A stretch of DNA of 64,000 nucleotides from Escherichia coli (lineage in GTDB: Bacteria; Pseudomonadota; Gammaproteobacteria; Enterobacterales; Enterobacteriaceae). Below, piece by piece: positions 1-64,000 of this stretch. The stretch lies in assembly GCF_024223415.1 (NCBI RefSeq), contig NZ_CP100500.1; one strand, given 5' to 3'. Each line of letters opens with the position of its first letter. Position 1 is the first letter of the stretch. The notes beneath the pieces were generated by a model that was not told where the DNA came from, did no database searches, and saw only the letters and a program-made list of their open reading frames with translations. The translations under genes and the position numbers were made by a program.

Positions 1-981
1 GCTCAGGTGCTGTATCAGGAACTGGATATTGGTGCAGTCGCGATTACCGATCGAGAGAAATTGCTGGCCTTTACCGGAATTGGTGACGACCACCATTTAC
101 CCGGCAAACCGATTTCTTCAACTTATACTTTAAAAGCGATTGAAACCGGTGAAGTGGTCTACGCTGATGGCAACGAAGTACCTTACCGTTGCTCTTTGCA
201 TCCGCAATGCAAACTGGGGTCGACGCTGGTAATTCCGTTGCGTGGTGAAAATCAGCGGGTGATGGGCACCATCAAATTGTATGAAGCCAAAAACCGTTTA
301 TTCAGTTCAATCAACCGCACGTTGGGTGAGGGGATTGCGCAATTGCTTTCGGCGCAGATCCTTGCCGGGCAATATGAGCGGCAAAAAGCGATGCTCACCC
401 AGTCAGAGATCAAACTGCTTCACGCCCAGGTGAATCCCCATTTTTTGTTTAATGCGCTTAACACCATTAAAGCGGTGATCCGCCGCGACAGCGAACAGGC
501 CAGCCAGCTGGTGCAGTATCTTTCCACTTTTTTCCGCAAAAACTTAAAGCGGCCTTCGGAGTTTGTTACTCTCGCCGACGAAATTGAACATGTGAATGCT
601 TATCTGCAAATTGAAAAGGCGCGCTTCCAGTCGCGGTTGCAGGTCAACATTGCTATTCCGCAAGAATTATCCCAGCAGCAATTGCCCGCGTTTACCCTGC
701 AACCGATAGTGGAAAACGCCATTAAACATGGGACATCACAACTGCTGGATACAGGGCGAGTGGCAATCAGCGCCCGACGTGAGGGGCAACATTTGATGCT
801 GGAGATCGAAGACAATGCCGGTTTGTATCAACCGGTAACCAATGCCAGTGGGCTGGGGATGAATCTGGTGGATAAGCGTTTACGTGAACGGTTTGGCGAT
901 GACTATGGAATAAGCGTCGCCTGTGAGCCTGATAGTTACACCCGAATAACGTTACGACTACCATGGAGGGACGAGGCATGA
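1..981 (+). CDS. btsS: Sensor histidine kinase BtsS (YehU), C-terminal part; 5' end lies outside window
   Basis: ORF in frame from window start; translated sequence recognised as LytS-family histidine kinase C-terminus (HATPase motifs); ATGA overlap with downstream LytTR regulator. Confidence 0.88.
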
Positions 982-1697
982 TTAAAGTCTTAATTGTCGA
1001 TGATGAACCGTTAGCACGGGATAACCTGCGTGTATTTTTGCAGGAGCAGAGCGATATTGAAATCGTTGGAGAGTGTTCAAACGCCGTGGAAGGGATCGGC
1101 GCGGTGCATAAACTGCGCCCGGATGTGCTGTTTCTCGATATCCAGATGCCGCGCATCAGTGGTCTGGAAATGGTGGGGATGCTTGACCCGGAACATCGCC
1201 CGTATATTGTTTTTCTCACTGCGTTTGACGAATACGCAATTAAAGCCTTTGAAGAACATGCCTTTGATTATCTGCTGAAGCCAATTGATGAAGCGCGACT
1301 GGAGAAAACGCTGGCGCGATTGCGTCAGGAGCGCAGCAAGCAGGATGTTTCGCTGTTACCGGAAAATCAACAGGCGCTGAAATTTATCCCTTGTACGGGG
1401 CATAGTCGGATTTATTTGCTGCAAATGAAAGATGTGGCATTTGTCAGCAGTCGGATGAGCGGTGTCTACGTTACCAGCCACGAAGGGAAAGAGGGCTTTA
1501 CCGAATTGACATTACGTACCCTGGAAAGTCGTACACCACTACTGCGCTGCCATCGTCAGTATCTGGTTAACCTCGCGCATTTACAGGAGATTCGTCTGGA
1601 AGATAACGGCCAGGCCGAGTTGATTTTGCGTAATGGCTTAACCGTGCCGGTCAGCCGCCGTTATCTGAAAAGCTTAAAAGAGGCGATTGGCCTGTAA
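978..1697 (+). CDS. btsR: LytTR-family response regulator BtsR (YehT)
   Basis: Translation begins [14 protein letters not shown] (receiver domain) with C-terminal LytTR domain; start overlaps btsS stop. Confidence 0.9.
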
Positions 1698-1743
1698 AAG
1701 ACTGCTAAAATGGCTTTTTGCCTCATCAACACCTGAAGGCCTC

Positions 1744-2214
1744 ATGCTAAGTAACGATATTCTGCGCAGCGTGCGCTACATTTTGAAAGCCAATAATAAT
1801 GACCTGGTGCGTATTCTGGCGCTGGGTAATGTCGAAGCCACCGCGGAACAGATCGCCGTCTGGCTACGTAAAGAAGACGAAGAGGGTTTTCAGCGTTGTC
1901 CGGACATTGTTTTGTCGTCATTCCTCAATGGCCTGATTTATGAAAAACGCGGCAAGGATGAGTCTGCTCCGGCACTGGAGCCGGAACGTCGCATTAATAA
2001 CAACATCGTGCTGAAAAAATTACGCATCGCGTTTTCGCTGAAAACCGATGACATTCTGGCTATCCTCACCGAACAGCAGTTCCGCGTTTCGATGCCGGAA
2101 ATTACAGCGATGATGCGCGCACCGGATCATAAAAACTTCCGCGAATGCGGCGATCAATTTTTACGTTATTTTCTGCGTGGACTGGCAGCGCGCCAGCATG
2201 TGAAAAAAGGCTAA
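1744..2214 (+). CDS. yehS: DUF1456-family protein YehS
   Basis: ORF translation MLSNDILRSVRYILK... matches remembered YehS; internal ATG chosen over the longer ORF start. Confidence 0.8.
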   Translation: MLSNDILRSVRYILKANNNDLVRILALGNVEATAEQIAVWLRKEDEEGFQRCPDIVLSSFLNGLIYEKRGKDESAPALEPERRINNNIVLKKLRIAFSLKTDDILAILTEQQFRVSMPEITAMMRAPDHKNFRECGDQFLRYFLRGLAARQHVKKG

Positions 2215-2255
2215 AAAATTGGCGGTCATGTTTAGAGCATGACCGCCAACCGATT
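2213..2255. terminator. Bidirectional intrinsic terminator between convergent yehS and yehR
   Basis: Stem ggcggtcat/atgaccgcc (2221-2247) flanked by A-run upstream and T-rich downstream. Confidence 0.55.
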
Positions 2256-2715
2256 ATTTCACTTCTTTAAAACCAGCGGCTTTCATCACCAGTTCCATTT
2301 GCGCCATAGTGATACCTTTTTTGGCATCTTCAGCAGAAACGTTGATTCCTGAAATACCCTGCAGGGCTTTAAAATCCACTTTTTCCATATCGATAGTCAC
2401 GTTTTCCTGCGCGTAGGTATCGGTATAGGTTAATTTTTCTTCAACACCCGCGATGTTTTTGTATTTGGCGCTTAACGGCTCAAGTGTCTTGGCAGCATCT
2501 TCTTTGGTGGTTGCACCAATGGAGGCAAATTGAATTTTGGTTTCAGAAGATTGCTTAAGCACCTTGTCACCTTTGTAGACATAGGTAATGGCAATTTCAG
2601 TGCCGTTCAGATTGGCGCTGAATTTCTTCGATTCTTCTTTGTCACCGCAGCCAGCAAGAGAGAAAACCAGAACAGATGCAACAACGAGGGAAAACAGCTT
2701 ATTGAAAGCCTTCAT
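2254..2715 (-). CDS. yehR: Lipoprotein YehR
   Basis: Signal peptide with lipobox (LAGC) at N-terminus, MKAFNKLFSLVVASVLVFSLAGC. Confidence 0.8.
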   Translation of the reverse strand: MKAFNKLFSLVVASVLVFSLAGCGDKEESKKFSANLNGTEIAITYVYKGDKVLKQSSETKIQFASIGATTKEDAAKTLEPLSAKYKNIAGVEEKLTYTDTYAQENVTIDMEKVDFKALQGISGINVSAEDAKKGITMAQMELVMKAAGFKEVK

Positions 2716-2839
2716 GTAAAACTCCATTTTATTTAATCAAGGAACTGGTGACTCTCACCAGGGGCTATATAGGATATGCCTAATACCGTGGCGTGAGCAG
2801 TCCGGAACTGGAGTAGAACTCTTAGTAAAAAGCACTATT

Positions 2840-4840
2840 TCATCCTTGTTGCTGAAGCATGGGGAATAATTGTTCGCAAAGCAAAACACCGTTATTCATT
2901 GCTTCTACCCGTGCCTCGCTTTCTGTATTACGAAATTGTCCCAACACATGTGCCAGCCGATAAAAACCCACCGCGGTGAGGTCATTCGCCAGCAACTCTG
3001 CCTGACCAATAGCACTCTGTTCCTGATAGCGCCAGCCGTTATGGAGCAGTTGAATAAGTAACGCCTGGCAGCGTATCAGCAACTGATGAGCAGTAGACGG
3101 CACAGGCAAAACGCTGGCAGAAGGTAGCGGTGCCACAGGCGTAGTTTCTGCGTCCAGCGCCCAGGCACGGGTTTTTGTCATCATCACCCGTGGTTCCAGT
3201 GTCAATTGCCCTTCAACAAAACTGACAAAGCCAGAAACCAGACACACGGGGTCGTCTGTTTGTTGCAAAAGCGCCGCCATGCGTTCAACGGCATAAGGTG
3301 CGCTGGCTGAGGCTGGTAATGATAACGTCAGCACATTATCTTCCCCTTCGCCGCTAATGACCTGCGCATCCAGCGTCTGGCGGCTGCTGTCCCAACCGAG
3401 CGAAATACACTCAGCGACCGGCAGAATAAATAAGTTATCGACCTGATTAAGAGGCCGTATGCAGGCGGGGGGACGCTGGCGTAAATATTCCCGCAAAGCC
3501 ACAATGCCCGGCTGGCGTAACGGCGCGCTCAACATTTGCCAGGCATCAGGCGACAGCGGCACAACGCTGCTTAAGCGGTTGCGGGTAGCTAACAGCAGCT
3601 CGCCATCGGCACTGCGTTTTGCTGCTTGTGAAACAATTTGCCCGCCCGCCAGTGCGCCAGCCTGAAAACTAAACAGCCGACGCGTAGCTGCCGGTGAGTT
3701 TTCCTGTTCACTTCGCGGCCAACTGCGCGAAAGGTGCAAAATACTGCCGGTGTCGGGATCGGTAAACCAGATGCGTAAACCATAATGCTCAATATCCTGC
3801 CAGCAACGCATACCTAAAGACACCAGCCGCAGATGATCAAGCTTTGCTTCTCCGGCAATGCCAGAGCCAACGACCGTGCGCCACGGCACAGGAGGAACTT
3901 CACCAATACTGTCGCGCCGGGCCATCTCTTGTGCGCAATTTAATCGACTGTTTAATGCCGCAAGCTGATGTAAGCATTCTCCGGCATTATAGTGGCTGGC
4001 GCGGGCGTGGAAGGCATCAACGCTGGCGCGCAGTTGCCGTAGCGATTCACTCACCCAGCGCCAGTTGCAGGTCTCTGCCGCCTGCAATGCGCGGTTGAAT
4101 GCTGCCTCGTAATGGATGAGCGGCTGGCTGATGCCGCCAAGCCATAATGTCTGGCTTAATTGCTGAACATATTGACGACACGCGTTGCCTTCTTCGCTGG
4201 CAAACGGATCGTCAGATGATGTGACGTGTTCGCTGCGCATCTGCCAGATTAAATGGTTAAATTCTGCTTGCTGCGCTTTGGCCTCGACGAAGGCCTGTAC
4301 CGCCAGTACGACATGTTCGCAAAGTGTGCCTTCAATACAATCACAACGGGCGAAACGAATACTGCTGCGGGAATAAAAACGCACATCGCTCATCGGTAAG
4401 CGGGCAGAGGGAATTTCACCCGGCGCACAGAACAACTCAATGGTGATGCCTTTAGCGACCAGCGCCTGTGCGCGTTTGCGGGTAGCATCGGGAAGGGTAG
4501 CCAGTTCTTCCAGCCAGATTGCCGGATCCCACTCTTCTTCTTTTTCCGTAGACTGAGTGGTGGCACAAAGTCGTTGATAACTTAACACCAGCATCACGCG
4601 ATGACGGCACATACCGTTGGCCCCGCAACTGCACTGAGCCTCTTTCAGTGCCTGGCCGTTCGCCAGCTGGGTACGGACACCGTCACTGAAGGTGGCGATT
4701 AAAGCGTCGTTCTCATGGCTGATCTCCGGGACGTTGCCATTTTCCAGTTCCTTAAGACTGCGCTTAACAAAACCGGCATTGCTTAACGCCGTCAGGGCCT
4801 GCGGTGTCAGTTCTAATAATTCCGGACGTAGTGAATTCAT
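2840..4840 (-). CDS. yehQ: SWIM zinc-finger domain protein YehQ
   Basis: Long ORF; CxC...CxH SWIM-like motif (CSCGANGMCRHRVM); start placed at ATG forming ATGA overlap with yehP stop. Confidence 0.75.
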   Translation of the reverse strand: MNSLRPELLELTPQALTALSNAGFVKRSLKELENGNVPEISHENDALIATFSDGVRTQLANGQALKEAQCSCGANGMCRHRVMLVLSYQRLCATTQSTEKEEEWDPAIWLEELATLPDATRKRAQALVAKGITIELFCAPGEIPSARLPMSDVRFYSRSSIRFARCDCIEGTLCEHVVLAVQAFVEAKAQQAEFNHLIWQMRSEHVTSSDDPFASEEGNACRQYVQQLSQTLWLGGISQPLIHYEAAFNRALQAAETCNWRWVSESLRQLRASVDAFHARASHYNAGECLHQLAALNSRLNCAQEMARRDSIGEVPPVPWRTVVGSGIAGEAKLDHLRLVSLGMRCWQDIEHYGLRIWFTDPDTGSILHLSRSWPRSEQENSPAATRRLFSFQAGALAGGQIVSQAAKRSADGELLLATRNRLSSVVPLSPDAWQMLSAPLRQPGIVALREYLRQRPPACIRPLNQVDNLFILPVAECISLGWDSSRQTLDAQVISGEGEDNVLTLSLPASASAPYAVERMAALLQQTDDPVCLVSGFVSFVEGQLTLEPRVMMTKTRAWALDAETTPVAPLPSASVLPVPSTAHQLLIRCQALLIQLLHNGWRYQEQSAIGQAELLANDLTAVGFYRLAHVLGQFRNTESEARVEAMNNGVLLCEQLFPMLQQQG

Positions 4841-5973
4841 GACTGAAGATTCTCCGCAAGCCATGATGCCAGCTCGCCCGGCGTCATGGCGGCTATTTGT
4901 GCGCCGACATTAACCAGCGCCTGGGCCGTATCGCGGTCATAGCAAGGTGTTGCGGTGCTATCGAGCGCTGCCAGTCCCAGCACTTTGATGCCGCTCTGGA
5001 CACACTTTTTCACCTGATGCGTCAGTAATGATGATGAACCCCCTTCGTAAAAATCGCTCACGAGGATAATGACGCTTTTCGCTGGTTGTTCAATAAGTTG
5101 CCGACCATACTCCACGGCACTGGCGATATTGGTCCCGCCGCCCAACTGTACTTTCATTAATAACTCTACCGGATCGGCAACGTCTGCCGTGAGATCAACG
5201 ACGCTTGTGTCAAACGCCACCAGATGGGTACGAATGCCGGGTAACTGCCACAAACAGGCCGCCATCACCGCAGAGTGGATCACCGAATCGACCATCGATC
5301 CGCTTTGATCAACCAGTAAGACCAGTTGCCATTGTTCGCTTTGGCGTTTAATGCGGCTGTTAAAGCGGGGGGATTCGATATACAACTTGCCGTGTTGCGG
5401 GTGCCAGTGTTGCAGGTTGGCGCGCAGAGTACTTTTGAAATCAAAGTTTCGCGCCAGTGGAATAAATGAACGGCGACGGCGATCGCGGACACCAGAAAAA
5501 GCCTGACGAACTTCCTTTGCCAGTCGAGCCATAATTTCTTCAACAACCTGGCACACTATCCGGCGGGCGGCAGCCAGTACTTCGGGGTTCATCAGATGTT
5601 TGGTGTGCAAAACAGCGCGTAGCAGGCTTTCAGAAGGCTGCATACGTTCCAGCACGTCGAGATTCGTCACCACATCTTCAATGCCGTAGCGCAGCACGGC
5701 ATCGCTTTCCAGCCGCTCAATCACCTGCTGCGGAAACAGCGTGTGAATACTGTTGATCCACTCAGGGGTGGTGAGATTTGAGCCACCTAATCCACCGGAA
5801 CGTTCACCACGCTGGAGCCGTTCAGGATCGCGCCCATACAGCCACTCCAGCGCGTGGTCTATCTGCCGGGCGTTGTCATCCAGCCCACAAAGCGTCGTTT
5901 CTGCCGCTTCGCCAAGAATTAATCGCCAGCGTTGTAGCTCACGGGTGGTCAGAAGATCGTTCAGTTCAGACAT
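4837..5973 (-). CDS. yehP: von Willebrand factor A domain protein YehP
   Basis: VWA-like MIDAS motif (DQSGSM); start MSELNDLL chosen inside longer ORF; 8-bp overlap with yehM. Confidence 0.8.
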   Translation of the reverse strand: MSELNDLLTTRELQRWRLILGEAAETTLCGLDDNARQIDHALEWLYGRDPERLQRGERSGGLGGSNLTTPEWINSIHTLFPQQVIERLESDAVLRYGIEDVVTNLDVLERMQPSESLLRAVLHTKHLMNPEVLAAARRIVCQVVEEIMARLAKEVRQAFSGVRDRRRRSFIPLARNFDFKSTLRANLQHWHPQHGKLYIESPRFNSRIKRQSEQWQLVLLVDQSGSMVDSVIHSAVMAACLWQLPGIRTHLVAFDTSVVDLTADVADPVELLMKVQLGGGTNIASAVEYGRQLIEQPAKSVIILVSDFYEGGSSSLLTHQVKKCVQSGIKVLGLAALDSTATPCYDRDTAQALVNVGAQIAAMTPGELASWLAENLQS

Positions 5974-8245
5974 GGAAAACTCCCCAGTTTTGCAGCGATG
6001 CCAGTGCCTGCTGTTCGAGTTGTTGATGATGTGCAATGGCCTGTGGTGGACAATGCAACGGCATTTGCAGCGCCGAAACGGGAAGTTGCGCCAGTTGATA
6101 ATGCTCAAGCACCTGATGCGCCAGCGTCCCGCGTTCTCGTGGTGGTAGCCAGGCCATCGCCGCGCGTAAATCGGGCAGGGCGTTAATAAAATCGGCTTCA
6201 CTCAGTTGATTTAAATGACTGCTGAAACCAGCGATAAATGCCGGCTGACAGGCCAGTTGATGGCGGGCCAGCGCCAGCAAACCGTGCAGCGCCTCACCAG
6301 ATTGTGCCGGGGATAACTGCGCCAGCATCGTCAGCGCCGCTTCGGCACTGGCGTTGGGATGTTCCAGACGCATTAGTGCGCCAAGAGCCGCGCCGCGATC
6401 CAGCGCCGGGGCATGAATTGCCTGACTGCGTCGCTCCAGTAAGGCTACCGCCGCAGAAAGAGAAACGCCGGGTAAATTAACGCCGCTATGTAGATCGCGC
6501 AGAATATGGCAAAGCGCTTGCCAGCTATGCAGGTGAGCGTGAAACTCCTTTTCATCCGGTCTGCCGTTAGATTCACACAGCCACAGCGTGCGATCGATAG
6601 TCGCGCATAACGTCGTTTGTAATATCTGCGCGCCTTGCATACCGCTAATTTCATCCAGCCGCCATAAGGCATAAAGCACTTCCAGCGCCTGGCCCATTTC
6701 GGCAAATTGATTTTCCTGGGCGATTAATAGTGTGAGTTGCTCCAGTAATTGTTGACTGAAGGACGCCAGACCCGCTAACGCCGCCTGGCTAAGACATGTG
6801 GTGATACTGCCGATTCCGCCCGCGTCCAGCATATCGGCTTCTAATTTATTGCGTGCGGCTTCCTGGAGTGTGGCACCAAAACAGGCGGCCTCAATCAATG
6901 CCGCATGCTGGCTAAGCGGGCGGGTTAATTTCCAGCGTTCTTCACCGTTGCCTGCAAGTGTCAGTGTACTTCCCTGCTGGCGTACAATCCCAGGGATCTC
7001 CAGTATTGCCAGCCGATGTAACACCTGACTTTGCGCCAGCCCATCGGGGGTAAAGCGATTTAAGGTAAGCTCCGCCGGAAGGGAGATTGCGGTACGTTCC
7101 AGTTCGCAGGTGACATCTTTTGGCAGAGGCGGTTGTGGCGTAGAAGGGGCAAGTTTACCGAATCCGTCACCCGCTAATGTGTCTATCAACGTTAGCAGAA
7201 TCGGATCGGTATCGGGATGAATAACGCCGCGATAGCTCCACGGCAACGGCGCGTTCAGGGCTTCTTTAATCAGCGAGCCTGCTATGGCATCCAGCCAGTC
7301 AGTGCGTAACGGTAGTGTATGACCGCGCAACTGTGCCAGCGCCATCGCATGCAGATGAGCGGCAGCCATATCCGCGGTAGAAGCGGGCAATTTGTGCTGG
7401 CGCAAACGGGTAAGGATAGTTTTTAGCAGTTGTTCACCGGCCTTCTGCAAGCCCCACTGCCAGCACCAGTTTTGCCATACCGGGGCAGGCATTCCTGAAA
7501 GGTATCCTGCCAGCACATCAAGGCGCTTTTCACTGTAGGGTGTGAGATAACAACCTGTAACGGCATCTGCCAGCGAGGGCAATTCTGGCTTGTTAATTTT
7601 CTGAGGGCATTCGCGCCACATCTTTGCCAGTGCCGGAGCGTGCCAGCCACCGCAGACAACTAACACGTCGCCATTATTTTGCTGCATCGCCCATCCAATC
7701 CAGCGGGCCATAAAGGCTTCGCGCTGACGATTGAGCGCATCGCCGGAGGCGTCGCCCCGCAGTTGGGCAAAATAGTGCGCCAGCGCAGAGGGTAATGCAG
7801 TTTGCTGGCTTTCATCTTCGAACAAGTGATCCCACAGGGTATCGCTGTTATCCATGCGGGTGGCACGCAGCAGTAAGGCCTGGCTTTCATCTTGCGTATC
7901 AGGCGAATCGTCCTCTTCTTCACTCTGCGCCCAGCAAGGCAAATCGATGAAGTAAGTTTGTGCCTGAATGCGACGTGCGGCTTGTAGCGCCTGCCACTCC
8001 GGCGAAAATTCAGCAAATGGCGTCCAGGCACCACGCCCGGGGGCTGCACCGTCCTGATACTGGCAATAACTGTAAATAGCTACCGGAAGCTGGTGGGCTA
8101 AAAACAGTTCGTCTACCCGGTCATTAAAATCAGCCGGGCCTTCAATCAACACGTATCGTGGCCGCTGGCTTTCGATTAACGATTTCACCAGCCGGGCGCA
8201 GGCCGGACTATGATGCCGGATGCCGACAATTAACGGCTCGCTCAT
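5966..8245 (-). CDS. yehM: Large uncharacterised protein YehM
   Basis: 760-aa ORF beginning MSEPLIVGIRHHSPACARL; conserved position between MoxR ATPase and VWA genes. Confidence 0.8.
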   Translation of the reverse strand: MSEPLIVGIRHHSPACARLVKSLIESQRPRYVLIEGPADFNDRVDELFLAHQLPVAIYSYCQYQDGAAPGRGAWTPFAEFSPEWQALQAARRIQAQTYFIDLPCWAQSEEEDDSPDTQDESQALLLRATRMDNSDTLWDHLFEDESQQTALPSALAHYFAQLRGDASGDALNRQREAFMARWIGWAMQQNNGDVLVVCGGWHAPALAKMWRECPQKINKPELPSLADAVTGCYLTPYSEKRLDVLAGYLSGMPAPVWQNWCWQWGLQKAGEQLLKTILTRLRQHKLPASTADMAAAHLHAMALAQLRGHTLPLRTDWLDAIAGSLIKEALNAPLPWSYRGVIHPDTDPILLTLIDTLAGDGFGKLAPSTPQPPLPKDVTCELERTAISLPAELTLNRFTPDGLAQSQVLHRLAILEIPGIVRQQGSTLTLAGNGEERWKLTRPLSQHAALIEAACFGATLQEAARNKLEADMLDAGGIGSITTCLSQAALAGLASFSQQLLEQLTLLIAQENQFAEMGQALEVLYALWRLDEISGMQGAQILQTTLCATIDRTLWLCESNGRPDEKEFHAHLHSWQALCHILRDLHSGVNLPGVSLSAAVALLERRSQAIHAPALDRGAALGALMRLEHPNASAEAALTMLAQLSPAQSGEALHGLLALARHQLACQPAFIAGFSSHLNQLSEADFINALPDLRAAMAWLPPRERGTLAHQVLEHYQLAQLPVSALQMPLHCPPQAIAHHQQLEQQALASLQNWGVFHV

Positions 8246-8255
8246 GCATCTTTCC

Positions 8256-9344
8256 TCACGGCAGGCGGTGGCGGGCTTGATAATAAGCCTGCCAGTGAGC
8301 TTCTTTATGTGTGGCGACACGCTGTTCGAAGTAACGGCGCAGACGCGCGCGATCTTCTTCGTTATCTTTGACGATGGTTCCGGCAATACATTCCACCAGG
8401 TCGGCAGGCTCCCCCGCGCGATTCGCTAAAAACCAGGCGCGGACGCCCACAGCATGGGCCACGTTCACGGCTTCAGCGGTGGACATAATCGCTGTCAGTG
8501 TATCCATTGACGTTTTCTTTTCGCCGTTGGCACGCAGATCGCGGAAGGTGCGGACCAGTAATTCCAGTACCGCGTCAGGCACTTTATGCGGAATACCGCT
8601 ATGGGCCAGCAAACGCGCCGAAGCACTGGCGACCAGTTCCAACTCCTGGGCGAAATCCATAATCGGAAAAACCGTTTCAAAATCGAAGCGACGCTTTAGC
8701 GCAGCACTCATTTCATTGACGCCGCGATCGCGGGTATTGGCAGTGGCAATAATATTAAAGCCTTCTCGCGCATAGAGCTGACTGGCTTCACCAGTGAGTT
8801 CCGGCACCGTCATCACCCTGTCAGAAAGCATACCTAACAGACAGTCCTGCACTTCCAGCGGTGTACGCGTTATCTCTTCGAAACGGACGATTTTGCCGTC
8901 GCGCATTCCCTGATAAAGCGGGGCAGGGACCAGCGCTTCCGTTGACGGACCATGATTGATAAGCAAGGCGTAGTTCCAGCCATACTTGATTTGATCTTCG
9001 GTGGTAGATGCCCCGCCCTGGATGGTTAACCCGGCATCGCCGCTAATAGCGGTTGCCAGTAATTCAGAAAGAAGAGATTTTGCGGTACCCGGTTCCCCCA
9101 CCAACATCAAACCGCGGCCGGTAGCAAGAGTGACTAACATACGTTCGACAGCGGAGGGGCTAATCACCACTTTACGGCTGATATTTTGCGCTTCGTCGCC
9201 AAGGATAAAAGCACGGGCCGCAGGCAAACTTAACTGCCAACCGGGCGGGCAAGGTGCGTTATCATTTTGTTTTAATTTTGCCAGTTCATCGGCGTATAAC
9301 ACAGCAGCAGGCGGACGCTGCAGATGATTATTCTGCGGTGACAT
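8256..9344 (-). CDS. yehL: MoxR-family AAA+ ATPase YehL
   Basis: Walker A GEPGTAKS and AAA+ core seen in translation; start MSPQNNHLQRPP. Confidence 0.85.
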   Translation of the reverse strand: MSPQNNHLQRPPAAVLYADELAKLKQNDNAPCPPGWQLSLPAARAFILGDEAQNISRKVVISPSAVERMLVTLATGRGLMLVGEPGTAKSLLSELLATAISGDAGLTIQGGASTTEDQIKYGWNYALLINHGPSTEALVPAPLYQGMRDGKIVRFEEITRTPLEVQDCLLGMLSDRVMTVPELTGEASQLYAREGFNIIATANTRDRGVNEMSAALKRRFDFETVFPIMDFAQELELVASASARLLAHSGIPHKVPDAVLELLVRTFRDLRANGEKKTSMDTLTAIMSTAEAVNVAHAVGVRAWFLANRAGEPADLVECIAGTIVKDNEEDRARLRRYFEQRVATHKEAHWQAYYQARHRLP

Positions 9345-9454
9345 ATATTCATCCCTGAAATGTATTAATGAAATAAACGATATTTTACGCGCAATAAATG
9401 TTTGGCGCATTAGTTGTTTGAGCGAAAAATATCTGGAAAGCAGATCACAGTAAA

Positions 9455-9490
9455 TAAAAAAACCTGCTGGTGAGGCAGGTTCTTTTATTT
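9455..9490 (-). terminator. Intrinsic terminator downstream of yehK (minus strand)
   Basis: Hairpin aacctgctgg/ccagcaggtt with flanking A/T runs. Confidence 0.5.
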
Positions 9491-9650
9491 ACTATTTTCA
9501 GGCCTAACACCACAGCCTGTGCAACATCGTGTTCCAACGAACGAATTATAACCACGGCTGGACCCCGTTGCAATTAAGATAATGAGATTTATAATCCAGG
9601 CCATTGGGACGTTGCGCCGGATCGGACCAATTTGAATTATTTAGAGTATA

Positions 9651-9968
9651 TTATTCTATTTCTTGGTTGAATATATTCTGTAGTTCACGATTAAAAATTG
9701 CTATTACAGTTTCAGGTGATTCACCTCGTAATTTCCGCTCATCAATACACTCATCTCTTATATAAATCAACGCATCATTTATTAGCGGGTCAGCATCTTC
9801 TCGATCACGTTGATGAAATGTTGGACGTAGCCGGAATCGCTCCAGTCGATAGACGGAACCTGTAAATAATTCAGAGCATTTATGGATCTCAAGTCTGAAG
9901 GAAAACGGATCTTCAGGTACAGGGACCTCATAATCGTAAATAGCAACCAGCTCTTTTTGCACGATCAT
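9651..9968 (-). CDS. yehK: Small uncharacterised protein YehK
   Basis: 105-aa ORF in conserved position between yehL and yehI. Confidence 0.7.
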   Translation of the reverse strand: MIVQKELVAIYDYEVPVPEDPFSFRLEIHKCSELFTGSVYRLERFRLRPTFHQRDREDADPLINDALIYIRDECIDERKLRGESPETVIAIFNRELQNIFNQEIE

Positions 9969-10028
9969 CGCTTTCCCCGCTGGTAAGTCGTGTTGATAAC
10001 GGGCAGTTGCATCACTGCCCGCTGTGTT

Positions 10029-13000
10029 TTAATGGAAAATGACGTCAGGTGCGCTTAACGCCTCACTCAAATCAAACACATCAAGTTCGGCAAAGGTGAC
10101 GGATTTATTGTCACGGTACACTCGAAGAGAACGGAAGCTCATTAGCGCTTTGCTATCAACATTGTAGTGGTTAAAACCGGGTGAAAACTTAAGGACCAGC
10201 CGGTACTCACCCAGGTTATAGACAAATGCGTCCTCATAGCCTGACTCCCAGCCTTTGTATCGCATTCCCATAAGTTGCCCAACGGTAGCGGATTTACCTT
10301 CCCAGCGAGTCAGGCTGTTACTGGTTGACTCGTCAGGTGTGAGCAGCACCGTGCGGCGCGACAACTGGCGAAAAGGCGGCATAATTTCGTAATCGGCAAA
10401 AAGCTGTGCAAATTCACTGCGCATTTCTGCTGTCATTTCTAACGGGTGGGCAATGCCAATCAGAGCGTCCGCAGGCAGGTCAATTGGCTCATCTTGCGCA
10501 TTGCAGAACTCCCCCTCTGCGGCCACACGAAAGGCTTTGAGTAAACAACGCGGTTCATTTGCCGGATAAACCCCCCATATTAATCGCTGGGTAACCAGAC
10601 GGGTAAAGGGATGATTAACAAACAGAGAATGAAAATCTGCCAGCGACCAGCGTCGGGTGGTACGTAGGGCCGTTTCAAGACGCGGGAGCAGGTTTTTGCT
10701 CACCTGAGTAGCATCTTTTTTTAGCCCTTTTAGTCGGGCCAGTGCCTCGGGCGCTTTCAGTTGATCGTCATCGGCGCGCAAACGGGGAACGCTTTTCTGG
10801 CGAACGTTTTGCTGATCAAAGATAACCGGGTTGAGATTTTCATCGAAGCGAACGGTAAACTGCCGGGGACCAAAATCAAAACTCAACGCCTGCGGATCAT
10901 CAAGGCCCAGGGTTGGGACTAATCTGTCCGCTAGCTCTTCCTGGCTTAGCCCGCGATTTTCTGCGACCACCTGAAGAAATTCCGCCGCGTTATCACGTAA
11001 GGGGCGGGATTTAGCCCGTTGCGATATATGATGCAGCTGTATCAGCGCCATATCATTATTCATCAGGGTAAGGATGTTCAGGCCGCTGACAGCACGGGCA
11101 GATTTGCCTTCTTGTGGCCAGGCGAGGATCTGTGTCGTCAGATCCCGTGCCGTGCTTTCGTCACCAAAGAGACTTAACGCCAGAAATGCCCAGTTGTCTT
11201 TTGCGGGGGCACCAGCTTGTTGCCACGCAGTGAAGAGATCCCAAGCAAAAGCTGCCAGCGTTTGTGGCTGGCAGAACGTTTTCAGTTGTTCCAGCCCGCT
11301 ATAAAAACGTCCCCCCTGGGTAAAGCGCAGCATTTCGCCGATAATTTCCAGAGCGTCATTGGTAACAGTTTGATTATTAGTGATAAGGCGCGGCCTGGAC
11401 CACATTTGCGGATGCCAGAAATCAGGGGCTTTTGGAATGCGTGCCGGGTAAATGTCCATTGGACCCTGTTTAAGCAACTGCTCCAGGGCAGACCATACAT
11501 CTGTACGCTGCCAGCGGTTTGCCACGGTTTGTAGCAATTCGCCATGTCCCTGTTCGTACAGTAAACGCAGGGCAAGTAATGCGGCTTCGCTATTATCGCT
11601 GGGTTTGGTAAAGACAAGAGGGATAAGTGCACTAGCCGTATGTTCCGGCCATTGTAAAATCCACTGGCGAGCCAGATCACGCTGCGCCGCGAAACGTCGC
11701 CAGACGTGGGCAACAGGCAGCGCCAGTTCTGTTGCGCCAAAATTTAAAATTAACGGAAATGTTTCTTTTGGACGATGTGAAAAAGCCAACAGCAGACCTG
11801 GTAGCGCATCCAATCCGAGGATACTGAGAAAATAGTCCTCACCCGCGAACAGATGCTTTTTCTCATTGATACGCAGCCAGAAGGTCAAAGCCATCTCACG
11901 CGGCAACTGTGCCAATAAATACAGGTTCCAGACACTCTTTTCCGGACGATAATGTGAGTAGTTGTCATTTTCCCATATGTTAATTAACGCTTCTATGTGA
12001 CCGCTGCGGAGCGCCTGTTCTGCTAATTGTGCTTCCGGGGAGTTCCAGCCATTCAGGATCTCTTCAACCCGCCCCTGGTAGTAATGCCACTGAACAAAGA
12101 GTGAATTGCGTGCAGCATCCAGTTTTCCGGGGAGTATATAATTCAGAAACAGCCATACATCATCCCCAAAACCCAGTTCCTGTAATACAACTCGTCCACT
12201 TTTTTGTTCCATGCGTTGCGCAAGAGATTCCGTGCTGAAATAACGGGCAGGCTCAGTGGCGGCAAGCCTCTCTTGTTCGCCTGGTTGCCAGTAAACTTGC
12301 GGAGTTAATTCGAGCGGTGCCAAATCAAGACGTGGAGCTGTCATTTTTTTCTTACTACGCCACGGTGGTGAAACGAGGATTTCTGGCAGATTGCTGTTAT
12401 CGGTGCCATCAATAACCGGTTTGGGCGGTGCCGATAAATAACTCTTCAGCACTGACTGGGGTTGAGTACTTAACCACGGCATCACTTCTGCTGCCAGTTG
12501 TGGCTGCGATGCCATCAGCGTTTGTAACAGCGCACGCCAGTATTCATCGCGTGCTTTTTGCTGTGCAGGCAGCTTTTTGTCTTCGATGATTGGATAACCA
12601 GGGCGGGCTGGTGGTTCTGTTAACGCCAGCAGTTCTGCCAGTGCGGCGAGCGTCGCATGGGGGAAGTTTTTATGGTATTTAGCTACACGTTGCAGGCTGG
12701 GTTTGTTTTTATCAGCCACCAGTAGCAAGGTGCGGATGACTTGCGGATGGTTAATTTGTACCAGCAGACTGCCGCAATCTTCTTTATGGGCATACATCGC
12801 GAGGCGCGGAATGGCTGCCAGTCCTTGTTCGCGCAAAAGGGCGGCGCAGGCCGCGTAGCCGAAGTGGTTTTCATGCGACATGTAGCTGGCTTCTCGATCG
12901 CTAAATATATCCTGGCTCCAGTAGTGTTCGAGTTTTCTCACCGCTGTGGGGTCATTAGCAACAACTTTTAACCACTCCTTAGAATGAAAATGAGTTCGCG

Positions 13001-13661
13001 GGCATTCAAGGCCTACCAACTCATTGGCTATTTCTGGTTTTTCCGGGAGGATCAGCGCAATAAAAGGGCGGCGAACTTTGGTTATTCCTGGTAGTGCGGC
13101 AATGAGTTTGTCGGCGCAACGCTGCCAGCAGCTTTCCTCTGCCAGAGAGAGATGCTTACGCAGTCGGAGATCGAATTCGTTATAGGTTTCTGAGCGATAA
13201 CCATAGCCATAATCCTCGTCCTGATACTGCAATGTCACTACCAGAGGATCACTCTCATAACACCGCGCAATAAACTGGCGTGCAATCACCACCTCAGTCG
13301 CATATTCCAGCCCCTCTTGTTGGACGATTTCGTCGAGCAACTGTTGGCTGTCATTTTGCGCGATACAGGCTAGCGCCGCCATTGTCCGGTCCGGGATTGA
13401 GGGTTTGTGTTCGCCGATCAAGTTGATGGCCTGCGTGATGGCGGACTGCCACTCCAGTGAAAAATTCTCATAACGCCAGACAATGTTTTTTTTCTTCTCA
13501 GCTTTTTGTAGCAATTCATCACCCAATGTCTGGATGAGACTTCCAGTGATAACGGACACTGGTTCGCCCGGCCAGCGACGATGACTGAGCGGCGTTTTGC
13601 CTTTTTTATATTTCAGTTCCAGTTGGGCGTTATCCGCCAGCCACGGTAATTCCTTGTCCAT
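10029..13661 (-). CDS. yehI: DUF4132-family large protein YehI
   Basis: 1210-aa ORF; shares multiple long motifs with the adjacent molR paralog (e.g. RLRKHLSL.EES.WQ.CA.KLIAA.P, DFGPRQFTV.FDE, QLFADYE..PPFRQ). Confidence 0.85.
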   Translation of the reverse strand: MDKELPWLADNAQLELKYKKGKTPLSHRRWPGEPVSVITGSLIQTLGDELLQKAEKKKNIVWRYENFSLEWQSAITQAINLIGEHKPSIPDRTMAALACIAQNDSQQLLDEIVQQEGLEYATEVVIARQFIARCYESDPLVVTLQYQDEDYGYGYRSETYNEFDLRLRKHLSLAEESCWQRCADKLIAALPGITKVRRPFIALILPEKPEIANELVGLECPRTHFHSKEWLKVVANDPTAVRKLEHYWSQDIFSDREASYMSHENHFGYAACAALLREQGLAAIPRLAMYAHKEDCGSLLVQINHPQVIRTLLLVADKNKPSLQRVAKYHKNFPHATLAALAELLALTEPPARPGYPIIEDKKLPAQQKARDEYWRALLQTLMASQPQLAAEVMPWLSTQPQSVLKSYLSAPPKPVIDGTDNSNLPEILVSPPWRSKKKMTAPRLDLAPLELTPQVYWQPGEQERLAATEPARYFSTESLAQRMEQKSGRVVLQELGFGDDVWLFLNYILPGKLDAARNSLFVQWHYYQGRVEEILNGWNSPEAQLAEQALRSGHIEALINIWENDNYSHYRPEKSVWNLYLLAQLPREMALTFWLRINEKKHLFAGEDYFLSILGLDALPGLLLAFSHRPKETFPLILNFGATELALPVAHVWRRFAAQRDLARQWILQWPEHTASALIPLVFTKPSDNSEAALLALRLLYEQGHGELLQTVANRWQRTDVWSALEQLLKQGPMDIYPARIPKAPDFWHPQMWSRPRLITNNQTVTNDALEIIGEMLRFTQGGRFYSGLEQLKTFCQPQTLAAFAWDLFTAWQQAGAPAKDNWAFLALSLFGDESTARDLTTQILAWPQEGKSARAVSGLNILTLMNNDMALIQLHHISQRAKSRPLRDNAAEFLQVVAENRGLSQEELADRLVPTLGLDDPQALSFDFGPRQFTVRFDENLNPVIFDQQNVRQKSVPRLRADDDQLKAPEALARLKGLKKDATQVSKNLLPRLETALRTTRRWSLADFHSLFVNHPFTRLVTQRLIWGVYPANEPRCLLKAFRVAAEGEFCNAQDEPIDLPADALIGIAHPLEMTAEMRSEFAQLFADYEIMPPFRQLSRRTVLLTPDESTSNSLTRWEGKSATVGQLMGMRYKGWESGYEDAFVYNLGEYRLVLKFSPGFNHYNVDSKALMSFRSLRVYRDNKSVTFAELDVFDLSEALSAPDVIFH

Positions 13662-13670
13662 GCTCTTTCC

Positions 13671-16600
13671 TTATTCAAACAGGGCTTCAATATCGTTAAT
13701 TAGCTCGCTGGCGGTGATGGCATCGATTACGGAGAACTGCGCTTCCTGTGTTGAATTACTCCCCCAGCCATATCTTTCTGCTTTGCCTTCCCATAGCCAC
13801 AGCTTGCTTAAGAGCTGCTCAGCGCTGAGTTCGGCTGGCGACATGCCTACCGCAAAGCCTTCATCGATTTCCATGATTAACGACCAGCGACCCAAAGGTT
13901 TGATCATCCATCCGATCCAGCCTCCATCCTGTGGTTCGCCCTTTATCCAGCCTTTATTCGCCAGCCCCATGACCCGACCACTCGGGCATTTTCTGCCTGC
14001 CCAGCGGGTCAGTTCACTGGCATTGCGCTCGGCTTCTGTCAGGGCGTAGCTGTTACGGTCGATCTGGCGGAACGGTGGTAGCAGTTCGTAGTCGGCAAAA
14101 AGCTGACCAAAGGCGGCAGCATCCGTTGGTGATATTTCCAGAACGTGAGGAGTGCCGATAGAGATATCGCCTTCCGGCAGGGTGAAAAGATCATCGTCAG
14201 CGGTGCTGGAGCTGTTATCTTCTGCTACGCGAAAGCAAGCCAGTAGCTGGTTTTCGGCGCTATAAACGCCCCAAATCAGACGGCGGGTTAAGTGACGAAC
14301 CAGCGGATGCTCAACCAGGAAGAGCTGGAAGTTTTCCAGCGACCAGCGGCGGCGCAGGCACATGGCGGATTCCAGCCTTGCTACCTGCTGGGCGGCGATG
14401 GTACGCGCATCTTTTTTCAGCAATTTGTAGCGGTTAACCGCATCGTTCGCCCGCGTTTCATCATCGCTTTTGTTCGGTTTGGGCAGGTCTTTCAGGCGGC
14501 TGCCGGAAACATCACGCACAAACGGTTTTAAGGTTTCATCAAAGCTGACGGTGAACTGCCGTGGGCCAAAATCCAGCAGCAGCGAACCGTTATCATCCAG
14601 ACCGAGATCCGGTGCTAACCGATCTTCAAGCTCCGCCACCGTGAGTTCGCGGCTCTCGGCAATGTCGGCAATTTTTTCTTTTGCCCGCTCCTGTAATGCT
14701 TTGAATTTCAGTTTCTGGGCGATGCCGTTAAGCTGCATAAGGGCGATATCACTACCGATAGCAGCGAGAATATCCAACCCAACGGTGGCGCGTTTATGCT
14801 GGGATTCACCAGGCCAGGCGCGTATTAATGGCGTCAGTTTGCGGGCGGTGTCATCGTTACCGAGAACGCCTAACGCAGTGAACGCCCAACTCTCTTTCGA
14901 CGGCGCGCCAGCGGTCTGCCAGGCGGTAAACAGATCCCAGGCAAATCCCGCCAGTGAGTCGGCGGAACAGACGTCTTTCACCTGCAATAATCCCGGATAC
15001 AGAGCCTCTTCCTGAGGGAAGCGGAGCATTTCACCGAGGTGGAGGAGGGCGCTATCTGGCAGTGATTGGGCATTTGCTTTTAATACCGGGCGCGTCCAGA
15101 GCGATGGCTGATAAAAGGCCGGAAGAGTGGGGATTTTTGTCGGGTGATTATCTAAGGGATCGAGCGCAAGCAGAGCGTTCACCGCATCGGTTACTTCCGG
15201 CTGGTTATAACGTCGGGCGATTTCTTGCAGTAATGGCTGATGACCGTTTTCGGTAAGCATACGCAAGGCAGCGCGGGCGTTATCCTGGGCTTCACCGGCT
15301 TTGCCGAGCGCCGCAGGCAGCAGGCCGGTAAGGGCATGTTCCGGGTATTTCAACAGCCAGCTACGGGCGTTTTCGCGTAGCGTTTTCAGTTTGTTGAAGG
15401 CACGGGCGACGGCAGGAGCCAGCTCACTCGCTGCGAAGTAATTCGTGATGGGCAAGGCTTCTTGTGGATAGCGTGCAAGTGAGTTTACTAACCCAGGTAA
15501 CCCTTTGAGTCCAAAATGTAACATGGAGTATTCGGTATCGGTATGTGGAGATAGGGTAAGGGCATTCCATGCTTTTACTGCTTTCTCCAGCGGCAATGTT
15601 GTCAAAATCCCCAACTGCCAATAATGCCCGGTAGGTGAATGAAACACCTTAAATTCACTTAGTAAGGTTGAATAATCTTCATTTAGCCATGCCTCAACTA
15701 CCGCTTCGGGAGCTTTAATATATGTACCAGCGATCCGTCGTTGAAAACCCATCCTTGCCAACAGGTTGGTAGTACTTTCTTCATGGCTAACCGTGATGTG
15801 TTTTGAATACCAGATATATTTCGCCAAAAGTTGATTACTGATTTCTTCTGTCAGATAACAGATTGGCTCAATGCCTAATGGCGCTAAATCCAGCACCGGA
15901 ATCGGCGATTTTTTCTTTTTCGAAAGCCAGGGAGGGGAGACTACTACGGCTGGCAGTAGATCGGCGCTGGCATGGTTTGAGGGCTGTGTCAGTTGTTGCT
16001 GGCATGATTTCAGTACGGCAACTGCGGGTGTCGAGAGCCAGGGAATGACCTGTTCTGCCAGTGCTGGTTGTGAGATAAGCATTGTCATTAGCATAATGCG
16101 CCAACTGTTCTCTTCTTTTTGCCCAAGAAGTTCCGTCAGTGCCGCCATTGCTGCATGTGGGAACGCAGCAATGGCTTTCGTCATCCGATCGTGACAGCGT
16201 TTAGTTTGCCCGGCTACACGTATAAGCAGTGTCAATGCGAACGGATGATTGATATGACGCAACACATCGGCGCAGTAGTCACTTGCGGCATAGGGAGCAA
16301 ATCGGGGCAGGGCTGCAACACCTTGCTCCTGTAATACGGTGGCTGACCATATCGCACCACAATAGTAATCATCAAAAATGGCATATGGTTCGTGATATTT
16401 TTCTAATGAGGCAAGAATGTGCTCATCAGTCGCCACTATTTTTAACCACTCAAGCGAGGGTAATTTTTTTTGCCCCAGTAGACGCTGGGCAATTTCATGT
16501 GCAATTTCTGGTTTTTCGGGTAATAACAAAGCAATTAATGGTTGCCGCCATTCTGGAATATGTGGAATTGCTGCAATAAGTTTTTGTGCACATTTTTGCC

Positions 16601-17465
16601 AGAGAGACTCTTCCGTCAGTGATAAATGTTTACGTAGGCGTAATTCAAATCTGGAATATTGCTCCAAGTAGCTAGGTGCAATGCCAGACGGCAGAATAAT
16701 AATGACATTATTCGCATAATCCCATTCAATATCAATCTGTTGAAGGTGTGTTATTACATCAGTAGCATATTCCAGACCGCCTTCCTGGACGATCTGATCC
16801 ATAACATCCTCACGCACTTTATATCTTGTGCATTTCATTTCAAGTGCCGTGAGTACAGCCATTACTGGTGATGGTAACTGTGTTGTTTTCAGGCCGTCGA
16901 TCTGACTGATCGCCTGGGCGACGGTGTTTTGCCATTCTAAAGAACAGGCGCTGAAGTCAAATGTGGCTGTTTTATTATCCCGTTGCGACACACTACAGGC
17001 TAAGCGACGTAATTGGGTCAATTTGTCTGCTTGCTGAACAGGAACTCCGGGAAAGCGGCGATGACTTAACGTGGTGTGTACAACTTCGGGCGGAAAAACG
17101 ACAGCAATATCTTTCGCCAGCCACGGTAAAACAGCATCTGTATTTTTGTCAGGCGCACGGGTTTCTGCTACGAAAGAGGGTTGTTCCTGAATAATGGTGG
17201 ATAAGTCCGCTACCTTGAGAGAGCCCGTTACCGTTTGGGAAGGTTGCAAAGAATTATCCTTCGCTTGCTCCACATACCCCTTCTTCACCTTCTCCGCAAT
17301 CAGCTTAAGTTCCGCTTTTTCCGCTGCCGCAGCATCTGAAAAACTTTTTATCTGACTTTGCCCTTTGGTGCCAACTTTTCCCCAACTGATATGCAACTCG
17401 TTTCCCTGTTGCTCCACCGCCCAGAATTTATGTGATTTTTCGTCCTGATAGATAAAGTGTCTCAT
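13671..17465 (-). CDS. molR: MolR/YehH-family large protein with N-terminal WGR domain, intact
   Basis: 1264-aa uninterrupted ORF; N-terminus HKFWAVEQQGNELHISWGKVGTKGQ is WGR-like; paralogous to yehI. Confidence 0.8.
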   Translation of the reverse strand: MRHFIYQDEKSHKFWAVEQQGNELHISWGKVGTKGQSQIKSFSDAAAAEKAELKLIAEKVKKGYVEQAKDNSLQPSQTVTGSLKVADLSTIIQEQPSFVAETRAPDKNTDAVLPWLAKDIAVVFPPEVVHTTLSHRRFPGVPVQQADKLTQLRRLACSVSQRDNKTATFDFSACSLEWQNTVAQAISQIDGLKTTQLPSPVMAVLTALEMKCTRYKVREDVMDQIVQEGGLEYATDVITHLQQIDIEWDYANNVIIILPSGIAPSYLEQYSRFELRLRKHLSLTEESLWQKCAQKLIAAIPHIPEWRQPLIALLLPEKPEIAHEIAQRLLGQKKLPSLEWLKIVATDEHILASLEKYHEPYAIFDDYYCGAIWSATVLQEQGVAALPRFAPYAASDYCADVLRHINHPFALTLLIRVAGQTKRCHDRMTKAIAAFPHAAMAALTELLGQKEENSWRIMLMTMLISQPALAEQVIPWLSTPAVAVLKSCQQQLTQPSNHASADLLPAVVVSPPWLSKKKKSPIPVLDLAPLGIEPICYLTEEISNQLLAKYIWYSKHITVSHEESTTNLLARMGFQRRIAGTYIKAPEAVVEAWLNEDYSTLLSEFKVFHSPTGHYWQLGILTTLPLEKAVKAWNALTLSPHTDTEYSMLHFGLKGLPGLVNSLARYPQEALPITNYFAASELAPAVARAFNKLKTLRENARSWLLKYPEHALTGLLPAALGKAGEAQDNARAALRMLTENGHQPLLQEIARRYNQPEVTDAVNALLALDPLDNHPTKIPTLPAFYQPSLWTRPVLKANAQSLPDSALLHLGEMLRFPQEEALYPGLLQVKDVCSADSLAGFAWDLFTAWQTAGAPSKESWAFTALGVLGNDDTARKLTPLIRAWPGESQHKRATVGLDILAAIGSDIALMQLNGIAQKLKFKALQERAKEKIADIAESRELTVAELEDRLAPDLGLDDNGSLLLDFGPRQFTVSFDETLKPFVRDVSGSRLKDLPKPNKSDDETRANDAVNRYKLLKKDARTIAAQQVARLESAMCLRRRWSLENFQLFLVEHPLVRHLTRRLIWGVYSAENQLLACFRVAEDNSSSTADDDLFTLPEGDISIGTPHVLEISPTDAAAFGQLFADYELLPPFRQIDRNSYALTEAERNASELTRWAGRKCPSGRVMGLANKGWIKGEPQDGGWIGWMIKPLGRWSLIMEIDEGFAVGMSPAELSAEQLLSKLWLWEGKAERYGWGSNSTQEAQFSVIDAITASELINDIEALFE

Positions 17466-17564
17466 TCTGCATCCCTGTAATTTTATCCAGTTGAATGCAG
17501 ATGCTACCAGTATTTATGCGGGTTAGAGAGAGACAAAATCGCAAGAAAACAACTTTAGGAATTT

Positions 17565-17597
17565 ATAAAGAAAAGGCGCTGTCGATGCAGCGCCTTG
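17565..17597 (-). terminator. Intrinsic terminator after metG
   Basis: Hairpin aggcgctg...cagcgcct followed on the minus strand by a T-rich tract. Confidence 0.5.
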
Positions 17598-17605
17598 AAG
17601 GGGGA

Positions 17606-19639
17606 TTATTTCACCTGATGACCCGGTTTAGCACCAGCATCCGGGCTTAGCAGGAAGATATCTTTCCCGCCTGGACCGGCAGCCATCACCATGCCTTCGG
17701 AGATTCCAAAGCGCATTTTACGTGGTGCCAGGTTAGCCACCATAATGGTGTGACGACCAATCAGTGCCTGCGGATCCGGGTAGGCAGAACGAATACCGGA
17801 GAAGACATTGCGTTTTTCACCGCCGAGATCCAGTGTCAGGCGCAGCAGTTTGTCAGAACCTTCAACAAACTCTGCGTTTTCGATCAGCGCTACGCGCAGG
17901 TCAACTTTGGCGAAGTCGTCAAAGGTGATGGTTTCCTGAATCGGATCATCTGCCAGTGGGCCAGTAACTGGCGCGGCAGCTGCTTTCACTTCTTCTTTAG
18001 AGGCTTCCACCAGAGCTTCAACCTGTTTCATATCGATGCGGTTATACAGCGCCTTGAACGGATTCACTTTGTGGCCCAGCAGCGGTTGCTGGATACCATC
18101 CCAGGTCAGTTCCGTATTGAGGAAGGCTTCTGCACGCTCGGTCAGTTTCGGCAGTACCGGCTTCAGGTAAGTCATCAGCACGCGGAACAGGTTGATGCCC
18201 ATTGAGCAAATCGCCTGCAGGTCAGCATCGCGACCTTCCTGTTTTGCGACTACCCACGGAGCCTGTTCATCGACATAGCGGTTAGCCAGATCAGCCAGCG
18301 CCATGATTTCGCGCACAGCTTTACCAAATTCACGGCTTTCCCACGCTTCACCAATCACTTCAGCGGCATCAGTGAAGGTTTTGTACAACTGCGGGTCAGC
18401 CAGTTCGTTTGCCAGCACGCCGTCAAAACGTTTGTTGATAAAGCCCGCGTTACGGGAGGCCAGGTTAACCACTTTGTTAACGATATCGGCATTCACGCGC
18501 TGAACGAAATCCTCCAGGTTGAGATCGATATCATCAATGCGCGAAGAGAGTTTCGCAGTGTAGTAGTAACGCAGGCTGTCAGCGTCAAAATGATTCAGCC
18601 AGGTGCTGGCTTTAATAAAGGTGCCGCGAGACTTGGACATCTTCGCGCCGTTCACCGTCACATAGCCATGAACAAACAGGTTGGTCGGCTTGCGGAAGTT
18701 GCTGCCTTCCAGCATGGCAGGCCAGAACAGGCTGTGGAAGTAAACGATATCTTTACCGATGAAGTGGTACAGCTCGGCGGTGGAGTCTTTCTTCCAGTAT
18801 TCATCGAAGCTTACGCTGTCGCCGCGCTTGTCGCACAGATTCTTGAAAGAACCCATGTAGCCAATCGGTGCGTCCAGCCAGACGTAGAAATATTTGCCCG
18901 GCGCGTTCGGAATTTCAAAACCGAAGTAAGGGGCGTCGCGGGAGATATCCCACTGTTGCAGGCCAGATTCAAACCACTCCTGCATTTTATTTGCCACCTG
19001 CTCCTGCAACGCACCGCTGCGGGTCCATGCCTGCAACATTTCGCTGAAAGAGGGCAGATCAAAGAAGAAGTGTTCAGAATCACGCATTACCGGCGTAGCG
19101 CCAGAAACCACCGATTTCGGCTCGATCAATTCAGTCGGGCTGTAGGTCGCGCCGCAGACTTCGCAGTTATCGCCGTATTGATCCGGGGATTTACATTTCG
19201 GGCAGGTGCCTTTCACAAAACGGTCCGGCAGGAACATGCCTTTTTCCGGATCGTACAGCTGAGAGATGGTGCGGTTTTTAATAAAACCGTTTTCTTTCAG
19301 GCGAGAGTAGATAAGTTCTGACAACTGGCGGTTCTCTTCGCTGTGCGTCGAGTGATAGTTGTCATAGCTGATGTTAAAGCCTGCGAAATCAGTCTGATGC
19401 TCCTGACTCATTTCGCCAATCATCTGCTCCGGTGTGATACCAAGCTGCTGAGCTTTCAGCATGATCGGTGTACCGTGGGCATCGTCGGCGCAGATGAAGT
19501 TGACCTCGTGGCCGCGCATTCGCTGGTAACGGACCCAGACATCAGCCTGGATGTGCTCCAGCATATGGCCGAGGTGGATTGAGCCGTTAGCGTACGGCAG
19601 TGCGCACGTCACCAGAATTTTCTTCGCGACTTGAGTCAT
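17606..19639 (-). CDS. metG: Methionine--tRNA ligase
   Basis: Translation [35 protein letters not shown] with HLGH and KMSKS motifs. Confidence 0.95.
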
Positions 19640-19770
19640 AGTAGGCATTACTTCTTAATAGTGAAAAGGGGTTAGATAGTACCAAATGGGAAAATGTTAA
19701 GTAAGTACTTCTCTATATTCTTCAGGTAAACTATCAGCTGATGGTTTATCTATACAAAAAAGGAGTCGGG

Positions 19771-20880
19771 ATGAACGAACAATCCCAGGCCAAATCACCA
19801 GAAGCCTTGCGCGCAATGGTCGCCGGGACACTGGCCAATTTTCAGCACCCAACCCTGAAGCATAACCTCACCACGCTGAAAGCGTTGCACCATGTCGCCT
19901 GGATGGACGACACGTTGCATGTGGAACTGGTTATGCCATTCGTCTGGCATAGCGCGTTTGAAGAGTTAAAAGAGCAATGTAGCGCCGAACTGCTGCGTAT
20001 CACCGGGGCGAAAGCTATCGACTGGAAACTGTCGCACAATATCGCCACCTTAAAACGCGTGAAGAATCAGCCGGGTATTAATGGCGTGAAGAACATCATT
20101 GCGGTCAGTTCCGGTAAAGGCGGCGTGGGTAAATCCTCCACGGCGGTAAACCTGGCACTGGCGCTGGCGGCAGAAGGGGCGAAAGTCGGCATTCTGGACG
20201 CCGATATCTACGGCCCATCAATCCCAACAATGTTGGGCGCAGAAAATCAGCGTCCAACTTCGCCGGACGGTACCCATATGGCACCGATTATGTCTCATGG
20301 CCTGGCAACCAATTCAATTGGTTATCTGGTCACTGACGACAATGCGATGGTGTGGCGTGGACCGATGGCGAGCAAGGCGTTAATGCAGATGTTGCAGGAA
20401 ACCTTGTGGCCGGATCTCGACTATCTGGTGCTTGATATGCCGCCAGGCACCGGTGACATTCAATTGACGCTTGCGCAAAACATTCCAGTAACTGGTGCAG
20501 TCGTGGTCACCACCCCGCAGGACATCGCGTTGATCGATGCGAAAAAAGGCATTGTGATGTTCGAGAAAGTCGAGGTTCCGGTGCTTGGTATTGTCGAGAA
20601 CATGAGTGTGCATATTTGCAGTAACTGTGGTCACCATGAACCGATTTTCGGTACCGGTGGTGCAGAGAAACTGGCTGAAAAATACCACACACAGCTGCTG
20701 GGGCAGATGCCGTTACACATCTCCTTACGTGAGGATCTCGATAAAGGCACGCCAACGGTTATCAGCCGTCCGGAGAGCGAATTTACCGCTATCTACCGCC
20801 AGCTGGCTGACCGCGTTGCAGCTCAGCTCTACTGGCAGGGTGAAGTCATTCCAGGCGAGATTTCCTTCCGCGCGGTCTAA
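19771..20880 (+). CDS. apbC: Fe-S cluster carrier ATPase Mrp/ApbC
   Basis: P-loop GKGGVGKSS and CxxC motif; start MNEQSQAKSPEAL chosen inside longer ORF. Confidence 0.9.
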   Translation: MNEQSQAKSPEALRAMVAGTLANFQHPTLKHNLTTLKALHHVAWMDDTLHVELVMPFVWHSAFEELKEQCSAELLRITGAKAIDWKLSHNIATLKRVKNQPGINGVKNIIAVSSGKGGVGKSSTAVNLALALAAEGAKVGILDADIYGPSIPTMLGAENQRPTSPDGTHMAPIMSHGLATNSIGYLVTDDNAMVWRGPMASKALMQMLQETLWPDLDYLVLDMPPGTGDIQLTLAQNIPVTGAVVVTTPQDIALIDAKKGIVMFEKVEVPVLGIVENMSVHICSNCGHHEPIFGTGGAEKLAEKYHTQLLGQMPLHISLREDLDKGTPTVISRPESEFTAIYRQLADRVAAQLYWQGEVIPGEISFRAV

Positions 20881-20910
20881 CGCCTATTAACCATTCTGGT
20901 TATTCTTCAT

Positions 20911-20952
20911 ACACCGCAGAGATGTTACATTGATGCGGTGTATTAGTTTTTG
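20911..20952 (+). terminator. Intrinsic terminator after apbC
   Basis: Hairpin acaccgca...tgcggtgt followed by T-rich tract. Confidence 0.5.
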
Positions 20953-21142
20953 CCGCATTAATGAACACTTATTTAATACTGCGAATATTCTGCGGACCTT
21001 CGTCCGAAACTCTACAAAGTCGATTGATCATACAGGCAATGCTTCATTATCATCCTTCGTGGCTGTGTAGTGGATGTACAGCTATAGTTTGTTATGCACT
21101 CATTCTATCCAGGCATAACCTTTACTACAGGGATAACGTTCA

Positions 21143-21424
21143 ATGAATAAGTATTGGCTGTCAGGAATTATTTTTCTTGCCTATGGATTGGCTTCTCCCG
21201 CATTCTCTTCAGAGACTGCCACATTAGCGATTAATGGCAGGATCAGTCCCCCAACATGCAGTATGGCTATGGTTAATGGTCAACCTCAACAGCATTGTGG
21301 TCAGTTAACGTATAATGTTGACACCCGTCATCTGTTTTCTTCGCCCGTCAAAGGTGTAACGACAGAAGTGGTTGTTGCAGGTAGCGATAGCAAACGTCGA
21401 ATCGTGTTAAATCGCTACGATTAA
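21143..21424 (+). CDS. yehE: Small secreted protein YehE
   Basis: 93-aa ORF with signal peptide upstream of the fimbrial operon. Confidence 0.65.
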   Translation: MNKYWLSGIIFLAYGLASPAFSSETATLAINGRISPPTCSMAMVNGQPQQHCGQLTYNVDTRHLFSSPVKGVTTEVVVAGSDSKRRIVLNRYD

Positions 21425-21454
21425 TTTGGCAACCTGATTTTAATTGCATTTAGA

Positions 21455-21492
21455 AAGCCGAAATCATTTATATAAATGATTTCGGCTTTTTT
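21455..21492 (+). terminator. Intrinsic terminator after yehE
   Basis: Hairpin agccgaaatcattta/taaatgatttcggct followed by TTTTTT. Confidence 0.55.
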
Positions 21493-21716
21493 ATTGATAT
21501 CAACAATACCATTTACATAAATCTACATTAATTGATAGATGCGATAAATAGTTAATACTCTTAAATATTTGTTGTATTTATATTGCAATGGTTAATTTGT
21601 TTTAAATCAATAAAACAATGTGTTTACATTGCGGCAACTTTTTTGATGTGAGAAATTTGTTTCCAAGAGATACAGACTCTTAACAACCAAAAATAAATTT
21701 TATTAAGGAACATATT

Positions 21717-22259
21717 ATGAAACGTTCAATTATTGCTGCCGCTGTCTTTTCTTCTTTTTTTATGAGCACTGGAGTATTTTCTGCAGACGTTGATACCGGA
21801 ACATTAACTATTAAGGGGAATATTGCAGAATCTCCGTGTAAATTCGAAGCGGGTGGTGATTCAGTAAGTATTAATATGCCGACTGTACCAACCACTGTCT
21901 TTGAAGGTAAAGCTAAATATTCTACCTATGATGATGCAGTCGGTGTAACCAGCAGCATGTTAAAAATTAGCTGCCCGAAAGAAGTTGCTGGTGTAAAACT
22001 CTCGTTGATTACCAACGATAAAATAACCGGTAACGATAAGGCGATAGCCAGTAGCAACGATACCGTGGGGTACTATCTCTATTTAGGTGATAACAGCGAT
22101 GTCCTGGATGTTTCTGCACCTTTTAACATTGAGAGTTATAAAACAGCGGAAGGTCAATATGCTATTCCGTTTAAAGCAAAATACCTGAAACTGACAGATA
22201 ACTCAGTGCAATCAGGTGATGTGTTATCTTCTCTGGTTATGCGTGTGGCGCAGGATTAA
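21717..22259 (+). CDS. yehD: Fimbrial major subunit-like protein YehD
   Basis: 180-aa ORF with signal peptide and fimbrial-subunit-like C-terminus; first gene of chaperone-usher operon. Confidence 0.85.
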   Translation: MKRSIIAAAVFSSFFMSTGVFSADVDTGTLTIKGNIAESPCKFEAGGDSVSINMPTVPTTVFEGKAKYSTYDDAVGVTSSMLKISCPKEVAGVKLSLITNDKITGNDKAIASSNDTVGYYLYLGDNSDVLDVSAPFNIESYKTAEGQYAIPFKAKYLKLTDNSVQSGDVLSSLVMRVAQD

Positions 22260-22293
22260 TAAATAAAATTGTAAGTTTCTCCAGGTAATAAAC

Positions 22294-23013
22294 ATGGCCG
22301 CTATCCCATGGCGGCCTTTTAATTTAAGAGGCATTAAAATGAAAGGATTATTATCTTTACTCATTTTTTCTATGGTCCTTCCTGCACATGCCGGAATTGT
22401 TATCTACGGGACGCGCATTATTTACCCGGCAGAAAATAAAGAAGTGATGGTGCAGTTGATGAACCAGGGAAACCGTTCTTCGCTGCTGCAGGCGTGGATT
22501 GATGATGGCGATACGTCATTACCACCAGAAAAAATTCAGGTTCCTTTCATGTTAACGCCACCAGTGGCAAAAATAGGGGCAAATTCCGGGCAGCAAGTAA
22601 AAATCAAAATTATGCCGAATAAACTGCCCACTAATAAAGAAAGCATTTTTTATCTGAATGTTCTGGATATTCCACCAAATAGTCCAGAGCAAGAAGGTAA
22701 GAATGCACTGAAGTTTGCGATGCAAAACAGAATTAAGTTGTTTTACCGGCCAGCGGGTATTGCTCCGGTAAATAAAGCGACATTTAAAAAATTGCTGGTA
22801 AATCGCAGTGGCAATGGTTTGGTGATAAAAAATGACTCAGCTAATTGGGTGACGATTTCGGATGTCAAAGCTAATAATGTTAAAGTCAATTATGAAACTA
22901 TTATGATTGCCCCCTTAGAAAGTCAGAGTGTTAATGTCAAAAGTAATAATGCAAATAACTGGTATCTGACCATTATCGATGACCACGGCAACTATATTAG
23001 TGACAAAATTTAA
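22294..23013 (+). CDS. yehC: Periplasmic fimbrial chaperone YehC
   Basis: PapD-like chaperone features; the actual start may be the internal ATG at 22339 (MKGLLSLL signal peptide). Confidence 0.8.
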   Translation: MAAIPWRPFNLRGIKMKGLLSLLIFSMVLPAHAGIVIYGTRIIYPAENKEVMVQLMNQGNRSSLLQAWIDDGDTSLPPEKIQVPFMLTPPVAKIGANSGQQVKIKIMPNKLPTNKESIFYLNVLDIPPNSPEQEGKNALKFAMQNRIKLFYRPAGIAPVNKATFKKLLVNRSGNGLVIKNDSANWVTISDVKANNVKVNYETIMIAPLESQSVNVKSNNANNWYLTIIDDHGNYISDKI

Positions 23014-23028
23014 TTGCAGGAGCTGCCT

Positions 23029-25509
23029 ATGTTGAGAATGACCCCACTTGCATCAGCAATCGTAGCGTTATTGCTCGGCATTGAAGCTTATGCAGCTGAA
23101 GAAACCTTTGATACCCATTTTATGATAGGTGGAATGAAAGACCAGCAGGTTGCAAATATTCGTCTTGATGATAATCAACCCTTGCCGGGGCAGTATGACA
23201 TCGATATTTATGTCAATAAGCAATGGCGCGGGAAATATGAGATCATTGTTAAAGACAACCCGCAAGAAACATGTTTATCAAGAGAAGTTATCAAGCGGTT
23301 AGGCATTAATAGCGATAACTTCGCCAGCGGTAAGCAATGTTTAACATTTGAGCAACTTGTTCAGGGGGGGAGCTATAGCTGGGATATCGGGGTTTTTCGT
23401 CTCGATTTCAGTGTCCCGCAGGCTTGGGTGGAAGAACTGGAAAGTGGCTATGTTCCACCGGAAAACTGGGAGCGGGGTATTAATGCGTTTTATACCTCTT
23501 ATTATGTGAGTCAGTATTACAGCGACTATAAAGCGTCGGGTAATAACAAGAGTACATATGTACGTTTTAACAGCGGGTTAAATTTACTGGGGTGGCAACT
23601 GCATTCTGATGCCAGTTTCAGTAAAACAAATAACAATCCAGGGGTGTGGAAAAGCAATACCCTGTATCTGGAACGTGGATTTGCCCAACTTCTCGGCACG
23701 CTTCGCGTGGGTGATATGTACACATCAAGCGATATTTTTGATTCTGTTCGCTTCAGCGGTGTGCGGTTGTTTCGTGATATGCAGATGTTGCCTAACTCGA
23801 AACAAAATTTTACGCCACGGGTGCAGGGGATTGCTCAGAGTAACGCGCTGGTAACTATTGAACAGAATGGTTTTGTGGTTTATCAGAAAGAGGTTCCTCC
23901 TGGCCCGTTTGCGATTACAGATTTGCAGTTGGCCGGTGGTGGAGCGGATCTTGATGTCAGCGTGAAAGAGGCGGACGGTTCGGTAACCACCTATCTGGTG
24001 CCTTATGCAGCGGTGCCAAATATGCTGCAACCCGGCGTGTCGAAATATGATTTTGCGGCGGGTCGTAGCCATATTGAAGGGGCGAGCAAACAAAGTGATT
24101 TTGTCCAGGCGGGTTATCAGTATGGTTTTAATAACTTATTGACGCTGTATGGTGGCTCGATGGTTGCTAATAATTACTATGCCTTTACTTTGGGGACTGG
24201 CTGGAATACACGCATTGGTGCCATTTCCGTCGATGCCACGAAGTCGCATAGTAAACAAGACAACGGCGATGTGTTTGACGGGCAAAGTTATCAAATTGCC
24301 TACAACAAATTTGTGAGCCAAACGTCGACGCGTTTTGGTCTGGCGGCCTGGCGTTATTCGTCGCGTGATTACCGGACATTTAACGATCACGTTTGGGCAA
24401 ACAATAAAGATAATTATCGCCGTGATGAAAACGATGTCTATGACATTGCCGATTATTACCAGAATGATTTTGGTCGCAAAAATAGCTTTTCCGCCAATAT
24501 GAGCCAGTCATTGCCAGAAGGTTGGGGGTCTGTGTCATTAAGTACGTTATGGCGAGATTACTGGGGGCGTAGCGGCAGTAGTAAGGATTATCAGTTGAGT
24601 TATTCCAACAACCTGCGACGGATAAGCTATACCCTCGCGGCAAGCCAGGCTTATGACGAGAATCATCATGAAGAGAAACGTTTTAATATTTTTATATCGA
24701 TTCCCTTTGATTGGGGTGATGACGTTTCGACGCCTCGTCGGCAAATATATATGTCTAACTCAACGACGTTTGATGATCAGGGGTTTGCCTCAAATAATAC
24801 GGGATTATCAGGAACAGTAGGGAGTCGGGATCAGTTCAATTATGGTGTCAACCTGAGTCATCAACATCAGGGAAATGAAACGACAGCTGGGGCGAATTTG
24901 ACCTGGAACGCGCCGGTTGCGACAGTGAATGGCAGTTATAGTCAGTCGAGTACTTATCGACAGGCTGGAGCCAGTGTTTCAGGGGGCATTGTCGCCTGGT
25001 CGGGTGGCGTTAATCTGGCGAACCGTCTTTCCGAAACGTTTGCTGTGATGAATGCGCCAGGAATTAAAGATGCTTATGTCAATGGGCAAAAATATCGCAC
25101 AACAAACCGTAATGGAGTGGTGATATACGACGGAATGACACCTTATCGGGAAAATCACCTGATGCTGGATGTGTCGCAAAGCGATAGCGAAGCAGAATTA
25201 CGTGGCAACCGGAAAATTGCCGCCCCTTATCGCGGCGCGGTTGTACTGGTTAATTTTGATACCGATCAGCGCAAGCCCTGGTTTATTAAAGCGTTAAGAG
25301 CGGATGGTCAACCATTAATGTTTGGTTATGAAGTCAATGATATCCATGGTCATAATATTGGCGTTGTCGGCCAGGGAAGCCAGTTATTTATTCGCACCAA
25401 TGAAGTACCGCCATCGGTTAATGTGGCAATTGATAAGCAACAAGGACTTTCATGCACAATCACCTTCGGTAAAGAGATTGATGAAAGTAGAAATTATATT
25501 TGCCAGTAA
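23029..25509 (+). CDS. yehB: Outer-membrane fimbrial usher YehB
   Basis: 826-aa usher-like ORF with signal peptide MLRMTPLASAIVALLLG. Confidence 0.85.
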   Translation: MLRMTPLASAIVALLLGIEAYAAEETFDTHFMIGGMKDQQVANIRLDDNQPLPGQYDIDIYVNKQWRGKYEIIVKDNPQETCLSREVIKRLGINSDNFASGKQCLTFEQLVQGGSYSWDIGVFRLDFSVPQAWVEELESGYVPPENWERGINAFYTSYYVSQYYSDYKASGNNKSTYVRFNSGLNLLGWQLHSDASFSKTNNNPGVWKSNTLYLERGFAQLLGTLRVGDMYTSSDIFDSVRFSGVRLFRDMQMLPNSKQNFTPRVQGIAQSNALVTIEQNGFVVYQKEVPPGPFAITDLQLAGGGADLDVSVKEADGSVTTYLVPYAAVPNMLQPGVSKYDFAAGRSHIEGASKQSDFVQAGYQYGFNNLLTLYGGSMVANNYYAFTLGTGWNTRIGAISVDATKSHSKQDNGDVFDGQSYQIAYNKFVSQTSTRFGLAAWRYSSRDYRTFNDHVWANNKDNYRRDENDVYDIADYYQNDFGRKNSFSANMSQSLPEGWGSVSLSTLWRDYWGRSGSSKDYQLSYSNNLRRISYTLAASQAYDENHHEEKRFNIFISIPFDWGDDVSTPRRQIYMSNSTTFDDQGFASNNTGLSGTVGSRDQFNYGVNLSHQHQGNETTAGANLTWNAPVATVNGSYSQSSTYRQAGASVSGGIVAWSGGVNLANRLSETFAVMNAPGIKDAYVNGQKYRTTNRNGVVIYDGMTPYRENHLMLDVSQSDSEAELRGNRKIAAPYRGAVVLVNFDTDQRKPWFIKALRADGQPLMFGYEVNDIHGHNIGVVGQGSQLFIRTNEVPPSVNVAIDKQQGLSCTITFGKEIDESRNYICQ

Positions 25510-25524
25510 TAGTCAGGTGGTTCT

Positions 25525-26559
25525 ATGGAAATTCGCATAATGCTATTTATATTAATGATGATGGTTATGCCTGTGAGCTATGCGGCATGTTATAGTGAGT
25601 TATCTGTTCAGCACAATTTGGTTGTTCAGGGGGATTTTGCACTTACTCAAACACAAATGGCGACATATGAGCATAATTTTAATGATTCGTCATGCGTGAG
25701 TACAAATACTATCACCCCTATGAGCCCGTCGGATATTATTGTTGGACTTTATAACGATACCATTAAATTAAATTTACATTTTGAATGGACCAATAAAAAC
25801 AACATCACGTTGTCAAATAATCAGACCAGTTTCACCAGTGGTTATTCAGTTACGGTGACACCTGCGGCCAGTAATGCAAAAGTGAATGTTTCTGCGGGGG
25901 GCGGCGGTTCAGTGATGATTAATGGTGTTGCGACATTATCCAGTGCTTCATCATCGACACGCGGGAGTGCCGCAGTACAATTTCTACTGTGTTTATTAGG
26001 TGGCAAGTCATGGGATGCATGTGTAAATAGCTACAGAAATGCATTGGCACAAAATGCAGGTGTCTATTCCTTTAATCTGACATTGTCATACAACCCGATA
26101 ACCACAACCTGCAAACCGGACGATTTATTAATTACTTTAGACAGTATTCCCGTTTCACAATTACCAGCCACAGGTAACAAAGCAACAATAAATAGTAAAA
26201 AAGAGGATATTATTCTGCGTTGTAAAAATTTATTAGGTCAACAAAATCAAACATCACGGAAAATGCAGGTGTATTTATCAAGTTCTGACTTGTTAACCAA
26301 CAGCAACACAATACTGAAAGGTGCGGAAGATAATGGCGTAGGATTTATTCTTGAAAGTAATGGTTCGCCAGTCACACTTTTAAATATCACTAACAGCAGT
26401 AAAGGATACACAAATTTAAAAGAAATTGCGGCAAAGTCAAAACTTACAGATACAACGGTTTCAATTCCGATAACAGCCAGTTACTACGTCTACGATACAA
26501 ATAAAATTAAATCTGGCGCACTGGAGGCAACCGCATTAATCAACGTGAAATACGACTAA
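25525..26559 (+). CDS. yehA: Fimbrial adhesin-like protein YehA
   Basis: 344-aa ORF with signal peptide, last gene of the chaperone-usher cluster. Confidence 0.8.
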   Translation: MEIRIMLFILMMMVMPVSYAACYSELSVQHNLVVQGDFALTQTQMATYEHNFNDSSCVSTNTITPMSPSDIIVGLYNDTIKLNLHFEWTNKNNITLSNNQTSFTSGYSVTVTPAASNAKVNVSAGGGGSVMINGVATLSSASSSTRGSAAVQFLLCLLGGKSWDACVNSYRNALAQNAGVYSFNLTLSYNPITTTCKPDDLLITLDSIPVSQLPATGNKATINSKKEDIILRCKNLLGQQNQTSRKMQVYLSSSDLLTNSNTILKGAEDNGVGFILESNGSPVTLLNITNSSKGYTNLKEIAAKSKLTDTTVSIPITASYYVYDTNKIKSGALEATALINVKYD

Positions 26560-26614
26560 TAACAAGCAAGACGAGCAAGTGGCTAATAATAAAAAATAAC
26601 AAGGTGTCTGCATT

Positions 26615-26645
26615 TCCCCCTCATGATGAGGGGGCTTTTTTTAGC
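26615..26645. terminator. Bidirectional intrinsic terminator between yehA and rcnB
   Basis: Stem ccccctca/tgaggggg followed by T-run. Confidence 0.55.
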
Positions 26646-26979
26646 GATGATAAAAAATCTCACCGTCGTAGGCTTTAATGATTTTACCGTCGGTGTCGCT
26701 GATCAACACGTACGCGCCACCCATATAGGTCCAGTGCGTCCCGGCATCAGGCGCGGGCAGGTTACGTAACTGCCACTGCTTAATGTTGTACTCATCGGTG
26801 CGGTACATCTCTGGGACGGTATCACCTGGTTTGAAATGCTTAAAGTCAGCAATGAAACTACTTAACTCATACTTAGAAATTCCCGAGGTATTGGTCGAAC
26901 CCGCGGTGGCTGGTGCGGCCCAGGCGGCACTGGTAACCAGCAAAAGCACACCCAGCAACATCTTATTTTTAATGGTCAT
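26641..26979 (-). CDS. rcnB: Periplasmic nickel/cobalt homeostasis protein RcnB (YohN)
   Basis: 112-aa protein beginning MTIKNKMLLGVLLLVTSAAWA (signal peptide); internal start chosen. Confidence 0.85.
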   Translation of the reverse strand: MTIKNKMLLGVLLLVTSAAWAAPATAGSTNTSGISKYELSSFIADFKHFKPGDTVPEMYRTDEYNIKQWQLRNLPAPDAGTHWTYMGGAYVLISDTDGKIIKAYDGEIFYHR

Positions 26980-27197
26980 AAACTCTCCACTTTGGGGATC
27001 TGTAATATCAGTCGCATATCTTTCCTGCCATACAATATAACTGACAAGCGATATTTTGTTAGTGATCCCATGATTTCGTAAAAAGTGTAAATGAAAGGAT
27101 GCCCTAAAAGCATCCTTAGCGAGCAGAGAGTCAGCGGAAATAGCTGATTTAAGAATCATCCTGGGCTGAAGATAACATGCAAGCCTAAAGGATTGAG

Positions 27198-28022
27198 TTA
27201 TCGCATTATGCCCATGAAGCCATGTACGCCCATATACACACCGACTAAGCCAATCAACAGACTGGAAAAATAGGGGGCGCGTTTAGCGAGAGTGTTAAAT
27301 CCGCTCCAGCGTTTTGCGACCTGCTGAACGCTGATTGCTGCGCCAACGCCTACGGTGACAAGCGTTAACGCCAGGCCAATGCTGAAACTGACGACCAGTG
27401 TTGCGCCCAGTGTCAGGGCTTTCAACTGAATGCAAATCAACAGCACGGTAATTGCTGCCGGACAGGGGATAAGACCACCTGTTAAGCCAAATAACAAAAT
27501 TTGCCAGTTGGTGACCTCTCTACCATCAAAGCGTCGTTTAATATCATTGGCATGGGCTCGTGCATGGGCATCCTGATACTCGCCATGTTCGTGATGGTGA
27601 TGATGTCCATGGTCGTGGTGATCTTCGTGATCGTGGTGATGATGTTCATGATCATACTCGTGCATATTCTCCAGCCAGTTGCGTTCGCCGCGCCAGGTAC
27701 GCCAGAACATCCAGAACGCGGTGCCAATAATGATCACTGCGGAAATCAGCTGGAGCCACGGTTCTGCTGATTGAGCAGTAAAGCGCTTGCTGATCACCAT
27801 CCCGCCAAAGGCAATTAACCAGACCACTGCGGTATGCGAAATAGTTGCTGCCAGTCCGAGCATCACCGCCTGTTTAATGGTGCCTTTGATGGCGATGATA
27901 AACGCCGCCATCATCGTTTTTGAGTGCCCTGGTTCCAGGCCATGAAGCGCACCAAGTAAGATGGCGCTGGGGATGAAGAACCAGGCGTTTCCTTGCTGAA
28001 GAAGAGTTGTAAATTCGGTCAT
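27198..28022 (-). CDS. rcnA: Nickel/cobalt efflux protein RcnA
   Basis: Membrane protein with a long His-rich loop (HEYDHEHHHHDHEDHHDHGHHHHHEHGE) visible in translation. Confidence 0.9.
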   Translation of the reverse strand: MTEFTTLLQQGNAWFFIPSAILLGALHGLEPGHSKTMMAAFIIAIKGTIKQAVMLGLAATISHTAVVWLIAFGGMVISKRFTAQSAEPWLQLISAVIIIGTAFWMFWRTWRGERNWLENMHEYDHEHHHHDHEDHHDHGHHHHHEHGEYQDAHARAHANDIKRRFDGREVTNWQILLFGLTGGLIPCPAAITVLLICIQLKALTLGATLVVSFSIGLALTLVTVGVGAAISVQQVAKRWSGFNTLAKRAPYFSSLLIGLVGVYMGVHGFMGIMR

Positions 28023-28059
28023 GATAATAATTCTTAGTATTAATTCGGCAATCTGATTC

Positions 28060-28095
28060 TACTCCCCCCCCAGTACCTGATACTACCCCCCAGTA
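28060..28095. promoter_or_regulatory. Two RcnR operator-like sites (TACT-C-tract-AGTA) in the rcnA-rcnR divergent region
   Basis: tactccccccccagta at 28060-28075 and tactaccccccagta at 28081-28095. Confidence 0.7.
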
Positions 28096-28143
28096 GATTA
28101 ATAGTGCTATGATTTTTCATATTCTTGTTAACCAGGTGTTGCC

Positions 28144-28416
28144 ATGTCTCATACAATCCGTGATAAACAGAAACTGAAAGCGCGTGCCAGTAAGATTCAG
28201 GGCCAGGTCGTGGCGCTCAAGAAAATGCTCGACGAGCCGCACGAATGCGCTGCAGTTTTACAACAGATTGCTGCTATCCGTGGCGCGGTAAACGGTCTGA
28301 TGCGGGAAGTGATTAAAGGTCATCTGACGGAACACATCGTTCACCAGGGGGATGAGCTAAAACGTGAAGAAGATCTGGATGTCGTTCTGAAGGTGCTGGA
28401 TTCATATATCAAATAA
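28144..28416 (+). CDS. rcnR: Ni/Co-responsive transcriptional repressor RcnR
   Basis: 90-aa CsoR/RcnR-family protein. Confidence 0.9.
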
Positions 28417-28504
28417 TTTATTAACGCGATTGTAAAACTGCCGTTTTTCCTCGTTTACAACGCGTGCGCTGGACATTACCATCCTCCTCTGCGATTTATC
28501 ATCG

Positions 28505-28557
28505 CAACCAAACGACTCGGGGTGCCCTTCTGCGTGAAGGCTGAGAAATACCCGTAT
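28505..28557 (+). ncRNA. 5' fragment of thiM TPP riboswitch aptamer, severed from thiMD by the island insertion
   Basis: Sequence aaccaaacgactcggggtgcccttctgcgtgaaggctgagaaatacccgtat matches the 5' half of the thiM thi-box leader, then diverges into island DNA. Confidence 0.75.
28544..28557. repeat. attL core: 14-bp direct repeat AGAAATACCCGTAT
   Basis: Identical 14-mer found again at 39954-39967 at the other island boundary; both lie within riboswitch sequence. Confidence 0.75.
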
Positions 28558-28643
28558 TTTCTCATTTAGTGTTTTTTGTGGTTCGGGGTTGTTCGTGGTT
28601 GTTTGTGTATGTGTTTGATATATATTGAATTATTGTGTTTTCT

Positions 28644-28718
28644 TGTTTGTTGTTGTTCGTCGTTGTTCGTAGAGCTTCAACAAAATGTGTGGTCAGTTGT
28701 GTGGTCAGTTTTTTGAGG
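28644..28718. repeat. Left copy of ~75-bp near-identical direct repeat just inside the island end
   Basis: ttgttcgtcgttgttcgtagagcttcaacaaaatgtgtggtcagttgtgtggtcagtttt shared with 39821-39895; contains internal TTGTTCGT and TGTGGTCAGTT sub-repeats. Confidence 0.85.
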
Positions 28719-28745
28719 CTGGAGGACTGAAAAGAGGATCTGATA

Positions 28746-29969
28746 GTGGGAAAAGCACTAAACAAACTGAGCGATTCGACGTTAAAAAAATTGGCGTCTG
28801 TCCAAGCAGAAAAAGAGCGTTTTTACTCCGACGGGGGCGGGCTGGAGATTAAACACTCAAAGGGCGGCAAATTAACCTGGTATTTCCGGTACCGAACGGG
28901 AGGCCGTGAGGTTGCCGCAGAGCGGTTAAAGCTGGGGGCTTACCCTGAATTGTCGCTGAAAGCTGCAAGGGAAAAACGCGCACAGTGCCGGGCATGGCTG
29001 GCTGAGGGTAAAAACCCCCGTTATGAGTTGTGCGCCACAGTACAGGAAGCGCTAAAACCCGTTACGGTGAAGGAGGCGATTAACTACTGGCTGGATGAAT
29101 ATGCGAAGGATAACCGCAAAGACTACATAAAGCTGGTGCAACGTATGGATAAGCACATCATTTGCCATATAGGGGCAATTCCCCTTGATAAGTGTGATAC
29201 AAGGCAGTGGATCGCATGTTTTGACCGTGTACGAAAAAAAGCACCAGTAGCAGCAGGGCACGTCATGCAAACCTGCAAACAGGCGCTAAAGTTCTGCCGC
29301 AGGAGACGCTACGCGTTCAGTAATGCCCTGGACGATTTGATCGTCAGCGATGTGGGTAAGAGAGCAGAAATTCGCGAGAGGGTGCACAGCAACAGCGAAT
29401 TAAAGGAAATTTTACGCGCTATTGATGGTGATGTGTTCGCGCCTTACTACAGCGCGTTAATGCGCTTGCTGATTGTGTTCGGGTGCAGAACGGCAGAGGT
29501 CAGACTTTCAGAGATCAAAGAATGGGATCTGAAAGAAATGTTGTGGACAGTGCCAAAAGAGCATAGCAAAACGAAGGTAACGATATTCAGGCCAATCCCC
29601 GATGGCATTTTGCCGTTCATTCAGAAGCTGGTGGAGCAGAACCGGCATACAGGGTTATTACTCGGAGAACTGAAAAAAGATACCACGGTAGCGCAATATG
29701 GGCGAAATGCGCATAAGCGGCTTAACCAGGAACACTGGACGCTGCATGACTTTCGCCACACGTTTACAACGATGCTGAACGATTTAGGTGTCGATCCGCA
29801 TATCGTGGAGCACATCACAGCGCATCAGATGCCCGGTCAGCAAAAAACCTATAACCATTCACGCTATTTACAGGCGAAGCGAGACGCTCTGAATCTGTGG
29901 GTTGAGCGCCTCGATGTGCTGGCTGGAAATCATGAAAATATTGTCATATTAAGGGCTGAAAATGAATAA
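28746..29969 (+). CDS. int: Tyrosine recombinase, P4-type integrase
   Basis: N-terminal arm-binding-like segment (SDGGGLEIKHSKGGKLTWYFRYR) and C-terminal catalytic region (HDFRHTFTT...); apparent GTG start. Confidence 0.9.
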   Translation: MGKALNKLSDSTLKKLASVQAEKERFYSDGGGLEIKHSKGGKLTWYFRYRTGGREVAAERLKLGAYPELSLKAAREKRAQCRAWLAEGKNPRYELCATVQEALKPVTVKEAINYWLDEYAKDNRKDYIKLVQRMDKHIICHIGAIPLDKCDTRQWIACFDRVRKKAPVAAGHVMQTCKQALKFCRRRRYAFSNALDDLIVSDVGKRAEIRERVHSNSELKEILRAIDGDVFAPYYSALMRLLIVFGCRTAEVRLSEIKEWDLKEMLWTVPKEHSKTKVTIFRPIPDGILPFIQKLVEQNRHTGLLLGELKKDTTVAQYGRNAHKRLNQEHWTLHDFRHTFTTMLNDLGVDPHIVEHITAHQMPGQQKTYNHSRYLQAKRDALNLWVERLDVLAGNHENIVILRAENE

Positions 29970-30747
29970 TCTGGGCCGTGTATATCATACGCTGCCAATG
30001 GCAGCTAAAAAAATGGGATGTACTGTAGAGGATATTCTACATTTTGGTGCAACTAACCGACTTGAAATATGTGCGTATATTGATGATATTGAACAGAGAA
30101 AAGATTATTGCACTTTTAATGTGTTTTTTGATAATGAAGATAGCGAGAATAGTTTTTCTAAAACTATAAATAAATATAATTCCATATTTACTGACATGTA
30201 TGAAATATCATTGTTTAATTATAATGATGAGTTTTGTGTTGATGATGAGCGTATGGTTATTGAAGGTTTGTATGCTAATCATATGAAAGGCTTTTTTGCA
30301 ATACCATCTGAATTTCTTGTCGAAGTTGAATTGTCAAGTGCCTGTGAAATCATAAATCTATCGCCTCGTTATTTATATACACCGAAAGGTTATGGTGATT
30401 ATATTCGGTTGGATAGTATAGAAGGTCTTTCTATTCCAGAAAACAGGCTCGTGATATTCGATAGTGAGATATCGGGTTTTAATTATCAAAAGAAACCTAA
30501 ATATGCCGGAGGTGAAAGAGAATCACCTAAAACCAGAGCTAAAAAAGCCGAGATAATACCTGCTCTCATAAAACTGATCCCTGAGATGCAAGATGTGGAT
30601 TTGGAGGATACACCCGTATCCAAAATTGCAGAAATGATAGAGGTTATTGCTGCACAAAGAGGGGTTGAGTTACCTAGCACTCACAGGCAGACATGGCAGA
30701 AATATTTAGGGCGTGATGCTGGTGACGTTCCAAAACGTCAAAAGTGA
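29962..30747 (+). CDS. Hypothetical cargo protein, AT-rich, translationally coupled to int
   Basis: 261-aa ORF overlapping int stop by 8 bp; noticeably lower GC than flanks; no motif recognised. Confidence 0.6.
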   Translation: MNNLGRVYHTLPMAAKKMGCTVEDILHFGATNRLEICAYIDDIEQRKDYCTFNVFFDNEDSENSFSKTINKYNSIFTDMYEISLFNYNDEFCVDDERMVIEGLYANHMKGFFAIPSEFLVEVELSSACEIINLSPRYLYTPKGYGDYIRLDSIEGLSIPENRLVIFDSEISGFNYQKKPKYAGGERESPKTRAKKAEIIPALIKLIPEMQDVDLEDTPVSKIAEMIEVIAAQRGVELPSTHRQTWQKYLGRDAGDVPKRQK

Positions 30748-30803
30748 TATCACGTACAGATAGTGTGATATCACACAAACGGCATTTTACCACCGCCTAG
30801 AAT

Positions 30804-30837
30804 CGTCCTCGTTCGGCAACGTTCGAGGACGTTTTTT
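30804..30837 (+). terminator. Hairpin plus T-run immediately upstream of alpA start
   Basis: cgtcctcg...cgaggacg followed by TTTTTT then ATG; the 3' arm contains the GAGGA Shine-Dalgarno-like sequence. Confidence 0.5.
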
Positions 30838-31062
30838 ATGAATCAAAATACACAATTTCAATCACTATCAGATCGCGTAATCCGTGAGGATGAATGCCGT
30901 AAGTTAACAGGAGTGTGCCGCACTACACGCTACGAACTGGAGAAAAAAGGGAGCTTTCCGTCTCGCCGTAATCTTGGTGGGCGTTCTGTAGGTTGGCTGC
31001 TGTCCGAGGTTATGGAATGGGTTAAAAGCCGGGATCGCATTAATTCAGGCAAGGCAGCGTAA
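30838..31062 (+). CDS. alpA: AlpA-family phage transcriptional regulator
   Basis: 74-aa small HTH protein with typical AlpA-like pattern (SDRVIREDECRKLTGVCRTTRYELEKKGSFP). Confidence 0.8.
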   Translation: MNQNTQFQSLSDRVIREDECRKLTGVCRTTRYELEKKGSFPSRRNLGGRSVGWLLSEVMEWVKSRDRINSGKAA

Positions 31063-31200
31063 AGGGGAGTATATGACACATAAAACAAAGGCGACCGGGG
31101 GCGGTCGCCAATGGGAAAACACTAAACATAAGCCCGGCCATCATAGCGATTTGCTGGCTGGTGGGCAATGTGTCCAGTGTGGTGGCTTGCTGGTGGATTG

Positions 31201-31428
31201 TCAGCCAGGCGGTCGGTTTTTGCCGGATTTAAGCCGCCGTGGGTATTTATCGACAAAATCTTCAAGGGCAAATTTTTCTGGTGGCACTAAGCGCGGCGCT
31301 GGTGGTGGTATTTTTGTTCTGGTTAGTTCTTCCTCAAGTCTGGCGCAGGCTTCTGACTGCCTTTGCCGGATGATTTCATCATCTTGCGTTTGCGTGTCTT
31401 GTATTGGTGATAGTGTGTTGTTGGTCAT
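31201..31428 (-). CDS. Hypothetical protein, second gene of leftward operon
   Basis: 75-aa ORF downstream of the RHH-like gene on the minus strand, followed by a hairpin at 31094-31112. Confidence 0.45.
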   Translation of the reverse strand: MTNNTLSPIQDTQTQDDEIIRQRQSEACARLEEELTRTKIPPPAPRLVPPEKFALEDFVDKYPRRLKSGKNRPPG

Positions 31429-31485
31429 GATACTGCCCTGTAAAGCAATGCGCCGTAGTACCTCACACCACGGCGCTGATAGTGA

Positions 31486-31683
31486 TTATTCTGATTCTTT
31501 GGCCTTGCGGCGCTGTTCATATTTTAATTTGCGTCCACAGGCATCTAAGACCCATGCGGAAAAATTAGCACTAGGATTAGTTAATTTTTCTTGTTCAACG
31601 CTGGCATCAATCCCATCTATAAGCTCATGTGGGAATCGAATATTTTTCTTTGCTGATTTGTTGTTTGTGTTACCACTAGACAT
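31486..31683 (-). CDS. Putative ribbon-helix-helix DNA-binding protein, candidate island repressor
   Basis: 65-aa ORF; N-terminal KKNIRFPHELIDGID resembles the beta-strand/helix of CopG/Arc-type RHH proteins; divergent from rightward operon. Confidence 0.45.
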   Translation of the reverse strand: MSSGNTNNKSAKKNIRFPHELIDGIDASVEQEKLTNPSANFSAWVLDACGRKLKYEQRRKAKESE

Positions 31684-31710
31684 TGATGCACCTCACTTAA
31701 ATGGACTTTA

Positions 31711-31790
31711 TGGGCGCACACAATACAGCAAAAAAAGTGAGAAGTTAAGTATTGACATGTGCGCACACATGATTCTAATCTGTGCGCACA
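31711..31790. promoter_or_regulatory. Divergent promoter/operator region with three copies of palindrome TGTGCGCACA
   Basis: tgggcgcaca (31711-31720), tgtgcgcaca (31758-31767), tgtgcgcaca (31781-31790); TTGACA at 31752-31757 immediately precedes the second site. Confidence 0.55.
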
Positions 31791-31882
31791 GTTTGGGTTG
31801 CATTGCTCAAATTAAGCAACGCCCCGCAGTGCTCGCAACACATGCAGGGCGTCTAACCAAACCGTTAATAGGAGTAACGATT

Positions 31883-32083
31883 ATGGCTGGAACACAGCAT
31901 ACCCCACGCCTTGCGCACACACAAACCGCCTTTGTGTGGCGTTTTCTGGCACTGAGTGCCGGAGAATCTCAAATTATCCACGTAACCGCCTGGACGGAAC
32001 GCGAAGCGCGTAACCGTTGCCCGTCCGGTTGTGTCGCTGTATTCGCCGCCCGTATCCGTCAGGGGGAAACCTATGCACAATAA
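31883..32083 (+). CDS. Small protein, possibly Icd-like (host cell division inhibitor family)
   Basis: 67-aa ORF with good RBS (aggag), first gene of rightward operon; family assignment from memory of similar small P4-like proteins, weak. Confidence 0.4.
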   Translation: MAGTQHTPRLAHTQTAFVWRFLALSAGESQIIHVTAWTEREARNRCPSGCVAVFAARIRQGETYAQ

Positions 32084-32303
32084 AACAACACCGGACGCAG
32101 CAGAAGAAGCAATGCAAATACTGATACGTGCGCTCGTTGATGTTACCCACATGGTGGAGATTATGGAGAGAAAATCACAGTCGGAGCACGACAAAAGAAA
32201 ACTTAAAACAATAAAAATAATTGCCAAAAACTCGCTGATAAAAGTTACAGACATCCTTAATGAGGACATTAAAAGAATCAGGGAGAAAGTGTGTGATGCA
32301 TAA
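32073..32303 (+). CDS. Hypothetical protein
   Basis: 76-aa ORF, start overlaps upstream stop, RBS ggggga. Confidence 0.45.
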   Translation: MHNKTTPDAAEEAMQILIRALVDVTHMVEIMERKSQSEHDKRKLKTIKIIAKNSLIKVTDILNEDIKRIREKVCDA

Positions 32304-32523
32304 AATACCTTTTGATGTTCTTATTCATTCTGAAAACGCATTAATCCGTGCAAAGGAAATGGACGCATTACTACTTAAGTTAATTGATGTGCCGGAAAGT
32401 GGCGATGAATCTGATTCAATAATGTTTTCTGCCGTGCGTACGCTATTAACGCATGTTATTAATGAATTAAATACAGTGATGGCAATTCACGAGAATAATA
32501 AAGCGCAGCACACCGGAGAATAA
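32296..32523 (+). CDS. Hypothetical protein
   Basis: 75-aa ORF, start overlaps upstream stop, RBS gggaga. Confidence 0.45.
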   Translation: MHKIPFDVLIHSENALIRAKEMDALLLKLIDVPESGDESDSIMFSAVRTLLTHVINELNTVMAIHENNKAQHTGE

Positions 32524-32528
32524 AAACC

Positions 32529-32828
32529 ATGAAAAATAAAAATTCTGGCGTTAATGCCAGCGGCCCCGCTCGGCCTGAATTTATGAACGGCGATATTTAC
32601 CGCGACCAGTACGGCGGCACGGTAACGATTAAAGGCGTGGAGGAACGGCGCATCACTTACCGCCGTGAAGGCTACGAATATGATTGCGTGATGCCTGTTT
32701 ATCAGTTCCGGCGTGATTTTTCTCTGGTACAGGCAGCGCCCCGCAGTAAACCAACCAGCAGGGAGAAAGCACGCGCCAATATTCAGGAAATAAAAAAGAT
32801 GCTTAACGTATTCAGGGGTAAAAAATGA
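32529..32828 (+). CDS. Hypothetical protein
   Basis: 99-aa ORF, ATGA-coupled to the primase gene. Confidence 0.45.
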   Translation: MKNKNSGVNASGPARPEFMNGDIYRDQYGGTVTIKGVEERRITYRREGYEYDCVMPVYQFRRDFSLVQAAPRSKPTSREKARANIQEIKKMLNVFRGKK

Positions 32829-34573
32829 AACTGGCACCGAACGTAAAAAAACAGCCGCGTGGAATAAAACACAAAGACACAGAGGTGATTATCTTTGCGG
32901 GTAGTGATGCCTGGGCGCACGCGAAACAGTGGCAGGAACAGGACGGCCCCGCATCCGGCGATGATGTGCCGCCTGTGTGGCTCGGGCCAAATCAGCTTGC
33001 TGAACTGGATGCACTGAAAATTGTACCGGAGGGAAAAAAACGCGTAAGGCTGTACAGGGCCGGAGAACTGGATTTGGTGGAGACCAAAAAGATTGGTCAG
33101 AAGCTGGCGGCGGCAGATATTCAGGATGCGAATTTTTACTCTGAAGGAATGCACGGCCAGAAGGTGCAGAACTGGCGGCGCTATCTGAGTGCTGAGCGTG
33201 AAAATATTGCCGCAGGGCTTACCATGCCGGAACAGAAAAAAGCACAACTTTCACAGATGGCAGACAGTGAACGGGCACAGCTTCTTTCTTCCCGCTTTGA
33301 TGGTGTCTGCGTCCATGCAGAAAGTGAAATCGTTCACGTATGGCGCGGCGGGGTATGGTGTCCGGTCAGCACAATGGAACTTAGCCGCGAAATGGTGGCG
33401 ATCTATTCAGAGCACAGGGCCACTTTCAGCAAGCGCGTAATCAATAACGCCGTGGAAGCGTTAAAAGTTATTGCCGAACCAATGGGCGAGCCGTCCGGCG
33501 ATTTGCTGCCGTTCGCCAATGGTGCGCTTGACCTGAAAACGGGGGAATTTTCCCCGCACACGCCGGAGAACTGGATCACCACGCACAACGGCATTGAGTA
33601 CACGCCACCAGCACCAGGGGAGAATATCTGCGACAACGCGCCAAACTTTCATAAATGGCTTGAGCACGCAGCCGGAAAAGACCCGCGCAAGATGATGCGT
33701 ATATGTGCCGCGCTGTACATGATTATGGCGAACCGGTACGACTGGCAGATGTTTATTGAGGCCACCGGAGACGGCGGGAGCGGCAAAAGTACATTCACAC
33801 ACATAGCCAGCCTTCTGGCAGGGAAACAGAACACGGTAAGCGCTGAGATGACATCGCTTGATGATGCTGGTGGGCGTGCGCAGGTTGTCGGGAGTCGGCT
33901 TATTGTCCTGGCAGACCAGCCGAAATATACAGGCGAAGGAACGGGCATCAAGAAAATCACGGGCGGAGACCCCGTGGAAATAAACCCGAAATATGAGAAG
34001 CGTTTTACGGCGGTAATCAGGGCGGTGGTGCTGGCTACCAACAATAACCCGATGATATTCACCGAACGGGCCGGAGGTGTGTCACGTCGTCGCGTAATTT
34101 TCCGTTTCGACAATATCGTCAGTGAGGCTGAAAAAGACAGGGAGCTACCGGAAAAGATTGCGGCTGAAATCCCTGTCATTATCCGCCGCTTGCTGGCGAA
34201 CTTTGCCGACCCTGAAAAGGCACGGGCTTTACTCATTGAACAGCGAGACGGTGATGAAGCTCTGGCAATAAAGCAACAGACGGATCCGGTTATTGAGTTT
34301 TGCCAGTTTCTGAATTTTCTGGAGGAAGCGCGCGGCCTGATGATGGGCGGCGGCGGTGACTCTTCCAGGTACACGACCAGAAACAGCCTTTACCGCGTCT
34401 ATCTGGCGTTTATGGCGTATGCAGGCAGGAGCAAACCGCTAAACGTAAATGACTTTGGCAAGGCTATGAAGCCAGCGGCGAAAGTTTACGGACATGAATA
34501 TATAACGCGCAGGATTAAAGGGTTTACGCAAACCAACGTGACAACAACAGACGACTGCGACGCGTTTTTATAA
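32825..34573 (+). CDS. Phage/plasmid primase, P4 family (NTPase/helicase domain)
   Basis: 582-aa ORF with Walker A GDGGSGKST and D5/P4-alpha-like C-terminal NTPase architecture. Confidence 0.8.
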   Translation: MKLAPNVKKQPRGIKHKDTEVIIFAGSDAWAHAKQWQEQDGPASGDDVPPVWLGPNQLAELDALKIVPEGKKRVRLYRAGELDLVETKKIGQKLAAADIQDANFYSEGMHGQKVQNWRRYLSAERENIAAGLTMPEQKKAQLSQMADSERAQLLSSRFDGVCVHAESEIVHVWRGGVWCPVSTMELSREMVAIYSEHRATFSKRVINNAVEALKVIAEPMGEPSGDLLPFANGALDLKTGEFSPHTPENWITTHNGIEYTPPAPGENICDNAPNFHKWLEHAAGKDPRKMMRICAALYMIMANRYDWQMFIEATGDGGSGKSTFTHIASLLAGKQNTVSAEMTSLDDAGGRAQVVGSRLIVLADQPKYTGEGTGIKKITGGDPVEINPKYEKRFTAVIRAVVLATNNNPMIFTERAGGVSRRRVIFRFDNIVSEAEKDRELPEKIAAEIPVIIRRLLANFADPEKARALLIEQRDGDEALAIKQQTDPVIEFCQFLNFLEEARGLMMGGGGDSSRYTTRNSLYRVYLAFMAYAGRSKPLNVNDFGKAMKPAAKVYGHEYITRRIKGFTQTNVTTTDDCDAFL

Positions 34574-34597
34574 TTTTTTGTAATTGCTGTCTACCCT

Positions 34598-34815
34598 GTC
34601 TACCTGAGTAAAGAAAAATACATTTAATTCAGTGCATTAAGTTAGGTAGATAGCCTTTTTTTACTGTCTACCCACTATCTACCCTCTCTACCTGATTTTA
34701 CCAGAATCAGACAGGGAGGTAGACACGGGGTAGATAGTGGATAAAAGCACTCTACCCCGCTGAAAGCCGCGCCATTACTGGCATGAGGGCCACTAAGGTA
34801 GGTAAGGTAGACAAG
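34598..34815. repeat. Iteron cluster, putative island replication origin
   Basis: Many direct and inverted copies of GTCTACC/TCTACCC/GGTAGA motifs immediately downstream of the primase gene. Confidence 0.6.
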
Positions 34816-34861
34816 GGGAGGCACAACTCAAAACTTTTTAAACGAGGGGGTAAAAATAAAA

Positions 34862-35119
34862 ATGCACACATCAGAAAAATTTAACAATCAGAAGAAATCA
34901 CATAACCGCGCCATTGACCTTACAGAGCACTGGCTGAGGGTGGCGATAAAAATCATCGACCGCAACGCGGGAGAAGGATACGCGAAAGCACATCCCGAAC
35001 TGATAAGCGCATTCATGACCACAGCGGCGGCAAACTTTGCCACGTTGACAGAACGGGAGATTGCCGAAGCGGAACAGGTGACAACCATCAATGTTAAAAC
35101 CGGAGAGCAGACAGCATGA
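34862..35119 (+). CDS. Hypothetical protein
   Basis: 85-aa ORF, ATGA-coupled to ssb. Confidence 0.45.
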   Translation: MHTSEKFNNQKKSHNRAIDLTEHWLRVAIKIIDRNAGEGYAKAHPELISAFMTTAAANFATLTEREIAEAEQVTTINVKTGEQTA

Positions 35120-35526
35120 CAGCACAGATAGCGGCTTACGGGCGGCTGGTGGACGACCCGCAGACAAAACAGACCAGCAAGGGAACACCGATGACGCTGG
35201 CACGTATGGCGGTATCGCTGCCATGCAGCCAGGCACAGGATGGACAGGCGACGTTATGGCTATCGGTCATCGCATTTGGTAAGCAGGCCGACTTCCTGGC
35301 TAAACATCAAAAAGGCGACGTTGCCAGCGTATCCGGCACGATGCAGGTCAGCCAGTGGACCGGACAGAACGGGGAAACGCGGCAGGGTTATCAGGTTATT
35401 GCAGACAGCGTAATCAGTGCCCGTGCGGCACGTCCTGGCGGGAACAGACGCAAAACCACAGGCACACAGGGTAATCAGCCACCAGCGGGAGGCGATGACC
35501 CTTACGGTGATGATATTCCGTTCTGA
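35116..35526 (+). CDS. ssb: Single-stranded DNA-binding protein
   Basis: OB-fold-like N-terminus, Gly/Pro-rich linker and acidic C-terminal tail ending DDIPF. Confidence 0.8.
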   Translation: MTAQIAAYGRLVDDPQTKQTSKGTPMTLARMAVSLPCSQAQDGQATLWLSVIAFGKQADFLAKHQKGDVASVSGTMQVSQWTGQNGETRQGYQVIADSVISARAARPGGNRRKTTGTQGNQPPAGGDDPYGDDIPF

Positions 35527-35536
35527 GGGGGTGACG

Positions 35537-35809
35537 ATGGTACATGACCGGATAGCGGAGGAACTGGAGGCGAAAGGATTTTACCGGAGGGCGGCCGCGC
35601 GATGGGGTGAAGTTATGAGGCTGGTGAGCACTGACAAGGAGCGCGAACAGGTGGCAATGCGACGGCTGGAATGTTCACAGAAGGCACAGAGGCCACCGGA
35701 GCCGCCGGATGATTTAGGCGCTCTGAAAAGGTCAGTTAATCGCACTGAAAAACAAATGGGGATAGCTGGTATTGGCAAAGCAATATGGCGCAACTACCCG
35801 CAGAAGTGA
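35537..35809 (+). CDS. Small putative transcriptional regulator, PerC-like
   Basis: 90-aa ORF; resemblance to PerC-family prophage regulators is from memory and weak. Confidence 0.4.
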   Translation: MVHDRIAEELEAKGFYRRAAARWGEVMRLVSTDKEREQVAMRRLECSQKAQRPPEPPDDLGALKRSVNRTEKQMGIAGIGKAIWRNYPQK

Positions 35810-35815
35810 GCACAC

Positions 35816-35839
35816 AGCCGGAGCAATCCGGCTTTTTTG
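35816..35839 (+). terminator. Intrinsic terminator
   Basis: agccggagcaatccggc followed by TTTTTT. Confidence 0.6.
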
Positions 35840-35843
35840 CACC

Positions 35844-35887
35844 CAAAAAAAGCCCGATAAGTACAGGAGGCATCTTATCGGGCTTTT
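35844..35887. terminator. Second hairpin, bidirectional-looking
   Basis: A-run, stem gcccgataag...cttatcgggc, T-run. Confidence 0.55.
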
Positions 35888-35966
35888 GCATATGAGGTTT
35901 TTTTTGGTGCACTGACACACATGATCGGGATAATCATTTCATAATTTGCAACGTAACTCAATATTG

Positions 35967-36015
35967 TTGCGCAAAATGCAATCATGATTATAATCAGGAC
36001 TGGATGAACATCCAG
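35967..36015 (+). promoter_or_regulatory. Sigma70-like promoter with downstream dyad operator ahead of the capsid operon
   Basis: TTGCGC (35967-35972), 16-bp spacer, TATAAT (35989-35994), then perfect dyad ctggatgaacatccag (36000-36015). Confidence 0.5.
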
Positions 36016-36050
36016 TTATGATTTTTTAAGTCAAAGAGGAATTTCTGACT

Positions 36051-36257
36051 ATGGCAGAAGAGAAAAAAGGCGGGGTGACGGTCTACATAAGCCCCGACAT
36101 CGTGGAGGCGCTCAAGGAACGCCACCAGCAGAATGTAAAAGCAGGCATTGCGGCAGGACTTGATCCGCTGGCGATGGTTGAGCCGTCAACAGGCTGGCAG
36201 GTGCGTACCTATTTACGTGCGGCGCTGGGTATCAATCAGGTTCACGGAGGTGAATAA
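36051..36257 (+). CDS. Hypothetical small protein, first gene of capsid operon
   Basis: 68-aa ORF with RBS, stop overlaps capsid gene start. Confidence 0.45.
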   Translation: MAEEKKGGVTVYISPDIVEALKERHQQNVKAGIAAGLDPLAMVEPSTGWQVRTYLRAALGINQVHGGE

Positions 36258-37312
36258 TGACAGGCAAAGCAACGGCACTTACAACTAACCAGCTTTTCGC
36301 GTACCTGAATCGCGGGGATATTTCGGAATTAAAATTCAGTCCGCTGTTTACCACGCTGTTTTTCCCGAACGTGGCGACCTTCAACACCCAAAACATCATG
36401 CTGGACACCCTGGACATTGAAGAGGTTACGATGTCAGCGTTCTGTTCGCCTATGGTGGGTAGTCAGGTCCAGCGCGATAAAGGGTACGAAACCAGCACAA
36501 TCAAACCTGGCTACATGAAGCCAAAGCACGAAATCGATCCAACAAAGACCATCATGCGCATGGCTGGAGAAGATCCGGCACAGCTTAACGACCCAACCTA
36601 TCGCCGTATGCGCCTGATTACTGGCAACATGCGCCGCCAGGTAAACGCCATTAAAGCGCGTGTTGAATGGCTGGCGGTGAATGCGGTAACGACCGGAAAA
36701 AACATCATTGAGGGCGAAGGCATAGAACGCTATGAAATCGACTGGAAAATACCGGAAAACTGCATCATACAGCAGGCCAGTGGTAAAAAATGGTCCCAGC
36801 AGGATAAAGACATGCACGACCCAATCTATGACATCGAGCTTTATGCTGATCAGGCAGGTTGCCCCGCCAACGTCATGATTATGGGCGGTGAGGTATGGCG
36901 CACATTACGCAGCTTTAAAAAATTCCGTGAACTGTACGATCTTTCCCGTGGATCAGAATCCGCCGCCGAGCTGGCCTGTAAAAACCTGGGCGAAGTGGTG
37001 AGCTTTAAAGGCTATCTTGGTGATCTGGCCCTTATCGTCTATTCCGGCAAATACACTGACAGCGACGGCACCGAAAAATATTTCCTTGAGCCTGATTTGC
37101 TGGTCCTGGGTAACACCAATAATAAAGGGCTGGTGGCATATGGTGCGATTATGGATCAGGAAGCGGTAAGAACGGGCGCAACGCAAAACATGTACTACCC
37201 GAAAAACTGGATTGAGGACGGCGATCCGGCGATTGAGTACGTGCAGACGCACAGCGCACCGCAGCCGGTACCGGCAGATATTCGCAAATTTGTTACCGTC
37301 AAAATTGCTTAA
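36257..37312 (+). CDS. Major capsid protein, lambda gpE-like
   Basis: Clear blocks of similarity to lambda gpE from memory: KFSPLFTTLFF, KPGYMKPKHEIDP, EDPAQLNDPTYRRMR, YSGKY, YPKNWIEDGDPA. Confidence 0.85.
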   Translation: MTGKATALTTNQLFAYLNRGDISELKFSPLFTTLFFPNVATFNTQNIMLDTLDIEEVTMSAFCSPMVGSQVQRDKGYETSTIKPGYMKPKHEIDPTKTIMRMAGEDPAQLNDPTYRRMRLITGNMRRQVNAIKARVEWLAVNAVTTGKNIIEGEGIERYEIDWKIPENCIIQQASGKKWSQQDKDMHDPIYDIELYADQAGCPANVMIMGGEVWRTLRSFKKFRELYDLSRGSESAAELACKNLGEVVSFKGYLGDLALIVYSGKYTDSDGTEKYFLEPDLLVLGNTNNKGLVAYGAIMDQEAVRTGATQNMYYPKNWIEDGDPAIEYVQTHSAPQPVPADIRKFVTVKIA

Positions 37313-37323
37313 CGGGGGATTCT

Positions 37324-37659
37324 ATGGACGCTCCATATATTGAGTTATTTGCAGGCAGCCAGCAGGTATCCACGACGCTGGTACATTTTGCCGCTGATGC
37401 TGGCGTTATTCAGGAATTTACCCCGCTGATGCTGGCAGACAATGGCGAGTTTAAGGCGTGGGATGGTCAGGAATCTGGCAAAGCTGTTTATCTGACTTCG
37501 CACCCCGTGGACACGTCAAAGCAGAAATCAGCACAGTGTTACAAAACGGGGATATTCAATATTGCCGCCGTTAACTGGCCTGACAGCGTCGACACCGATG
37601 CGAAAAAATGCGCCGCCTTTGCGGGTTCCGGCGTATCCGTTCAGCCGCTGGCCCGATAA
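37324..37659 (+). CDS. Head decoration protein, lambda gpD-like
   Basis: Similarity to lambda gpD blocks: TPLMLADNGEFKAWDG and YKTG.F....WPDSVDTDAKKCAAFAGSGVSV. Confidence 0.75.
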   Translation: MDAPYIELFAGSQQVSTTLVHFAADAGVIQEFTPLMLADNGEFKAWDGQESGKAVYLTSHPVDTSKQKSAQCYKTGIFNIAAVNWPDSVDTDAKKCAAFAGSGVSVQPLAR

Positions 37660-37671
37660 GCAGGGGGAACG

Positions 37672-38085
37672 ATGGCAACGAATGAAAGTATCATGACGCT
37701 ACCGCTGGCGAGTAAATTTAAAGCCGAAGCGCGGGCAATGGCTGACAGAGGTTTATCAACCTACGAGGCCATACACCGACTAAACAAACTGGAAGAACAG
37801 GACAAGCCGCGCGCTGATGCGATTATGGCGCTTCATGAATCTGACGACTACCAGCCGCTGTTACGTGCAATGGCTAACGTGCCTTGTATCGATGTTGGTA
37901 CGGCTAAAAGCATCCTTAGCATGACCATAGAGCAGGAACGCCCGAAGGTTGCACCAGAGCTTACTTCAGCCTTTGAAAACTTTATGGACATGCACAGCCC
38001 GAAAGCCGTATCAGCTGGCATGGCATACGATGGCAGAACCCCGTGCGATGACGGCGACATCGACCGCATACTGAAAACCATCTGA
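37672..38085 (+). CDS. Hypothetical head-module protein
   Basis: 137-aa ORF directly after the decoration gene; no motif recognised. Confidence 0.45.
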   Translation: MATNESIMTLPLASKFKAEARAMADRGLSTYEAIHRLNKLEEQDKPRADAIMALHESDDYQPLLRAMANVPCIDVGTAKSILSMTIEQERPKVAPELTSAFENFMDMHSPKAVSAGMAYDGRTPCDDGDIDRILKTI

Positions 38086-38090
38086 GACAA

Positions 38091-38116
38091 GGCCGGAGAA
38101 ATCCGGCTTTTTTTGC
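38091..38116 (+). terminator. Intrinsic terminator after capsid operon
   Basis: aggccggagaaatccggc followed by TTTTTTT; near-duplicate of the hairpin at 35816. Confidence 0.6.
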
Positions 38117-38200
38117 GGGTCCTTTCCGGCATGTGGACCCGTTACGGGGCGTCGACCTCGCACGTTTTCGCTATTTATGACGTTTTTCCGTGAAGGTGAC
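38115..38200 (+). other. Lambda-like cos site (cosQ-cosN-proximal cosB), copy 1, upstream of terS-like gene
   Basis: gggtcctttccgg...gttacg GGGCGTCGACCT cgcacgttttcgctatttatga closely resembles remembered lambda cos (gggtcctttccgg...gttacg GGGCGGCGACCT cgcgggttttcgctatttatgaaaa). Confidence 0.7.
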
Positions 38201-38247
38201 ACCACCACCACTTGATTAATATTTAACCATGTAGTTAAGGTAACATT

Positions 38248-38682
38248 ATGATTGATAAAGCTTGTTTTGTAAGTCAGCAGGAAATAGCTGAACATTTCAA
38301 TGTTAACAGAACCACTATTCGCGCATGGACCAAACAGGGGATGCCGTATCTTAATGCGGATCGCGGAAAGTCTGGCGGTTATCACATCGGGCATACATTG
38401 TTTTGGTATTCAGGTAAAAGCCATCTTCAGACCATCGGATATCACGTAGAAACCAGTGCGCTGGAAAAAATTATGTTTGCCAGGCTGCTTTCATCTGAGC
38501 GTGACGAGTACTCCAGTGAAGAAACAGAACATCGATTTGATGAAGGTTTGCAGATTTACGGCTATTCACCGGAAGATGTGAGCAAGGCACGAAATAAAAT
38601 GGCTGGCTTTCTGGCTGGGTGGCGTCATGCCGTAAGCGTTCGCCGTGCCAGCATGGAGCAATCAGCCGATACAGAACAGTAA
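38248..38682 (+). CDS. Terminase small subunit-like protein (Nu1-like winged-helix N-terminus)
   Basis: N-terminus QQEIAEHFNVNRTTIRAWTKQGMPYL parallels lambda Nu1 KKQLADIFGASIRTIQNWQEQGMPVL; C-terminal part is divergent. Confidence 0.7.
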   Translation: MIDKACFVSQQEIAEHFNVNRTTIRAWTKQGMPYLNADRGKSGGYHIGHTLFWYSGKSHLQTIGYHVETSALEKIMFARLLSSERDEYSSEETEHRFDEGLQIYGYSPEDVSKARNKMAGFLAGWRHAVSVRRASMEQSADTEQ

Positions 38683-38714
38683 AGCCGATAACTTGTTAAT
38701 CACGCGCAGCAATG

Positions 38715-38850
38715 CGTGTGATTTTTGCACACTTCCGGTTAACGGGTACGATGTCCGGTTTGTTTGTACATTTTTTGCACATGTCCGGTTCGCAGAAAGC
38801 ATGTTTTTATATTTTTCAGATAGTTAACTTGCAGAGAAACCGGACATGGA
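38715..38850. repeat. Direct and inverted repeats TTTTTGCACA..TCCGGTT / AACCGGACATGG downstream of terS-like gene
   Basis: tttttgcacacttccggtt (~38722), ttttttgcacatgtccggtt (~38771), aaccggacatgg (38838-38849). Confidence 0.6.
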
Positions 38851-38930
38851 TCCCGAAAAATTTTCATAAATAGTGAAAACGCGCGGGTTCGACGCCCCGT
38901 AACGGGCCATAATTCCAGAAGGACCCGACG
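38845..38930 (-). other. Lambda-like cos sequence, copy 2, inverted relative to copy 1
   Basis: Reverse complement reads cgggtccttctgg...gttacg GGGCGTCGAACC cgcgcgttttcactatttatgaaaatttttcggg; long imperfect inverted repeat of 38115-38200. Confidence 0.65.
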
Positions 38931-38960
38931 ACACCAGACTATCAGAGCGATGGGGGCACA

Positions 38961-39242
38961 ATGACAGAAGCCGAACTACTGGGATTAATCCGCCGCGTTA
39001 CCGGAATCAGCCAGCAGCATGACGAACAGGCCACGCAGCCGGACAGCGTGACCGCCGAAAATTATGTGCGTGTTGTTGCGGAGGTGATGCGCCGTGACGG
39101 TATTGAGCTTAACGGCGTGGATATGCGCGACATACGGATCCGCGTTCTGGAAATGCTGGCATACCGTCGCCGCGTGCAGACGTACAGGGAAAAAGCAAAA
39201 ATAACGTACCACTGGAAGAAGCCGGAACGACTGCGTACGTAA
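38961..39242 (+). CDS. Hypothetical protein
   Basis: 93-aa ORF downstream of cos copy 2. Confidence 0.4.
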   Translation: MTEAELLGLIRRVTGISQQHDEQATQPDSVTAENYVRVVAEVMRRDGIELNGVDMRDIRIRVLEMLAYRRRVQTYREKAKITYHWKKPERLRT

Positions 39243-39374
39243 TACGTACGGACATCGAGATAACGCAAAATTGCGCTGGCTACATCCCTCACATCTGAGG
39301 ACTGATAACAAGCTGCCTGAAAGACAGTCACAAACTACGAAATTTTCGCAGTTTAATTAATGGTCAGCTTAATC

Positions 39375-39665
39375 GCTAACCCGCTGATATTTTCGGAAAC
39401 ATCAATTTGAGGAAGTCGGCGCGGTAACTCGCTGAACTTAAAGCAAAGCGCAAAATTGCGCTGATTACTGGTTGGAATTGTTCCAGAGTGCAAATTTGCA
39501 CTCTGGCCTAACCCGTTGATTATTTCGAAAACCTGCAATGCAGGAAATCGGGGAAGTAAGCCTAAGCTATTGATTGTTTCGAAAACCACCATTGGGGGAT
39601 GTCGGGAAAGTAAGACTAACCCATTGATTCTTCCACAATCCTCAATGTGAGGAGGCCGGACATCG
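39375..39665. repeat. Four ~54-bp imperfect repeats (three in tandem), each with a variable central CAAT-containing near-palindrome
   Basis: Units at ~39375, 39506, 39560, 39614 share CTAACCC.TTGATT.TTTCGAAAAC and TCGGG.AAGTAAG flanks around a variable centre (e.g. cctgcaatgcagg, cctcaatgtgagg). Confidence 0.7.
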
Positions 39666-39820
39666 TGACAGAGCGTGACAACCAGGTAACTAATCTCGCT
39701 GGTGGGCGTGATGTCGATATGGTGATCCCCATAACGGGTTATCCGTGATCATCCACCAGCTTCATGGCAGATAGCCGGAAAATGATAACGGTTAAGCAAA
39801 ACTGCCAGCAAATTTCCCTT

Positions 39821-39895
39821 TTGTTTGTTATTGTTCGTCGTTGTTCGTAGAGCTTCAACAAAATGTGTGGTCAGTTGTGTGGTCAGTTTTGAGGT
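39821..39895. repeat. Right copy of ~75-bp near-identical direct repeat just inside the island end
   Basis: Same ~60-bp core as 28644-28718. Confidence 0.85.
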
Positions 39896-39953
39896 TTTTA
39901 ATTCTTATGTGCTGAAAAACTTATTAATTATCAACTGATAACAAAAATTAGTA

Positions 39954-39967
39954 AGAAATACCCGTAT
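39954..39967. repeat. attR core: 14-bp direct repeat AGAAATACCCGTAT
   Basis: Identical to 28544-28557; continues directly into riboswitch 3' sequence. Confidence 0.75.
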
Positions 39968-40048
39968 CACCTGATCTGGATAATGCCAGCGTAGGGAAGT
40001 CACGGACCACCAGGTCATTGCTTCTTCACGTTATGGCAGGAGCAAACT
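39954..40048 (+). ncRNA. 3' part of thiM TPP riboswitch (P4/P5 plus expression platform) retained upstream of thiM
   Basis: gaaatacccgtatcacctgatctggataatgccagcgtagggaagtcacggaccaccaggtcattgcttcttcacgttatggcaggagcaaact ATG matches the thiM leader 3' half. Confidence 0.75.
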
Positions 40049-40837
40049 ATGCAAGTCGACCTGCTGGGTTCAGCGCAATCTGCGCACGCGTTACACCTTT
40101 TTCACCAACATTCCCCTCTTGTGCACTGCATGACCAATGATGTGGTGCAAACCTTTACCGCCAATACCTTGCTGGCGCTCGGTGCATCGCCAGCGATGGT
40201 TATCGAAACCGAAGAGGCCAGTCAGTTTGCGGCTATCGCCAGTGCCTTGTTGATTAACGTTGGCACACTGACGCAGCCACGCGCTCAGGCGATGCGTGCT
40301 GCCGTTGAGCAAGCAAAAAGCTCTCAAACACCCTGGACGCTTGATCCAGTAGCGGTGGGTGCGCTCGATTATCGCCGCCATTTTTGTCATGAACTTTTAT
40401 CTTTTAAACCGGCAGCGATACGTGGTAATGCTTCGGAAATCATGGCATTAGCTGGCATTGCTAATGGCGGACGGGGAGTGGATACCACTGACGCCGCAGC
40501 TAACGCGATACCCGCTGCACAAACACTGGCACGGGAAACTGGCGCAATCGTCGTGGTCACTGGCGAGATGGATTATGTTACCGATGGACATCGTATCATT
40601 GGTATTCACGGTGGTGATCCGTTAATGACCAAAGTGGTAGGAACTGGCTGTGCATTATCGGCGGTTGTCGCTGCCTGCTGTGCGTTACCAGGCGATACGC
40701 TGGAAAATGTCGCATCTGCCTGTCACTGGATGAAACAAGCCGGAGAACGCGCAGTCGCCAGAAGCGAGGGGCCAGGCAGTTTTGTTCCACATTTCCTTGA
40801 TGCGCTCTGGCAATTGACGCAGGAGGTGCAGGCATGA
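40049..40837 (+). CDS. thiM: Hydroxyethylthiazole kinase
   Basis: 262-aa ORF, translation recognised as ThiM. Confidence 0.93.
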
Positions 40838-41634
40838 AACGAATTAACGCTCTGACGATTGCCGGTACTGATCCGAGTGGTGGTGCGGGGATTCAGGCCG
40901 ATCTTAAAACCTTCTCGGCACTTGGCGCTTATGGTTGCTCAGTTATTACTGCACTGGTGGCGCAAAATACCCGTGGCGTACAGTCGGTGTATCGCATTGA
41001 GCCTGATTTTGTCGCCGCCCAGCTCGATTCGGTGTTCAGCGATGTGCGAATCGATACCACTAAAATCGGTATGCTGGCGGAAACCGATATTGTTGAAGCG
41101 GTGGCAGAACGGTTGCAACGTTATCAGATCCAAAACGTGGTACTCGACACCGTTATGCTGGCAAAAAGCGGCGACCCGCTGCTTTCACCTTCGGCGGTTG
41201 CTACGCTGCGCAGTCGATTATTGCCACAGGTTTCATTAATAACGCCAAACTTGCCCGAAGCTGCCGCCTTGCTCGACGCGCCACACGCGCGCACCGAACA
41301 GGAAATGCTGGAACAAGGGCGATCGCTGTTGGCGATGGGCTGTGGCGCAGTGCTAATGAAAGGTGGTCATCTGGATGATGAGCAAAGCCCGGACTGGCTG
41401 TTTACCCGCGAGGGTGAACAACGGTTTACCGCACCGCGCATTATGACCAAAAACACCCACGGCACTGGTTGTACACTCTCTGCGGCGTTGGCTGCACTAC
41501 GCCCGCGCCATACAAACTGGGCTGACACCGTACAGGAGGCAAAAAGCTGGCTTTCATCGGCGTTAGCCCAGGCCGACACGCTGGAAGTTGGTCACGGTAT
41601 TGGTCCGGTTCACCACTTCCACGCCTGGTGGTGA
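40834..41634 (+). CDS. thiD: Hydroxymethylpyrimidine/phosphomethylpyrimidine kinase
   Basis: 266-aa ORF overlapping thiM stop; PfkB-like kinase motifs. Confidence 0.93.
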
Positions 41635-41698
41635 GCACCGTACTATAGCTGCTTTGGTTATTGTCAGCCTTTGGCACTGACATTCAGGGATGAAACCA

Positions 41699-42517
41699 AT
41701 GCAGCTAAGAATTACCAGTCGAAAAAAACTCACCTCTCTATTATGCGCTCTTGGGCTAATTTCCATCGTTGCAATTTATCCGCGTCAGACGGTGAATTTT
41801 TTCTATTCGACAGCAGTTCAGATTACAGACTACATCCACTTCTACGGTTATCGCCCGGTTAAATCTTTCGCTATTCGCATTCCTGCCAGTTACACCATTC
41901 ACGGAATAGATGTTTCGCGCTGGCAGGAGCGGATCGACTGGCAGCGGGTGGCAAAAATGCGCGACAACGGTATCCGCTTACAGTTTGCTTTTATTAAGGC
42001 GACGGAAGGCGAAAAGCTGGTGGACCCCTATTTTTCGCGTAACTGGCAACTAAGCCGCGAAAATGGCCTGCTGCGTGGGGCGTATCATTATTTCTCCCCG
42101 TCGGTATCCGCTTCAGTTCAGGCGAGATTATTTCTGCAAACGGTGGATTTCTCACAAGGCGATTTCCCTGCCGTGCTGGACGTAGAAGAACGGGGAAAAT
42201 TATCGGCAAAAGAATTACGCAAGCGGGTAAGTCAGTGGCTAAAAATGGTCGAAAAAAGTACGGGGAAAAAGCCGATTATTTACTCAGGAGCCGTTTTTTA
42301 TCACACCAATCTGGCGGGCTATTTCAATGAATATCCGTGGTGGGTGGCTCACTACTATCAACGTCGTCCGGACAATGACGGAATGGCCTGGCGCTTCTGG
42401 CAGCATTCCGACCGTGGACAGGTAGATGGCATCAATGGTCCGGTGGATTTTAATGTATTTAATGGCACGGTGGAGGAGTTGCAGGCATTCGTTGATGGGA
42501 TTAAAGAAACGCCTTAA
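41699..42517 (+). CDS. yegX: Glycoside hydrolase family 25 (lysozyme-like) protein YegX
   Basis: N-terminal membrane anchor and GH25-like region; start may be at 41690. Confidence 0.8.
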   Translation: MQLRITSRKKLTSLLCALGLISIVAIYPRQTVNFFYSTAVQITDYIHFYGYRPVKSFAIRIPASYTIHGIDVSRWQERIDWQRVAKMRDNGIRLQFAFIKATEGEKLVDPYFSRNWQLSRENGLLRGAYHYFSPSVSASVQARLFLQTVDFSQGDFPAVLDVEERGKLSAKELRKRVSQWLKMVEKSTGKKPIIYSGAVFYHTNLAGYFNEYPWWVAHYYQRRPDNDGMAWRFWQHSDRGQVDGINGPVDFNVFNGTVEELQAFVDGIKETP

Positions 42518-42568
42518 ATAAGAAGCAGTGATATACTCCCACCAGACTCCCCGGCAGGAAAAAGACAA

Positions 42569-43315
42569 ATGGAACAAGCGCATACCCAGCTGATTGCCCA
42601 ACTGAACGAGCGTATTTTAGCGGCGGATAACACGCCGCTTTATATTAAGTTTGCCGAAACGGTAAAAAATGCCGTGCGCAGCGGGGTGCTGGAGCATGGC
42701 AATATTTTGCCCGGTGAGCGTGATTTAAGTCAGTTAACCGGCGTTTCGCGCATTACGGTGCGCAAGGCGATGCAGGCGCTGGAAGAAGAGGGTGTGGTGA
42801 CGCGTTCGCGCGGTTACGGCACGCAGATCAACAACATCTTCGAATACTCGTTGAAAGAAGCGCGAGGTTTTTCTCAGCAGGTGGTATTGCGCGGGAAAAA
42901 GCCCGATACGCTATGGGTTAACAAGCGTGTCGTGAAATGTCCCGAAGAAGTCGCGCAGCAGCTGGCGGTCGAAGCAGGAAGTGATGTCTTTTTGCTTAAG
43001 CGTATTCGCTATGTCGATGAAGAAGCGGTATCGATTGAGGAATCGTGGGTTCCGGCGCATTTAATTCATGATGTTGATGCCATCGGGATTTCACTTTATG
43101 ACTATTTCCGCAGCCAGCACATTTACCCACAACGTACGCGTTCCCGCGTTAGCGCCCGGATGCCAGATGCCGAGTTTCAGTCACATATTCAGTTAGATAG
43201 CAAAATACCGGTGCTGGTGATCAAGCAAGTGGCGCTTGACCAACAGCAACGGCCTATTGAATACAGCATTAGCCACTGTCGCAGCGATCTATACGTTTTT
43301 GTGTGCGAGGAGTAG
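42569..43315 (+). CDS. yegW: GntR/HutC-family transcriptional regulator YegW
   Basis: N-terminal GntR wHTH (LPGERDLSQLTGVSRITVRKAMQALE) and UTRA-like C-terminus. Confidence 0.85.
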   Translation: MEQAHTQLIAQLNERILAADNTPLYIKFAETVKNAVRSGVLEHGNILPGERDLSQLTGVSRITVRKAMQALEEEGVVTRSRGYGTQINNIFEYSLKEARGFSQQVVLRGKKPDTLWVNKRVVKCPEEVAQQLAVEAGSDVFLLKRIRYVDEEAVSIEESWVPAHLIHDVDAIGISLYDYFRSQHIYPQRTRSRVSARMPDAEFQSHIQLDSKIPVLVIKQVALDQQQRPIEYSISHCRSDLYVFVCEE

Positions 43316-44254
43316 TTCCTCGCGCGTTGGCGCACAATCACCGCCCCGATGCCCGACAACCCACGACGCCACTGCATTGCCCAGTAATACGGCATCCGCC
43401 AGTGGCAGACCAGAGGCCAGCCCGGCAAGTACGCCACCGGCATGACTGTCGCCCGCCCCAATGGTGTCGACAACTTGCGTTGGAAATGCCGGAATGCAGC
43501 CAGAAGCGTCGTTGCTGAAATACCATGCGCCTTCTTTATCGAGACGAACGATCAACGGCGCGGCAAATTTCTCCTGCCATTGTTTGCCAAGTGTTGTTAT
43601 CTCTGCGGATAAAGCAAAACGTTCGGCGGCAATCTCAGCCTCTTGACGATTGAGCGACACTAAAGGTCGACAGGCCATGATCCGCGCCAGTAATGCATCC
43701 GGGATATCGCCAATACGTGGGCCAAAATCGATAAACGGCGTCACGTCTTGCAGCTTTTCCAGCCATTCCACTAATAATTCGCCGCAGGGCGAGGCCAGTT
43801 GATAACCGGAAAAATAGAGCAGGCTGCCAGGCGCAACGGTTAATCGCGCCAGACACTGGCGATTCCACTGATTTTCCACACCGCTGAATGACATAAAAGT
43901 GCGTTCGCCATCCGGCTCAACCAGCGCCAGACACCAGCCGTTATCACCTTCGGCGTTATCGATCAGGCTGATTAAGCCCTCTTTTGCCATCCGGTTGCGA
44001 ATAATCTCCGCCCACACGCCCTGACCGAGCGGCAAGGCATTACCCGCTTCGATGCCGAGGCGCTTTAACGCCACGGCAATATTCAGTGCGCAGCCGCCAA
44101 CGTTAACGCTCTGCTGTTTCAGTTCGATATCGCACCCACGCCAGGGGAGGGCATAAGCGTCGGCGATCACGTCAATGACCGCCGCGCCGACGACCATCAC
44201 CGACTGACGCGTGGTTAATTCAGGCAGCAGCGTGTGTAATCGAGCGCCGCTCAT
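43289..44254 (-). CDS. yegV: PfkB-family sugar/nucleoside kinase YegV
   Basis: Ribokinase-like motifs (GAGD) in translation; 3' end overlaps convergent yegW by ~27 bp. Confidence 0.85.
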   Translation of the reverse strand: MSGARLHTLLPELTTRQSVMVVGAAVIDVIADAYALPWRGCDIELKQQSVNVGGCALNIAVALKRLGIEAGNALPLGQGVWAEIIRNRMAKEGLISLIDNAEGDNGWCLALVEPDGERTFMSFSGVENQWNRQCLARLTVAPGSLLYFSGYQLASPCGELLVEWLEKLQDVTPFIDFGPRIGDIPDALLARIMACRPLVSLNRQEAEIAAERFALSAEITTLGKQWQEKFAAPLIVRLDKEGAWYFSNDASGCIPAFPTQVVDTIGAGDSHAGGVLAGLASGLPLADAVLLGNAVASWVVGHRGGDCAPTREELLLAHKNV

Positions 44255-45255
44255 ACCGCCTCCCGTTGTTGACGATATTTCGCCAGCGCTGTGGCATAGC
44301 GGTTGAAATCAAGCTGATTTACCGCATCCAGCTCCGCCTTTAACGCAGGATCGATAGCGTTAATGCCATGCAACGCGCCGCAGATTGCCGTCGCCATAGC
44401 ACCGATGGTGTCTGTATCGCCGCCAAGGTTAGCGCACAGTACGGCGCAACGGTTCGGGTCGGTTTGTGCCAGTTCAACCAGCGCAATGGCGCACGGAACG
44501 GACTCAATAGTGCTGGTACCTGCGCCAACGACCTGGTAAAGCTGTTCGCTGGCGGATTCGGTGCCGTCGGCATTGCGCACAATTTTCAGCGCAATCTCCA
44601 ACCGCGCTGCCAGTGAGGCGCTGAACGTAGTGATGCGTTTTTGCTGTGCATGTCGCGCAATTGAAGGCAGGGAATCAACAATCGCTGACCAGCTTTCTCC
44701 GTCAATGGCACGAGAAATCGCCCATGCGATGACTACCGCGCCTGCAACCGCCAGATCGGATTTATGGGTCGGGCTGGACGCCAGCGCTACATCATCAATA
44801 AAGGAATCAACATCACGCGCCGGAAGCAAACAACCTAATGGCGAGACGCGCATCGCTGCGCCGTTGGTCACGCCGTTGTTTTCCAGTTCAGCAACGGGTT
44901 TACCGTCGCGAATGGCGTTAAGCGCAATCTTCGAGGTCGGACCTAGTACGTTTTTGTTAAAGGCGTCGAAACGCAGCGCCCAGTCGAGAATATTACGCCC
45001 AATCAGATCCGGATCGATCTTGCCTTCACGTTCCAGTAACGCATCCGCCAGACACAGCGCCATCGAGGTATCGTCGGTGAATTCGGCGCGGTTAAAATAA
45101 CAGGCCGCGTTATTCTCCTTTGGTCCAGGAAGAAAACGGTCAATCCAGCCAAAGTGTGCTTTAACGCGGCTGCGTGGCCAAAGCTCGGAGGGCATCCCCA
45201 TCGCATCCCCTAACGCCTGCCCATAAAGAGCACCGAGAATACGTTCTGTTTTCAT
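44251..45255 (-). CDS. yegU: ADP-ribosylglycohydrolase family protein YegU
   Basis: 334-aa ORF with ADP-ribosylglycohydrolase-like sequence, overlapping yegV start. Confidence 0.85.
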   Translation of the reverse strand: MKTERILGALYGQALGDAMGMPSELWPRSRVKAHFGWIDRFLPGPKENNAACYFNRAEFTDDTSMALCLADALLEREGKIDPDLIGRNILDWALRFDAFNKNVLGPTSKIALNAIRDGKPVAELENNGVTNGAAMRVSPLGCLLPARDVDSFIDDVALASSPTHKSDLAVAGAVVIAWAISRAIDGESWSAIVDSLPSIARHAQQKRITTFSASLAARLEIALKIVRNADGTESASEQLYQVVGAGTSTIESVPCAIALVELAQTDPNRCAVLCANLGGDTDTIGAMATAICGALHGINAIDPALKAELDAVNQLDFNRYATALAKYRQQREAV

Positions 45256-46529
45256 TTAACTTCCCCTTGTGTCAACGCAATATCGCGATCATCGACCTTG
45301 ATAGCCGTAATTTCGTTGTCGGATTCGCGGAAAAAAATCATGAACAGCACGGCGATAATGGCAATCATCACCGCGCCGAAAGTCCACATCCCGGACCAGT
45401 TGAAAGTCAGTCCGTTTACCGGTTCCTGATAAGCGAACATCTTTTCCATCATCACACCGCCAAGACGATAGCCGAGCAAACTGCCGAAGCCCTGGCAGCA
45501 GAGCGTGATCAGCCCCTGCGCAGCGGTACGCATATGCACGGGGGCTTTTTTATCGACATAGATGTAAGCGGTAACGTAGTAAAAATCGTAACTTACGCCG
45601 TGAAGCAAAATACCGAGGAACAGTAACGCGTAGGTGAAATATTCATCCGCACTACCGTAAATAAAGAAGCCATAGCGGATCGCAGCGGTGACCAGACCAA
45701 GCAATAATACCTTTTTGATACCAAAGCGTTTAGTGAAAAACGGCAATGCCAGCATAAAGAAGATTTCAGAGAACTGGCCGAGCGTCATCCAGCCGGTGGC
45801 GTTTTTCATGCCAACTTCGGTCAGATAACCGTTGGCAAAGATGTAATAGAACGCTAGTGGCATCGCAAACAGGAATGAACAGAAGAAAAAGACGAGGAAG
45901 TTTTTATCGCGCAGCAGGATCAGCGCATCCAGGCCGAGCATGACTTTAATATCCATTTTGCCGGTGCTTTTTGGTGGCGTGTCGGGCAGGAAAAACGCAA
46001 ACACACCGAGCAGAGCAGAACTTCCGGCGGTAATCAGCAGCGGGATGTTAGTCGGTGAGATATCGGCATACCCCAGTATTTGCGGCAAGAAACCACATGC
46101 CAGACCGGAGGCAATCCAGCCGATAGTGCCCATCACACGAATGCGCGGGAAATCACGCTCAACATCCGGCACGTTGGCAAAAGCGATGCTGTTAGTCAGC
46201 GCAATGGTCGGCATATAGGTTAGCGAGTAGGCCAGCAGTAACGGGAAGAACCCGGCAAAAGTGGTCTGTTGCGCAGCGAAATACATCAGCAGCGCGCCTG
46301 CGAACATCAATACCGCCAGCACTTTCTGCGCCGAGAAAAAGCGGTCAGTGATGGAGCCAACCAGAATTGGCGACAGGATCGCCGCAATGGCGGTACAGGC
46401 ATACGACCAGCCAATTTCTCCGGCACTAAAACCGCTTTTACTTAACCACAACCACAATGGCACAAACCACGCGCCCCAGATAAACCATTCAACAAACATC
46501 ATGAACGACAGCTTTGCTGTTGTTTTCAT
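45252..46529 (-). CDS. yegT: MFS nucleoside transporter-like protein YegT
   Basis: 425-aa polytopic membrane protein, overlapping yegU start. Confidence 0.85.
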   Translation of the reverse strand: MKTTAKLSFMMFVEWFIWGAWFVPLWLWLSKSGFSAGEIGWSYACTAIAAILSPILVGSITDRFFSAQKVLAVLMFAGALLMYFAAQQTTFAGFFPLLLAYSLTYMPTIALTNSIAFANVPDVERDFPRIRVMGTIGWIASGLACGFLPQILGYADISPTNIPLLITAGSSALLGVFAFFLPDTPPKSTGKMDIKVMLGLDALILLRDKNFLVFFFCSFLFAMPLAFYYIFANGYLTEVGMKNATGWMTLGQFSEIFFMLALPFFTKRFGIKKVLLLGLVTAAIRYGFFIYGSADEYFTYALLFLGILLHGVSYDFYYVTAYIYVDKKAPVHMRTAAQGLITLCCQGFGSLLGYRLGGVMMEKMFAYQEPVNGLTFNWSGMWTFGAVMIAIIAVLFMIFFRESDNEITAIKVDDRDIALTQGEVK

Positions 46530-46785
46530 CTTTTAATTCCTTCATGACAGGTAATGTAAGGTACGCGATGACAATACCACTTAATAATACCTTTTAAATA
46601 CCTTTGCGGTGAAAACTTGACCGCGCTAACATTTTTTCTGATGAATCGAGCCAACAGAAAACGCTGAAAAAACATCCAAAAGATGGAAAAACTCGCCCGT
46701 AACGACCAGGATTATGATTGCCCGCAAAAGGCGGGCCAGGAAAATCCATAGCCGATATCCAATCGGAATTTACGGGAGCATAGTA

Positions 46786-47838
46786 ATGACAGATATTGCG
46801 CAGTTGCTTGGCAAAGACGCCGACAACCTTTTACAGCACCGTTGTATGACTATTCCTTCTGACCAGCTTTATCTCCCCGGACATGACTACGTAGACCGCG
46901 TGATGATTGACAATAATCGCCCGCCTGCGGTGTTACGTAATATGCAGACGTTGTACAACACCGGGCGTCTGGCTGGCACAGGATATCTTTCTATTCTGCC
47001 GGTTGACCAGGGGGTTGAGCACTCTGCCGGAGCTTCATTTGCTGCTAACCCGCTCTACTTTGACCCGAAAAACATTGTTGAACTGGCGATCGAAGCGGGC
47101 TGTAACTGTGTGGCGTCAACTTACGGCGTGCTGGCGTCGGTATCGCGGCGTTATGCGCATCGCATTCCATTCCTCGTCAAACTTAATCACAACGAGACGC
47201 TAAGTTACCCAAACACCTACGATCAAACGCTGTATGCCAGCGTGGAGCAGGCGTTCAACATGGGCGCGGTGGCGGTTGGTGCGACTATCTATTTTGGCTC
47301 GGAAGAGTCACGTCGCCAGATTGAAGAAATTTCTGCGGCTTTTGAACGTGCGCACGAGCTGGGCATGGTGACAGTGCTGTGGGCCTATTTGCGTAACTCC
47401 GCCTTTAAGAAAGATGGCGTTGATTACCATGTCTCCGCCGACCTGACTGGTCAGGCGAACCATCTGGCGGCAACCATAGGTGCAGATATCGTCAAACAAA
47501 AAATGGCGGAAAATAACGGCGGCTATAAAGCGATTAATTACGGTTATACCGACGATCGCGTGTACAGCAAGTTAACCAGCGAAAACCCGATTGATCTGGT
47601 GCGTTATCAGTTAGCTAACTGCTATATGGGCCGGGCTGGGTTGATAAACTCCGGCGGTGCTGCGGGCGGTGAAACTGACCTCAGTGATGCAGTGCGTACT
47701 GCGGTTATCAACAAACGCGCTGGCGGAATGGGGCTGATTCTTGGACGTAAAGCGTTCAAGAAATCGATGGCTGACGGCGTGAAACTGATTAACGCCGTGC
47801 AGGACGTTTATCTCGATAGCAAAATTACTATCGCCTGA
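46786..47838 (+). CDS. fbaB: Fructose-bisphosphate aldolase class I
   Basis: 350-aa protein beginning [20 protein letters not shown]; internal start chosen. Confidence 0.9.
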
Positions 47839-47839
47839 T

Positions 47840-47975
47840 ACGCCTTATACGGACAACACCACCCCGTAGGACGGATAAGGCGTTTACGCTGCATCCGGCA
47901 ACCTATGCCTGATGCGACGCTGAAGCGTCTTATCATGCCTACATAGCACTGCCACGTATGTTTACACCGCATCCG
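47840..47975. repeat. REP/BIME-type palindromic elements
   Basis: gccggatgcagcgtaaacgcc-type units and tgtttacaccgcatccggca seen after fbaB. Confidence 0.5.
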
Positions 47976-48089
47976 GCATAAAAACACGCGCACTTTGCTA
48001 CGGCTTCCCCCGGGAGGCCGTTTTTTTTGCCTGTCATTCTGGATTAATTTTCACATTGTCGTTTTTGTGATCGTTATCTCGACATTTAA

Positions 48090-50289
<2,200 letters not shown>

Positions 50290-50298
50290 GGACGGTAT

Positions 50299-50751
50299 AT
50301 GACTAACCTGTTTGTTCGTAGCGGAATTTCTTTTGTCGATCGTAGCGAAGTTTTAACCCATATCGGTAATGAGATGCTCGCCAAAGGTGTGGTTCATGAT
50401 ACCTGGCCACAGGCATTAATTGCCAGAGAAGCAGAATTCCCTACCGGGATAATGCTTGAGCAGCACGCTATTGCAATACCGCATTGTGAGGCGATTCATG
50501 CTAAGTCGTCAGCCATTTATCTGTTAAGGCCAACAAATAAAGTTCATTTTCAGCAAGCGGATGATGATAACGACGTGGCGGTATCGTTGGTTATTGCGTT
50601 GATTGTGGAAAATCCGCAGCAGCAATTGAAACTTTTACGCTGTTTATTTGGCAAGTTACAACAGCCCGATATCGTCGAGACACTAATCACTCTTCCTGAA
50701 ACCCAGTTAAAGGAATACTTCACAAAGTATGTTTTAGATTCAGACGAATAA
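50299..50751 (+). CDS. gatA: Galactitol PTS EIIA component
   Basis: 150-aa PTS EIIA-like. Confidence 0.9.
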   Translation: MTNLFVRSGISFVDRSEVLTHIGNEMLAKGVVHDTWPQALIAREAEFPTGIMLEQHAIAIPHCEAIHAKSSAIYLLRPTNKVHFQQADDDNDVAVSLVIALIVENPQQQLKLLRCLFGKLQQPDIVETLITLPETQLKEYFTKYVLDSDE

Positions 50752-50781
50752 ATCCCTCTGTAACAATAAAAAGGACTATTT

Positions 50782-51066
50782 ATGAAACGCAAGATTATTG
50801 TCGCTTGCGGAGGCGCGGTTGCGACCTCTACGATGGCGGCGGAAGAAATTAAAGAGTTGTGTCAGAATCATAATATTCCTGTTGAATTAATCCAGTGTCG
50901 GGTTAATGAAATAGAAACCTATATGGATGGTGTGCATTTGATATGCACCACTGCCAAAGTGGATCGTAGTTTTGGCGATATTCCGTTAGTTCACGGCATG
51001 CCTTTTATTTCTGGTATCGGTATCGAAGCATTACAAAATAAAATTCTGACTATCTTACAGGGGTGA
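50782..51066 (+). CDS. gatB: Galactitol PTS EIIB component
   Basis: 94-aa PTS EIIB-like with active-site Cys near N-terminus. Confidence 0.9.
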
Positions 51067-51069
51067 CCT

Positions 51070-52425
51070 ATGTTTTCAGAAGTCATGCGTTATATTCTCG
51101 ACCTCGGCCCTACGGTGATGCTGCCGATTGTCATCATTATTTTTTCTAAAATATTAGGCATGAAGGCAGGCGATTGCTTTAAAGCGGGTCTGCATATCGG
51201 GATTGGCTTTGTTGGCATTGGCCTTGTGATTGGCTTAATGCTGGATTCCATTGGCCCGGCGGCGAAAGCGATGGCGGAAAATTTCGACCTGAATCTGCAT
51301 GTGGTCGATGTTGGCTGGCCGGGCTCTTCACCAATGACCTGGGCGTCGCAAATTGCGCTGGTGGCGATTCCGATTGCGATTCTGGTTAACGTGGCGATGT
51401 TACTGACCCGTATGACGCGGGTGGTAAATGTTGATATCTGGAATATCTGGCATATGACCTTCACCGGCGCGTTGCTGCATCTGGCAACCGGTTCATGGAT
51501 GATAGGGATGGCAGGTGTGGTAATTCACGCGGCGTTTGTTTATAAGCTCGGCGACTGGTTTGCCCGCGATACCCGAAATTTCTTTGAGCTGGAAGGTATT
51601 GCTATTCCGCACGGTACGTCGGCGTATATGGGGCCGATTGCGGTGCTGGTCGATGCTATCATCGAGAAAATCCCAGGCGTTAACCGAATTAAATTTAGCG
51701 CCGACGATATTCAGCGCAAATTTGGTCCATTTGGCGAGCCTGTCACCGTGGGTTTTGTGATGGGGCTGATTATCGGCATCCTCGCGGGTTACGATGTCAA
51801 AGGTGTATTGCAGCTGGCGGTAAAAACGGCGGCAGTGATGCTGCTAATGCCACGGGTGATTAAACCCATCATGGATGGTTTAACGCCCATCGCTAAGCAG
51901 GCTCGTAGTCGTTTACAGGCGAAGTTCGGCGGTCAGGAGTTCCTGATTGGCCTTGATCCGGCGTTGCTGCTGGGACATACGGCGGTGGTATCGGCAAGCC
52001 TGATTTTTATCCCACTCACCATTTTAATTGCTGTTTGTGTGCCGGGTAATCAGGTGCTGCCGTTTGGCGATCTTGCCACCATCGGCTTCTTCGTGGCGAT
52101 GGCGGTCGCCGTGCATCGTGGAAATCTGTTCCGCACCTTAATCTCGGGTGTCATCATTATGAGCATCACCCTGTGGATCGCGACGCAAACTATTGGTTTG
52201 CACACCCAACTGGCGGCTAATGCTGGGGCGTTAAAAGCCGGGGGTATGGTGGCTTCAATGGATCAGGGCGGTTCTCCCATTACCTGGTTACTGATTCAGG
52301 TTTTCTCCCCGCAAAATATTCCCGGTTTCATTATTATCGGTGCAATTTATCTGACCGGTATTTTCATGACCTGGCGTAGAGCGCGTGGCTTTATTAAACA
52401 AGAGAAAGTCGTTCTCGCAGAATAA
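51070..52425 (+). CDS. gatC: Galactitol PTS EIIC component
   Basis: 451-aa polytopic membrane protein. Confidence 0.9.
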   Translation: MFSEVMRYILDLGPTVMLPIVIIIFSKILGMKAGDCFKAGLHIGIGFVGIGLVIGLMLDSIGPAAKAMAENFDLNLHVVDVGWPGSSPMTWASQIALVAIPIAILVNVAMLLTRMTRVVNVDIWNIWHMTFTGALLHLATGSWMIGMAGVVIHAAFVYKLGDWFARDTRNFFELEGIAIPHGTSAYMGPIAVLVDAIIEKIPGVNRIKFSADDIQRKFGPFGEPVTVGFVMGLIIGILAGYDVKGVLQLAVKTAAVMLLMPRVIKPIMDGLTPIAKQARSRLQAKFGGQEFLIGLDPALLLGHTAVVSASLIFIPLTILIAVCVPGNQVLPFGDLATIGFFVAMAVAVHRGNLFRTLISGVIIMSITLWIATQTIGLHTQLAANAGALKAGGMVASMDQGGSPITWLLIQVFSPQNIPGFIIIGAIYLTGIFMTWRRARGFIKQEKVVLAE

Positions 52426-52472
52426 TTTTTACCTGAGGGGGAGGTTATCCCCCTTAACAATCAGGAGTTTTT

Positions 52473-53513
52473 ATGAAATCAGTGGTGAATGATACTGATG
52501 GTATCGTGCGCGTTGCAGAAAGCGTCATTCCTGAAATTAAACATCAGGATGAGGTGCGGGTAAAAATTGCCAGCTCGGGCTTATGTGGTTCCGATTTACC
52601 CAGGATATTTAAAAATGGTGCACATTATTATCCAATAACGTTAGGCCATGAATTTAGCGGCTATATTGATGCGGTGGGATCCGGTGTTGATGATTTACAC
52701 CCTGGCGATGCGGTTGCCTGTGTGCCGTTATTACCCTGTTTTACTTGTCCAGAGTGTCTGAAAGGGTTTTATTCCCAGTGCGCAAAATATGATTTTATTG
52801 GCTCGCGGCGTGATGGTGGATTTGCTGAATATATTGTCGTTAAGCGAAAAAATGTCTTTGCTCTACCCACGGATATGCCTATTGAGGATGGGGCTTTTAT
52901 TGAGCCGATTACCGTTGGTCTGCATGCTTTTCATTTAGCGCAAGGTTGTGAGAATAAAAACGTTATTATTATTGGTGCCGGAACCATTGGCCTGCTGGCC
53001 ATTCAGTGCGCTGTCGCGCTGGGAGCAAAGAGTGTGACGGCGATCGACATTAGTTCAGAAAAACTGGCACTGGCAAAATCTTTCGGTGCGATGCAAACAT
53101 TTAACAGTAGCGAAATGAGCGCGCCGCAAATGCAGAGCGTTTTACGCGAACTGCGCTTTAATCAGCTTATCCTCGAGACGGCTGGCGTACCGCAAACTGT
53201 CGAACTGGCGGTAGAGATTGCCGGTCCTCATGCCCAACTGGCGCTGGTGGGCACGTTGCATCAGGATCTGCATTTAACATCGGCAACGTTTGGCAAAATA
53301 TTGCGTAAAGAGCTGACGGTTATCGGCAGTTGGATGAACTACTCCAGCCCTTGGCCGGGGCAGGAGTGGGAAACGGCGAGCCGGTTGCTGACAGAACGTA
53401 AGTTAAGCCTGGAGCCATTAATCGCTCACCGTGGAAGCTTTGAAAGCTTCGCCCAGGCGGTGCGTGACATCGCTCGTAATGCTATGCCGGGCAAAGTGTT
53501 GCTCATTCCCTGA
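52473..53513 (+). CDS. gatD: Galactitol-1-phosphate 5-dehydrogenase
   Basis: Zn-dependent alcohol dehydrogenase family motifs (GHEFSG, Cys cluster CFTCPEC, GAGTIG). Confidence 0.9.
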   Translation: MKSVVNDTDGIVRVAESVIPEIKHQDEVRVKIASSGLCGSDLPRIFKNGAHYYPITLGHEFSGYIDAVGSGVDDLHPGDAVACVPLLPCFTCPECLKGFYSQCAKYDFIGSRRDGGFAEYIVVKRKNVFALPTDMPIEDGAFIEPITVGLHAFHLAQGCENKNVIIIGAGTIGLLAIQCAVALGAKSVTAIDISSEKLALAKSFGAMQTFNSSEMSAPQMQSVLRELRFNQLILETAGVPQTVELAVEIAGPHAQLALVGTLHQDLHLTSATFGKILRKELTVIGSWMNYSSPWPGQEWETASRLLTERKLSLEPLIAHRGSFESFAQAVRDIARNAMPGKVLLIP

Positions 53514-53618
53514 AACCGCGGGCCAGCGTGATGCTGGCCCGGTATTGTGCAAAACAGATCATTCACCAATGGTCCCCCTTCGTTTACACTAGCCACAATT
53601 GAATATGGGTAAATGACG

Positions 53619-54392
53619 ATGAATTCATTCGAGCGAAGGAATAAGATCATCCAATTAGTGAATGAACAGGGAACCGTGCTTGTTCAGGATCTGGCGGGAG
53701 TATTTGCTGCCTCGGAAGCGACAATCCGTGCCGATTTGCGCTTTCTCGAACAAAAAGGCGTGGTTACGCGCTTTCATGGCGGTGCGGCGAAAATAATGTC
53801 TGGTAATAGTGAAACCGAGACCCAGGAAGTCGGGTTTAAAGAGCGATTTCAGCTCGCCAGCGCGCCAAAAAACAGAATAGCGCAGGCGGCAGTCAAAATG
53901 ATCCACGAAGGGATGACCGTTATTCTCGACAGCGGAAGTACGACAATGCTTATCGCCGAAGGATTAATGACCGCCAAAAATATCACGGTGATTACCAACA
54001 GTCTCCCGGCAGCGTTTGCCCTTTCCGAAAATAAAGACATTACTCTGGTCGTCTGTGGTGGCACGGTCCGCCATAAAACGCGCTCGATGCATGGTTCCAT
54101 TGCCGAGCGTTCATTACAGGATATTAATGCCGATTTAATGTTTGTCGGTGCTGATGGTATTGATGCGGTTAATGGTATTACGACCTTTAATGAAGGTTAT
54201 TCTATTAGCGGTGCGATGGTCACAGCCGCTAATAAAGTGATTGCCGTTCTCGATTCATCGAAATTTAACCGTCGCGGTTTTAATCAGGTACTACCAATCG
54301 AAAAAATTGACATTATTATTACCGATGATGCTGTGTCAGAGGTGGATAAACTGGCATTGCAGAAGACGCGGGTAAAATTAATTACGGTGTAG
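53619..54392 (+). CDS. gatR: DeoR-family repressor GatR, apparently intact
   Basis: Uninterrupted DeoR-family ORF (HTH plus sugar-binding domain). Confidence 0.85.
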   Translation: MNSFERRNKIIQLVNEQGTVLVQDLAGVFAASEATIRADLRFLEQKGVVTRFHGGAAKIMSGNSETETQEVGFKERFQLASAPKNRIAQAAVKMIHEGMTVILDSGSTTMLIAEGLMTAKNITVITNSLPAAFALSENKDITLVVCGGTVRHKTRSMHGSIAERSLQDINADLMFVGADGIDAVNGITTFNEGYSISGAMVTAANKVIAVLDSSKFNRRGFNQVLPIEKIDIIITDDAVSEVDKLALQKTRVKLITV

Positions 54393-54405
54393 TATTGTTC
54401 TGTAT

Positions 54406-54435
54406 GCCGGATAAGGTGTTTACACCGCATCCGGC
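54406..54435. repeat. REP element
   Basis: gccggataaggtgtttacaccgcatccggc. Confidence 0.5.
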
Positions 54436-54473
54436 ATTACGGATTCTCCCTGGTTCAAGAGAGAATAGTTTGA

Positions 54474-55373
54474 TTAACGCAACAGTGGACAATCTGGTGG
54501 CAGACGGCAACGCAACGCTGCCGGAAGTATTTCAATATGAAAATTTTGCCCACTCAACGGTTCGCCATCAAGATTAAAGGTGATGTCGTGTGGTGCCTGA
54601 ATATCAAACCACGACGAAGCGCCTTCGATAATATTCGGGTTATCTTCGTCAGATTTTAAGGTTGATACGAGAGCCGGAAGTATTTCATCGCCGGTAAAAA
54701 TGCGCAGTTGCAGCAAGCCATCGTTAATTAACGCGTTCGGACACAATTGCTGACCGCCACCGGCCTGACGCCCGTTACCAATACCAATGACCAGGGCGTC
54801 ACCTTGCCAGTGAAAGTTTTCACCGCGGATTTCACAACGGTCCGGTTGCAGAGTATCCATGCGCATTAAGCCATGAATGATGTAAGAGACGCCACCCAGC
54901 GCGGCTTTTAATTTTTCCGGCGTTTCTGTGGTAATACGCGTCCCAAATCCGCCTGTCGCCATATTAATAAAACAGGTTTGTTTGTTGACCTGCGCCATAT
55001 CTATCGCAATGGCGTTACCGGCAATTGCCAGTTTCAGCGCCTTATCCAGTGCCTCAGGAATCCCTACACTGGTGGCAAAATCATTGGCGGTTCCTAATGG
55101 CAAAATTCCCAGCGCGGGTATGTCATCCCCCTCACACTGAATCAACGCCGTAGAAACTTCATTAATGGTGCCATCGCCACCACCGGCAATCACCGTTGCG
55201 ACGCCCAACTTCCGGGCCTCCTCTACATATCGTGCGGCATCGCCTTTCTCCCAGGTGACCCGCACATGGATCGTCATTCCTTCCTCACGCAACAGCATAA
55301 TTGCTTCGCGCAAGGGTAAATTGTCAGTACTTTTGCCATTAAGAATCAGTAAGCTGGCGGGAAATTCTGCCAT
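54474..55373 (-). CDS. yegS: Lipid kinase YegS (DAG kinase-like)
   Basis: 299-aa protein beginning [15 protein letters not shown] with GGDGT motif; internal start chosen. Confidence 0.88.
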
Positions 55374-55777
55374 GATCGTATGTGCCTTTATGATTGGTCT
55401 GTAGATAGTGTAGAGCAGAAAAGAAAAGGTGGAGTCAGAACAGGATGAAAGTCGGAGGATAAAAGTCAGTTCAAGTATGGAGGATTCAGTGGTTACCACC
55501 AGGAGCTTGCAATGGGGACAGCGAATACTAACGGCAGCCACCGATAAATTTCAAAAAAGAGAATATACCTAATATTCAACTAAACGGTGGCATCTTCAAT
55601 ATAATATATTAAAGCCCTCATGGAGTTACCCGGAAGGGCCTCCATGTCCGTAATTCCTACTTATGTAGGAAATGTTGTACAGAACATTTATTATAATCCT
55701 ATTCAATTATAATAATCATGCCATTATTATATTTAAACACTAGAGAGTGTCGTTGGTATTTAATGGGGGAAGGTGAG

Positions 55778-56095
55778 ATGAAAAAGATAGCTGCTATATC
55801 ATTAATTAGTATTTTTATTATGTCTGGTTGTGCTGTGCATAATGATGAGACAAGTATCGGTAAATTTGGTCTTGCATATAAAAGTAATATTCAGCGTAAA
55901 CTCGATAACCAATACTACACCGAAGCCGAAGCTTCTTTAGCCAGGGGTAGAATATCTGGTGCAGAAAATATAGTAAAAAATGATGCAACTCATTTCTGTG
56001 TTACTCAGGGCAAAAAAATGCAAATAGTTGAGCTGAAGACAGAAGGTGTAGGATTACATGGTGTCGCTCGTCTGACATTCAAATGTGGAGAGTGA
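55778..56095 (+). CDS. yegR: Small lipoprotein YegR
   Basis: 105-aa ORF with signal peptide and lipobox (IMSGC); AT-rich context. Confidence 0.7.
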   Translation: MKKIAAISLISIFIMSGCAVHNDETSIGKFGLAYKSNIQRKLDNQYYTEAEASLARGRISGAENIVKNDATHFCVTQGKKMQIVELKTEGVGLHGVARLTFKCGE

Positions 56096-56253
56096 GAATA
56101 TTTTTTGGTAAGCGTCAAATATGCGCTTTCTGGCTGTGCGTAGCCGGAACCTGTGGGAGCACGATGCCGATAAGTGAAAGGCATCGTGCTATGAAGGAGG
56201 ATTCTATCGATGTGGTCAATGGAAGACGGTTACCAGAGATAGGGCTTATGCAT

Positions 56254-56340
56254 AAAAAAATAAGCCCGTGTAAGGGAGATTACACAGGCTAAGGAGGTGG
56301 TTCCTGGTACAGCTAGCATTTTATGGGTTATGTTTTTCAG
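56254..56340 (-). ncRNA. cyaR: CyaR (RyeE) Hfq-dependent small RNA
   Basis: Reverse complement reads gctgaaaaacataacccataaaatgctagctgtaccaggaaccacctccttagcctgtgtaatctcccttacacgggcttattttttt, matching remembered CyaR with terminator hairpin. Confidence 0.8.
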
Positions 56341-56425
56341 CGAAACGGATGATAACCTTAATAAATGCAGCTGTATGTGATCGGTTTCTAAGAATTTTCC
56401 ATCCGGGAAAAATAATCGAAATTAA

Positions 56426-57787
56426 TCACTTACCGTGTGGGTTACGCGTGGTTTCCCCGGAGAAATTACGCATCAGCAGAGCGTAATTGAGCTCAAGATC
56501 CTGCGGGACCGGGAGCCACACAGTATAACCATCGCCTGGTGCGACCGGCATCGCTTCACCTTTGGCGTTTTCCATGTGCTCAAGGGTAAAGTTAATGTTG
56601 CCTTGCGGCGTCATCAGCTCAAGGCTGTCGCCAACGGAGAATTTATTTTTCACCGCTACCGCCGCGAGGTCCCCCTTGCGCTCACCGGTAAACTCACCAA
56701 CAAACTGCTGGCGGTCAGAAACTGAATAACCGTATTCGTAGTTCTGATAATCGTCGTGAGTATGACGACGCAGGAAACCTTCGGTATAGCCACGATGCGC
56801 CAGACCTTCCAGAGTTTCCAGCAGGCTGGTATCGAACGGTTTGCCCGCAGCGGCGTCATCGATAGCTTTACGGTAAACCTGTGCGGTGCGTGCGCAATAG
56901 TAGAAAGATTTAGTACGGCCTTCGATTTTCAGCGAATGCACGCCCATTTTGGTCAGGCGTTCTACATGGGCGATGGCGCGCAGATCTTTCGAGTTCATGA
57001 TGTAAGTGCCGTGCTCATCTTCAAACGCGGTCATATACTCGCCCGGACGCTGGGCTTCTTCGATCATAAACACTTTGTCGGTTGGCGCGCCGATACCCAG
57101 CGTCGGCTCAACATTTTGCACCGGAATCGGCTCGTACTTGTGTACGATGTTGCCAACGTCATCTTCTTTCCCTTCCTGGACGTTGTACTCCCAGCGGCAG
57201 GCGTTGGTGCAGGTACCCTGGTTCGGATCGCGCTTGTTGATATAGCCAGAGAGCAGGCAGCGACCGGAGTAGGCCATGCACAGTGCGCCGTGAACGAAGA
57301 TCTCGATCTCCATATCCGGCACCTGATTGCGGATCTCTTCAATCTCTTCCAGCGACAGCTCGCGAGAGAGGATCACGCGGGTCAGGCCCATTTGCTGCCA
57401 GAATTTCACCGTCGCCCAGTTTACGGCGTTAGCCTGCACCGAGAGGTGGATCGGCATTTCAGGGAAGTGCTCACGCACCAGCATAATCAGCCCTGGATCG
57501 GACATAATCAGCGCATCCGGCCCCATTTCCACCACCGGTTTCAGGTCACGGATAAAGGTTTTCAGCTTGGCGTTGTGCGGTGCAATGTTGACCACGACAT
57601 AAAACTTTTTCCCCAGCGCGTGGGCTTCATTGATGCCGAGCTGAAGATTTTCGTGGTTGAATTCGTTGTTGCGCACACGCAGGGAGTAACGCGGCTGGCC
57701 CGCATAAACAGCATCTGCGCCATAAGCGAAAGCGTAACGCATATTTTTCAGCGTTCCCGCCGGGGAAAGGAGTTCCGGTTTAAACAT
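56426..57787 (-). CDS. yegQ: Peptidase U32-family protein YegQ
   Basis: 453-aa ORF with U32-family sequence. Confidence 0.88.
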   Translation of the reverse strand: MFKPELLSPAGTLKNMRYAFAYGADAVYAGQPRYSLRVRNNEFNHENLQLGINEAHALGKKFYVVVNIAPHNAKLKTFIRDLKPVVEMGPDALIMSDPGLIMLVREHFPEMPIHLSVQANAVNWATVKFWQQMGLTRVILSRELSLEEIEEIRNQVPDMEIEIFVHGALCMAYSGRCLLSGYINKRDPNQGTCTNACRWEYNVQEGKEDDVGNIVHKYEPIPVQNVEPTLGIGAPTDKVFMIEEAQRPGEYMTAFEDEHGTYIMNSKDLRAIAHVERLTKMGVHSLKIEGRTKSFYYCARTAQVYRKAIDDAAAGKPFDTSLLETLEGLAHRGYTEGFLRRHTHDDYQNYEYGYSVSDRQQFVGEFTGERKGDLAAVAVKNKFSVGDSLELMTPQGNINFTLEHMENAKGEAMPVAPGDGYTVWLPVPQDLELNYALLMRNFSGETTRNPHGK

Positions 57788-57933
57788 AATTCTCTCGTTC
57801 TGATGACAGGTCAGATCCGCTTCACCTGATGAAGCGGTTAGGGGAGTGCCCCCACTTTAAGGGCGGGCATTGTAGCGCTGTGGGGGGATCTGGTAAAGCG
57901 CCGGACGCCAACAACCCACGCCCGGCATCGTAA

Positions 57934-58266
57934 TTACGTATTGTCTTTCACCGTCTGGCTTGTGCCATTGGCTTTAACGGAGGCAATTCCGGTTTCACGA
58001 GATTGCGCGGTGGCGTACATCTGGCTGGAGCCGATAATTTGATGATTAGCGGCTTTCAGATTGAAATAGAATTTGCCGTTACTTGCCGTTTTTTTCTCAT
58101 AGCGTTCTTCTTGCGGGCTGTTGCTACGCACCGACGCGATGCCCTTTTCCGCAGAGGCTTTTGAGGTATAAAGCTCGCTGGTGAGGATAGTCTCACCATT
58201 GCCCGCTTTTAGCACAAACCGGAACTGATTATCACTGCTCTTACTGAGTTCAAACCAACCAGCCAT
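57934..58266 (-). CDS. yegP: DUF1508 tandem-domain protein YegP
   Basis: 110-aa protein beginning MAGWFELSKSSDNQFRFVLKAGNGE with an internal repeat of the same domain. Confidence 0.85.
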   Translation of the reverse strand: MAGWFELSKSSDNQFRFVLKAGNGETILTSELYTSKASAEKGIASVRSNSPQEERYEKKTASNGKFYFNLKAANHQIIGSSQMYATAQSRETGIASVKANGTSQTVKDNT

Positions 58267-58456
58267 AATGACTCCTTGATTGAAATTGTGTATCGAAAAC
58301 AGCATCTAAAGGTGCTGTTTACCGATTAAAGTATGAGCGATTTTCTGATGCCTGCCAGGGCGGAGAGATAATGTCAGTTTGCTGACCATGCGTGGGATAA
58401 TGTTGCCGGATCTGGTCTGAACGCCATCTCCGGCTAACAAAATAATGTCGCTAAAA

Positions 58457-59179
58457 CTAAACGATGCGGCAGGCGTCGGCTTCCCAGCGGTAACCGACGC
58501 CATAAACGGCGCGGATAAATGACTGTTCGGCGTCGAGAGATTCCAGCTTGCGGCGCAGGTTTTTAATGTGGCTGTCGATGGTGCGGTCGGTTACTACGCG
58601 GTAGTCGTCATAAAGATGATTGAGCAATTGCTCGCGGGAGAACACTTTTCCTGGTTCGTGAGAGAGCGTTTTCAGCAGACGAAATTCCGCAGGCGTCAGG
58701 TCAAGCATTTTACCGCGCCATGAAGCCTGAAAACGACCTTCGTCGATAATCAACGGGCTTTCAGCATCCTGTTGCTGCAACTCGCGCTGCGGTTTGCAAC
58801 GGCGCAAAATGGTTTTGACGCGCGCTACCACTTCCCGTGGGCTGTACGGCTTACAGATATAATCATCTGCGCCAATCTCCAGCCCCAGCAGGCGATCGAT
58901 CTCTTCGATTTTTGCCGTCACCATCACGATCGGAATGTCAGAAAAACGACGAATTTCCCGGCACAGCGTCAGGCCATCGGTGCCAGGGAGCATCAGATCT
59001 AACAGGATCAGATCCGGTGGTGTCTGGCGCACATACGGCAGTACCTGATCGCCGTGGCTGATAAGCGTCGGCGCATAGCTCGCAGCACGCAGATAATCAA
59101 TGAGCAACTGCCCCAGCTTCGGTTCATCTTCCACGATCAAAATACGCGGTGTGTTTTCGTCGATTGGTAACTCGGTCAT
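58457..59179 (-). CDS. baeR: OmpR-family response regulator BaeR
   Basis: Receiver domain (ILIVEDEP...) plus winged-helix C-terminus; overlaps baeS stop. Confidence 0.92.
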
Positions 59180-60579
59180 ACTTCTCTCTGTAAATCCCGT
59201 TCCAGCGGTAACTCTACTGTAATGCTTACCCCGCCAAAAGGCGAATGGGCAGCAATAATGCGACCATTATGTGCTTCAACAATGTTCAGGCAAATCGCCA
59301 GCCCCAGCCCGGAACCGCCGCTGGCACGGTTGCGGGAACCTTCGGTGCGATAAAAACGTTCAAACAATTTTTGTAGCTGATCGTCACTGACACCTGGCGC
59401 ACTGTCGGCAAAGGTCAGGCGCACCGTTTTGTCGCGCTGCCCGGCAGAGATTTGCAGGCTGCCGCCGCTGTCAGTGTAGCGCAGGCTGTTTTCCAGTAAG
59501 TTATTGAATAACTGCATTAAACGGTCGCGATCGCCAAATACGGTAATACTGTCTGGCAGGGAAAATTGCAGTTTCAGGCCACGACTGGCGAATCGTTCGC
59601 GAAATGCGCCGCCCGCCACTTCCAGCAGTGGGATCAAATCTACCGGTGCTTTTTGATAGGCGAGAGCGCCTTCATCAGACATCGACAACTGATGGAGATC
59701 GTCAACCAGTTTGGTCAGTGTACCGACCTCCGCCTGTAAAGACGCCACCGTCTCCGGCGTGAATTTACGCACGCCATCCTGAATGGCTTCCAGTTCACCG
59801 CGCAGCACCGCTAATGGCGTACGCAGTTCGTGAGAAATATCGGCCATAAAATCGCGCCGCATTTGCTGGTTTTTCTCCAGTGTGCTGGCAAGCTGGTTGA
59901 AGTCTTGCGCCAGTTTGCCCAGTTCATCTTCACTGGTGGGCGTTACGCGGGTAGTGAAATCGCCCGCCGCCAGTTTGTGCGTGCCATCGACAAGTCGTTT
60001 TACCGGTGCCAGTAAACCGCGCGCCAGCAGAAAAGTGGCAAGTGCCGCGAGTAACGTTGCCAGGGCGACAATCAACCAGCTGGTTTGCCGCTGTTGTTTA
60101 TCGAAATTGATATCAGTATTGCGCGTTAACCGCTCAACGGGGGAGGCGATCACCGCGCCAACTTCCGCACCGTTGACCAGAATGGGTCGCCGTGTACCGT
60201 CAGGTGGAATCGGCGCTCGCGGACCAACCAGCACTTTGTTGTTTTGATCAACCACCCAGAACTGGGTACGCCAGCCGTGCGGTGGCATACCCGGGCCGGG
60301 TTTATCTTCCGAATTATCGTGTTCAAATGAACGCAGGATCTGAAAGACAAAGCGATCATTGTTGCGCAGGAAGCGCCAGTTGCCATGCTGCGCATACTGC
60401 TCGCCAAGCGCATCACTTAACAGTTGTAATCGCTGTTCATTACCATGCTTGATGTAATCAATAAAGCCACGCTCAAAACTGATACGCACCGCCCAGTGCA
60501 TACTGATCAGCAAGACAATGCAGGTGGCGAAAATCGCCAGAAACAGTTTGCCGGTAATACCGGGTCGCCAGAACTTCAT
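59176..60579 (-). CDS. baeS: Sensor histidine kinase BaeS
   Basis: HAMP, H-box (HELRTPL) and HATPase motifs. Confidence 0.92.
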
Positions 60580-61991
60580 TGCGCGCTCCTTTTTCGCCGC
60601 GAAATAGCTACATTTTGATGCGTATCGTTCGGCACTCTGGCAAAGATGAACGCCGGAAGGGCGATGATCAACGCCATGCTAAGCCAGGTGTACATAAAGA
60701 CGGTTTGTGTGGTGCCGCTGTCGACGCTGACATGCTGTGAACCAAAAAGTCCCAGCAACAGCCCGGCGATAGTGACGCCGATACTCATCGACAATTGCAT
60801 AATCATCGACAGCAGGCTGTTGCCGCTGCTCGCCAGATTGTCCGGGAGATCTTTCAGCGTCAGGGTGTTCATGGAGGAGAAACGCGTCGAGTTGACCATC
60901 CCTTGTAAAAACAGGACGAACGGCAAAACGTAGTACCAGCCCAGCAGGGCGGTAGTCATAAACAACAGGGTGACCAGCGACAGACCCAGCGTGGTCGCTA
61001 CCAGTACCCGACGATAACCAAAGCGATTCACCACCTGTACCACAATTCGCTTCATTCCCATGCTGCCAAGCACCATCGGGATCATCATCAGTCCGGCATG
61101 AAACGGCGAGAAACCGAGGCCAATTTGCAGGAAAACCGGTGTCATAAAGGGCAACATGCCACTGCCAATACGTCCGGCAAAGCTCCCCGCCAGGCCCAGC
61201 GAAAAGGTACGAGTACGGAACAGTTTCAGACTGAACAGGGCACGGTTGTTATTTCTGGCGTGCAGCAGATAAAGCACCAGTGCCACCACGCCAACTGCGA
61301 CCAGGCCTGCAATCGTCAGCGGCGATAAACCTGTACCTTTACTGCCGTCCAGCGCCAGGGTTAATACCGCCATGCCAACCGCCAGCAATAAAAATCCGGA
61401 GAGATCAAAGCGCCGCGTCTGCATGGTGTAGTTTGGCATTAACAGCAATGTGGCGATCGCACCGATAATCCCCACCGGAATGTTGATCAAAAAGATACAG
61501 TGCCACGATGCGTACTCCACCAGCAGACCGCCGAGCGCCGGACCGAGCAGCGGACCGACCTGACCGGGTAACGTGACAAAGGTCATCGCCGCCATATATT
61601 GCTCGCGCGGTACGATTTTCATCACCGTCAATCTGCCGACCGGCACCATCATCGCGCCGCCAACGCCCTGTAACGCGCGTGCCAGCAACAGTTCGTTCAG
61701 CGTGCCGGAAAGCGCGCAAAACAGTGAACCGAGAGTAAACAGCACGATGGCGGTAAAGAAAATATTGCGCACGCCGACTTTGTCCGCCAGCCAGCCGCTG
61801 GCGGGCAGCATCACCGCCACGGTCAGCACATAAGAGACAATGACCATGTGCATATGCAACGGACTTTCCCCGAGGCTTTGCGCCATTGAGGGAAGGGCGG
61901 TGTTTACGATGGTGGTGTCCAGCGACTGCATAAAGAAGCCGAAAGCCACAATCCACAATTGCCAACGGGTGCTGTCGGGAAGATCTGTCAT
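60576..61991 (-). CDS. mdtD: MFS-type multidrug transporter MdtD
   Basis: 471-aa 14-TM-like MFS protein; overlaps baeS start. Confidence 0.9.
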
Positions 61992-64000
61992 TTACTCGGT
62001 TACCGTTTGTTTAGGTTTACGCGAAAAACGCAGCCGCAGACGGTCGAAAAAGAGATACACCACCGGCGTGGTATACAGCGTAAGGAGCTGGCTCATTACC
62101 AGTCCGCCGACAATGGTGATCCCCAGGGGTTGCCGCAGCTCCGAGCCGTCGCCGCCCGACAATACCAGCGGCAGCGCACCAAACAGCGCCGCCAGGGTAG
62201 TCATCATAATCGGGCGAAAACGCAGCAGACAGGCCTGGAAAATAGCTTCCTGCGGCGTCAGGTTACCGTGCCGTTGGGCTTCAAGCGCAAAATCGACCAT
62301 CATAATGGCGTTTTTCTTCACGATGCCGATTAATAGCATGATCCCTATCAGGGCGATTAGGCTGAACGGGGCATTGAACAGCTCCAGCGCCAACAGCGCT
62401 CCAACGCCCGCCGAGGGCAGGGTGGAGAGAATCGTCAGCGGATGTACGTAACTCTCGTAAAGGATACCCAGCACGATATACACCGTGGCGATGGCGGCGA
62501 TAATCAGGATCACCTGCGAGTTCATCGTCTCCTGGAACACCTGCGCCGTGCCGGCAAAACTGCCGCGCACCGTCGAAGGCACACCAAGCTGGGTCATTGC
62601 GCGATCGATCGCCGCACTGGCGTCCGAGAGCGATTTTCCGGTCGGCAGGTTAAACGAAATGGTCGAGGCCGCCGATAATCCCTGATGATTCACCGATAGT
62701 GGGGCATTCGCCGGTTGCCATTTAGCGAAATACGACAGCGGGATCGCTTTGCCTTCGTTATTGATAACGAACATTTTTTCCAGCGCACTGATGTCCTGGG
62801 TATAGCGCGGATCCACTTCCATCACCACTTTATACTGGTTCATCGGCTGGTAAATGGTCGAGATTTGCCGCTGACCGAAGGCGTTATTTAACAGACTGTT
62901 GGCGGCTTGTACGTCGATTCCCAGCCGTGCCATGGTGTCGCGGTCGTAAACCAGATTCATCTCCGCGCCGTTATCCTGCTGATCGGAGTTCACGTCCGCC
63001 AGTTCCGGCAACGTCGCCAGTTTTTTGCGGATTTTCGGCTCCCATTCTCGCAGTGCCGCCAGGTCGTCGGATAACAACGTGTACTGGTAGCTGGCGTTCG
63101 ACTGACGCCCACCAACGCGAATATCCTGTACCGCCATCAGGAACAGATTCGCCCCCGGTTCTTTCGCCAGTTTTACGCGCAGACGGTCGATAATTTGCTG
63201 CGCCGTTTCGCTGCGTTCGTCGCGTGGCTTGAGGGTGATAAACATCATCCCGCTGTTCACTCGCGAACCGCCTGTAAAGCCGGTGACATTATCCACTGCC
63301 GGATCGTCACGGATAATTTTCATGAAATCCTGCAACTTACCGCGCATCGCCTGAAACGAAATACTCTGATCCGCCTGAATCCCGCCCATCAACACGCCAG
63401 TGTCCTGCTCCGGGAAGAAGGTTTTCGGGATCGAGATATACAGCCAGATATTCAGCGCAATGGTGCCAAGCAGCACCACGCCCACCAGACGGGTATGATT
63501 GAGCACCCATTTCAGTGACTTGCCGTAGCCTTGTTGCAGGGCTACCAACATGCGACCAAAACCACGCAGTCGCTTTTGCTCGCGCGGCTTGCTGGCTTTC
63601 AGCATCCAGCCACACATCATTGGCGTTAATGTCAGAGAAACCAGCAACGATATACCAATGGCGACAGAAAGCGTCACGGCAAATTCGCGTAACAGTCGGC
63701 CCGGCAATCCGCCCATCAACAGCAGCGGCAGGAACACCGCCACCAGTGACAGACTCATCGACAGCACCGTAAAACCGACTTCGCGAGTACCTTGCAGTGC
63801 GGCTTGCAACGGTTTCATTCCCGCTTCCAGATGACGTGCAATGTTTTCCAGCACCACGATGGCGTCATCCACCACGAAACCAGTAGCGATGGTGAGCGCC
63901 ATTAACGAAAGGTTATTGAGACTGAATCCGCACAGGTACATCGCCGCAAACGTACCAATCAGCGAAACCGGCACCGAAACGGCGGGAATAATAGTGGCGC
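61992..64000 (-). CDS. mdtC: RND multidrug efflux transporter MdtC, C-terminal part; 5' end outside window
   Basis: RND permease-like sequence running off the window end. Confidence 0.88.

Follow-up and report, generated by a model that had tools for sequence, protein, structure and literature searches.

Why would a phage satellite carry two cohesive-end sites that face each other across a single gene? The 64,000-nt stretch of Escherichia coli DNA analyzed here (the window) holds such a pair, and the arrangement as such is already known: the pair is that of cos1 and cos2, already described on either side of rppA and experimentally dissected in the CFT073 island EcCICFT073 (Fillol-Salom et al., ISME J 2018, PMC6092414; Mol Cell 2019, PMC6739421). 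In that island each cloned cos site alone gives lambda/phi80-mediated transfer, deletion of cos1 lowers transfer, deletion of cos2 raises transfer by lambda and phi80, and deletion of both abolishes it; for both sites, terminase cleavage and in vivo packaging have been published with the CFT073 alleles (PMC6092414, PMC6739421). RppA stimulates only plasmids bearing the cosB of cos1, which identifies cos1 as the Rpp-TerS-dependent site (PMC6739421). The original authors left open the reason for two sites (PMC6092414, PMC6739421). Our search for subsequent studies of what cos2 does, which was thin on subscription-journal papers and could have missed an explanation, found none.

The island and its convergent cos sites

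The element has a unit length of 11,178 bp and lies upstream of thiM in the E. coli chromosome, in a flank 99.7% identical to E. coli yegX-thiD-thiM, whereas EcCICFT073 lies between roxA and phoQ in CFT073. The two islands nevertheless share 94% DNA identity over the region, the gene order (int, primase, ssb, perC, capsid, decoration and rpp, as in the CFT073 annotation), and the placement of the two convergent cos sites with respect to rpp. Of the usual PICI organization (int, alpA, pri; ~10-20 kb; att repeats), we find here the length, the repeats and the CFT073-like order of genes; the element is an EcCICFT073-type Rpp PICI, a satellite of lambda-like phages. Helper-driven induction, replication and transfer have been published for EcCICFT073 alone among these islands (PMC6092414, PMC6739421). 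The last island gene matches phrog_1561 (E 1.6e-56), a family of unknown function, and its CFT073 counterpart is annotated as hypothetical.

Table 1. Features of the island in the window (coordinates in nt; positions given as bp are counted from the start of the corresponding cosN)
Feature	Coordinates	Strand	Remarks
PICI, whole	28653..39890	+	11.2 kb; edges formed by a 60-nt exact direct repeat
attL	28653-28712		
int	28746		start
primase	32825		start
Hairpin GCCGGA-GAAA-TCCGGC, then T7	38092..38114	+	read from sequence; directly before cosQ1
cos1, lambda-homologous block	38111..38190	+	cosQ, cosN and bases just past; rightward
cosQ1 GGGTCCT	38117-38123	+	
GTTACG of cos1	38141-38146	+	
cosN1 GGGCGTCGACCT	38147-38158	+	followed by CGCACGTTTTCGCTATTTATGA
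cosB of cos1, PICI-specific	38191..38247	+	1 difference/57 nt vs CFT073
cosB1 motif CACCACCACCACTTGATTAA	38200-38219		bp 54-73
rppA homologue, 144 aa	38248..38682	+	redirecting-phage-packaging protein
Terminator-like hairpin and T-run	38701..38727	+	after rpp; inner boundary of the phage-derived cos2 cassette
cosB of cos2, phage-type	38731..38848	-	repeats of ATGTCCGGTT
Fourth, weaker ATGTCCGGTT-type copy	38731-38741		
R1'	38750-38760		bp 138-148
R2'	38780-38790		bp 108-118; inverted
R3'	38838-38848		bp 50-60
cos2, lambda-homologous block	38849..38928	-	leftward
cosN2 GGGCGTCGAACC	38897-38886	-	followed by CGCGCGTTTTCACTATTTATGAAAATTTTTCGGG
cosQ2 GGGTCCT	38926-38920	-	
93-aa ORF, conserved hypothetical	38961..39242	+	last island gene; begins just outside cosQ2
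attR	39831-39890		

A sequence-only reading of this DNA had claimed two lambda-type cos sites in inverted orientation, the first with a cohesive end one mismatch from that of lambda, and both claims hold. Local alignment to the real cos ends of lambda (NC_001416) gave a score of 49 for cos1 (window 38111-38190, +; 64/79 identical, 81%) and of 42 for cos2 (38852-38928, -; 60/76 identical, 79%), far above the background from 270-nt pieces drawn at random from the window (n = 1468; mean 10.1, sd 1.5, maximum 18). An independent repeat search recovered the pair as an inverted repeat of 70 nt (38124-38193 / 38851-38920, 79% complementary), and the 64-kb window contains no further cos-like site besides these two. 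The two cosN sequences together with everything between them span 751 bp, counted from the first base of cosN1 through the last of cosN2. At both sites the cosQ heptamer precedes cosN by ~24-30 bp and is oriented like it, and the upstream GTTACG and the downstream flank CGC..TTTTC.CTATTTATGA are conserved; the lambda cosN, GGGCGGCGACCT, is matched at 11/12 positions by cos1, the change being G6T, and at 9/12 by cos2. As judged from these alignments, both are confirmed as lambda-type cos sites. That the likeness to cos arose by chance, or that the inverted repeat has no link to packaging, is practically negligible: besides the alignment scores, which rule out an accidental resemblance, the two correspond to the experimentally validated cos1 and cos2 and show identity to phage cos sites upstream of Nu1. 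Packaging by a lambda-type terminase, also proposed in the sequence-only reading, has been shown experimentally for the 94%-identical EcCICFT073 (PMC6092414, PMC6739421).

The resemblance to lambda is confined to certain parts. Both sites share with lambda cos the cosQ heptamer, GTTACG, the 12-nt cosN and the adjoining bases (~80% identity), but lambda has one cos and the PICI two, oppositely oriented. Unlike lambda cos, cos1 lacks any repeated R elements. The R elements of cos2 are unrelated in sequence to those of lambda (CGTTTCC), although cos2 has repeats at the positions of lambda R3 and R2 too, where R3 and R2 are likewise mutually inverted and the spacing resembles that of lambda (R3 at 49-64, R2 at 109-124).

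cos1 is associated with a PICI-specific cosB and with Rpp

The rightward site is the published EcCICFT073 cos1. It lies directly upstream of rpp, as is characteristic of Rpp PICIs, at -108 from the rpp start, the same position as in CFT073 and in 24 IMG/VR loci. The hairpin that precedes it looks like an intrinsic terminator closing the 137-aa ORF and is kept in all PICI loci compared, although a consensus scan did not list it. The function of cosB1 is known from cosB swap experiments (PMC6739421). Phage R repeats are absent from cos1, which has the PICI motif CACCACCACCAC at bp 54-65 instead. The 20-nt motif listed in Table 1 shows little or no variation in any rpp locus, even where the cosN is of the other type. 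It is a proposed Rpp-TerS binding element (R3-PICI), and its position agrees with the proposal of Murialdo and Feiss. We had also considered the ATGTCCGGTT repeats as Rpp binding sites, with the downstream copy as the published cos1, and rejected this: Supplementary Fig. S1A and the chimera primers of the published work put cos1 upstream of rpp, and Rpp acts there.

The gene between the sites, which had been called terS-like, is rppA. Its product is 95% identical to CFT073 c1503 RppA and matches RppC (PDB 6HLK) at E 1.6e-33. It has a TerS-like N-terminal winged helix-turn-helix DNA-binding domain, with a match to the TerS family phrog_57 that is confined to residues 7-54 (E 6e-9) and matches to the TerS DNA-binding-domain structures 7LWR and 7LW0 (E 0.005-0.009). 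The C-terminal TerL-binding domain of Nu1 (its last ~40 residues) has no counterpart in the Rpp alignment, and Rpp stops at residue 144, which agrees with Murialdo and Feiss. Because this TerL-binding domain is missing, Rpp should not be filed as a TerS. A promoter scan returned sites no more numerous than in shuffled sequence and was uninformative on rpp expression.

cos2 matches the packaging site of a common prophage group

The leftward site is the published EcCICFT073 cos2, shown reverse-complemented in Fig. S1A. Its cosB contains R3', R2' and R1', also recovered by the repeat search, with an AT-rich spacer between R3' and R2', an architecture that is that of a phage cosB, in which R elements begin ~48-65 bp past the cohesive end. 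From cosQ through R1, cos2 matches the phages PhiR12_1 to PhiR12_5, in which the site lies directly upstream of Nu1 and A. Over 148 nt, the cos2 of CFT073 and PhiR12_1 share 96.6% identity. More generally, PhiR12-type phages (PV340549-PV340554) are 96-97% identical to cos2 from cosN through R1 with identical spacing, and R3 lies exactly as far from cosN in cos2 as in the phages. The window's cos2 is 95.6% identical to a phage that carries Nu1 and TerL (L109) and less, 91.2%, to other PICIs. PICI/phage homology stops just outside R1: the phage site precedes Nu1 and A, whereas in the PICI what follows is the terminator of rpp and then the gene's 3' end, on the opposite strand, and the flanks on the cosQ side also differ. 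A literature search for the publication behind the PhiR phages returned nothing relevant.

We use the name type A for this specificity group of E. coli lambdoid phages, which are PhiR12-like and have the R element ATGTCCGGTT. The type A cosB pattern adjoins Nu1 in 101 viral contigs and rpp in 11, and a module of type A cosB plus Nu1 occurs in 1152/5426 complete E. coli genomes (21%). What is new here, by sequence, is that cos2 almost exactly copies the entire packaging site found in a common group of E. coli lambda-like prophages. CFT073 itself gave only one match to the query and so appears to lack a resident type A prophage, which counts against a link between cos2 and type A helpers.

The phage-derived cassette has been exchanged. 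Other PICI lineages carry a different cosB in the same place, type B, with GGTTGTTGT repeats, which is found also upstream of Nu1 in phages (IMG/VR). Phage cos sites matching type B or type C cosB came from IMG/VR only; against the GenBank phage collection, these two types were matched in their cosQ-cosN part alone. The cosN variant is shared by cos1, cos2 and their matching phages, and takes three states: the canonical one; G6T, in the window and one further island (L023), with phages L177/L178; and an alternative cosN in L024-26, with phages L037/43/44/53.

Variation within cos2 is uneven. Compared with CFT073, which has the same type A cosB, the R elements of the window show 0/33 differences and the spacers 12/66, the spacers being another phage-like variant; the R elements are also conserved across the unique sequences compared, 56 from phages and 14 from PICIs. 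In cosN2, 3/12 positions are changed relative to the canonical sequence. One change is the G6T present in both cosN sites of the window, which EcCICFT073 lacks; the two others are unique, and so is the resulting variant among 127 type A cos copies. The spacer between cosQ2 and cosN2 has 1 nt deleted relative to its relatives. Because of the two unique substitutions and this deletion, the window's cos2 may be weakened. The cosN2 changes and the spacer deletion fit relaxed constraint, which counts against a role for cos2.

The convergent pair is conserved among rpp loci

The sequence-only reading had regarded convergent cos sites as a non-standard arrangement. They are in fact the published and conserved layout of this PICI family: the pair is present in 25/26 complete rpp loci examined (the window, CFT073 and 23 IMG/VR loci), at -108 and +656/+676 relative to rpp, the one exception being L027, which lacks cos2. 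The place and orientation of cos2 are constant across at least three combinations of cosN and cosB. In L008-10, L012 and L021 the cosQ-cosN spacer of cos1 has been converted to the cos2 type, and two islands have G6T in each arm, so that exchange of sequence between the arms does occur. None of the 26 loci showed a simple inversion of the rpp segment. L133 was considered as a flipped rpp segment and rejected, being a rearranged island at a contig end. In another contig, L124, PICI capsid genes are joined at cos to phage Nu1/A; it could be a true recombinant, a product of annealed cohesive ends or a metagenome assembly chimera, and was not used as primary evidence.

A proposed role for cos2 and for the inverted orientation

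Lambda packaging is polar: it starts at cosN-cosB and ends only at a cos that is met in the direction from cosQ to cosN. In convergent orientation, therefore, neither site would terminate packaging runs begun at the other. We favor a reading, to which we give a probability of roughly 0.6, in which cos1 works with Rpp, cos2 is a copied phage cos for type A helpers, and convergence separates the two packaging series. On the cos1 route, the heterodimer of Rpp and helper TerS blocks recognition of the phage's own cos and brings TerL to cosN1. cos2, as a copy of the complete phage site (cosQ, cosN and R3-spacer-R2-R1), would be recognized directly by the unmodified type A terminase, without Rpp, and would offer the island a second, helper-matched packaging route. 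Each series would yield exact multiples of the unit, and four units would fill one lambda-size head, as the island is 11.2 kb. We infer that the reason for the inverted orientation is to keep the two packaging series apart; in addition, recombination between inverted arms of 70-80 nt would be unable to delete rpp.

A more specific version concerns the helpers. Published single substitutions in the segment of lambda TerS around Y50-E65 abolish Rpp binding. In our alignment, the DNA-binding domain of TerS from types A and B differs and does not include this lambda segment, and Rpp probably does not bind these proteins; if Rpp also captured type A TerS, cos2 would go unused. In this version cos2 would be an exchangeable, helper-matched cassette for phages whose TerS (type A or B) Rpp cannot capture, with cos1 and Rpp serving lambda-, phi80- and 21-type phages and convergence insulating the two, a tentative proposal to which we give slightly less than an even chance. 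With lambda and phi80, the sole helpers tested in published work, cos2 is dispensable and mildly harmful.

Two other explanations of cos2 were weighed against this reading. cos2 could be a by-product without a selected role, a recombination scar in the cosQ-cosN homology shared with helpers that is tolerated since it does little harm when inverted, and that has only a low, non-specific activity. The improved transfer by lambda and phi80 when cos2 is deleted, the lack of stimulation of cos2 by Rpp, the rpp locus without cos2 (L027), and the change of the window's cosN2 at 3/12 positions compared with 6.1% for the region overall all fit such a scar, and contigs joining PICI and phage DNA at cos (L124, L133) exist, so recombination or rearrangement of this kind does happen. 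A scar does not, however, readily account for a cos2 kept in the same place and orientation in 25/26 loci through at least three cosN/cosB combinations, for differences that fall in the spacers and spare the R elements, for the exactly kept distance from cosN to R3, or for entire cosB cassettes that are swapped for other intact phage cassettes and not lost. We therefore regard this explanation as unlikely, though it deserves some weight.

The sequence-only reading had suggested that the sites allow packaging in either direction, or that one copy is a decoy or regulatory. The former is plausible, since each EcCICFT073 site alone confers transfer; the latter finds no specific support, and an intact phage-type cosB in cos2 that agrees with genuine phage cos sites suggests a functional packaging site used by another type of helper. 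A decoy or regulator would titrate helper TerS or terminase in the course of interference, or would form with cos1 a cut cassette that can be religated and so flips rpp. By sequence logic, cutting at two convergent sites that share one cosN would release a fragment of 751 bp whose cohesive ends are identical; the converted cos1 spacers and the shared G6T would suit such a switch, and cos2 does reduce transfer with lambda. Yet no locus shows the simple inversion, the sole candidate (L133) is a deletion/rearrangement without most of rpp, the published interference is fully accounted for by Rpp, and cloned cos2 yields transducing particles and is therefore productive. We consider a decoy or switch highly improbable.

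Carrying the helper's own cos, as proposed here for cos2, is the strategy of P4 with P2 and of SaPIbov5 and SaPIbov4 with cos phages, two putative cos sites having been reported for SaPIbov4. The helper-embedded satellite 11capE likewise has a 258-bp cos region in common with its helper (bioRxiv 10.1101/2022.07.18.500453). In contrast to these elements, the PICI pairs its copied cos with another cos that depends on Rpp and points the opposite way.

The feature that was first noticed here is, taken alone, a rediscovery; what it adds is a cheaply testable hypothesis for the second cos. If the hypothesis is true, a single satellite would possess two independent packaging specificities, one by Rpp hijacking and one by plain mimicry, and the range of helpers in E. 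coli would extend beyond the lambda/phi80/21 group. About one fifth of complete E. coli genomes, multi-prophage STEC lineages included, have the type A terminase module, and a second route of this kind would bear on the spread of virulence-associated islands and on the design of PICI-based delivery vectors.

The paired cos sites belong to a phage-inducible chromosomal island

Both cos copies were aligned with the true lambda ends from NC_001416. The copy upstream of the bracketed gene (cos1) was identical to lambda cos at 64/79 positions (score 49) and the downstream copy on the opposite strand (cos2) at 60/76 (score 42), while a background of 1468 random 270-nt pieces drawn from the window and aligned with lambda cos gave scores of 10.1 ± 1.5 and at most 18. 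The paired lambda-type sites proposed in the sequence-only reading are thus real. The same pair emerged from an independent repeat search as inverted arms of 70 nt with 79% complementarity (38124-38193 / 38851-38920). No third cos-like site was found in the 64-kb window.

Features of the island and of its two cos sites
Feature	Position	Strand	Remarks
att direct repeat, 60 nt, exact	28653-28712 and 39831-39890		island boundaries
cosQ1 GGGTCCT	38117-38123	+	read from window sequence
GTTACG of cos1	38141-38146	+	read from window sequence
cosN1 GGGCGTCGACCT, then CGCACGTTTTCGCTATTTATGA	38147-38158	+	read from window sequence
cos1 cosB motif CACCACCACCACTTGATTAA	38200-38219		bp 54-73 from cohesive end
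rppA homologue, 144-aa ORF between cos sites	38248-38682		95% identity to CFT073 c1503 (RppA)
cosQ2 GGGTCCT, then GTTACG	cosQ2 38926-38920	-	read from window sequence
cosN2 GGGCGTCGAACC, then CGCGCGTTTTCACTATTTATGAAAATTTTTCGGG	38897-38886	-	read from window sequence
cosB2 repeat CATGTCCGGTT, first copy	38848-38838	-	bp 50-60 from cosN2
cosB2 repeat CATGTCCGGTT, inverted	38790-38780		bp 108-118 from cosN2
cosB2 repeat CATGTCCGGTT, inverted	38760-38750		bp 138-148 from cosN2

The 1.8 kb around the pair is 94% identical to E. coli CFT073 1,387,011-1,388,638, a neighbourhood annotated with integrase, regulator, primase, SSB, PerC, major capsid, head decoration and three hypothetical proteins. This CFT073 locus is the phage-inducible chromosomal island (PICI) EcCICFT073, and we put the probability that our locus is the cos1/cos2-rpp module of an EcCICFT073-type PICI at about 0.95. 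Packaging by a lambda-type terminase, the core of the sequence-only reading, is correct; for the 94%-identical EcCICFT073 it has been demonstrated experimentally (PMC6092414, PMC6739421). One island unit measures 11,178 bp; four make 44.7 kb, or 92% of the length of lambda. The insertion point lies upstream of thiM, and the surrounding chromosome is that of an ordinary E. coli (flank 99.7% identical to yegX-thiD-thiM), whereas EcCICFT073 lies at roxA/phoQ. The att repeat includes a tandem GTGTGGTCAGTT x2.

The bracketed gene, described from sequence alone as terS-like, is an rpp gene. Besides its identity to RppA, which we assigned to c1503 via primer names in the published supplement, its product matches the RppC crystal structure 6HLK (E 1.6e-33); its resemblance to small terminases is confined to residues 7-54, and the alignment gave no counterpart of the C-terminal TerL-binding segment of Nu1. 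Three further island products are encoded upstream, at 36257-38085: a major capsid protein like lambda gpE (351 aa, phrog_29 at E 3e-109), a decoration protein like gpD (111 aa, phrog_49) and a 137-aa protein (phrog_1999). The 137-aa protein has a weak match (phrog_53, E 1e-7) to the C-terminal region of a head maturation protease and could be a Nu3-like scaffold. PICI capsid genes are reported as dispensable for transfer.

The convergent layout is the norm

The paired arrangement is already known and experimentally studied in EcCICFT073-type PICIs. Fillol-Salom et al. (2018, PMC6092414) described two cos sites in EcCICFT073 and found that a pET28a clone of either one can be transferred by lambda and phi80. 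Island transfer falls upon cos1 deletion, rises upon cos2 deletion (significantly for lambda) and is abolished by the double deletion (PMC6092414). RppA binds the helper TerS, and the heterodimer loses recognition of phage cosB and promotes packaging solely for DNA with the cosB of cos1 (Fillol-Salom et al. 2019, PMC6739421). In Fig. S1A of that paper cos1 is the copy upstream of rpp and cos2 the downstream copy, given as its reverse complement; by sequence comparison they correspond to our copies 1 and 2, respectively. The words "inverted" and "orientation" are absent from the main texts of both papers, and our literature search found no later paper addressing cos2.

An Rpp protein search of IMG/VR gave 25 loci, which we examined as one set with CFT073 and the window. 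In 22 loci of this set, one lambda-type cosN lies at -108 relative to the start of rpp (+ strand) and a second at +656 or +676/677 (- strand), and three others (L024-26) carry an equivalent convergent pair based on another cosN type. Leaving out one truncated rpp locus, 25/26 complete loci have the convergent pair; this layout, initially judged not to be a standard arrangement, is therefore the norm for the Rpp PICI family. The remaining locus (L027, Rpp 68% identical) has cos1 only. It lies at 2891-3396 of a 59.8-kb, phage-sized contig (IMGVR_UViG_2840363982_000001), and its cos1-like site combines cosN GGGCGACGACCT with a ACCACCACCAC motif.

The CACCACCACCACTTGATTAA motif of cos1 is kept in every rpp locus, including those with other cosN types, and its position fits the R3-PICI proposed by Murialdo and Feiss. 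Only 1/57 positions of the cos1 cosB region differ between the window and CFT073. In a phage cos with a G6T cosN (G to T at position 6 relative to lambda; L180:1300-1521, - strand, Nu1 50% identical to lambda), the element at the R3 position, GGTGGTGGTG, equals the PICI cos1 motif CACCACCACC read on the complementary strand; this is perhaps a clue to where the Rpp recognition element came from, or else a coincidence.

cos2 is a complete phage cos

Both papers describe the cosB regions of PICIs as wholly different in sequence from their counterparts in lambda, phi80 and CFT073 phage 4 (PMC6092414, PMC6739421). In cos2, the first two cosB repeats (50-60 and, inverted, 108-118) lie where lambda has R3 (49-64) and inverted R2 (109-124), and a weaker fourth copy follows the third. 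In a BLAST search of GenBank phages, PhiR12_1 to PhiR12_5 matched cos2 over its length from cosQ to the last repeat. There the block lies directly upstream of annotated terminase subunit Nu1 and terminase A and is thus a genuine phage cos. Aligned with these phages, cos2 is nearly identical between cosN and R1 and diverges beyond (CFT073 cos2 versus PhiR12_1, 96.6% over 148 nt).

This PhiR12-like cosB, which we call type A, was found by exact-pattern scan in at least 120 IMG/VR contigs; among the matches listed, 101 adjoin a Nu1 homologue (90 also TerL) and 11 adjoin rpp. The module formed by type A cosB and the 5' part of Nu1, annotated "terminase small subunit", is present in 1152/5426 complete E. 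coli genomes. R2 and R1, which lay outside the search pattern, are conserved among the unique sequences (56 from phages, 14 from PICIs), and the spacers vary. In cosB2, the window and CFT073 differ at 0/33 repeat positions and at 12/66 spacer positions. Conservation in both comparisons probably marks the repeats as the functional parts. cos2 is thus a complete phage cos, a new observation as far as we could find, and very probably derives from a phage cos of type A.

cos2 as an exchangeable cassette

The window cosB2 is 95.6% identical to that of a phage contig (L109, whose Nu1, followed by TerL, is 100% identical to that of PhiR12) and only 91.2% identical to cos2 of other PICIs, which points to recurrent exchange with phages in addition to vertical descent. 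PICIs L015-L023 carry, in unchanged orientation, a type B cosB at the place of cos2, with repeats GGTTGTTGT...(inverted) ACAACAACC...GGTTGTTGT; in phage contigs, type B likewise precedes Nu1 and A. PICI L023, with G6T in both cos1 and cos2 and a type B cosB, resembles phages L177 and L178, and the alternative cosN at both sites of PICIs L024-26 recurs in phages L037, L043, L044 and L053. The window has G6T in cos1 and cos2, a variant found in natural phages of several cosB types. These comparisons indicate that the cos2 cassette is exchangeable and that the cosN variant travels with it. In L008-10, L012 and L021 the cosQ-cosN spacer of cos1 has cos2-type sequence, so sequence is also exchanged between the arms.

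Within this family, cosN seems to vary to an unusual degree at position 6: a third cosN variant, G6A (GGGCGACGACCT), occurs only in cos2 of L011, L014 and two further type A PICI copies, with the canonical cosN retained in cos1. In a related island at a contig end (L133:1-520, IMGVR_UViG_2579778622_000006), the cosQ1-cosN side is joined to a direct-orientation type A cosB; rpp is mostly missing (its last ~25 nt reversed, then a forward 3' fragment), and an inverted type B cos2 follows. The contig may represent an island that naturally lacks Rpp and has two cos sites of phage type, or a contig-end assembly artefact. In a metagenome contig (L124:1265-4614, IMGVR_UViG_3300008491_000088), the PICI genes for capsid, decoration and 137-aa proteins (98% identity to the window) end precisely at cos, where a type A cosB takes over, followed by a phage Nu1 (100% identical to that of PhiR12) and TerL. 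Recombination between PICI and phage, annealing of cohesive ends or a chimeric assembly could each account for this junction.

The window allele of cos2 has its own features. Its cosN2 differs from CFT073 at 3/12 positions (6.1% for the whole region) and is found in no other of the 127 type A cos copies, and the cosQ2-cosN2 spacer is 1 nt shorter; the R elements are intact. cos2 may therefore be weakened in this island.

A possible role for cos2

Single substitutions at V3, Y50, A55, E65, D68, L69 or R70 of lambda/phi80 TerS abolish Rpp binding, and HK97, with an unrelated TerS, is insensitive to Rpp. In our alignment, type A and B TerS share the C-terminal half with lambda Nu1, have a different DNA-binding domain and are devoid of the segment around lambda Y50-E65. 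It is thus plausible that these TerS are beyond capture by Rpp. With type A or B helpers the island would then be packaged via cos2 by the unmodified terminase, the cos mimicry strategy of P4, SaPIbov5 and the helper-embedded satellite 11capE. Direct use of cos2 by type A-type helpers is a tentative reading, its chances close to even at best. With lambda or phi80, cos2 would be a poorly recognised site, and a cut made there now and then, 751 bp downstream of cos1, would fragment concatemers, which fits the published rise in transfer upon cos2 deletion.

Lambda packaging proceeds from cosN to cosB and stops only on reaching a cos from its cosQ side, so convergent sites cannot end each other's runs. 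Packaging series from cos1 and from cos2 would each give exact unit multiples, and arm-to-arm recombination in this layout would be unable to delete rpp. The sole addition made here is the evidence for cos2 as a phage-matched, exchangeable cos cassette, a reading that offers a testable answer to why these islands have two sites.

Follow-up and report, generated by a model that had tools for sequence, protein, structure and literature searches.

An EcCICFT073-type island upstream of thiM

The locus lies in a 64,000-nt stretch of Escherichia coli DNA (the window), within a PICI whose insertion point is immediately upstream of the thiM TPP riboswitch and whose ends carry 60-bp direct repeats (28653-28712 and 39831-39890). 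Based on PHROG assignments, the island encodes an integrase, a primase, an SSB, a gpE-like capsid protein, a gpD-like decoration protein and a Nu3-like protein, in addition to rpp and ORF93. The virion-type genes form only a part set, capsid and decoration, as in a PICI. An Rfam scan of the island for an RNA element in the spacer downstream of rpp matched the thiM TPP riboswitch, below the gathering score, and otherwise gave chance-level matches only.

The features of the island and of its packaging module are as follows, with the base pairs of each cos site counted from its cohesive end.

28653-39890, plus strand: PICI of about 11.2 kb, with the direct repeats at both ends and the PHROG gene assignments as evidence
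38116-38129, plus strand: cosQ-like element of cos1 (CGGGTCCTTTCCGG), from an alignment to the cosQ side of cos in lambda, 21 and CFT073
38147-38158, plus strand: cosN of cos1, with the 12-nt cohesive end GGGCGTCGACCT, one change (G6T) from lambda and CFT073
38194-38211, plus strand: proposed Rpp-binding R3-PICI of cos1, bp 48-65, AGGTGACACCACCACCAC, identical to EcCICFT073 cos1
38248-38682, plus strand: rpp (RppA allele, 144 aa), with an ATG start, RppA homology and a match to RppC (6HLK)
38698-38728, plus strand: terminator-like hairpin and T-run after rpp, from an inverted-repeat search; the T-run is the first 'TTTTTGCACA' of the repeat reported by the first-pass annotation
38730-38740, minus strand: fourth, weaker R-like box, AACCGGAAGTG, cos2 bp 158-168, in islands only and past the end of the phage homology
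38750-38760, minus strand: R1'-like box, AACCGGACATC, cos2 bp 138-148, inverted, the half of the phage R1 palindrome that the island has kept
38780-38790, minus strand: R2-like box, AACCGGACATG, cos2 bp 108-118, inverted relative to R3
38814-38826, plus strand: IHF-like site TTTCAGATAGTTA, cos2 bp 72-84, with an adjoining A+T-rich tract and one mismatch to WATCARNNNNTTR
38838-38848, minus strand: R3-like box CATGTCCGGTT, about cos2 bp 49-60, at the distance from cosN of the lambda and N15 R3
38886-38897, minus strand: cosN of cos2, with the cohesive end GGGCGTCGAACC running from 38897, three changes from the canonical GGGCGGCGACCT
38915-38927, minus strand: cosQ-like element of cos2 (CGGGTCCTTCTGG), from the alignment of cos sites

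The gene order of the island is that of EcCICFT073, which was described in Fillol-Salom et al. 2018 ISME J (PMC6092414) and 2019 Mol Cell (PMC6739421), and the cos1-rpp-cos2 modules of the two islands are collinear. Both islands have a 144-aa protein with R21-T22, the same cos1 cosB, an rpp ATG at bp 102, an inverted cos2 751 bp away with its R boxes, and neighbouring capsid, decoration and ORF93 genes. They differ in the integration site, which is beside phoQ in the CFT073 chromosome and upstream of thiM in the window, in seven amino acids of Rpp, in the cosN changes of the window and in the spacers between the cos2 boxes. The window island is an EcCICFT073-type PICI with an RppA allele at another attachment site. 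Its rpp and its two cos sites are those of an already known system, whose genetics and structures were established in 2018-2019. A megablast search of 38100-38960 against complete E. coli genomes found the whole module in 52 genomes.

The cosB of cos1 is identical between the window and EcCICFT073, and the identity over bp -60 to 101 is 95.7%. Fig. S1A of PMC6739421 marks the cosQ, and the R3-PICI position was proposed as an Rpp site by Murialdo & Feiss (PMC9026076). The segment ACCACCACC, reported as conserved in cos1 among RppA-, RppB-, RppC- and RppG-type islands (PMC9026076), lies at cos1 bp 55-63 in the window, and we also see it in RppA-type islands and in locus L074.

The rpp gene and its product

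The open reading frame at 38248-38682 can be assigned with high confidence, from its sequence, as an rppA allele, i.e. an Rpp of the Gram-negative cos PICIs and not a terminase. Its product is identical to RppA of EcCICFT073 (c1503 in primer names of the PMC6739421 supplement; gene at L008 19660-20094) in 137 of 144 amino acids (95.1%, same length), and the two genes share 428 of 435 nucleotides (98.4%). The gene directly follows a PICI cos site whose cosQ and cosN are lambda-like and whose cosB is not that of a phage, and its ATG lies at bp 102 counted from the cos1 cohesive end, the position also reported for PICI-C (PMC9026076). In a search of solved structures the best match was RppC (6HLK/6HN7), with E=1.6e-33 for 6HLK over residues 2-125, covering both the DNA-binding and the dimerisation parts. 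RppC, whose complex with lambda TerS 1-98 is 6HN7, has the same winged-helix and helical dimerisation regions and the same cos1-rpp layout, but it has 153 aa and is more distant from the window protein than RppA is; the published identity between RppA and RppC is 43.65% (PMC6739421). The residues R21, T22, T23 and W27 are present in the window protein (...NVNRTTIRAW...), and R21-T22, the alpha2 recognition residues of RppA, are needed for cos1-dependent packaging (PMC6739421).

The first-pass annotation had described a Nu1-like N-terminus followed by an unrelated and shorter C-terminal half, and this description is accurate. The likeness to Nu1 is restricted to the N-terminal winged helix, residues 8-56, where Pfam Phage_Nu1 matches at model positions 3-52 of 164 (E=0.0074), the structure of the Nu1 DNA-binding domain (1J9I) matches with E=0.013, and blastp aligns 49 aa with the lambda and 21 TerS at 30.6% identity. 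The C-terminal 90 residues gave no blastp alignment to Nu1-family proteins. The window Rpp thus shares the N-terminal winged helix-turn-helix with lambda gpNu1 and phage 21 gp1, but it is 37-38 aa shorter, lacks the C-terminal half for oligomerisation and TerL binding, and differs in the predicted recognition residues as given in PMC6739421. That C-terminal half is common to the lambda, 21 and PhiR12-type TerS and to the TerS of the L002 island, the latter two being 40-47% identical in it within the Nu1 family. The annotation had also offered a choice between a bona fide TerS and an Rpp-like redirector; the redirector is what the RppA and RppC comparisons bear out, and the TerS half of the proposal falls with the missing Nu1 C-terminal half.

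TerS binding and redirection are known for RppA, RppB, RppC and a P. gergoviae homologue (PMC6739421). By analogy, on the strength of the 95% identity to RppA, the window Rpp is expected to bind the helper TerS, to block phage packaging and to promote packaging of the island. Six of the seven amino acid changes from RppA fall within residues 52-64. All seven nucleotide differences between the two genes are nonsynonymous, and zero synonymous changes among seven is not significant (rough estimate ~0.15), so we make no claim of positive selection on rpp. RefSeq labels these genes as hypothetical proteins, since RefSeq, Pfam and NCBIfam have no Rpp family; our searches of Pfam and NCBIfam found none.

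The second cos site and its phage-type repeats

The non-coding spacer from the rpp stop to the start of ORF93 covers 38683-38960 (278 bp), and the direct and inverted repeats that had been noticed there are confirmed. Direct copies of TTTTTGCACAnnTCCGGTT at 38722-38740 and 38772-38790 are 89% identical with a spacing of 50 nt, direct copies of ATGTCCGGTT lie at 38751-38760 and 38781-38790, and an inverted copy, AACCGGACATG, lies at 38838-38848. Allowing at most one mismatch, CATGTCCGGTT has three matches in the 64-kb window, all inside 38750-38848, where about one would be expected by chance in the whole window (34/4^11 x 128,000). A search for a sigma-70-like promoter for ORF93 in 38683-38960 found none. 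Small open reading frames over the repeats, one of them annotated in PhiR12_1, were taken as artefacts because conservation tracks the boxes and not the reading frame.

The repeats were also rightly placed by the annotation on the cosB side of a second cos copy. An inverted repeat of 70 nt with 79% identity links 38124-38193 and 38851-38920, which reveals a second cos in inverted orientation, 751 bp from cos1, and a search with the cosN pattern found only 38144-38161 on the plus strand and 38883-38900 on the minus strand, against 0.17 expected. The change G6T occurs in both cosN copies of the window, and that of cos2 has two further changes. The repeat cluster corresponds to the cos2 sequence printed in Fig. 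S1A of PMC6739421, where the legend describes the cosB sequences of the island as "completely divergent" from those of lambda and phi80.

The layout of cos2 follows that of lambda-like cosB sites in the place of R3 (bp 49-59) and of an inverted R2 at bp 108-118, with a candidate IHF-like site at bp 72-84. R3 has been placed at bp 50-65 in lambda and at bp 48-60 in N15 (PMC9026076), and the annotation of phage 21 (M81255) gives R3 at 50-65, I1 at 72-86, R2 at 107-122 and R1 at 150-165. The box core of the window cos2, CATGTCCGG, resembles the phage 21 core CATGTCGG. The IHF-like site is a consensus match, with about 0.5 such sites expected per 215 nt and two mismatches in the relatives. In lambda-like phages the cosB is followed by terS, whereas behind the island cos2 there is no terS; the segment stops within R1, where it meets the convergent rpp at its 3' end. 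At the place of R1, where the phage relatives have a palindrome with its R3-oriented half at bp 144-154, the R2-oriented half alone survives in the island, together with an extra, island-only box; this fourth box is degenerate in CFT073 and in locus L005.

In the megablast search with 38100-38960, many more genomes than those with the whole module matched over 38741-38903 only, in prophage cos regions with 86-88% identity. In the prophage L001 and the isolated phage PhiR12_1 (L004), the matching cos lies between the lysis genes and terS-terL-portal. The window cos2 is 88-89% identical to these PhiR12_1-type phages over bp 1-147 and about 47% identical beyond bp 147, and on the cosQ side (bp -60 to -1) the identity is 55-60%. 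The homology breaks inside the phage R1 palindrome, AACCGGACATGACCGGTT. For CFT073 cos2, the identity to PhiR12_1 over bp 1-147 reaches 97.3%. Between the window and CFT073 the same segment is 89.8% identical, with differences in the spacers between the boxes, the whole spacer from the rpp stop to the ORF93 ATG is 91.8% identical, and ORF93 is 85.9% identical. Our comparison points to a lambdoid phage of the PhiR12_1/O157-prophage type as the source of the cos2 segment, which comprises the cosQ core, cosN, R3, the I1-like site, R2 and one half of R1. A literature search on the origin of the PhiR12 and PhiR5 phages returned nothing relevant.

A scan of IMG/VR with the R3 region collected 63 loci, about 46 of phage type and about 20 of island type. 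The phage-type loci conserve the same boxes and have terS but no rpp, and the same boxes also occur in islands without rpp. Among the islands, the R2 and R1' columns are variable in 0 of 20 cases, compared with 14 of 60 for the other columns (Fisher p=0.016; 9 distinct island sequences); R3 was left out of this test, since its conservation is circular when the R3 region served as the query.

The PhiR12-type TerS has 169 aa, and its gene lies directly downstream of the matching cosB. Its C-terminal half is of the Nu1 family (40-46% identity with lambda and 21), and its N-terminal DNA-binding domain gave no alignment with the lambda TerS, the 21 TerS or Rpp. Among 5426 complete E. coli genomes, 1145 have the DNA that spans cosB R2-R1 and the DNA-binding domain of this TerS, O157:H7 being one of them. 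The repeats thus look like a phage cosB of a third TerS specificity class, beside those of lambda and 21, with the PhiR12-type TerS as the predicted binding protein, and the CATGTCCGGTT boxes are most likely sites for this phage TerS and not for Rpp. The suggestion of cosB-type recognition elements made from the letters of the window is therefore supported, as the homologous segment in phages is a genuine cosB with terS right behind it. The sole new element in our analysis is that R boxes can be recognised in the cos2 cosB and that this array derives from a phage, of an abundant lambdoid prophage family; the sequence had been published without an assigned function.

Published and proposed roles of the two cos sites in packaging

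The published genetics of EcCICFT073 give the two cos sites unequal roles. With lambda and phi80 helpers, cos1 is required for transfer of the island, which its deletion reduces; deletion of cos2 raises it, slightly or significantly, as seen with the lambda helper; and deletion of both cos1 and cos2 abolishes transfer (PMC6092414). Therefore cos2 is costly with such helpers, and it retains some function, because the residual transfer left after loss of cos1 vanishes when cos2 is deleted too. RppA binds the helper TerS and lowers transfer of plasmids with phage cos; a plasmid with cos1 is transferred more in its presence, one with cos2 is not (PMC6739421). In cosB swaps, the RppA effect was conferred by the cos1 cosB only (PMC6739421 Fig. 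6).

We consider it likely that the gene is an rppA allele acting at cos1, and that the repeats downstream are a phage-derived cosB of cos2 made of phage-TerS boxes and not the Rpp target. In the mechanism that we propose, the helper, a lambda-, phi80- or 21-like phage, would supply a Nu1-type TerS that heterodimerises with Rpp, and the Rpp-bound TerS would no longer read the phage cosB. The terminase would instead be sent to the island cos1, through the short cosB at about 38194-38211 upstream of rpp. The PhiR12-type TerS, with its different N-terminal DNA-binding domain, would read the CATGTCCGGTT R boxes of cos2. The second site would then be a low-efficiency, Rpp-independent start of packaging in the opposite direction, leftwards through rpp, and it may serve best with helpers whose own TerS is the cognate one. 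The cos2 of the window is probably weakened by its three cosN substitutions.

The first-pass annotation implied that Rpp pairs with the repeats next to it, and this is probably wrong. The idea that the repeats are binding sites of the adjacent Rpp or of an Rpp-TerS complex, i.e. an island-specific cosB, draws on their position beside rpp and on the Nu1-like winged-helix domain of Rpp. We hold it to be very unlikely, since the EcCICFT073 cosB-swap and plasmid assays put the action of RppA at the cos1 cosB and not at cos2 (PMC6739421), cos2 is dispensable (PMC6092414), and about 46 phage-type loci with terS and no rpp conserve these boxes, which also occur in islands that lack rpp. In addition, the segment conserved across Rpp-type islands is ACCACCACC in cos1 (PMC9026076). 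That the reading frame encodes a genuine island TerS recruiting the helper TerL directly is scarcely credible to us. In its favour, the N-terminus resembles the Nu1 DNA-binding domain and matches in PHROG ('terminase small subunit', E=6e-9 over residues 7-54), and the related island L002 has a full-length Nu1-family TerS at the same position, but the window protein has no likeness to the half of Nu1 that oligomerises and binds TerL, and in the 95%-identical EcCICFT073 system the helper TerS is strictly required (PMC6739421, PMC6092414).

A different matter is whether the phage-derived cos2 still does anything. We tentatively entertain, as a serious possibility, that cos2 and its repeats are a non-functional scar of recombination between the island and a PhiR12-type phage, kept because it is recent and refreshed by co-resident prophages. 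The cosN of cos2 is substituted in 5 of 20 island sequences including the window, where three positions of the 12-nt overhang are changed, and in none of the 41 phage-type sequences. In the RppC island, which has the different cohesive end GGGCGGCAGACG, cos2 is so heavily decayed that it is barely recognisable; both this decay and the cosN substitutions fit relaxed selection. The benefit of losing cos2 in lambda-mediated transfer (PMC6092414) points the same way, as do the homology that stops inside the phage R1 and the mosaic character of the region, in which the CFT073 cos2 is closer to the phage than to the window cos2 while rpp is 98.4% identical. Against a mere scar, the R2 and R1' boxes are invariant among the islands within variable flanks, the canonical cosN of cos2 is kept in 15 of the 20 island sequences, and the loss of cos2 on top of cos1 removes the residual transfer (PMC6092414). 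The unrelated L002-type islands, with a full-length Nu1-family TerS in place of rpp, also keep an inverted cos2, with a different set of canonically arranged boxes, GTCAGATCC, at bp 51, 113 and 151. For the phage source of this L002-type cos2, PhiR5_1 and SerU-LTIIb matched only partly, and PhiR5_1 has no GTCAGATCC boxes.

We regard as doubtful a further proposal, that cos2 is a second origin of packaging in working order and that unmodified TerS from PhiR12_1/O157-type prophages reads its R boxes. If it were true, RppA islands would have two strategies, namely Rpp with cos1 against the terminases of lambda, phi80 and 21 type, and a phage-cognate cos2 of opposite orientation for a third TerS class that Rpp may not be able to bind. 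The cos2 boxes of the L002-type islands could then represent the same strategy tuned to another helper.

The recognition of the cos2 cosB as that of a prophage family gives two leads. One is a hypothesis for the retention of a second, inverted cos, as an extension of the helper range or as a scar. The other is the possible third class of cosB/TerS specificity among lambda-like phages, beside lambda and 21.

Prophage 4 of CFT073 is of 21 type. Its deletion abolished transfer of the island even though CFT073 also carries a PhiR12-type prophage, which speaks against a working cos2; the result is confounded because the island is not induced without prophage 4. The PhiR12-type prophage lies at potB and appears to be 'prophage 2' of this strain, judging from the gene order and from the published element 3 being the island.

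Mosaicism of cos2 and changes in rpp

The region is mosaic, and sequence comparisons point to a recent recombination between the island cos2 and phage cos. Over bp 1-147, counted from the cohesive end, cos2 of EcCICFT073, the characterised island of strain CFT073 (L008, position 20309), is 97.3% identical to the cos of phage PhiR12_1 (L004, position 2647). It is only 89.8% identical to cos2 in the window (position 38897), and hence nearer to the phage, despite the 98.4% identity between the rpp genes adjoining cos2 in the window and CFT073.

The window rpp (38248-38682, plus strand) differs from the CFT073 rppA (L008, 19660-20094) by seven nucleotides, all seven of them nonsynonymous, and six of these changes fall in codons 52-64 (L52F, S54Y, R59H, E61Q, A62T and R64G). 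We speculate that the clustered substitutions might tune the TerS partner range, though the pattern alone is not statistically significant. These six codons lie near the helix making the dimer contact of the DNA-binding domain in TerS.

The two cosN copies in the window are as follows.
38147-38158: cosN of cos1, with G6T relative to lambda and CFT073
38886-38897: cosN of cos2, with G6T relative to lambda and CFT073 and two more changes

The G6T change common to both copies (GGGCGTCGACCT and GGGCGTCGAACC) could come from gene conversion between the inverted cosN copies, or it could reflect a helper phage having that overhang. Among the loci tabulated, a variant cosN at cos2 is confined to islands, with 5 of 20 island sequences having one and 0 of 41 phage-type sequences.

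A PhiR12-type prophage is located ~30 kb from EcCICFT073 in CFT073 itself.
L072, 26500-27238: cos and 169-aa TerS of the PhiR12-type prophage at potB

The R2 box of this prophage is changed (AACCGGGCATG). The gene order suggests that it is the 'prophage 2' of the literature, the deletion of which was reported to leave the island transfer unaffected.

Related islands with and without rpp

The same cos2 but no rpp is found in nine islands taken from IMG/VR (L009, L010, L014, L015, L029, L043, L048, L066 and L067). The gap between cos1 and cos2 in these islands is only 536-542 bp, an A+T-rich stretch with a 36-aa ORF and, in inverted orientation, a remnant of the 3' end of rpp. The cosB of their cos1 is similar to that of a sister island in an O157-type strain.
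L002 (NZ_CP027546), 3100-4110: sister island adjoining phoQ

A full-length TerS of the Nu1 family (180 aa) occupies the rpp position in the L002 island. The cosB of its cos1 has GGTGGTGGTGG, which is the Rpp-type CCACCACCACC in reverse complement and lies roughly as far from cosN. The boxes of its cos2 form another set, in which GTCAGATCC stands in forward orientation at bp 51 and 151 and is inverted at bp 113.

An RppC island was also collected from IMG/VR.
L074, 2400-3400: RppC island

Its cos1 differs in the cohesive end (GGGCGGCAGACG) and retains ACACCACCACCAC, the rpp ATG is at bp 102, and its cos2 is strongly decayed.

Neighbouring genes and the insertion site

The other features of the island and its right boundary in the window are listed below.
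36257-38085: region encoding lambda gpE-like capsid and gpD-like decoration proteins
38961-39242: 93-aa ORF of unknown function (phrog_1561), on the cosQ side of cos2
39831-39890: right att repeat
39880-40014: match to the thiM TPP riboswitch, 36.4 bits, under the gathering score

Deletion of the capsid and decoration homologues in EcCICFT073 was reported to give no phenotype. A 137-aa protein encoded in the same region matches, through its residues 47-118, the C-terminal, Nu3/scaffold-like part of the head-protease family phrog_53. The 93-aa ORF is conserved at this place beside cos2 in all the island types examined, including the RppC and L002 islands. The stretch from the rpp terminator to its ATG showed no promoter-like site. 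The right att repeat overlaps the 5' end of the riboswitch match, and the island is inserted directly upstream of the thiMD leader.

Follow-up and report, generated by a model that had tools for sequence, protein, structure and literature searches.

The closest described counterparts of the DNA reported here are the roi and rha genes of lambdoid phages. Clerget and Boccard (J Bacteriol, 1996) reportedly described the binding of Roi of phage HK022 to a site inside the roi gene, adjacent to an IHF site, with IHF stabilising the complex. Loci in which clustered sites titrate a protein include E. coli datA (DnaA boxes and an IHF site) and the P1 incA iterons. Phage antirepressors are under antisense control by P22 sar and P1 c4. 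In SaPIs, Stl is a protein repressor that is bound by phage proteins. A link between Rha and IHF is made in a passage of PMC4936722, which cites Henthorn & Friedman 1995 on the IHF-controlled rha of phi80 and P22.

We analysed a stretch of 64,000 nucleotides from Escherichia coli (GCF_024223415.1 NZ_CP100500.1), hereafter the window. It contains an island of 11.4 kb, and the repeat array studied here lies after the last gene of the island. The main features of the island are as follows.

28746-29969, integrase.
30838-31062, AlpA.
32825-34573, P4-alpha-like primase; SSB and PerC are also encoded in the island.
36257-37312, lambda-E-like capsid; a D-like decoration protein is also encoded in the island.
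38113-38682, plus strand, cos1 (cosQ/cosN) and rpp module, a packaging site separate from the array.
38113-38200, lambda-type cosQ-cosN, with cosN GGGCGTCGACCT at 38147-38158.
38248-38682, plus strand, rpp, 144 aa.
38961-39242, plus strand, last island gene, 93 aa, phrog_1561, homologue of EcCICFT073 c1504.

The 144-aa protein matched the RppC crystal structure 6HLK (E = 1.6e-33), and the distance of 102 nt between the rpp ATG and the cos end agrees exactly with the cos-rpp arrangement in the literature (PMC9026076; PMC6739421). Near 38860-38925 lies cos2, degenerate and in inverted orientation, as in EcCICFT073. The island thus carries int, alpA, primase, capsid and decoration genes, cos-rpp and flanking att repeats. 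Given this gene content, the RppC match and the cos-rpp layout, we assigned it to the EcCICFT073 family of PICIs (PMC6092414). Its ends are formed by the 14-bp repeat AGAAATACCCGTAT, with attL at 28544-28557 and attR at 39954-39967. When the two ends were rejoined, the resulting empty site was 100% identical to the uninterrupted thiM leader, and a continuous match to the empty site, at a coverage of at least 80%, was present in 4728 of 5426 E. coli genomes. A truncated thiM TPP aptamer was the sole Rfam match. The array was always located directly downstream of the c1504-like gene, whose product had no match in Pfam, PDB or PADLOC.

The array extends from 39234 to 39685 and comprises four 54-nt units (u0 to u3) and at least three degenerate units. 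Its parts are listed below from 5' to 3'.

39234-39250, 17-nt palindrome CGTACGTAATACGTACG, with the stop codon of the c1504-like gene at its centre.
39251-39283, first unit, Rha type, truncated; dyad CGCAAAATTGCG at 39264-39275.
39284-39373, spacer common to strain GF4 (L001), with weak dyads only.
39374-39427, unit u0; IHF consensus TATCAGCGGGTTA at 39377-39389, minus strand; dyad CATCAATTTGAGG at 39400-39412.
39423-39466, Rha-type unit GGTAACTCGCTGAAC...AGCGCAAAATTGCGCT; dyad at 39447-39462; IHF core degenerate.
39463-39506, unit with a perfect 24-bp palindrome, CCAGAGTGCAAATTTGCACTCTGG, at 39483-39506; degenerate IHF core TTACTGGTTGGAAT.
39506-39559, unit u1; IHF consensus AATCAACGGGTTA at 39509-39521, minus strand; dyad CCTGCAATGCAGG at 39532-39544.
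39560-39613, unit u2; IHF consensus AATCAATAGCTTA at 39563-39575, minus strand; dyad CCACCATTGGGGG at 39586-39598.
39614-39667, unit u3; IHF consensus AATCAATGGGTTA at 39617-39629, minus strand; dyad CCTCAATGTGAGG at 39640-39652.
39664-39685, GTGAC-repeat segment CGTGACAGAGCGTGACAACCAG, constant, closing the variable array.

The repeats were recognised by independent routes. Tandem Repeats Finder reported a period of 54 nt at 39508-39629 (2.3 copies, 77% matches, score 153). A repeat search returned 54-nt copies starting at 39374, 39506 and 39560 with pairwise identities of 70-78%, and a fourth copy at 39614, degenerate at its 3' end, could be aligned to the others over its 5' two-thirds. The units share a left flank, CTAACCCnTTGATnnTTTCGrAAAC, which is followed by a unit-specific 13-bp dyad and a short right flank (..TCGG..). 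The exact IHF consensus WATCARNNNNTTR occurs ten times in the window; four of these occurrences, each of them on the minus strand, belong to u0-u3. The array has four perfect palindromes whose arms are 6 bp or longer, compared with 0.33 +/- 0.61 in dinucleotide shuffles, none of which reached four (0/500). The (A/G)CGCAAAATTGCGC palindrome is present in two copies, at 39263-39276 and 39449-39462; because the first base is A and not G in the 39263-39276 copy, only CGCAAAATTGCG is symmetric there.

The degenerate units were recognised by re-reading the window sequence against related islands. The stretches 39251-39283, 39423-39466 and 39463-39506 are units of the same kind, and the whole of 39234-39685 is therefore an array of 7-9 modules. 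In the first unit, the left IHF half has been replaced in the window; it is intact in GF4 (L001) as GGTAACTTGCTGATATTCCCGATAACGCAAAATTGCGCTGG. The 17-nt palindrome at 39234-39250, possibly part of the array, stands in place of the first unit's IHF half, which is found there in intact relatives (L001, CFT073). The weak dyads of the spacer are CTGCCTGAAAGACAG at 39313-39327 and CGAAATTTTCG at 39339-39349, and the spacer had no match in a search against phage genomes.

The preliminary description of this DNA had proposed three tandem units and one upstream copy with conserved flanks and variable palindromic centres, and both Tandem Repeats Finder and the alignment agreed with it. The additional palindromes that it placed between the copies are also present, including the perfect one of 24 bp at 39483-39506. 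Its figure of about 450 bp of noncoding DNA between the last ORF and attR fits the array itself (39234-39685) and falls short of the entire noncoding stretch, which covers about 710 bp from the last ORF stop (39242) to the attR core. The position of attR was also corrected. The 70-nt repeat with an att-like look (39821-39890, with its partner at 28643-28712) is an internal arm repeat inside the true ends, and the crossover core is the 14-bp AGAAATACCCGTAT at 39954-39967.

We compared the units with phage genes and found that they resemble one short segment of roi and rha. In BLAST searches against phage genomes, u2 matched roi of HK629, VT2-Sakai and other Stx phages, with 92.5% identity to HK629/VT2-Sakai roi over 53 nt in 60 phage records. 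The cognate of u1 was roi of CP-1639 and Stx2a_WGPS6 (94-96% over 27-32 nt, dyad included), and the TGCA-N-TGCA core of its dyad also occurs in HK022 roi. Unit u0 matched roi of HK620, HK75 and PA28 (88.6% over 35 nt) and also the anti-repressor, a roi-like gene, of the P1-like phage D6; its dyad CATCAATTTGAGG is one base from the commonest dyad type, CCTCAATTTGAGG. In u3, the A/T tract is degenerate, and the nearest phage allele is of the CCTCAATTTGAGG type (80% over 46 nt). For the Rha-type unit at 39423-39466, the cognates were phi80 rha and, in Stx2a phages (phiON-2011, P14437), the Rha-family regulator gene. Between the GCGCAAAATTGCGC unit and the Stx2a phage Rha gene the identity was 21/21, antisense, at gene nt 172-192 and in 91 records. 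The dyad region of the first copy, CGCAAAATTGCGCTGG (39264-39279), was identical at 16/16 positions to the antisense strand of phi80 rha. We searched for a phage cognate of the 24-bp palindrome CCAGAGTGCAAATTTGCACTCTGG and found none; its centre lies 22.5 nt from the core, and the unit is related to the GTGCAAATTTGC units of L023-type islands. Unit types exclusive to related islands matched roi-like genes of Stx2_EH2201 and Stx1_14040 and, weakly, of the Salmonella phage SSU5.

Taken together, identities were 81-100% over 21-53 nt and involved roi/rha of at least seven phage groups at the same gene position. Separate units matched separate alleles, namely HK629/VT2-Sakai, CP-1639/HK022, HK620 and phi80/phiON-2011 rha. 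Every cognate match was antisense to the phage gene and fell at nt ~120-190 of that gene wherever it was located. In the protein, the matched stretch corresponds to the wing located after the helix-turn-helix of the Phage_pRha domain. Other parts of roi/rha genes were absent from the window by tblastn, which returned a 17-aa unit match only, and a decayed roi pseudogene was rejected on this result. A longer, 58-aa roi alignment was lost without composition-based statistics and was discarded as an artefact of the repeats. The units lie outside any Rha-domain ORF and contain indels that break the frame, indicating that they are derived copies and not the gene element itself. We regard their origin from an intragenic module of rha/roi as almost certain. 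Unit u2, which retains a phage-like flank, looks like the most recent capture. RefSeq has no annotation beneath the array-like matches in E. coli genomes.

To describe the anatomy of the module, we built an alignment of 31 distinct units from islands and 29 distinct segments from phages. The former were taken from the window, from strain GF4 and from 80 IMG/VR relatives to which the 93-aa protein had led, and the latter from 120 IMG/VR loci and reference phages. On the phage-sense strand, the order is dyad, A-tract and WATCARNNNNTTR. The dyad measures 13 bp (6+1+6), and its centre is fixed at 22 nt from the start of the TTGAT core. Arm positions 1-6 were complementary in 44-55 of the 60 sequences, complementarity collapsed at positions 7-9, and the dyad signal was lost when the centre was moved by 1-2 nt. 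Overall, 304 of 360 cells were paired, compared with 225 +/- 5.7 after partners were shuffled (0/2000 reached 304). The island set alone gave 160/186 cells against 111 +/- 4.4 in shuffles (0/2000), and the phage set passed separately as well. Compensatory pair types occurred at arm positions 2-4 (A-T/C-G; T-A/G-C/C-G), and three 13-mers were identical between islands and phages.

The two sets differ outside the dyad. The most conserved columns of the island units are the IHF consensus bases, TAA....TTGAT, whereas the four free N positions of the consensus are CCCG in the island units but GTTA in phages. Indels in the right flank of the island units destroy the phage reading frame. Since the IHF consensus is kept and the frame is broken, the constraint in islands is at the level of the DNA site and not of coding. 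The idea that island palindromes are idealised relative to those of phages was unsupported, with a mean perfect arm of 4.7 vs 4.4 bp and only a few long outliers.

Array-like DNA was present in 981 of 5426 complete E. coli genomes (18%). At least one roi-type unit was found in 38 of 52 IMG/VR relatives, and 14 had none. Eleven of the unit-less relatives were inspected: six had no array at all and ran from the stop codon straight into the GTGAC segment, and others carried Rha-type units alone. In relatives without the array, the GTGAC segment follows almost directly after the c1504-like stop. Given that several relatives do without it, the array is not essential. The prototype EcCICFT073 carries an array. 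Units u0, u1 and u3 recur in the GF4 island, and related units occur in the CFT073 island. The integrase and att site correspond to thiM here vs roxA/phoQ in GF4 and CFT073, and the replication module has a primase here vs a RepA-type helicase in GF4. A 290-bp palindrome-rich insert of the GF4 array region had no phage match, and a scan for the island-type flank in one genome per species gave two chance matches only. The array's behaviour is that of a variable region of cassettes, joined to the packaging module.

We then considered which proteins could bind the units. No Rha, ANT or Bro domain was found in the island ORFs (PHROGs, Pfam, tblastn). Since the island has no Rha-like protein, any binder must act in trans; and since the several dyads are too diverse for one island protein, the binders are most plausibly phage Rha/Roi and host IHF. 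IHF binding to u0-u3 is predicted from the match to the consensus, and binding of the units by Rha/Roi is what we would infer from their phage cognates. Roi itself is a protein with Phage_pRha and ANT (KilAC) domains. In HK022 roi, AATCAATGATTTA is located ten nt from the dyad CCTGCATTGCAG, at nt ~126-167, and the annotation of phi80 rha reads 'DNA synthesis inhibition in IHF- hosts'. Among 44 phage haplotypes, each dyad type occurred with a single recognition-helix variant, as follows.

Recognition helix KRTIET, dyad CCTCAATTTGAGG.
Recognition helix KQSIER, dyad CCACCATTGGGGG.
Recognition helix KISIER, dyad CCTGCAATGCAGG.
Recognition helix KRSIER, dyad CGCCnnTGGCG.

The N-terminal backgrounds are shuffled, and identical ones occur across helix/dyad classes. 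The helix-dyad pairing is the pattern expected of a protein and its own operator, although linkage alone could also give it, as the two are about 75 nt apart. The dyad is a probable operator for the Rha/Roi protein of the gene in which it lies. Our comparison suggests that a roi/rha gene may in each case carry an IHF-assisted operator of its own, with operator and helix forming specificity classes that can be exchanged.

With slightly better than even confidence, we consider that the units would act as protein-binding DNA for IHF and Rha/Roi. On balance, the array is probably a multi-allelic platform of IHF sites and Rha/Roi operators that would bind helper-phage regulators, as a sink or a sensor. 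The preliminary description had suggested a protein-binding platform for excision or packaging control, or a helper-responsive region. The platform and the link to helper phages are consistent with the data, as each unit joins an IHF consensus and a dyad to phage homology. Excision control is not supported, as these units are also found where integrase and att site differ; nor is packaging control, the lambda-type cos1 and rpp being located elsewhere, at 38113-38682. Its third suggestion, small structured RNAs, has evidence on both sides: Rfam gave no match and G.U pairs are not in excess among the mismatches, while the units all point the same way and are not preceded by a terminator. The conservation in related islands that it had asked about was found, with similar arrays in the relatives described above.

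The alternative that survives best is an array of antisense RNAs, which we nevertheless regard as unlikely. Read-through of the late operon would yield a transcript in which each unit is complementary to the mRNA of one rha/roi allele and would silence or destabilise it. The P22 and P1 antirepressor genes are known antisense targets, and in all islands, relative to the PICI operon, each unit runs antisense to its phage counterpart. No intrinsic terminator was found between the last gene and the array; read-through fits with this, but there is also no terminator to define a 3' end. The longest perfect complementarity, 21-26 nt, is enough for bacterial antisense control. However, several classes are only 81-89% identical to their cognate allele, and the island flank differs from that of phages at the four free IHF positions with the consensus kept, a pairing cost that is unexpected under selection on RNA. 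Moreover, dyad mismatches were not enriched in G.U (13 and 10 of 56 on the two strands, vs ~9 expected). The region folds better than shuffles (z = -4.0), but the antisense segment would be tied up in stable, perfect palindromes of 13-24 bp. A search of Rfam 15 over 39150-39880 gave no match at E <= 1.

It is quite improbable that the units are non-functional relics, that is, scars of recombination between PICIs and phage roi/rha that were duplicated by slippage. PICIs and lambdoid phages do share cells and recombine, but only the gene piece of about 50 nt is ever found, never the adjoining codons. The array is dispensable and absent from some relatives, yet several alleles are kept together in many islands and in the 18% of E. 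coli genomes. Some units are degenerate, as seen in the u3 A/T tract, the u0 dyad mismatch and the truncated first unit; against this, dyad symmetry is maintained in the island set on its own (the 160/186 cells given above), and the IHF consensus bases are the most conserved although coding has been lost. Because symmetry and consensus are kept in islands and alleles coexist, neutral scars are unlikely.

A little less probable again is that the units serve as patches of homology for Red/RecA exchange or co-integration with a helper, or as an IHF-bent scaffold that assists integration or excision close to attR. Identical stretches of 27-53 nt would be long enough for Red-type recombination, but conservation follows the logic of protein sites and not that of maximal identity. 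The distance between the array and the attR core is 290-720 bp, and att arms typically contain IHF sites; nevertheless, the same units are found with unrelated integrases and att sites and with different replicases, and int-specific DNA begins only after the array, at 39686. As the array does not track integrase or replicase type, it is neither att nor ori.

The probability that the array is a packaging site (cosB-like terminase/Rpp sites) or a set of replication-origin iterons is close to negligible: repeats beside an IHF site resemble lambda cosB (R3-I1-R2-R1; PMC9026076) and iterated units resemble ori iterons, but cos lies at 38113-38200 with the Rpp site at bp 48-65 of that cos (PMC9026076; PMC6739421), the unit cores differ mutually, 4.7 kb separate the array from the primase gene, and the presence of a lambda-type cos and rpp 1.1 kb upstream means that the array is not cos. 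No GGGCGGCGACCT-like cosN occurs within 39234-39685 at up to 2 mismatches. We also rejected a CRISPR array, for which identical repeats of 28-37 nt, unique spacers of ~32 nt, a leader and cas genes were taken as the criterion; the units are 70-78% alike, their variable part is 13 bp and palindromic, and the island has no cas-like ORFs.

For the platform of IHF sites and Rha/Roi operators, we propose the following course of events. The PICI would hold several dyad specificity classes side by side. First, IHF would occupy each unit and bend the DNA. As a lambdoid phage with a matching roi/rha allele develops, Rha/Roi dimers would then bind the cognate dyads. Finally, at high PICI copy number, the array would become an allele-matched sink for the regulator, or a sensor of it. 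By soaking up Rha/Roi, which are harmful to phage growth when IHF control fails, the PICI may buffer or re-time the helper programme in its own favour. The choice between sink and sensor, and the benefit to the PICI, are speculative. A sink is our simplest guess, and a sensor or an architectural role is equally open; that the units are specifically a sink strikes us as possible but rather doubtful. A sink for an autoregulated protein would be expected to alter mainly timing and not steady-state level. Titration of IHF is unlikely, because IHF is abundant. Lambda has neither a rha nor a roi gene. It mobilises EcCICFT073 (PMC6092414), and the array is therefore not required for induction or transfer.

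As a tentative extension, with somewhat less than an even chance of being right, EcCICFT073-family PICIs may keep a strain-variable library of operators captured from phage Rha/Roi regulators, as an allele-specific sponge or sensor. Such a library would correspond to a spacer array, but at the level of DNA and directed at proteins, and it would be updated by recombination or gene conversion with phage genes. If this is true, a satellite would neutralise or read out a class of phage regulators that inhibit growth. The platform reading, if right, would offer a handle on roi/rha, genes that are common among lambdoid and Stx phages, tied to growth inhibition that depends on IHF, and functionally obscure. 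Since the element is common and present in EcCICFT073, a prototype amenable to experiment, available strains and phages allow a direct test of the hypothesis.

Compared with the known systems, the array is most similar to HK022 roi and phi80/P22 rha, in which an IHF consensus adjoins a dyad at gene nt ~120-170; the GCGCAAAATTGCGC of the window is the phi80 rha dyad. Unlike the phages, which have one coding copy inside the gene of the presumed binder, the island has 7-9 non-coding copies of different alleles and encodes no Rha protein. The papers covered on this PICI family made no mention of the array, IHF or Roi, and a literature search on Roi/Rha with PICI, satellite or decoy gave nothing relevant.

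With lambda cosB and EcCICFT073 cos1/Rpp, the array shares an IHF site with sites for winged-helix proteins, the same packaging module and the PICI family (PMC9026076, PMC6739421); unlike them, it has no R-site similarity and no adjacent cosN. Like a CRISPR array, it is an ordered row of short pieces that correspond each to a different phage and vary from strain to strain, and like sar/c4 antisense control it is oriented antisense to its targets. It differs from these in its 13-bp palindromic variable core and phage-derived 'repeat', with no cas, leader or evidence of RNA processing.

Like datA and incA, the array presents clustered regulator sites that would serve sequestration rather than promoter control, and IHF is a cofactor in datA. 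Those loci have near-identical sites for one self or host protein, whereas the array has mixed specificities for foreign phage regulators. Binding-site sinks are known from datA and incA; a phage satellite with an array made up of foreign operator copies of diverse alleles is not known to us. As in sensing by SaPI Stl, a feature of the satellite is matched to specific helper proteins, and its allelic diversity suggests an arms race. Here, however, the matched component is DNA, and lambda still induces EcCICFT073 (PMC6092414) with no rha or roi of its own. If our reading is true, the satellite and its helper would interact via non-coding copies of a helper regulatory site, and not via a protein that targets a helper protein.

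Two more elements lie at the ends of the array (non-coding copies of an IHF-consensus plus dyad module found inside phage roi/rha genes).

39234-39250: 17-nt perfect palindrome CGTACGTAATACGTACG, with the stop codon of the last island gene (c1504-like) at its midpoint
39664-39685: constant segment of GTGAC direct repeats, directly after the variable array

The palindrome was found again in array-less relatives of the island (L005, L006 and L064). The GTGAC repeats number two in the window and four in relatives, including the island of E. coli GF4 (L001, 14633-14680), L027, L072 and others; a protein of the island may bind this segment. In GF4, a 290-bp insert (14170-14460) lies inside the array and carries six more short palindromes, such as GGCGGAATTCCGCC and GTTGCAGATCTGCAAC. 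A comparison of this insert with the phage collection gave no match.

Among the phage genes that contain the module, the roi gene of phage CP-1639 is annotated as two pieces (1198-1365 and 636-857 of locus L083), and its frame is shifted by one extra T in the T-tract adjoining the IHF core, indicating that the cis-element persists within a broken gene. In some Stx phages, Stx2_EH2201 and Stx1_14040 (loci L211 and L212), roi-like genes encoding a Rha domain are located directly after cro, in the immunity region and not the nin region, and contain the same intragenic module.

The insertion point of the phage-inducible chromosomal island (PICI) lies inside the aptamer of the thiM TPP riboswitch (28500-28557 and 39954-40048), whose 5' half is left of the island and whose 3' half is right of it. 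A 14-bp duplication, AGAAATACCCGTAT, flanks the PICI within the aptamer (28544-28557 and 39954-39967). The aptamer remnant scored only 36 bits against the Rfam gathering threshold of 54.3. When reconstructed, the empty site was 100% identical to E. coli genomes without the interruption, and a continuous site (at least 80% covered) was present in 4728 of 5426 E. coli genomes. TPP control of thiMD is probably altered in PICI carriers. The further Rfam matches in the window, at 9456-9531, 47869-47939 and 56258-56343 (OrzO-P antitoxin RNA, naRNA4 and CyaR), are ordinary chromosomal features of E. coli.

Internal to both island ends is a second repeat.

28643-28712 and 39821-39890: 70-nt direct repeat, 99% identical

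It holds two copies each of TGTGTGGTCAGT and GTTGTTCGT, which are probably arm-type sites of the integrase and not the crossover core.

Two island ORFs were searched against protein collections.

29962-30747: 261-aa ORF, overlapping the integrase stop
31073-32083: 336-aa ORF

For the former, PHROGs, Pfam and PADLOC all gave no match. Pfam and PADLOC gave none for the 336-aa ORF either, but its C-terminal ~65 residues resemble transcriptional repressors grouped in PHROG families (phrog_1743, E = 5.8e-22).

The remaining features belong to the cos region or share a hairpin with it.

35812-35838 (after perC) and 38087-38113 (just before cos1, the lambda-type cos): two copies of a terminator-like hairpin, ..GGCCGGAG.AATCCGGCTTTTTT
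38860-38925, minus strand: second cos, inverted and degenerate, cosN-like GGGCGTCGAACC, between rpp and the last island gene

The inverted cos is the counterpart of cos2 in the prototype PICI EcCICFT073, in which cosN2 is intact.

Follow-up and report, generated by a model that had tools for sequence, protein, structure and literature searches.

Fillol-Salom et al. (2018, ISME J, PMC6092414) list in their Table S1 the island EcCI224 of Escherichia coli Ecol_224 (CP018948.1, 1961620-1972242) as a Gram-negative phage-inducible chromosomal island (PICI), with a short attachment core and the location ‘frmR-thiM’. The locus described here has the same core, AGAAATACCCGTAT, the same location and the same right junction. 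The integrases belong to one family, with 93% nucleotide identity in Ecol_224. The two elements differ in cargo and backbone. EcCI224 is 10.6 kb long and the element described here 11.4 kb, and a DUF6387 gene is located beside int in the EcCI224 lineage. The ‘frmR’ of the location entry is rcnR. The prototype E. coli PICI, EcCICFT073, is also closely related. Its replication and capsid modules match those found here with 91.6% identity over 58% of the query, and it shares the gene order int, alpA, pri and packaging genes, the unidirectional transcription and a cos site. Unlike our element, EcCICFT073 has another integrase and another attachment site (at 1.38 Mb in CFT073), and interrupts no riboswitch.

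Two further groups of elements are similar in the way they occupy their sites. Islands targeting tRNA and tmRNA genes through P4-like integrases also use a short and highly conserved attB in a structured RNA, and have core repeats and an integrase gene beside one junction. They carry a replacement gene end and the target RNA stays functional, whereas here the RNA is destroyed at both junctions. In active lysogeny (Listeria phi10403S in comK, Bacillus skin and SPbeta) and in helper-embedded PICIs (PMC10111431), a host or helper function is split in such a way that precise excision would restore it, and neighboring genes are put under foreign transcriptional control. Precise excision would restore the site here as well, which is the sequence prerequisite of active lysogeny. 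In those cases, however, coding genes are interrupted and reversibility was shown by experiment, whereas our case concerns a cis-regulatory RNA and its promoter linkage, for which reversible excision is hypothetical. We regard the locus not as a new kind of system but as a recurrent case. The element and its attachment site are already known; the identity of this site with the thiM aptamer core appears to be unreported. The word ‘riboswitch’ does not occur in Fillol-Salom et al. (2018) or its supplements (PMC6092414), so that the regulatory effect went undescribed there, and keyword and sequence searches of the literature turned up no account of a riboswitch serving as integrase target or attachment site.

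The window analyzed is a 64,000-nucleotide stretch of an E. coli genome (NZ_CP100500.1, assembly GCF_024223415.1). Its rcnR, thiM and thiD genes all score above the curated NCBIfam cutoffs. In the window, an 11,410-bp element sits within the thiM thiamine pyrophosphate (TPP) aptamer, bounded by a 14-bp direct repeat whose copies are 11,410 bp apart (Table 1). The duplicated sequence comprises only these 14 bp, or 16 bp if one mismatch is allowed. The core corresponds to thiM leader nucleotides 41-54, and spans J3-2 and the P2 3' strand. Native thiM leader extends from 39954 to the thiM ATG, and the DNA 5' of 39954 is that of the island. The absent 5' part of the aptamer (GGGGTGCCCTTCTGCGTGAAGGCTGAG) has a single match in the window, at 28519-28545, with no mismatches and no matches expected by chance. 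Removing the element and one repeat copy joins 28300-28543 to 39954-40250, and the resulting 541 nt are 100% identical to K-12 MG1655. Of 5,426 complete E. coli genomes, 4,727 have this empty site in intact form. The same junctions are found in five further loci and in 74 genomes. The exact reconstruction of the empty site indicates that the insertion was a clean site-specific event, not a rearrangement or misassembly.

A first-pass annotation of the window had proposed that thiM is preceded by only the 3' half of the aptamer and the SD-containing expression platform, and comparison of the junctions with K-12 bears this out. It placed the P1 5' strand and P2/P3 11.4 kb away, and they are indeed 11.41 kb upstream. 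The native promoter, which it regarded as lost to thiMD, lies to the left of the island. It also described the right-hand island genes as co-oriented, which holds for all island genes with family support.

Table 1. Positions of features at the interrupted thiM locus, in window coordinates
Feature	Position	Strand	Evidence
rcnR, native left neighbor of the thiM leader	28144-28416	+	NF011613, 197 bits, cutoff 138
Native thiM promoter TTTACA-17-TACCAT, now aimed at the island integrase gene	28454-28482	+	Consensus scan; PWM score 10.2
TPP aptamer 5' fragment at attL: P1 5' strand, P2, P3, CUGAGA, P2 3' strand	28504-28557	+	Exact K-12 match; 19.5 bits
attL copy of the 14-bp crossover core AGAAATACCCGTAT	28544-28557	.	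Repeat search; core identical to EcCI224 entry
Left attP arm, with 70-nt block copy 28643-28712 and candidate int promoter	28558-28745	+	Repeat and promoter scans
Tyrosine integrase, 407 aa	28746-29969	+	phrog_1, E = 4.6e-67
Satellite body, single strand	29962-39242	+	PHROG and NCBIfam matches; 91.6% identity to EcCICFT073 region
alpA-like excisionase/regulator	30838-31062	+	PHROG/NCBIfam
Icd-like protein, 336 aa	31073-32083	+	PHROG/NCBIfam
Primase, P4-type	32825-34573	+	PHROG/NCBIfam
SSB	35116-35526	+	PHROG/NCBIfam
Major head protein	36257-37312	+	PHROG/NCBIfam
Decoration protein	37324-37659	+	PHROG/NCBIfam
Scaffold-like protein, Nu3-like	37672-38085	+	PHROG/NCBIfam
Intrinsic terminator GCCGGAgaaaTCCGGC then T6, after the capsid module	38087-38113	+	Terminator scan
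cos-like site GGGCGTCGACCT, one mismatch to lambda/phi80 cohesive end	38147-38158	+	Sequence match
terS-like protein	38248-38682	+	PHROG/NCBIfam
Non-coding island right end, three 54-nt direct repeats (39374-39613)	39243-39699	.	Repeat search
Right attP arm, with second 70-nt block 39821-39890, directly 5' of the thiM leader remnant	39700-39953	+	Alignment of five loci
attR copy of the 14-bp core	39954-39967	.	Repeat search
TPP aptamer 3' fragment: P2 3' strand, P4, P5, P1 3' strand (Winkler nucleotides 41 to ~100)	39954-40014	+	cmscan
Expression platform: anti-SD 40019-40026, SD (GGAG) 40039-40042	40015-40048	+	Sequence, Rentmeister 2007 numbering; folding
thiM (40049-40837, 262 aa) and thiD (40834-41634, 266 aa), both intact	40049-41634	+	TIGR00694, 341 bits; TIGR00097, 363 bits

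The element is by its sequence an EcCICFT073-like Gram-negative PICI, for which induction, replication and packaging by a helper phage would be expected. It measures 11,410 bp, within the ~10-15 kb typical of such elements (Fillol-Salom et al. 2018), and int, the alpA-like gene, the primase gene and all other genes with family support are on the + strand. The 14-bp repeats that flank it contain the core listed for EcCI224. Genes for a head protein, a decoration protein, a scaffold-like protein and a terS-like protein are present together with the cos-like site, and its PHROG matches include no tail or lysis family; several small open reading frames (ORFs) have no match at all. Since the shared modules are those of EcCICFT073 and the integrase differs, we classify the element as a Gram-negative PICI that carries another integrase module. 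GGGCGTCGACCT lies between the scaffold-like and terS-like genes and is probably the cos site of the PICI. Among INPHARED phages, no integrase exceeds 51% identity. The exact island (28400-40100) is found in no complete E. coli genome of the collection, the best match having 79% coverage and 92% identity. Sequence comparison suggests that the island is a mosaic of modules found separately elsewhere.

Additional features are found within the satellite. Near-identical intrinsic terminators (GCCGGAgnaaTCCGGC then T6) at 35812-35838 and 38087-38113 flank the capsid module. Similarity in the Icd-like ORF is confined to the last ~90 residues, and the N-terminal ~245 residues have no family match. The host cell division inhibitor Icd-like domain occupies the last ~50 residues and overlaps phage transcriptional-repressor families. 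A long imperfect palindrome (34652-34749) is located just 3' of the primase gene, and gives weak matches to microRNA models on both strands. PICIs place their replication origin 3' of pri-rep. By this analogy, the palindrome may be the replication origin of the satellite.

The right junction is found in 74 of the 5,426 complete E. coli genomes (~1.4%), and 75 E. coli genomes have an integrase of 90% or higher nucleotide identity. An apparent 13% hot spot, the ~700 genomes without the intact 541-nt site, was rejected, as the aptamer is retained in most of these and the differences are confined to the sequence before it (O157- and B-type contexts). The riboswitch is thus actually split in ~74-75 genomes. 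All loci examined have identical junctions. The integrase and attachment module is found on at least four satellite backbones: the EcCICFT073-like backbone of the window and L005, a ClpP-capsid fusion type (L001, an ST131 strain), DUF927-primase/PerC types (L002 and L004) and a capsid-forming PICI with portal and terminase genes (L003, an O157 strain). Nine IMG/VR contigs carry the left junction, in three upstream contexts. Eight of them retain the core, and the ninth (L010) ends at int. All nine copies are integrated. Exact-pattern searches gave no match to the circular attP junction in IMG/VR, and none to the left junction in GTDB representative genomes. Intact copies of both thiM and thiD are present in the window and in five of the carrier loci inspected; the sixth, L003, ends before thiM. 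The insertions may be too recent for decay of thiMD to show.

The two attP arms share a 70-nt block (GTTGTTCGT ×2, GTGTGGTCAGTT ×2) in direct orientation, with 99% identity between the copies. These blocks are probably arm-type binding sites for the integrase. Alignment of five loci showed that the last 205-250 bp before the core are common to all backbones, and that the sequence further upstream differs. In the non-coding right end of the island, the 54-nt repeats are 70-100% identical and adjoin a perfect 24-bp palindrome (39483-39506). A minus-strand ORF over the repeat array (39353-39592, 79 aa) has no family match. In other carriers, PGAP annotates minus-strand ‘hypothetical proteins’ across the right junction (L002, 24080-24466; L004, 13763-14065; L007, 1570-1839), which begin inside the thiM expression platform and extend into the island arm. 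The window has stop codons in the frame of these ORFs. They are probably spurious and created by the junction.

Covariance analysis indicated that the aptamer is disrupted on both sides of the element. We used the Rfam model RF00059 (gathering score 54.3 bits) with cmscan, also run in E-value mode. The intact K-12 site, as positive control, scores 71.2 bits. The right junction (39880-40014) scores 36.4 bits and the left junction (28508-28603) 19.5 bits, and nowhere in the window does a TPP match reach the gathering threshold. In the numbering of Winkler and Rentmeister, nucleotide 1 is window position 28504. Since the core is duplicated, the right junction also retains the P2 3' strand (ACCCG), and each junction has one whole sensor arm, P2-P3 at the left and P4-P5 at the right. 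Of the native thiM TPP riboswitch (RF00059; Winkler 2002; Rentmeister 2007; Bastet 2017), P4/P5, the P1 3' strand, the anti-SD and the SD survive at the right junction. The pyrophosphate-sensor arm P4-P5 (ACCUGAUCUGGAUAAUGCCAGCGUAGGGAA) is identical to K-12, with a posterior probability near 1. The P1 and P2 5' strands and P3 are missing, and a ligand-bound OFF state is not expected. In the pyrimidine-sensor arm, a 48-nt unaligned insert is present, and UAAGA is found instead of CUGAGA, so that G40 becomes A. G40 is a TPP-contacting base, and is among those responding to TPP in published probing (Rentmeister 2007). The P1 5' strand of the thiM leader is located at ~28512-28517, 11.4 kb upstream, and the substitute proposed by cmscan contains non-standard pairs.

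The island-end bases that cmscan assigns to P1 and P2 differ among related elements, without possible compensation, and their partners are invariant; GAGG, for example, is TAGG in L005. Nothing therefore suggests a rebuilt aptamer. The first-pass annotation had stated that the aptamer cannot form, and had named its reconstitution by the island end as refuting evidence. The sub-threshold scores agree with this statement, and the island end provides no P3, mismatched P1 and P2, and UAAGA. Judged by sequence, neither junction can form a TPP aptamer. As the island end fails to rebuild it, there is good support for a loss of TPP sensing in cis, and thiMD in carriers would no longer be under TPP feedback in cis. 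PGAP marks a TPP riboswitch in intact genomes, and in none of the six carriers examined.

The expression platform was examined by folding. In the ligand-free leader, the ON helix is formed by nucleotides 71-86 paired with the anti-SD, and the SD is free (Rentmeister 2007). All nucleotides of this helix are retained at the right junction, and the competing P1 5' strand is gone. Constrained folding of chimeric leaders that begin at 39800-39954 and end at 40052-40060 gave a ddG(ON-OFF) of -2.0 to -4.8 kcal/mol, compared to -1.5 to -3.1 kcal/mol for the native ligand-free leader. With 5' ends at 39500 and 39700 the ON preference of the chimeric leader is only 0-1.9 kcal/mol, and with longer 3' ends both leaders are approximately iso-energetic between ON and OFF. 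The models suggest that the chimeric platform resembles the native leader in its ligand-free (ON) state. In unconstrained folding, the probability that the SD is unpaired ranges from 0.07 to 0.9, and the SD is free or sequestered depending on the transcript ends. A ‘locked ON’ reading was dropped owing to this dependence, and an ON default is a plausible prediction. Sequestration of the AUG by the arm repeats was also considered and rejected. The duplex energy is -19.8, compared to -16.0 ± 3.3 for shuffled sequences, 13.6% of which are as good or better. The Rho-sensitive region within thiM codons 20-34 is kept at the right junction.

The native promoter is located at the left junction. It is the sole consensus-like promoter between rcnR and the aptamer. 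Bastet et al. (2017) numbered the thiM AUG 151-153 from the transcription start, which places the start at ~28489, 7 nt past the -10 element. The core lies 55 nt to the right of this start. Promoter and start therefore both stay at the left junction. No predicted terminator separates this promoter from the integrase gene. The left attP arm contains in addition a candidate int promoter, TTGTTT-16-TATATT (28599-28626), with a position weight matrix (PWM) score of 8.9.

The sequence upstream of the aptamer varies in E. coli. At least three unrelated sequences are found directly 5' of the thiM aptamer (window 28440-28510; L003, 13700-13800; L014, 1200-1300; L016). The K-12 type is intact in 4,727-4,728 genomes. 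The O157:H7 type diverges from ~5 nt before the start of P1, and in the B-like type the divergence begins ~9 nt deeper. In ~620 genomes that still have an annotated riboswitch the K-12 thiM promoter is missing, and the native promoter is thus not conserved species-wide.

The explanation we favor, and consider likely as a whole, is that recombination by the tyrosine integrase placed a PICI-type satellite inside the TPP aptamer and left thiMD with TPP-blind, probably low expression. The satellite integrase would recombine at the 14-bp core. At the left junction, the promoter, the start and the pyrimidine-sensor arm (P1 5' strand, P2 and P3) are now directed at int. At the right junction, P4/P5, the P1 3' strand and the anti-SD/SD platform remain ahead of an intact thiMD. 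Since the P1 5' strand is gone, the ligand-bound OFF fold would have no stabilizer and the platform would behave as in the ligand-free native leader, which is ON in experiments. Translation-coupled protection against Rho termination inside thiM would then be constitutive. The thiMD mRNA would start in island DNA or read through from it. With precise excision, the wild-type promoter and riboswitch would be re-formed.

The first-pass annotation predicted constitutive or island-dependent thiMD expression, which would be reasonable. No consensus sigma-70 site is found in 38600-40100, where 2.1 are expected. The best + strand PWM score in 39240-40060 is 6.1, compared to 10.2 for the native promoter and to a median best of 7.6 per 820 nt of the window, taken as the chance level. 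By both scans, no convincing promoter is present within 800 bp upstream of thiM. Better promoters are predicted further into the island, at 35967-35994 and 38223-38252, and the terminator after the capsid module and a weaker one at 38701-38718 stand between them and thiM. Island-derived transcripts would carry ~800 nt of untranslated RNA before thiM, which would invite Rho termination. With weak start sites and terminators upstream, thiMD expression is probably low, and the sequence suggests that it is TPP-independent and island-derived; it may perhaps rise upon satellite induction. The same lack of a good island-end promoter and the same terminators make silencing a serious alternative. thiMD would then be an orphaned, essentially silent operon, and the strain would rely on imported thiamine through ThiBPQ and ThiK/ThiL. 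PICI late genes have been reported to be off without a helper phage, and some of the predicted folds sequester the SD, both consistent with silencing. However, thiM and thiD are intact across several carrier backbones and lineages, though the insertions may be recent. ThiD is to our knowledge the sole HMP-P kinase of the de novo pathway. Very little ThiD is needed, so that weak transcription and an open ribosome-binding site may suffice. On balance we consider silencing unlikely.

Robust expression set by the satellite would be expected if the conserved right attP arm carried a portable outward promoter, with the thiM promoter driving int and the arm promoter driving thiMD. The conservation of the arm in all backbones fits this proposal, as does a weak site in it, TTGTGT-16-TTTAAT (39875-39902), whose -10 element is invariant. 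A role in binding the integrase and accessory proteins already accounts for the conservation, however, given the 70-nt block in both arms. The site scores only 5.8, below the typical chance best of the window, and int has a better candidate promoter of its own in the left arm. Such an arm promoter is quite improbable. It is far less probable still that TPP control survives, either through substitution of P1/P2/P3 by the island end or through assembly of the half-aptamers in trans. A full-length alignment can be drawn by cmscan at 39880-40014, but its 36.4 bits fall short of 54.3, P3 is absent, P1 and P2 are mismatched, G40 is replaced by A, and the bases of the putative 5' strand vary between elements opposite an invariant partner. 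Assembly in trans could draw on the whole P2-P3 arm in the left-junction RNA and the whole P4-P5 arm in the right-junction RNA. It would depend on an intermolecular P1 of 4-5 bp, which we infer to be implausible at cellular RNA concentrations.

The split of the thiM riboswitch has several implications. Mobile elements that target structured RNAs normally repair their target, whereas the satellite family at the thiM site repairs nothing. About one in 70 of the E. coli genomes sequenced has the split riboswitch, and clinical lineages are among them. Carriers would be natural, near-isogenic riboswitch knock-outs of thiMD, suited to gauging TPP feedback outside the laboratory. The thiC and thiB/tbpA riboswitches are located outside the window, are not expected to be affected and should still sense TPP. 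Carriers may respond differently at thiMD to thiamine or to compounds that target TPP riboswitches, such as pyrithiamine. Annotation is affected as well: pipelines omit the riboswitch and predict ORFs on the minus strand over the junction that are probably spurious.

A further proposal gives the satellite family the role of a reversible cassette that regulates thiamine metabolism in the host, which we regard as very doubtful on the sequence evidence. If it were true, integration would swap controls, giving the TPP-independent thiM promoter to int and placing thiMD under TPP-blind transcription from the satellite. Feedback would return upon excision induced by a helper, and carriers would differ heritably but reversibly from non-carriers in thiamine salvage and synthesis. 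Riboswitch aptamer cores would then be an unrecognized class of attachment site, the occupation of which is not functionally neutral. In a more extreme version, the half-aptamers would sense TPP in trans.

Several other RNA features are found in the window. A full-length OrzO-P antitoxin sRNA (9456-9531, - strand, 99.9 bits) indicates a zor-orz type I toxin-antitoxin locus. Downstream of thiMD are a REP-derived naRNA4 element (47869-47939, + strand, 64.5 bits) and the CyaR sRNA (56258-56343, - strand, 100.7 bits), both of which are ordinary features of E. coli.

Follow-up and report, generated by a model that had tools for sequence, protein, structure and literature searches.

Regulators of the DeoR/GlpR family carry an N-terminal HTH domain and a C-terminal DeoRC domain and are expected to be about 250 amino acids long. 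The effector of a DeoR-family regulator is usually a phosphorylated intermediate of the pathway it controls. AgaR and SrlR (also known as GutR) are DeoR-family repressors of PTS sugar and polyol pathways. Both have the same two-domain architecture and length as the galactitol repressor GatR, and their models align with it over the full length. The regulatory logic is presumably the same, with the repressor freed by a pathway intermediate, but AgaR and SrlR differ from GatR in genomic context and target operon.

The Salmonella gat cluster differs from that of E. coli in its overall organization. It contains genes, e.g., STM3254, that are absent from the E. coli gatYZABCD cluster (PMC7972205). 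GatR of Salmonella Typhimurium is also a DeoR-type repressor of the gat promoters, and deletion of its HTH abolishes repression (PMC7972205).

Wild-type E. coli GatR is found in strains HS and EC3132 (WP_001295426.1), where the gene follows gatD and is convergent with yegS. The HS allele is functionally validated. Sousa et al. exchanged the gatR pseudogene of MG1655 for the HS sequence, and the resulting strain regulated the operon and still used galactitol (PMC5850726). In the mouse gut, new IS insertions in the restored gatR gave rise to constitutive mutants again (PMC5850726). According to the passage of PMC9189660 that cites Nobelmann & Lengeler 1996, the disruption of the K-12 allele by an IS and the inducibility of the wild type have been known since that work.

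In E. coli K-12, gatR (b4498, gatR::IS3E) is annotated in NC_000913.3 as a two-piece pseudogene flanking IS3E. The constitutive gat expression of K-12 is attributed to this insertion (PMC5850726, PMC5094792, PMC10878103, PMC9189660, PMC3446290). The first-pass annotation had named both the lesion and its effect; the insertion is confirmed by the NC_000913.3 annotation and by the junction mapping described below, and constitutivity through the gatR insertion is stated in PMC5850726, PMC10878103, PMC9189660, and PMC3446290. One sentence of PMC5850726 names the K-12 element IS1, contrary to the annotation and the junction analysis, which identify it as IS3E.

The window analyzed here is a 64,000-nt stretch of an E. 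coli chromosome. Its six-frame ORF list contains an uninterrupted plus-strand ORF of 259 aa at 53613-54392. Two in-frame ATG codons lie 6 nt apart at its 5' end, at 53613 (259 aa) and 53619 (257 aa, 774 nt). In strains CFS3292 and HS, which carry this gene without any difference, RefSeq places the start at the second ATG, and the coding sequence is given here as 53619-54392 (+), 257 aa plus stop. In a survey of E. coli genomes, gatR start codons differed and included both ATG and non-ATG codons (PMC11445065).

The product has both domains of the family within a length of 257 or 259 aa. The N-terminal HTH_DeoR DNA-binding domain (PF08220, E=1.3e-16) is encoded at 53634-53792 (+) and spans residues 8-60 of the 259-aa ORF, matching positions 1-53 of the 57 in the profile. 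The C-terminal DeoRC sensor and oligomerization domain (PF00455, E=2.5e-51) is encoded at 53865-54326 (+) and spans residues 85-238, matching positions 5-159 of 160. Because both Pfam profiles are covered nearly end to end, the ORF encodes a complete two-domain DeoR-family regulator and is not a chance reading frame. The sole solved relative detected in a PDB sequence search is the distant DeoR C-terminal domain 7l6l (E=1.9e-11). Two antisense ORFs of 83 aa each lie within the gene (53655-53906 and 53849-54100) and were set aside as chance ORFs inside a well-supported gene.

The gene is located directly 3' of gatYZABCD, between gatD and yegS, in the same order as in the RefSeq annotations of CFS3292, HS, and MG1655. 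Downstream, yegS is on the opposite strand and convergent, as in HS and EC3132. The protein is WP_001295426.1, and all 774 of 774 nt are identical to HS gatR. Between HS and the window, the gene itself shows no difference; only the upstream gatY promoter region differs, by 11 substitutions and 3 gaps. As NCBIfam offers no model specific to GatR, the name is based on synteny and on the identity of the gene to its K-12 and HS counterparts.

The K-12 pseudogene preserves every base of the window gene. Joining MG1655 fragment 1 (299 nt) to fragment 2 (475 nt) yields the 774-nt window sequence with no base differences. The two alleles differ solely by the 1,258-bp IS3E and a 3-bp GAC target duplication. 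Junctions were located by base-by-base extension from both flanks, using a K-12-type genome and MG1655. Identity on the left extends through 53917 and on the right begins at 53915; the 3-bp overlap corresponds to a GAC duplication around a 1,258-bp insert. In the window this target site, GAC at 53915-53917, is empty; in K-12 it is occupied, with IS3E and the duplicated GAC following the base equivalent to 53917. Apart from IS elements, the window is 100% identical across 987 bp to the flanks of both K-12 and BLR(DE3).

The predicted truncated product of K-12 has 100 residues of GatR, covering the HTH and linker, and 10 further residues derived from the IS. As this stub ends after 100 GatR residues, it has no sensor or oligomerization domain. 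The HTH-only stub and constitutive operon of K-12 stand in contrast to the window gene, where alignment to HS and MG1655 gatR revealed no premature stop and no frameshift in 53619-54392. The first-pass annotation had described a continuous DeoR-family ORF after gatD and proposed an intact gatR; both statements are upheld by the uninterrupted 774-nt gene, its two complete domains, and this alignment.

Other disrupted alleles have arisen independently. Strain BLR(DE3) carries an IS1A insertion in gatR (record L002, 2840-3606), 767/768 bp long with a 9-bp duplication; the corresponding target site in the window, CGATTTCAG at 53844-53852, is empty. In strain BS-01, gatR contains an insert of about 437 bp.

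The distribution of intact and disrupted alleles was surveyed in 5,426 complete E. coli genomes. A megablast search with 53514-54500 of the window found the gatR region in 5,109 of them. The approximately 317 genomes with no match indicate that some lineages lack the locus. The K-12-type records in this search align from query position 402 and no earlier, and show a second match at another location. The K-12 gatR/IS3 junction, represented by a 140-nt probe that crosses it, was present at full coverage in 344/5,426 genomes; among the four carriers sampled, ER1709, JME66, and DH5a bear names of laboratory strains. Using a 401-bp probe (one place, at least 80% coverage), central gatR was unsplit in 4,725 of the 5,108 genomes having the gene, a count that registers large insertions only and says nothing on point frameshifts. 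Once the 344 K-12-type genomes are subtracted, about 39 genomes remain that are split within the central 401 bp, so that approximately 99% of non-K-12 carriers are uninterrupted there. The independent insertions in BLR(DE3), BS-01, and the roughly 39 non-K-12 splits agree with the de novo IS insertions published for the mouse gut. An intact gatR is thus the norm in E. coli, and its presence here, though correctly read, is not unusual.

The presumed regulated target, gatYZABCD, occupies 48144-53513 (+). All of the structural genes are full length, with gap-free identity of 99.3-100% to HS. The gatA-gatR stretch has 100% identity to HS and, with the IS excluded, to K-12 as well. The gatC gene (51070-52425, +) encodes an intact product of 451 aa; the insertion of 2 nt that renders gatC of MG1655 a pseudogene is absent. 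The last structural gene, gatD (52473-53513), encodes 346 aa.

A 105-nt spacer separates the gatD stop at 53513 from the gatR ATG at 53619. This intergenic region (53514-53618, +) presumably contains the gatR promoter and is 100% identical to HS and MG1655; a promoter consensus scan of the spacer gave no convincing sigma-70 promoter. Directly after the gatD stop is a GC-rich hairpin (53519-53541, +) with a 9-bp stem and no T-run, folding at -20.5 kcal/mol (z=-3.5). It was not called by the terminator consensus scan and may be a partial terminator or an mRNA-stabilizing element. A REP-type hairpin (54399-54443, +; -27.1 kcal/mol, z=-6.6) lies between convergent gatR and yegS. It resembles the REP copies between fbaB and gatY and is likely a bidirectional transcript end. 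The fbaB-gatY spacer itself contains a REP/BIME cluster at 47869-47939 (+), which matches Rfam naRNA4 with 64.5 bits.

The gatY promoter/operator region (48022-48143, +) was examined by promoter scan, palindrome search, and alignment. The consensus scan places a -35-like TCGACA at 48079 and a -10-like CATTAT at 48103 (48079-48108), with a CRP-like TGTGATCGTTATC just 5' of these elements. A perfect palindrome with 6-bp arms, ATTTCA-N8-TGAAAT, is found at 48099-48118 and overlaps the predicted -10. Eight divergent E. coli alleles share the palindrome arms and the CRP-like site without change, and this invariance makes the palindrome a reasonable candidate for the GatR operator.

The gatY promoter also contains a 13-mer, AAAACAAATCATT (48089-48101), that weakly resembles AAAACAGATCATT (53551-53563) upstream of gatR, with 12/13 matching positions. 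It could be a shared box, and so a candidate operator, or a chance match. This 13-mer and one palindrome are all that a search for motifs common to the gatY and gatR upstream regions gave; they are suggestive but fall below significance for operator calls. A literature search for a definition of the GatR operator found none.

Taken at its predicted function, the GatR HTH would bind operators in the gatY promoter and probably in its own promoter as well; the gatY operator may be the palindrome described above. The DeoRC domain would sense a galactitol-derived effector, likeliest a phosphorylated pathway intermediate, and the DNA would then be released. Under this scheme, the gat operon of this strain would stay silent until galactitol induces it, and its expression would also depend on cAMP-CRP. 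K-12 owes its constitutive phenotype to the lineage-specific IS3E, which after codon 100 parts the HTH from the sensor domain, at a site that is empty here.

With an intact gatR identical to the HS allele and with full-length structural genes, the strain most likely has a galactitol pathway that works and is controlled by the repressor. Repressor control had been predicted in the first-pass annotation, and nucleotide identity to the HS allele that restored regulation in MG1655 supports it. Judged from sequence, it is very probable that the window is an E. coli chromosome with an ancestral, uninterrupted gatR ending its galactitol cluster, and that the operon is under GatR control, with repression in this strain predicted from the identity of the gene.

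Regulation could still be altered in spite of an intact gatR, i.e., leaky, constitutive, or super-repressed, through a rare allele of the gatY promoter/operator. Across 305 nt, the fbaB-gatY spacer shows 10-11 substitutions and 3 indels relative to K-12 and HS, and over 156 bp its identity to K-12 is 91.8%. When 47995-48150 of the window was compared with 4,739 genomes, 74 were at least 99% identical and 3,549 were at 90-95%, so the allele is rare. The -35-like hexamer TCGACA is nearer consensus than the TCGATA of K-12 and HS, and a G at 48131, near the ribosome-binding site, is private to the window among the compared alleles. Against a regulatory effect, TCGACA and the AAATCATT variant individually occur in other natural strains, and neither the palindrome over the -10 nor the CRP-like site varies among the 8 alleles compared. 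Most of the differences (48022-48050) lie just 3' of the fbaB terminator and precede the predicted start site by 65-95 nt. At the candidate sites, the eight-allele comparison gave no sign of a lost operator in the gatY promoter region. Altered regulation is rated as improbable next to control by GatR, though the allele may have a quantitative effect.

Across E. coli, the fbaB-gatY spacer is far more polymorphic than the flanking genes. The variability points either to a recombination boundary or to selection on the promoter-distal block that is relaxed or diversifying.

Two further features were noted elsewhere in the window. The CyaR sRNA gene (56258-56343, -; Rfam, 100.7 bits) is flanked by yegR and yegQ, and no P2-type prophage remnant adjoins it. 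The same site holds the PR-X remnant (ogrK, yegZ) in K-12 and apparently a whole prophage in strains H5 and H6. A match to the OrzO-P antitoxin RNA (RF02083, 99.9 bits) at 9456-9531 (-) implies a zor-orz type I toxin-antitoxin locus, which is not known from K-12.

A K-12 derivative with a repaired gatR, whether by precise IS3 excision or by engineering, could resemble the window at this locus. The stretch from gatA through gatR is 100% identical to K-12 outside the IS, and engineered MG1655 strains with restored gatR exist (PMC5850726). The flanks do not fit such an origin: relative to MG1655, fbaB is 98.0%, yegS 99.0%, and the gatY promoter region about 92-95% identical. The window also lacks the MG1655 gatC frameshift and, unlike K-12, the PR-X remnant (ogrK/yegZ) beside cyaR, and its positions 40000-64000 (24 kb) are 100% identical to turkey isolate 181.1. 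This flanking divergence refutes a repaired K-12 origin, which has next to no probability left, and marks the window as natural E. coli. Equally negligible is the reading of the ORF as another DeoR-family paralogue of AgaR or SrlR type instead of the galactitol repressor, since its best NCBIfam matches, AgaR (NF040755, 232.9 bits) and SrlR (NF007753, 226.3 bits), fall under the curated equivalog cut-offs of 260 and 350, and the gene sits between gatD and yegS in gat synteny and is base-for-base MG1655 gatR.

The ancestral state, with probable control by GatR, is retained as the reading of this locus. A broader idea is that gatR acts as a natural IS-driven switch by which populations alternate between constitutive and regulated use of galactitol, and that the rare promoter allele, with its -35 nearer consensus and its variable upstream block, reflects selection on the expression set-point. 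This idea is speculative and unlikely. If true, an intact repressor combined with an unusual promoter would give induction quantitatively unlike that of HS-type strains.

The finding is correct but already known. The window carries the wild-type, uninterrupted gatR, and the broken K-12 copy is the exception. Publications already cover the wild type, the IS3 lesion, and the phenotype that results from it, and no new question is opened. Constitutive gat expression in K-12 is a lesion of a laboratory lineage, which matters for annotation and for the interpretation of experiments. Because this constitutivity is lineage-specific, results from K-12 gut colonization on the cost and loss of gat are not directly transferable to natural strains that bear the repressor.
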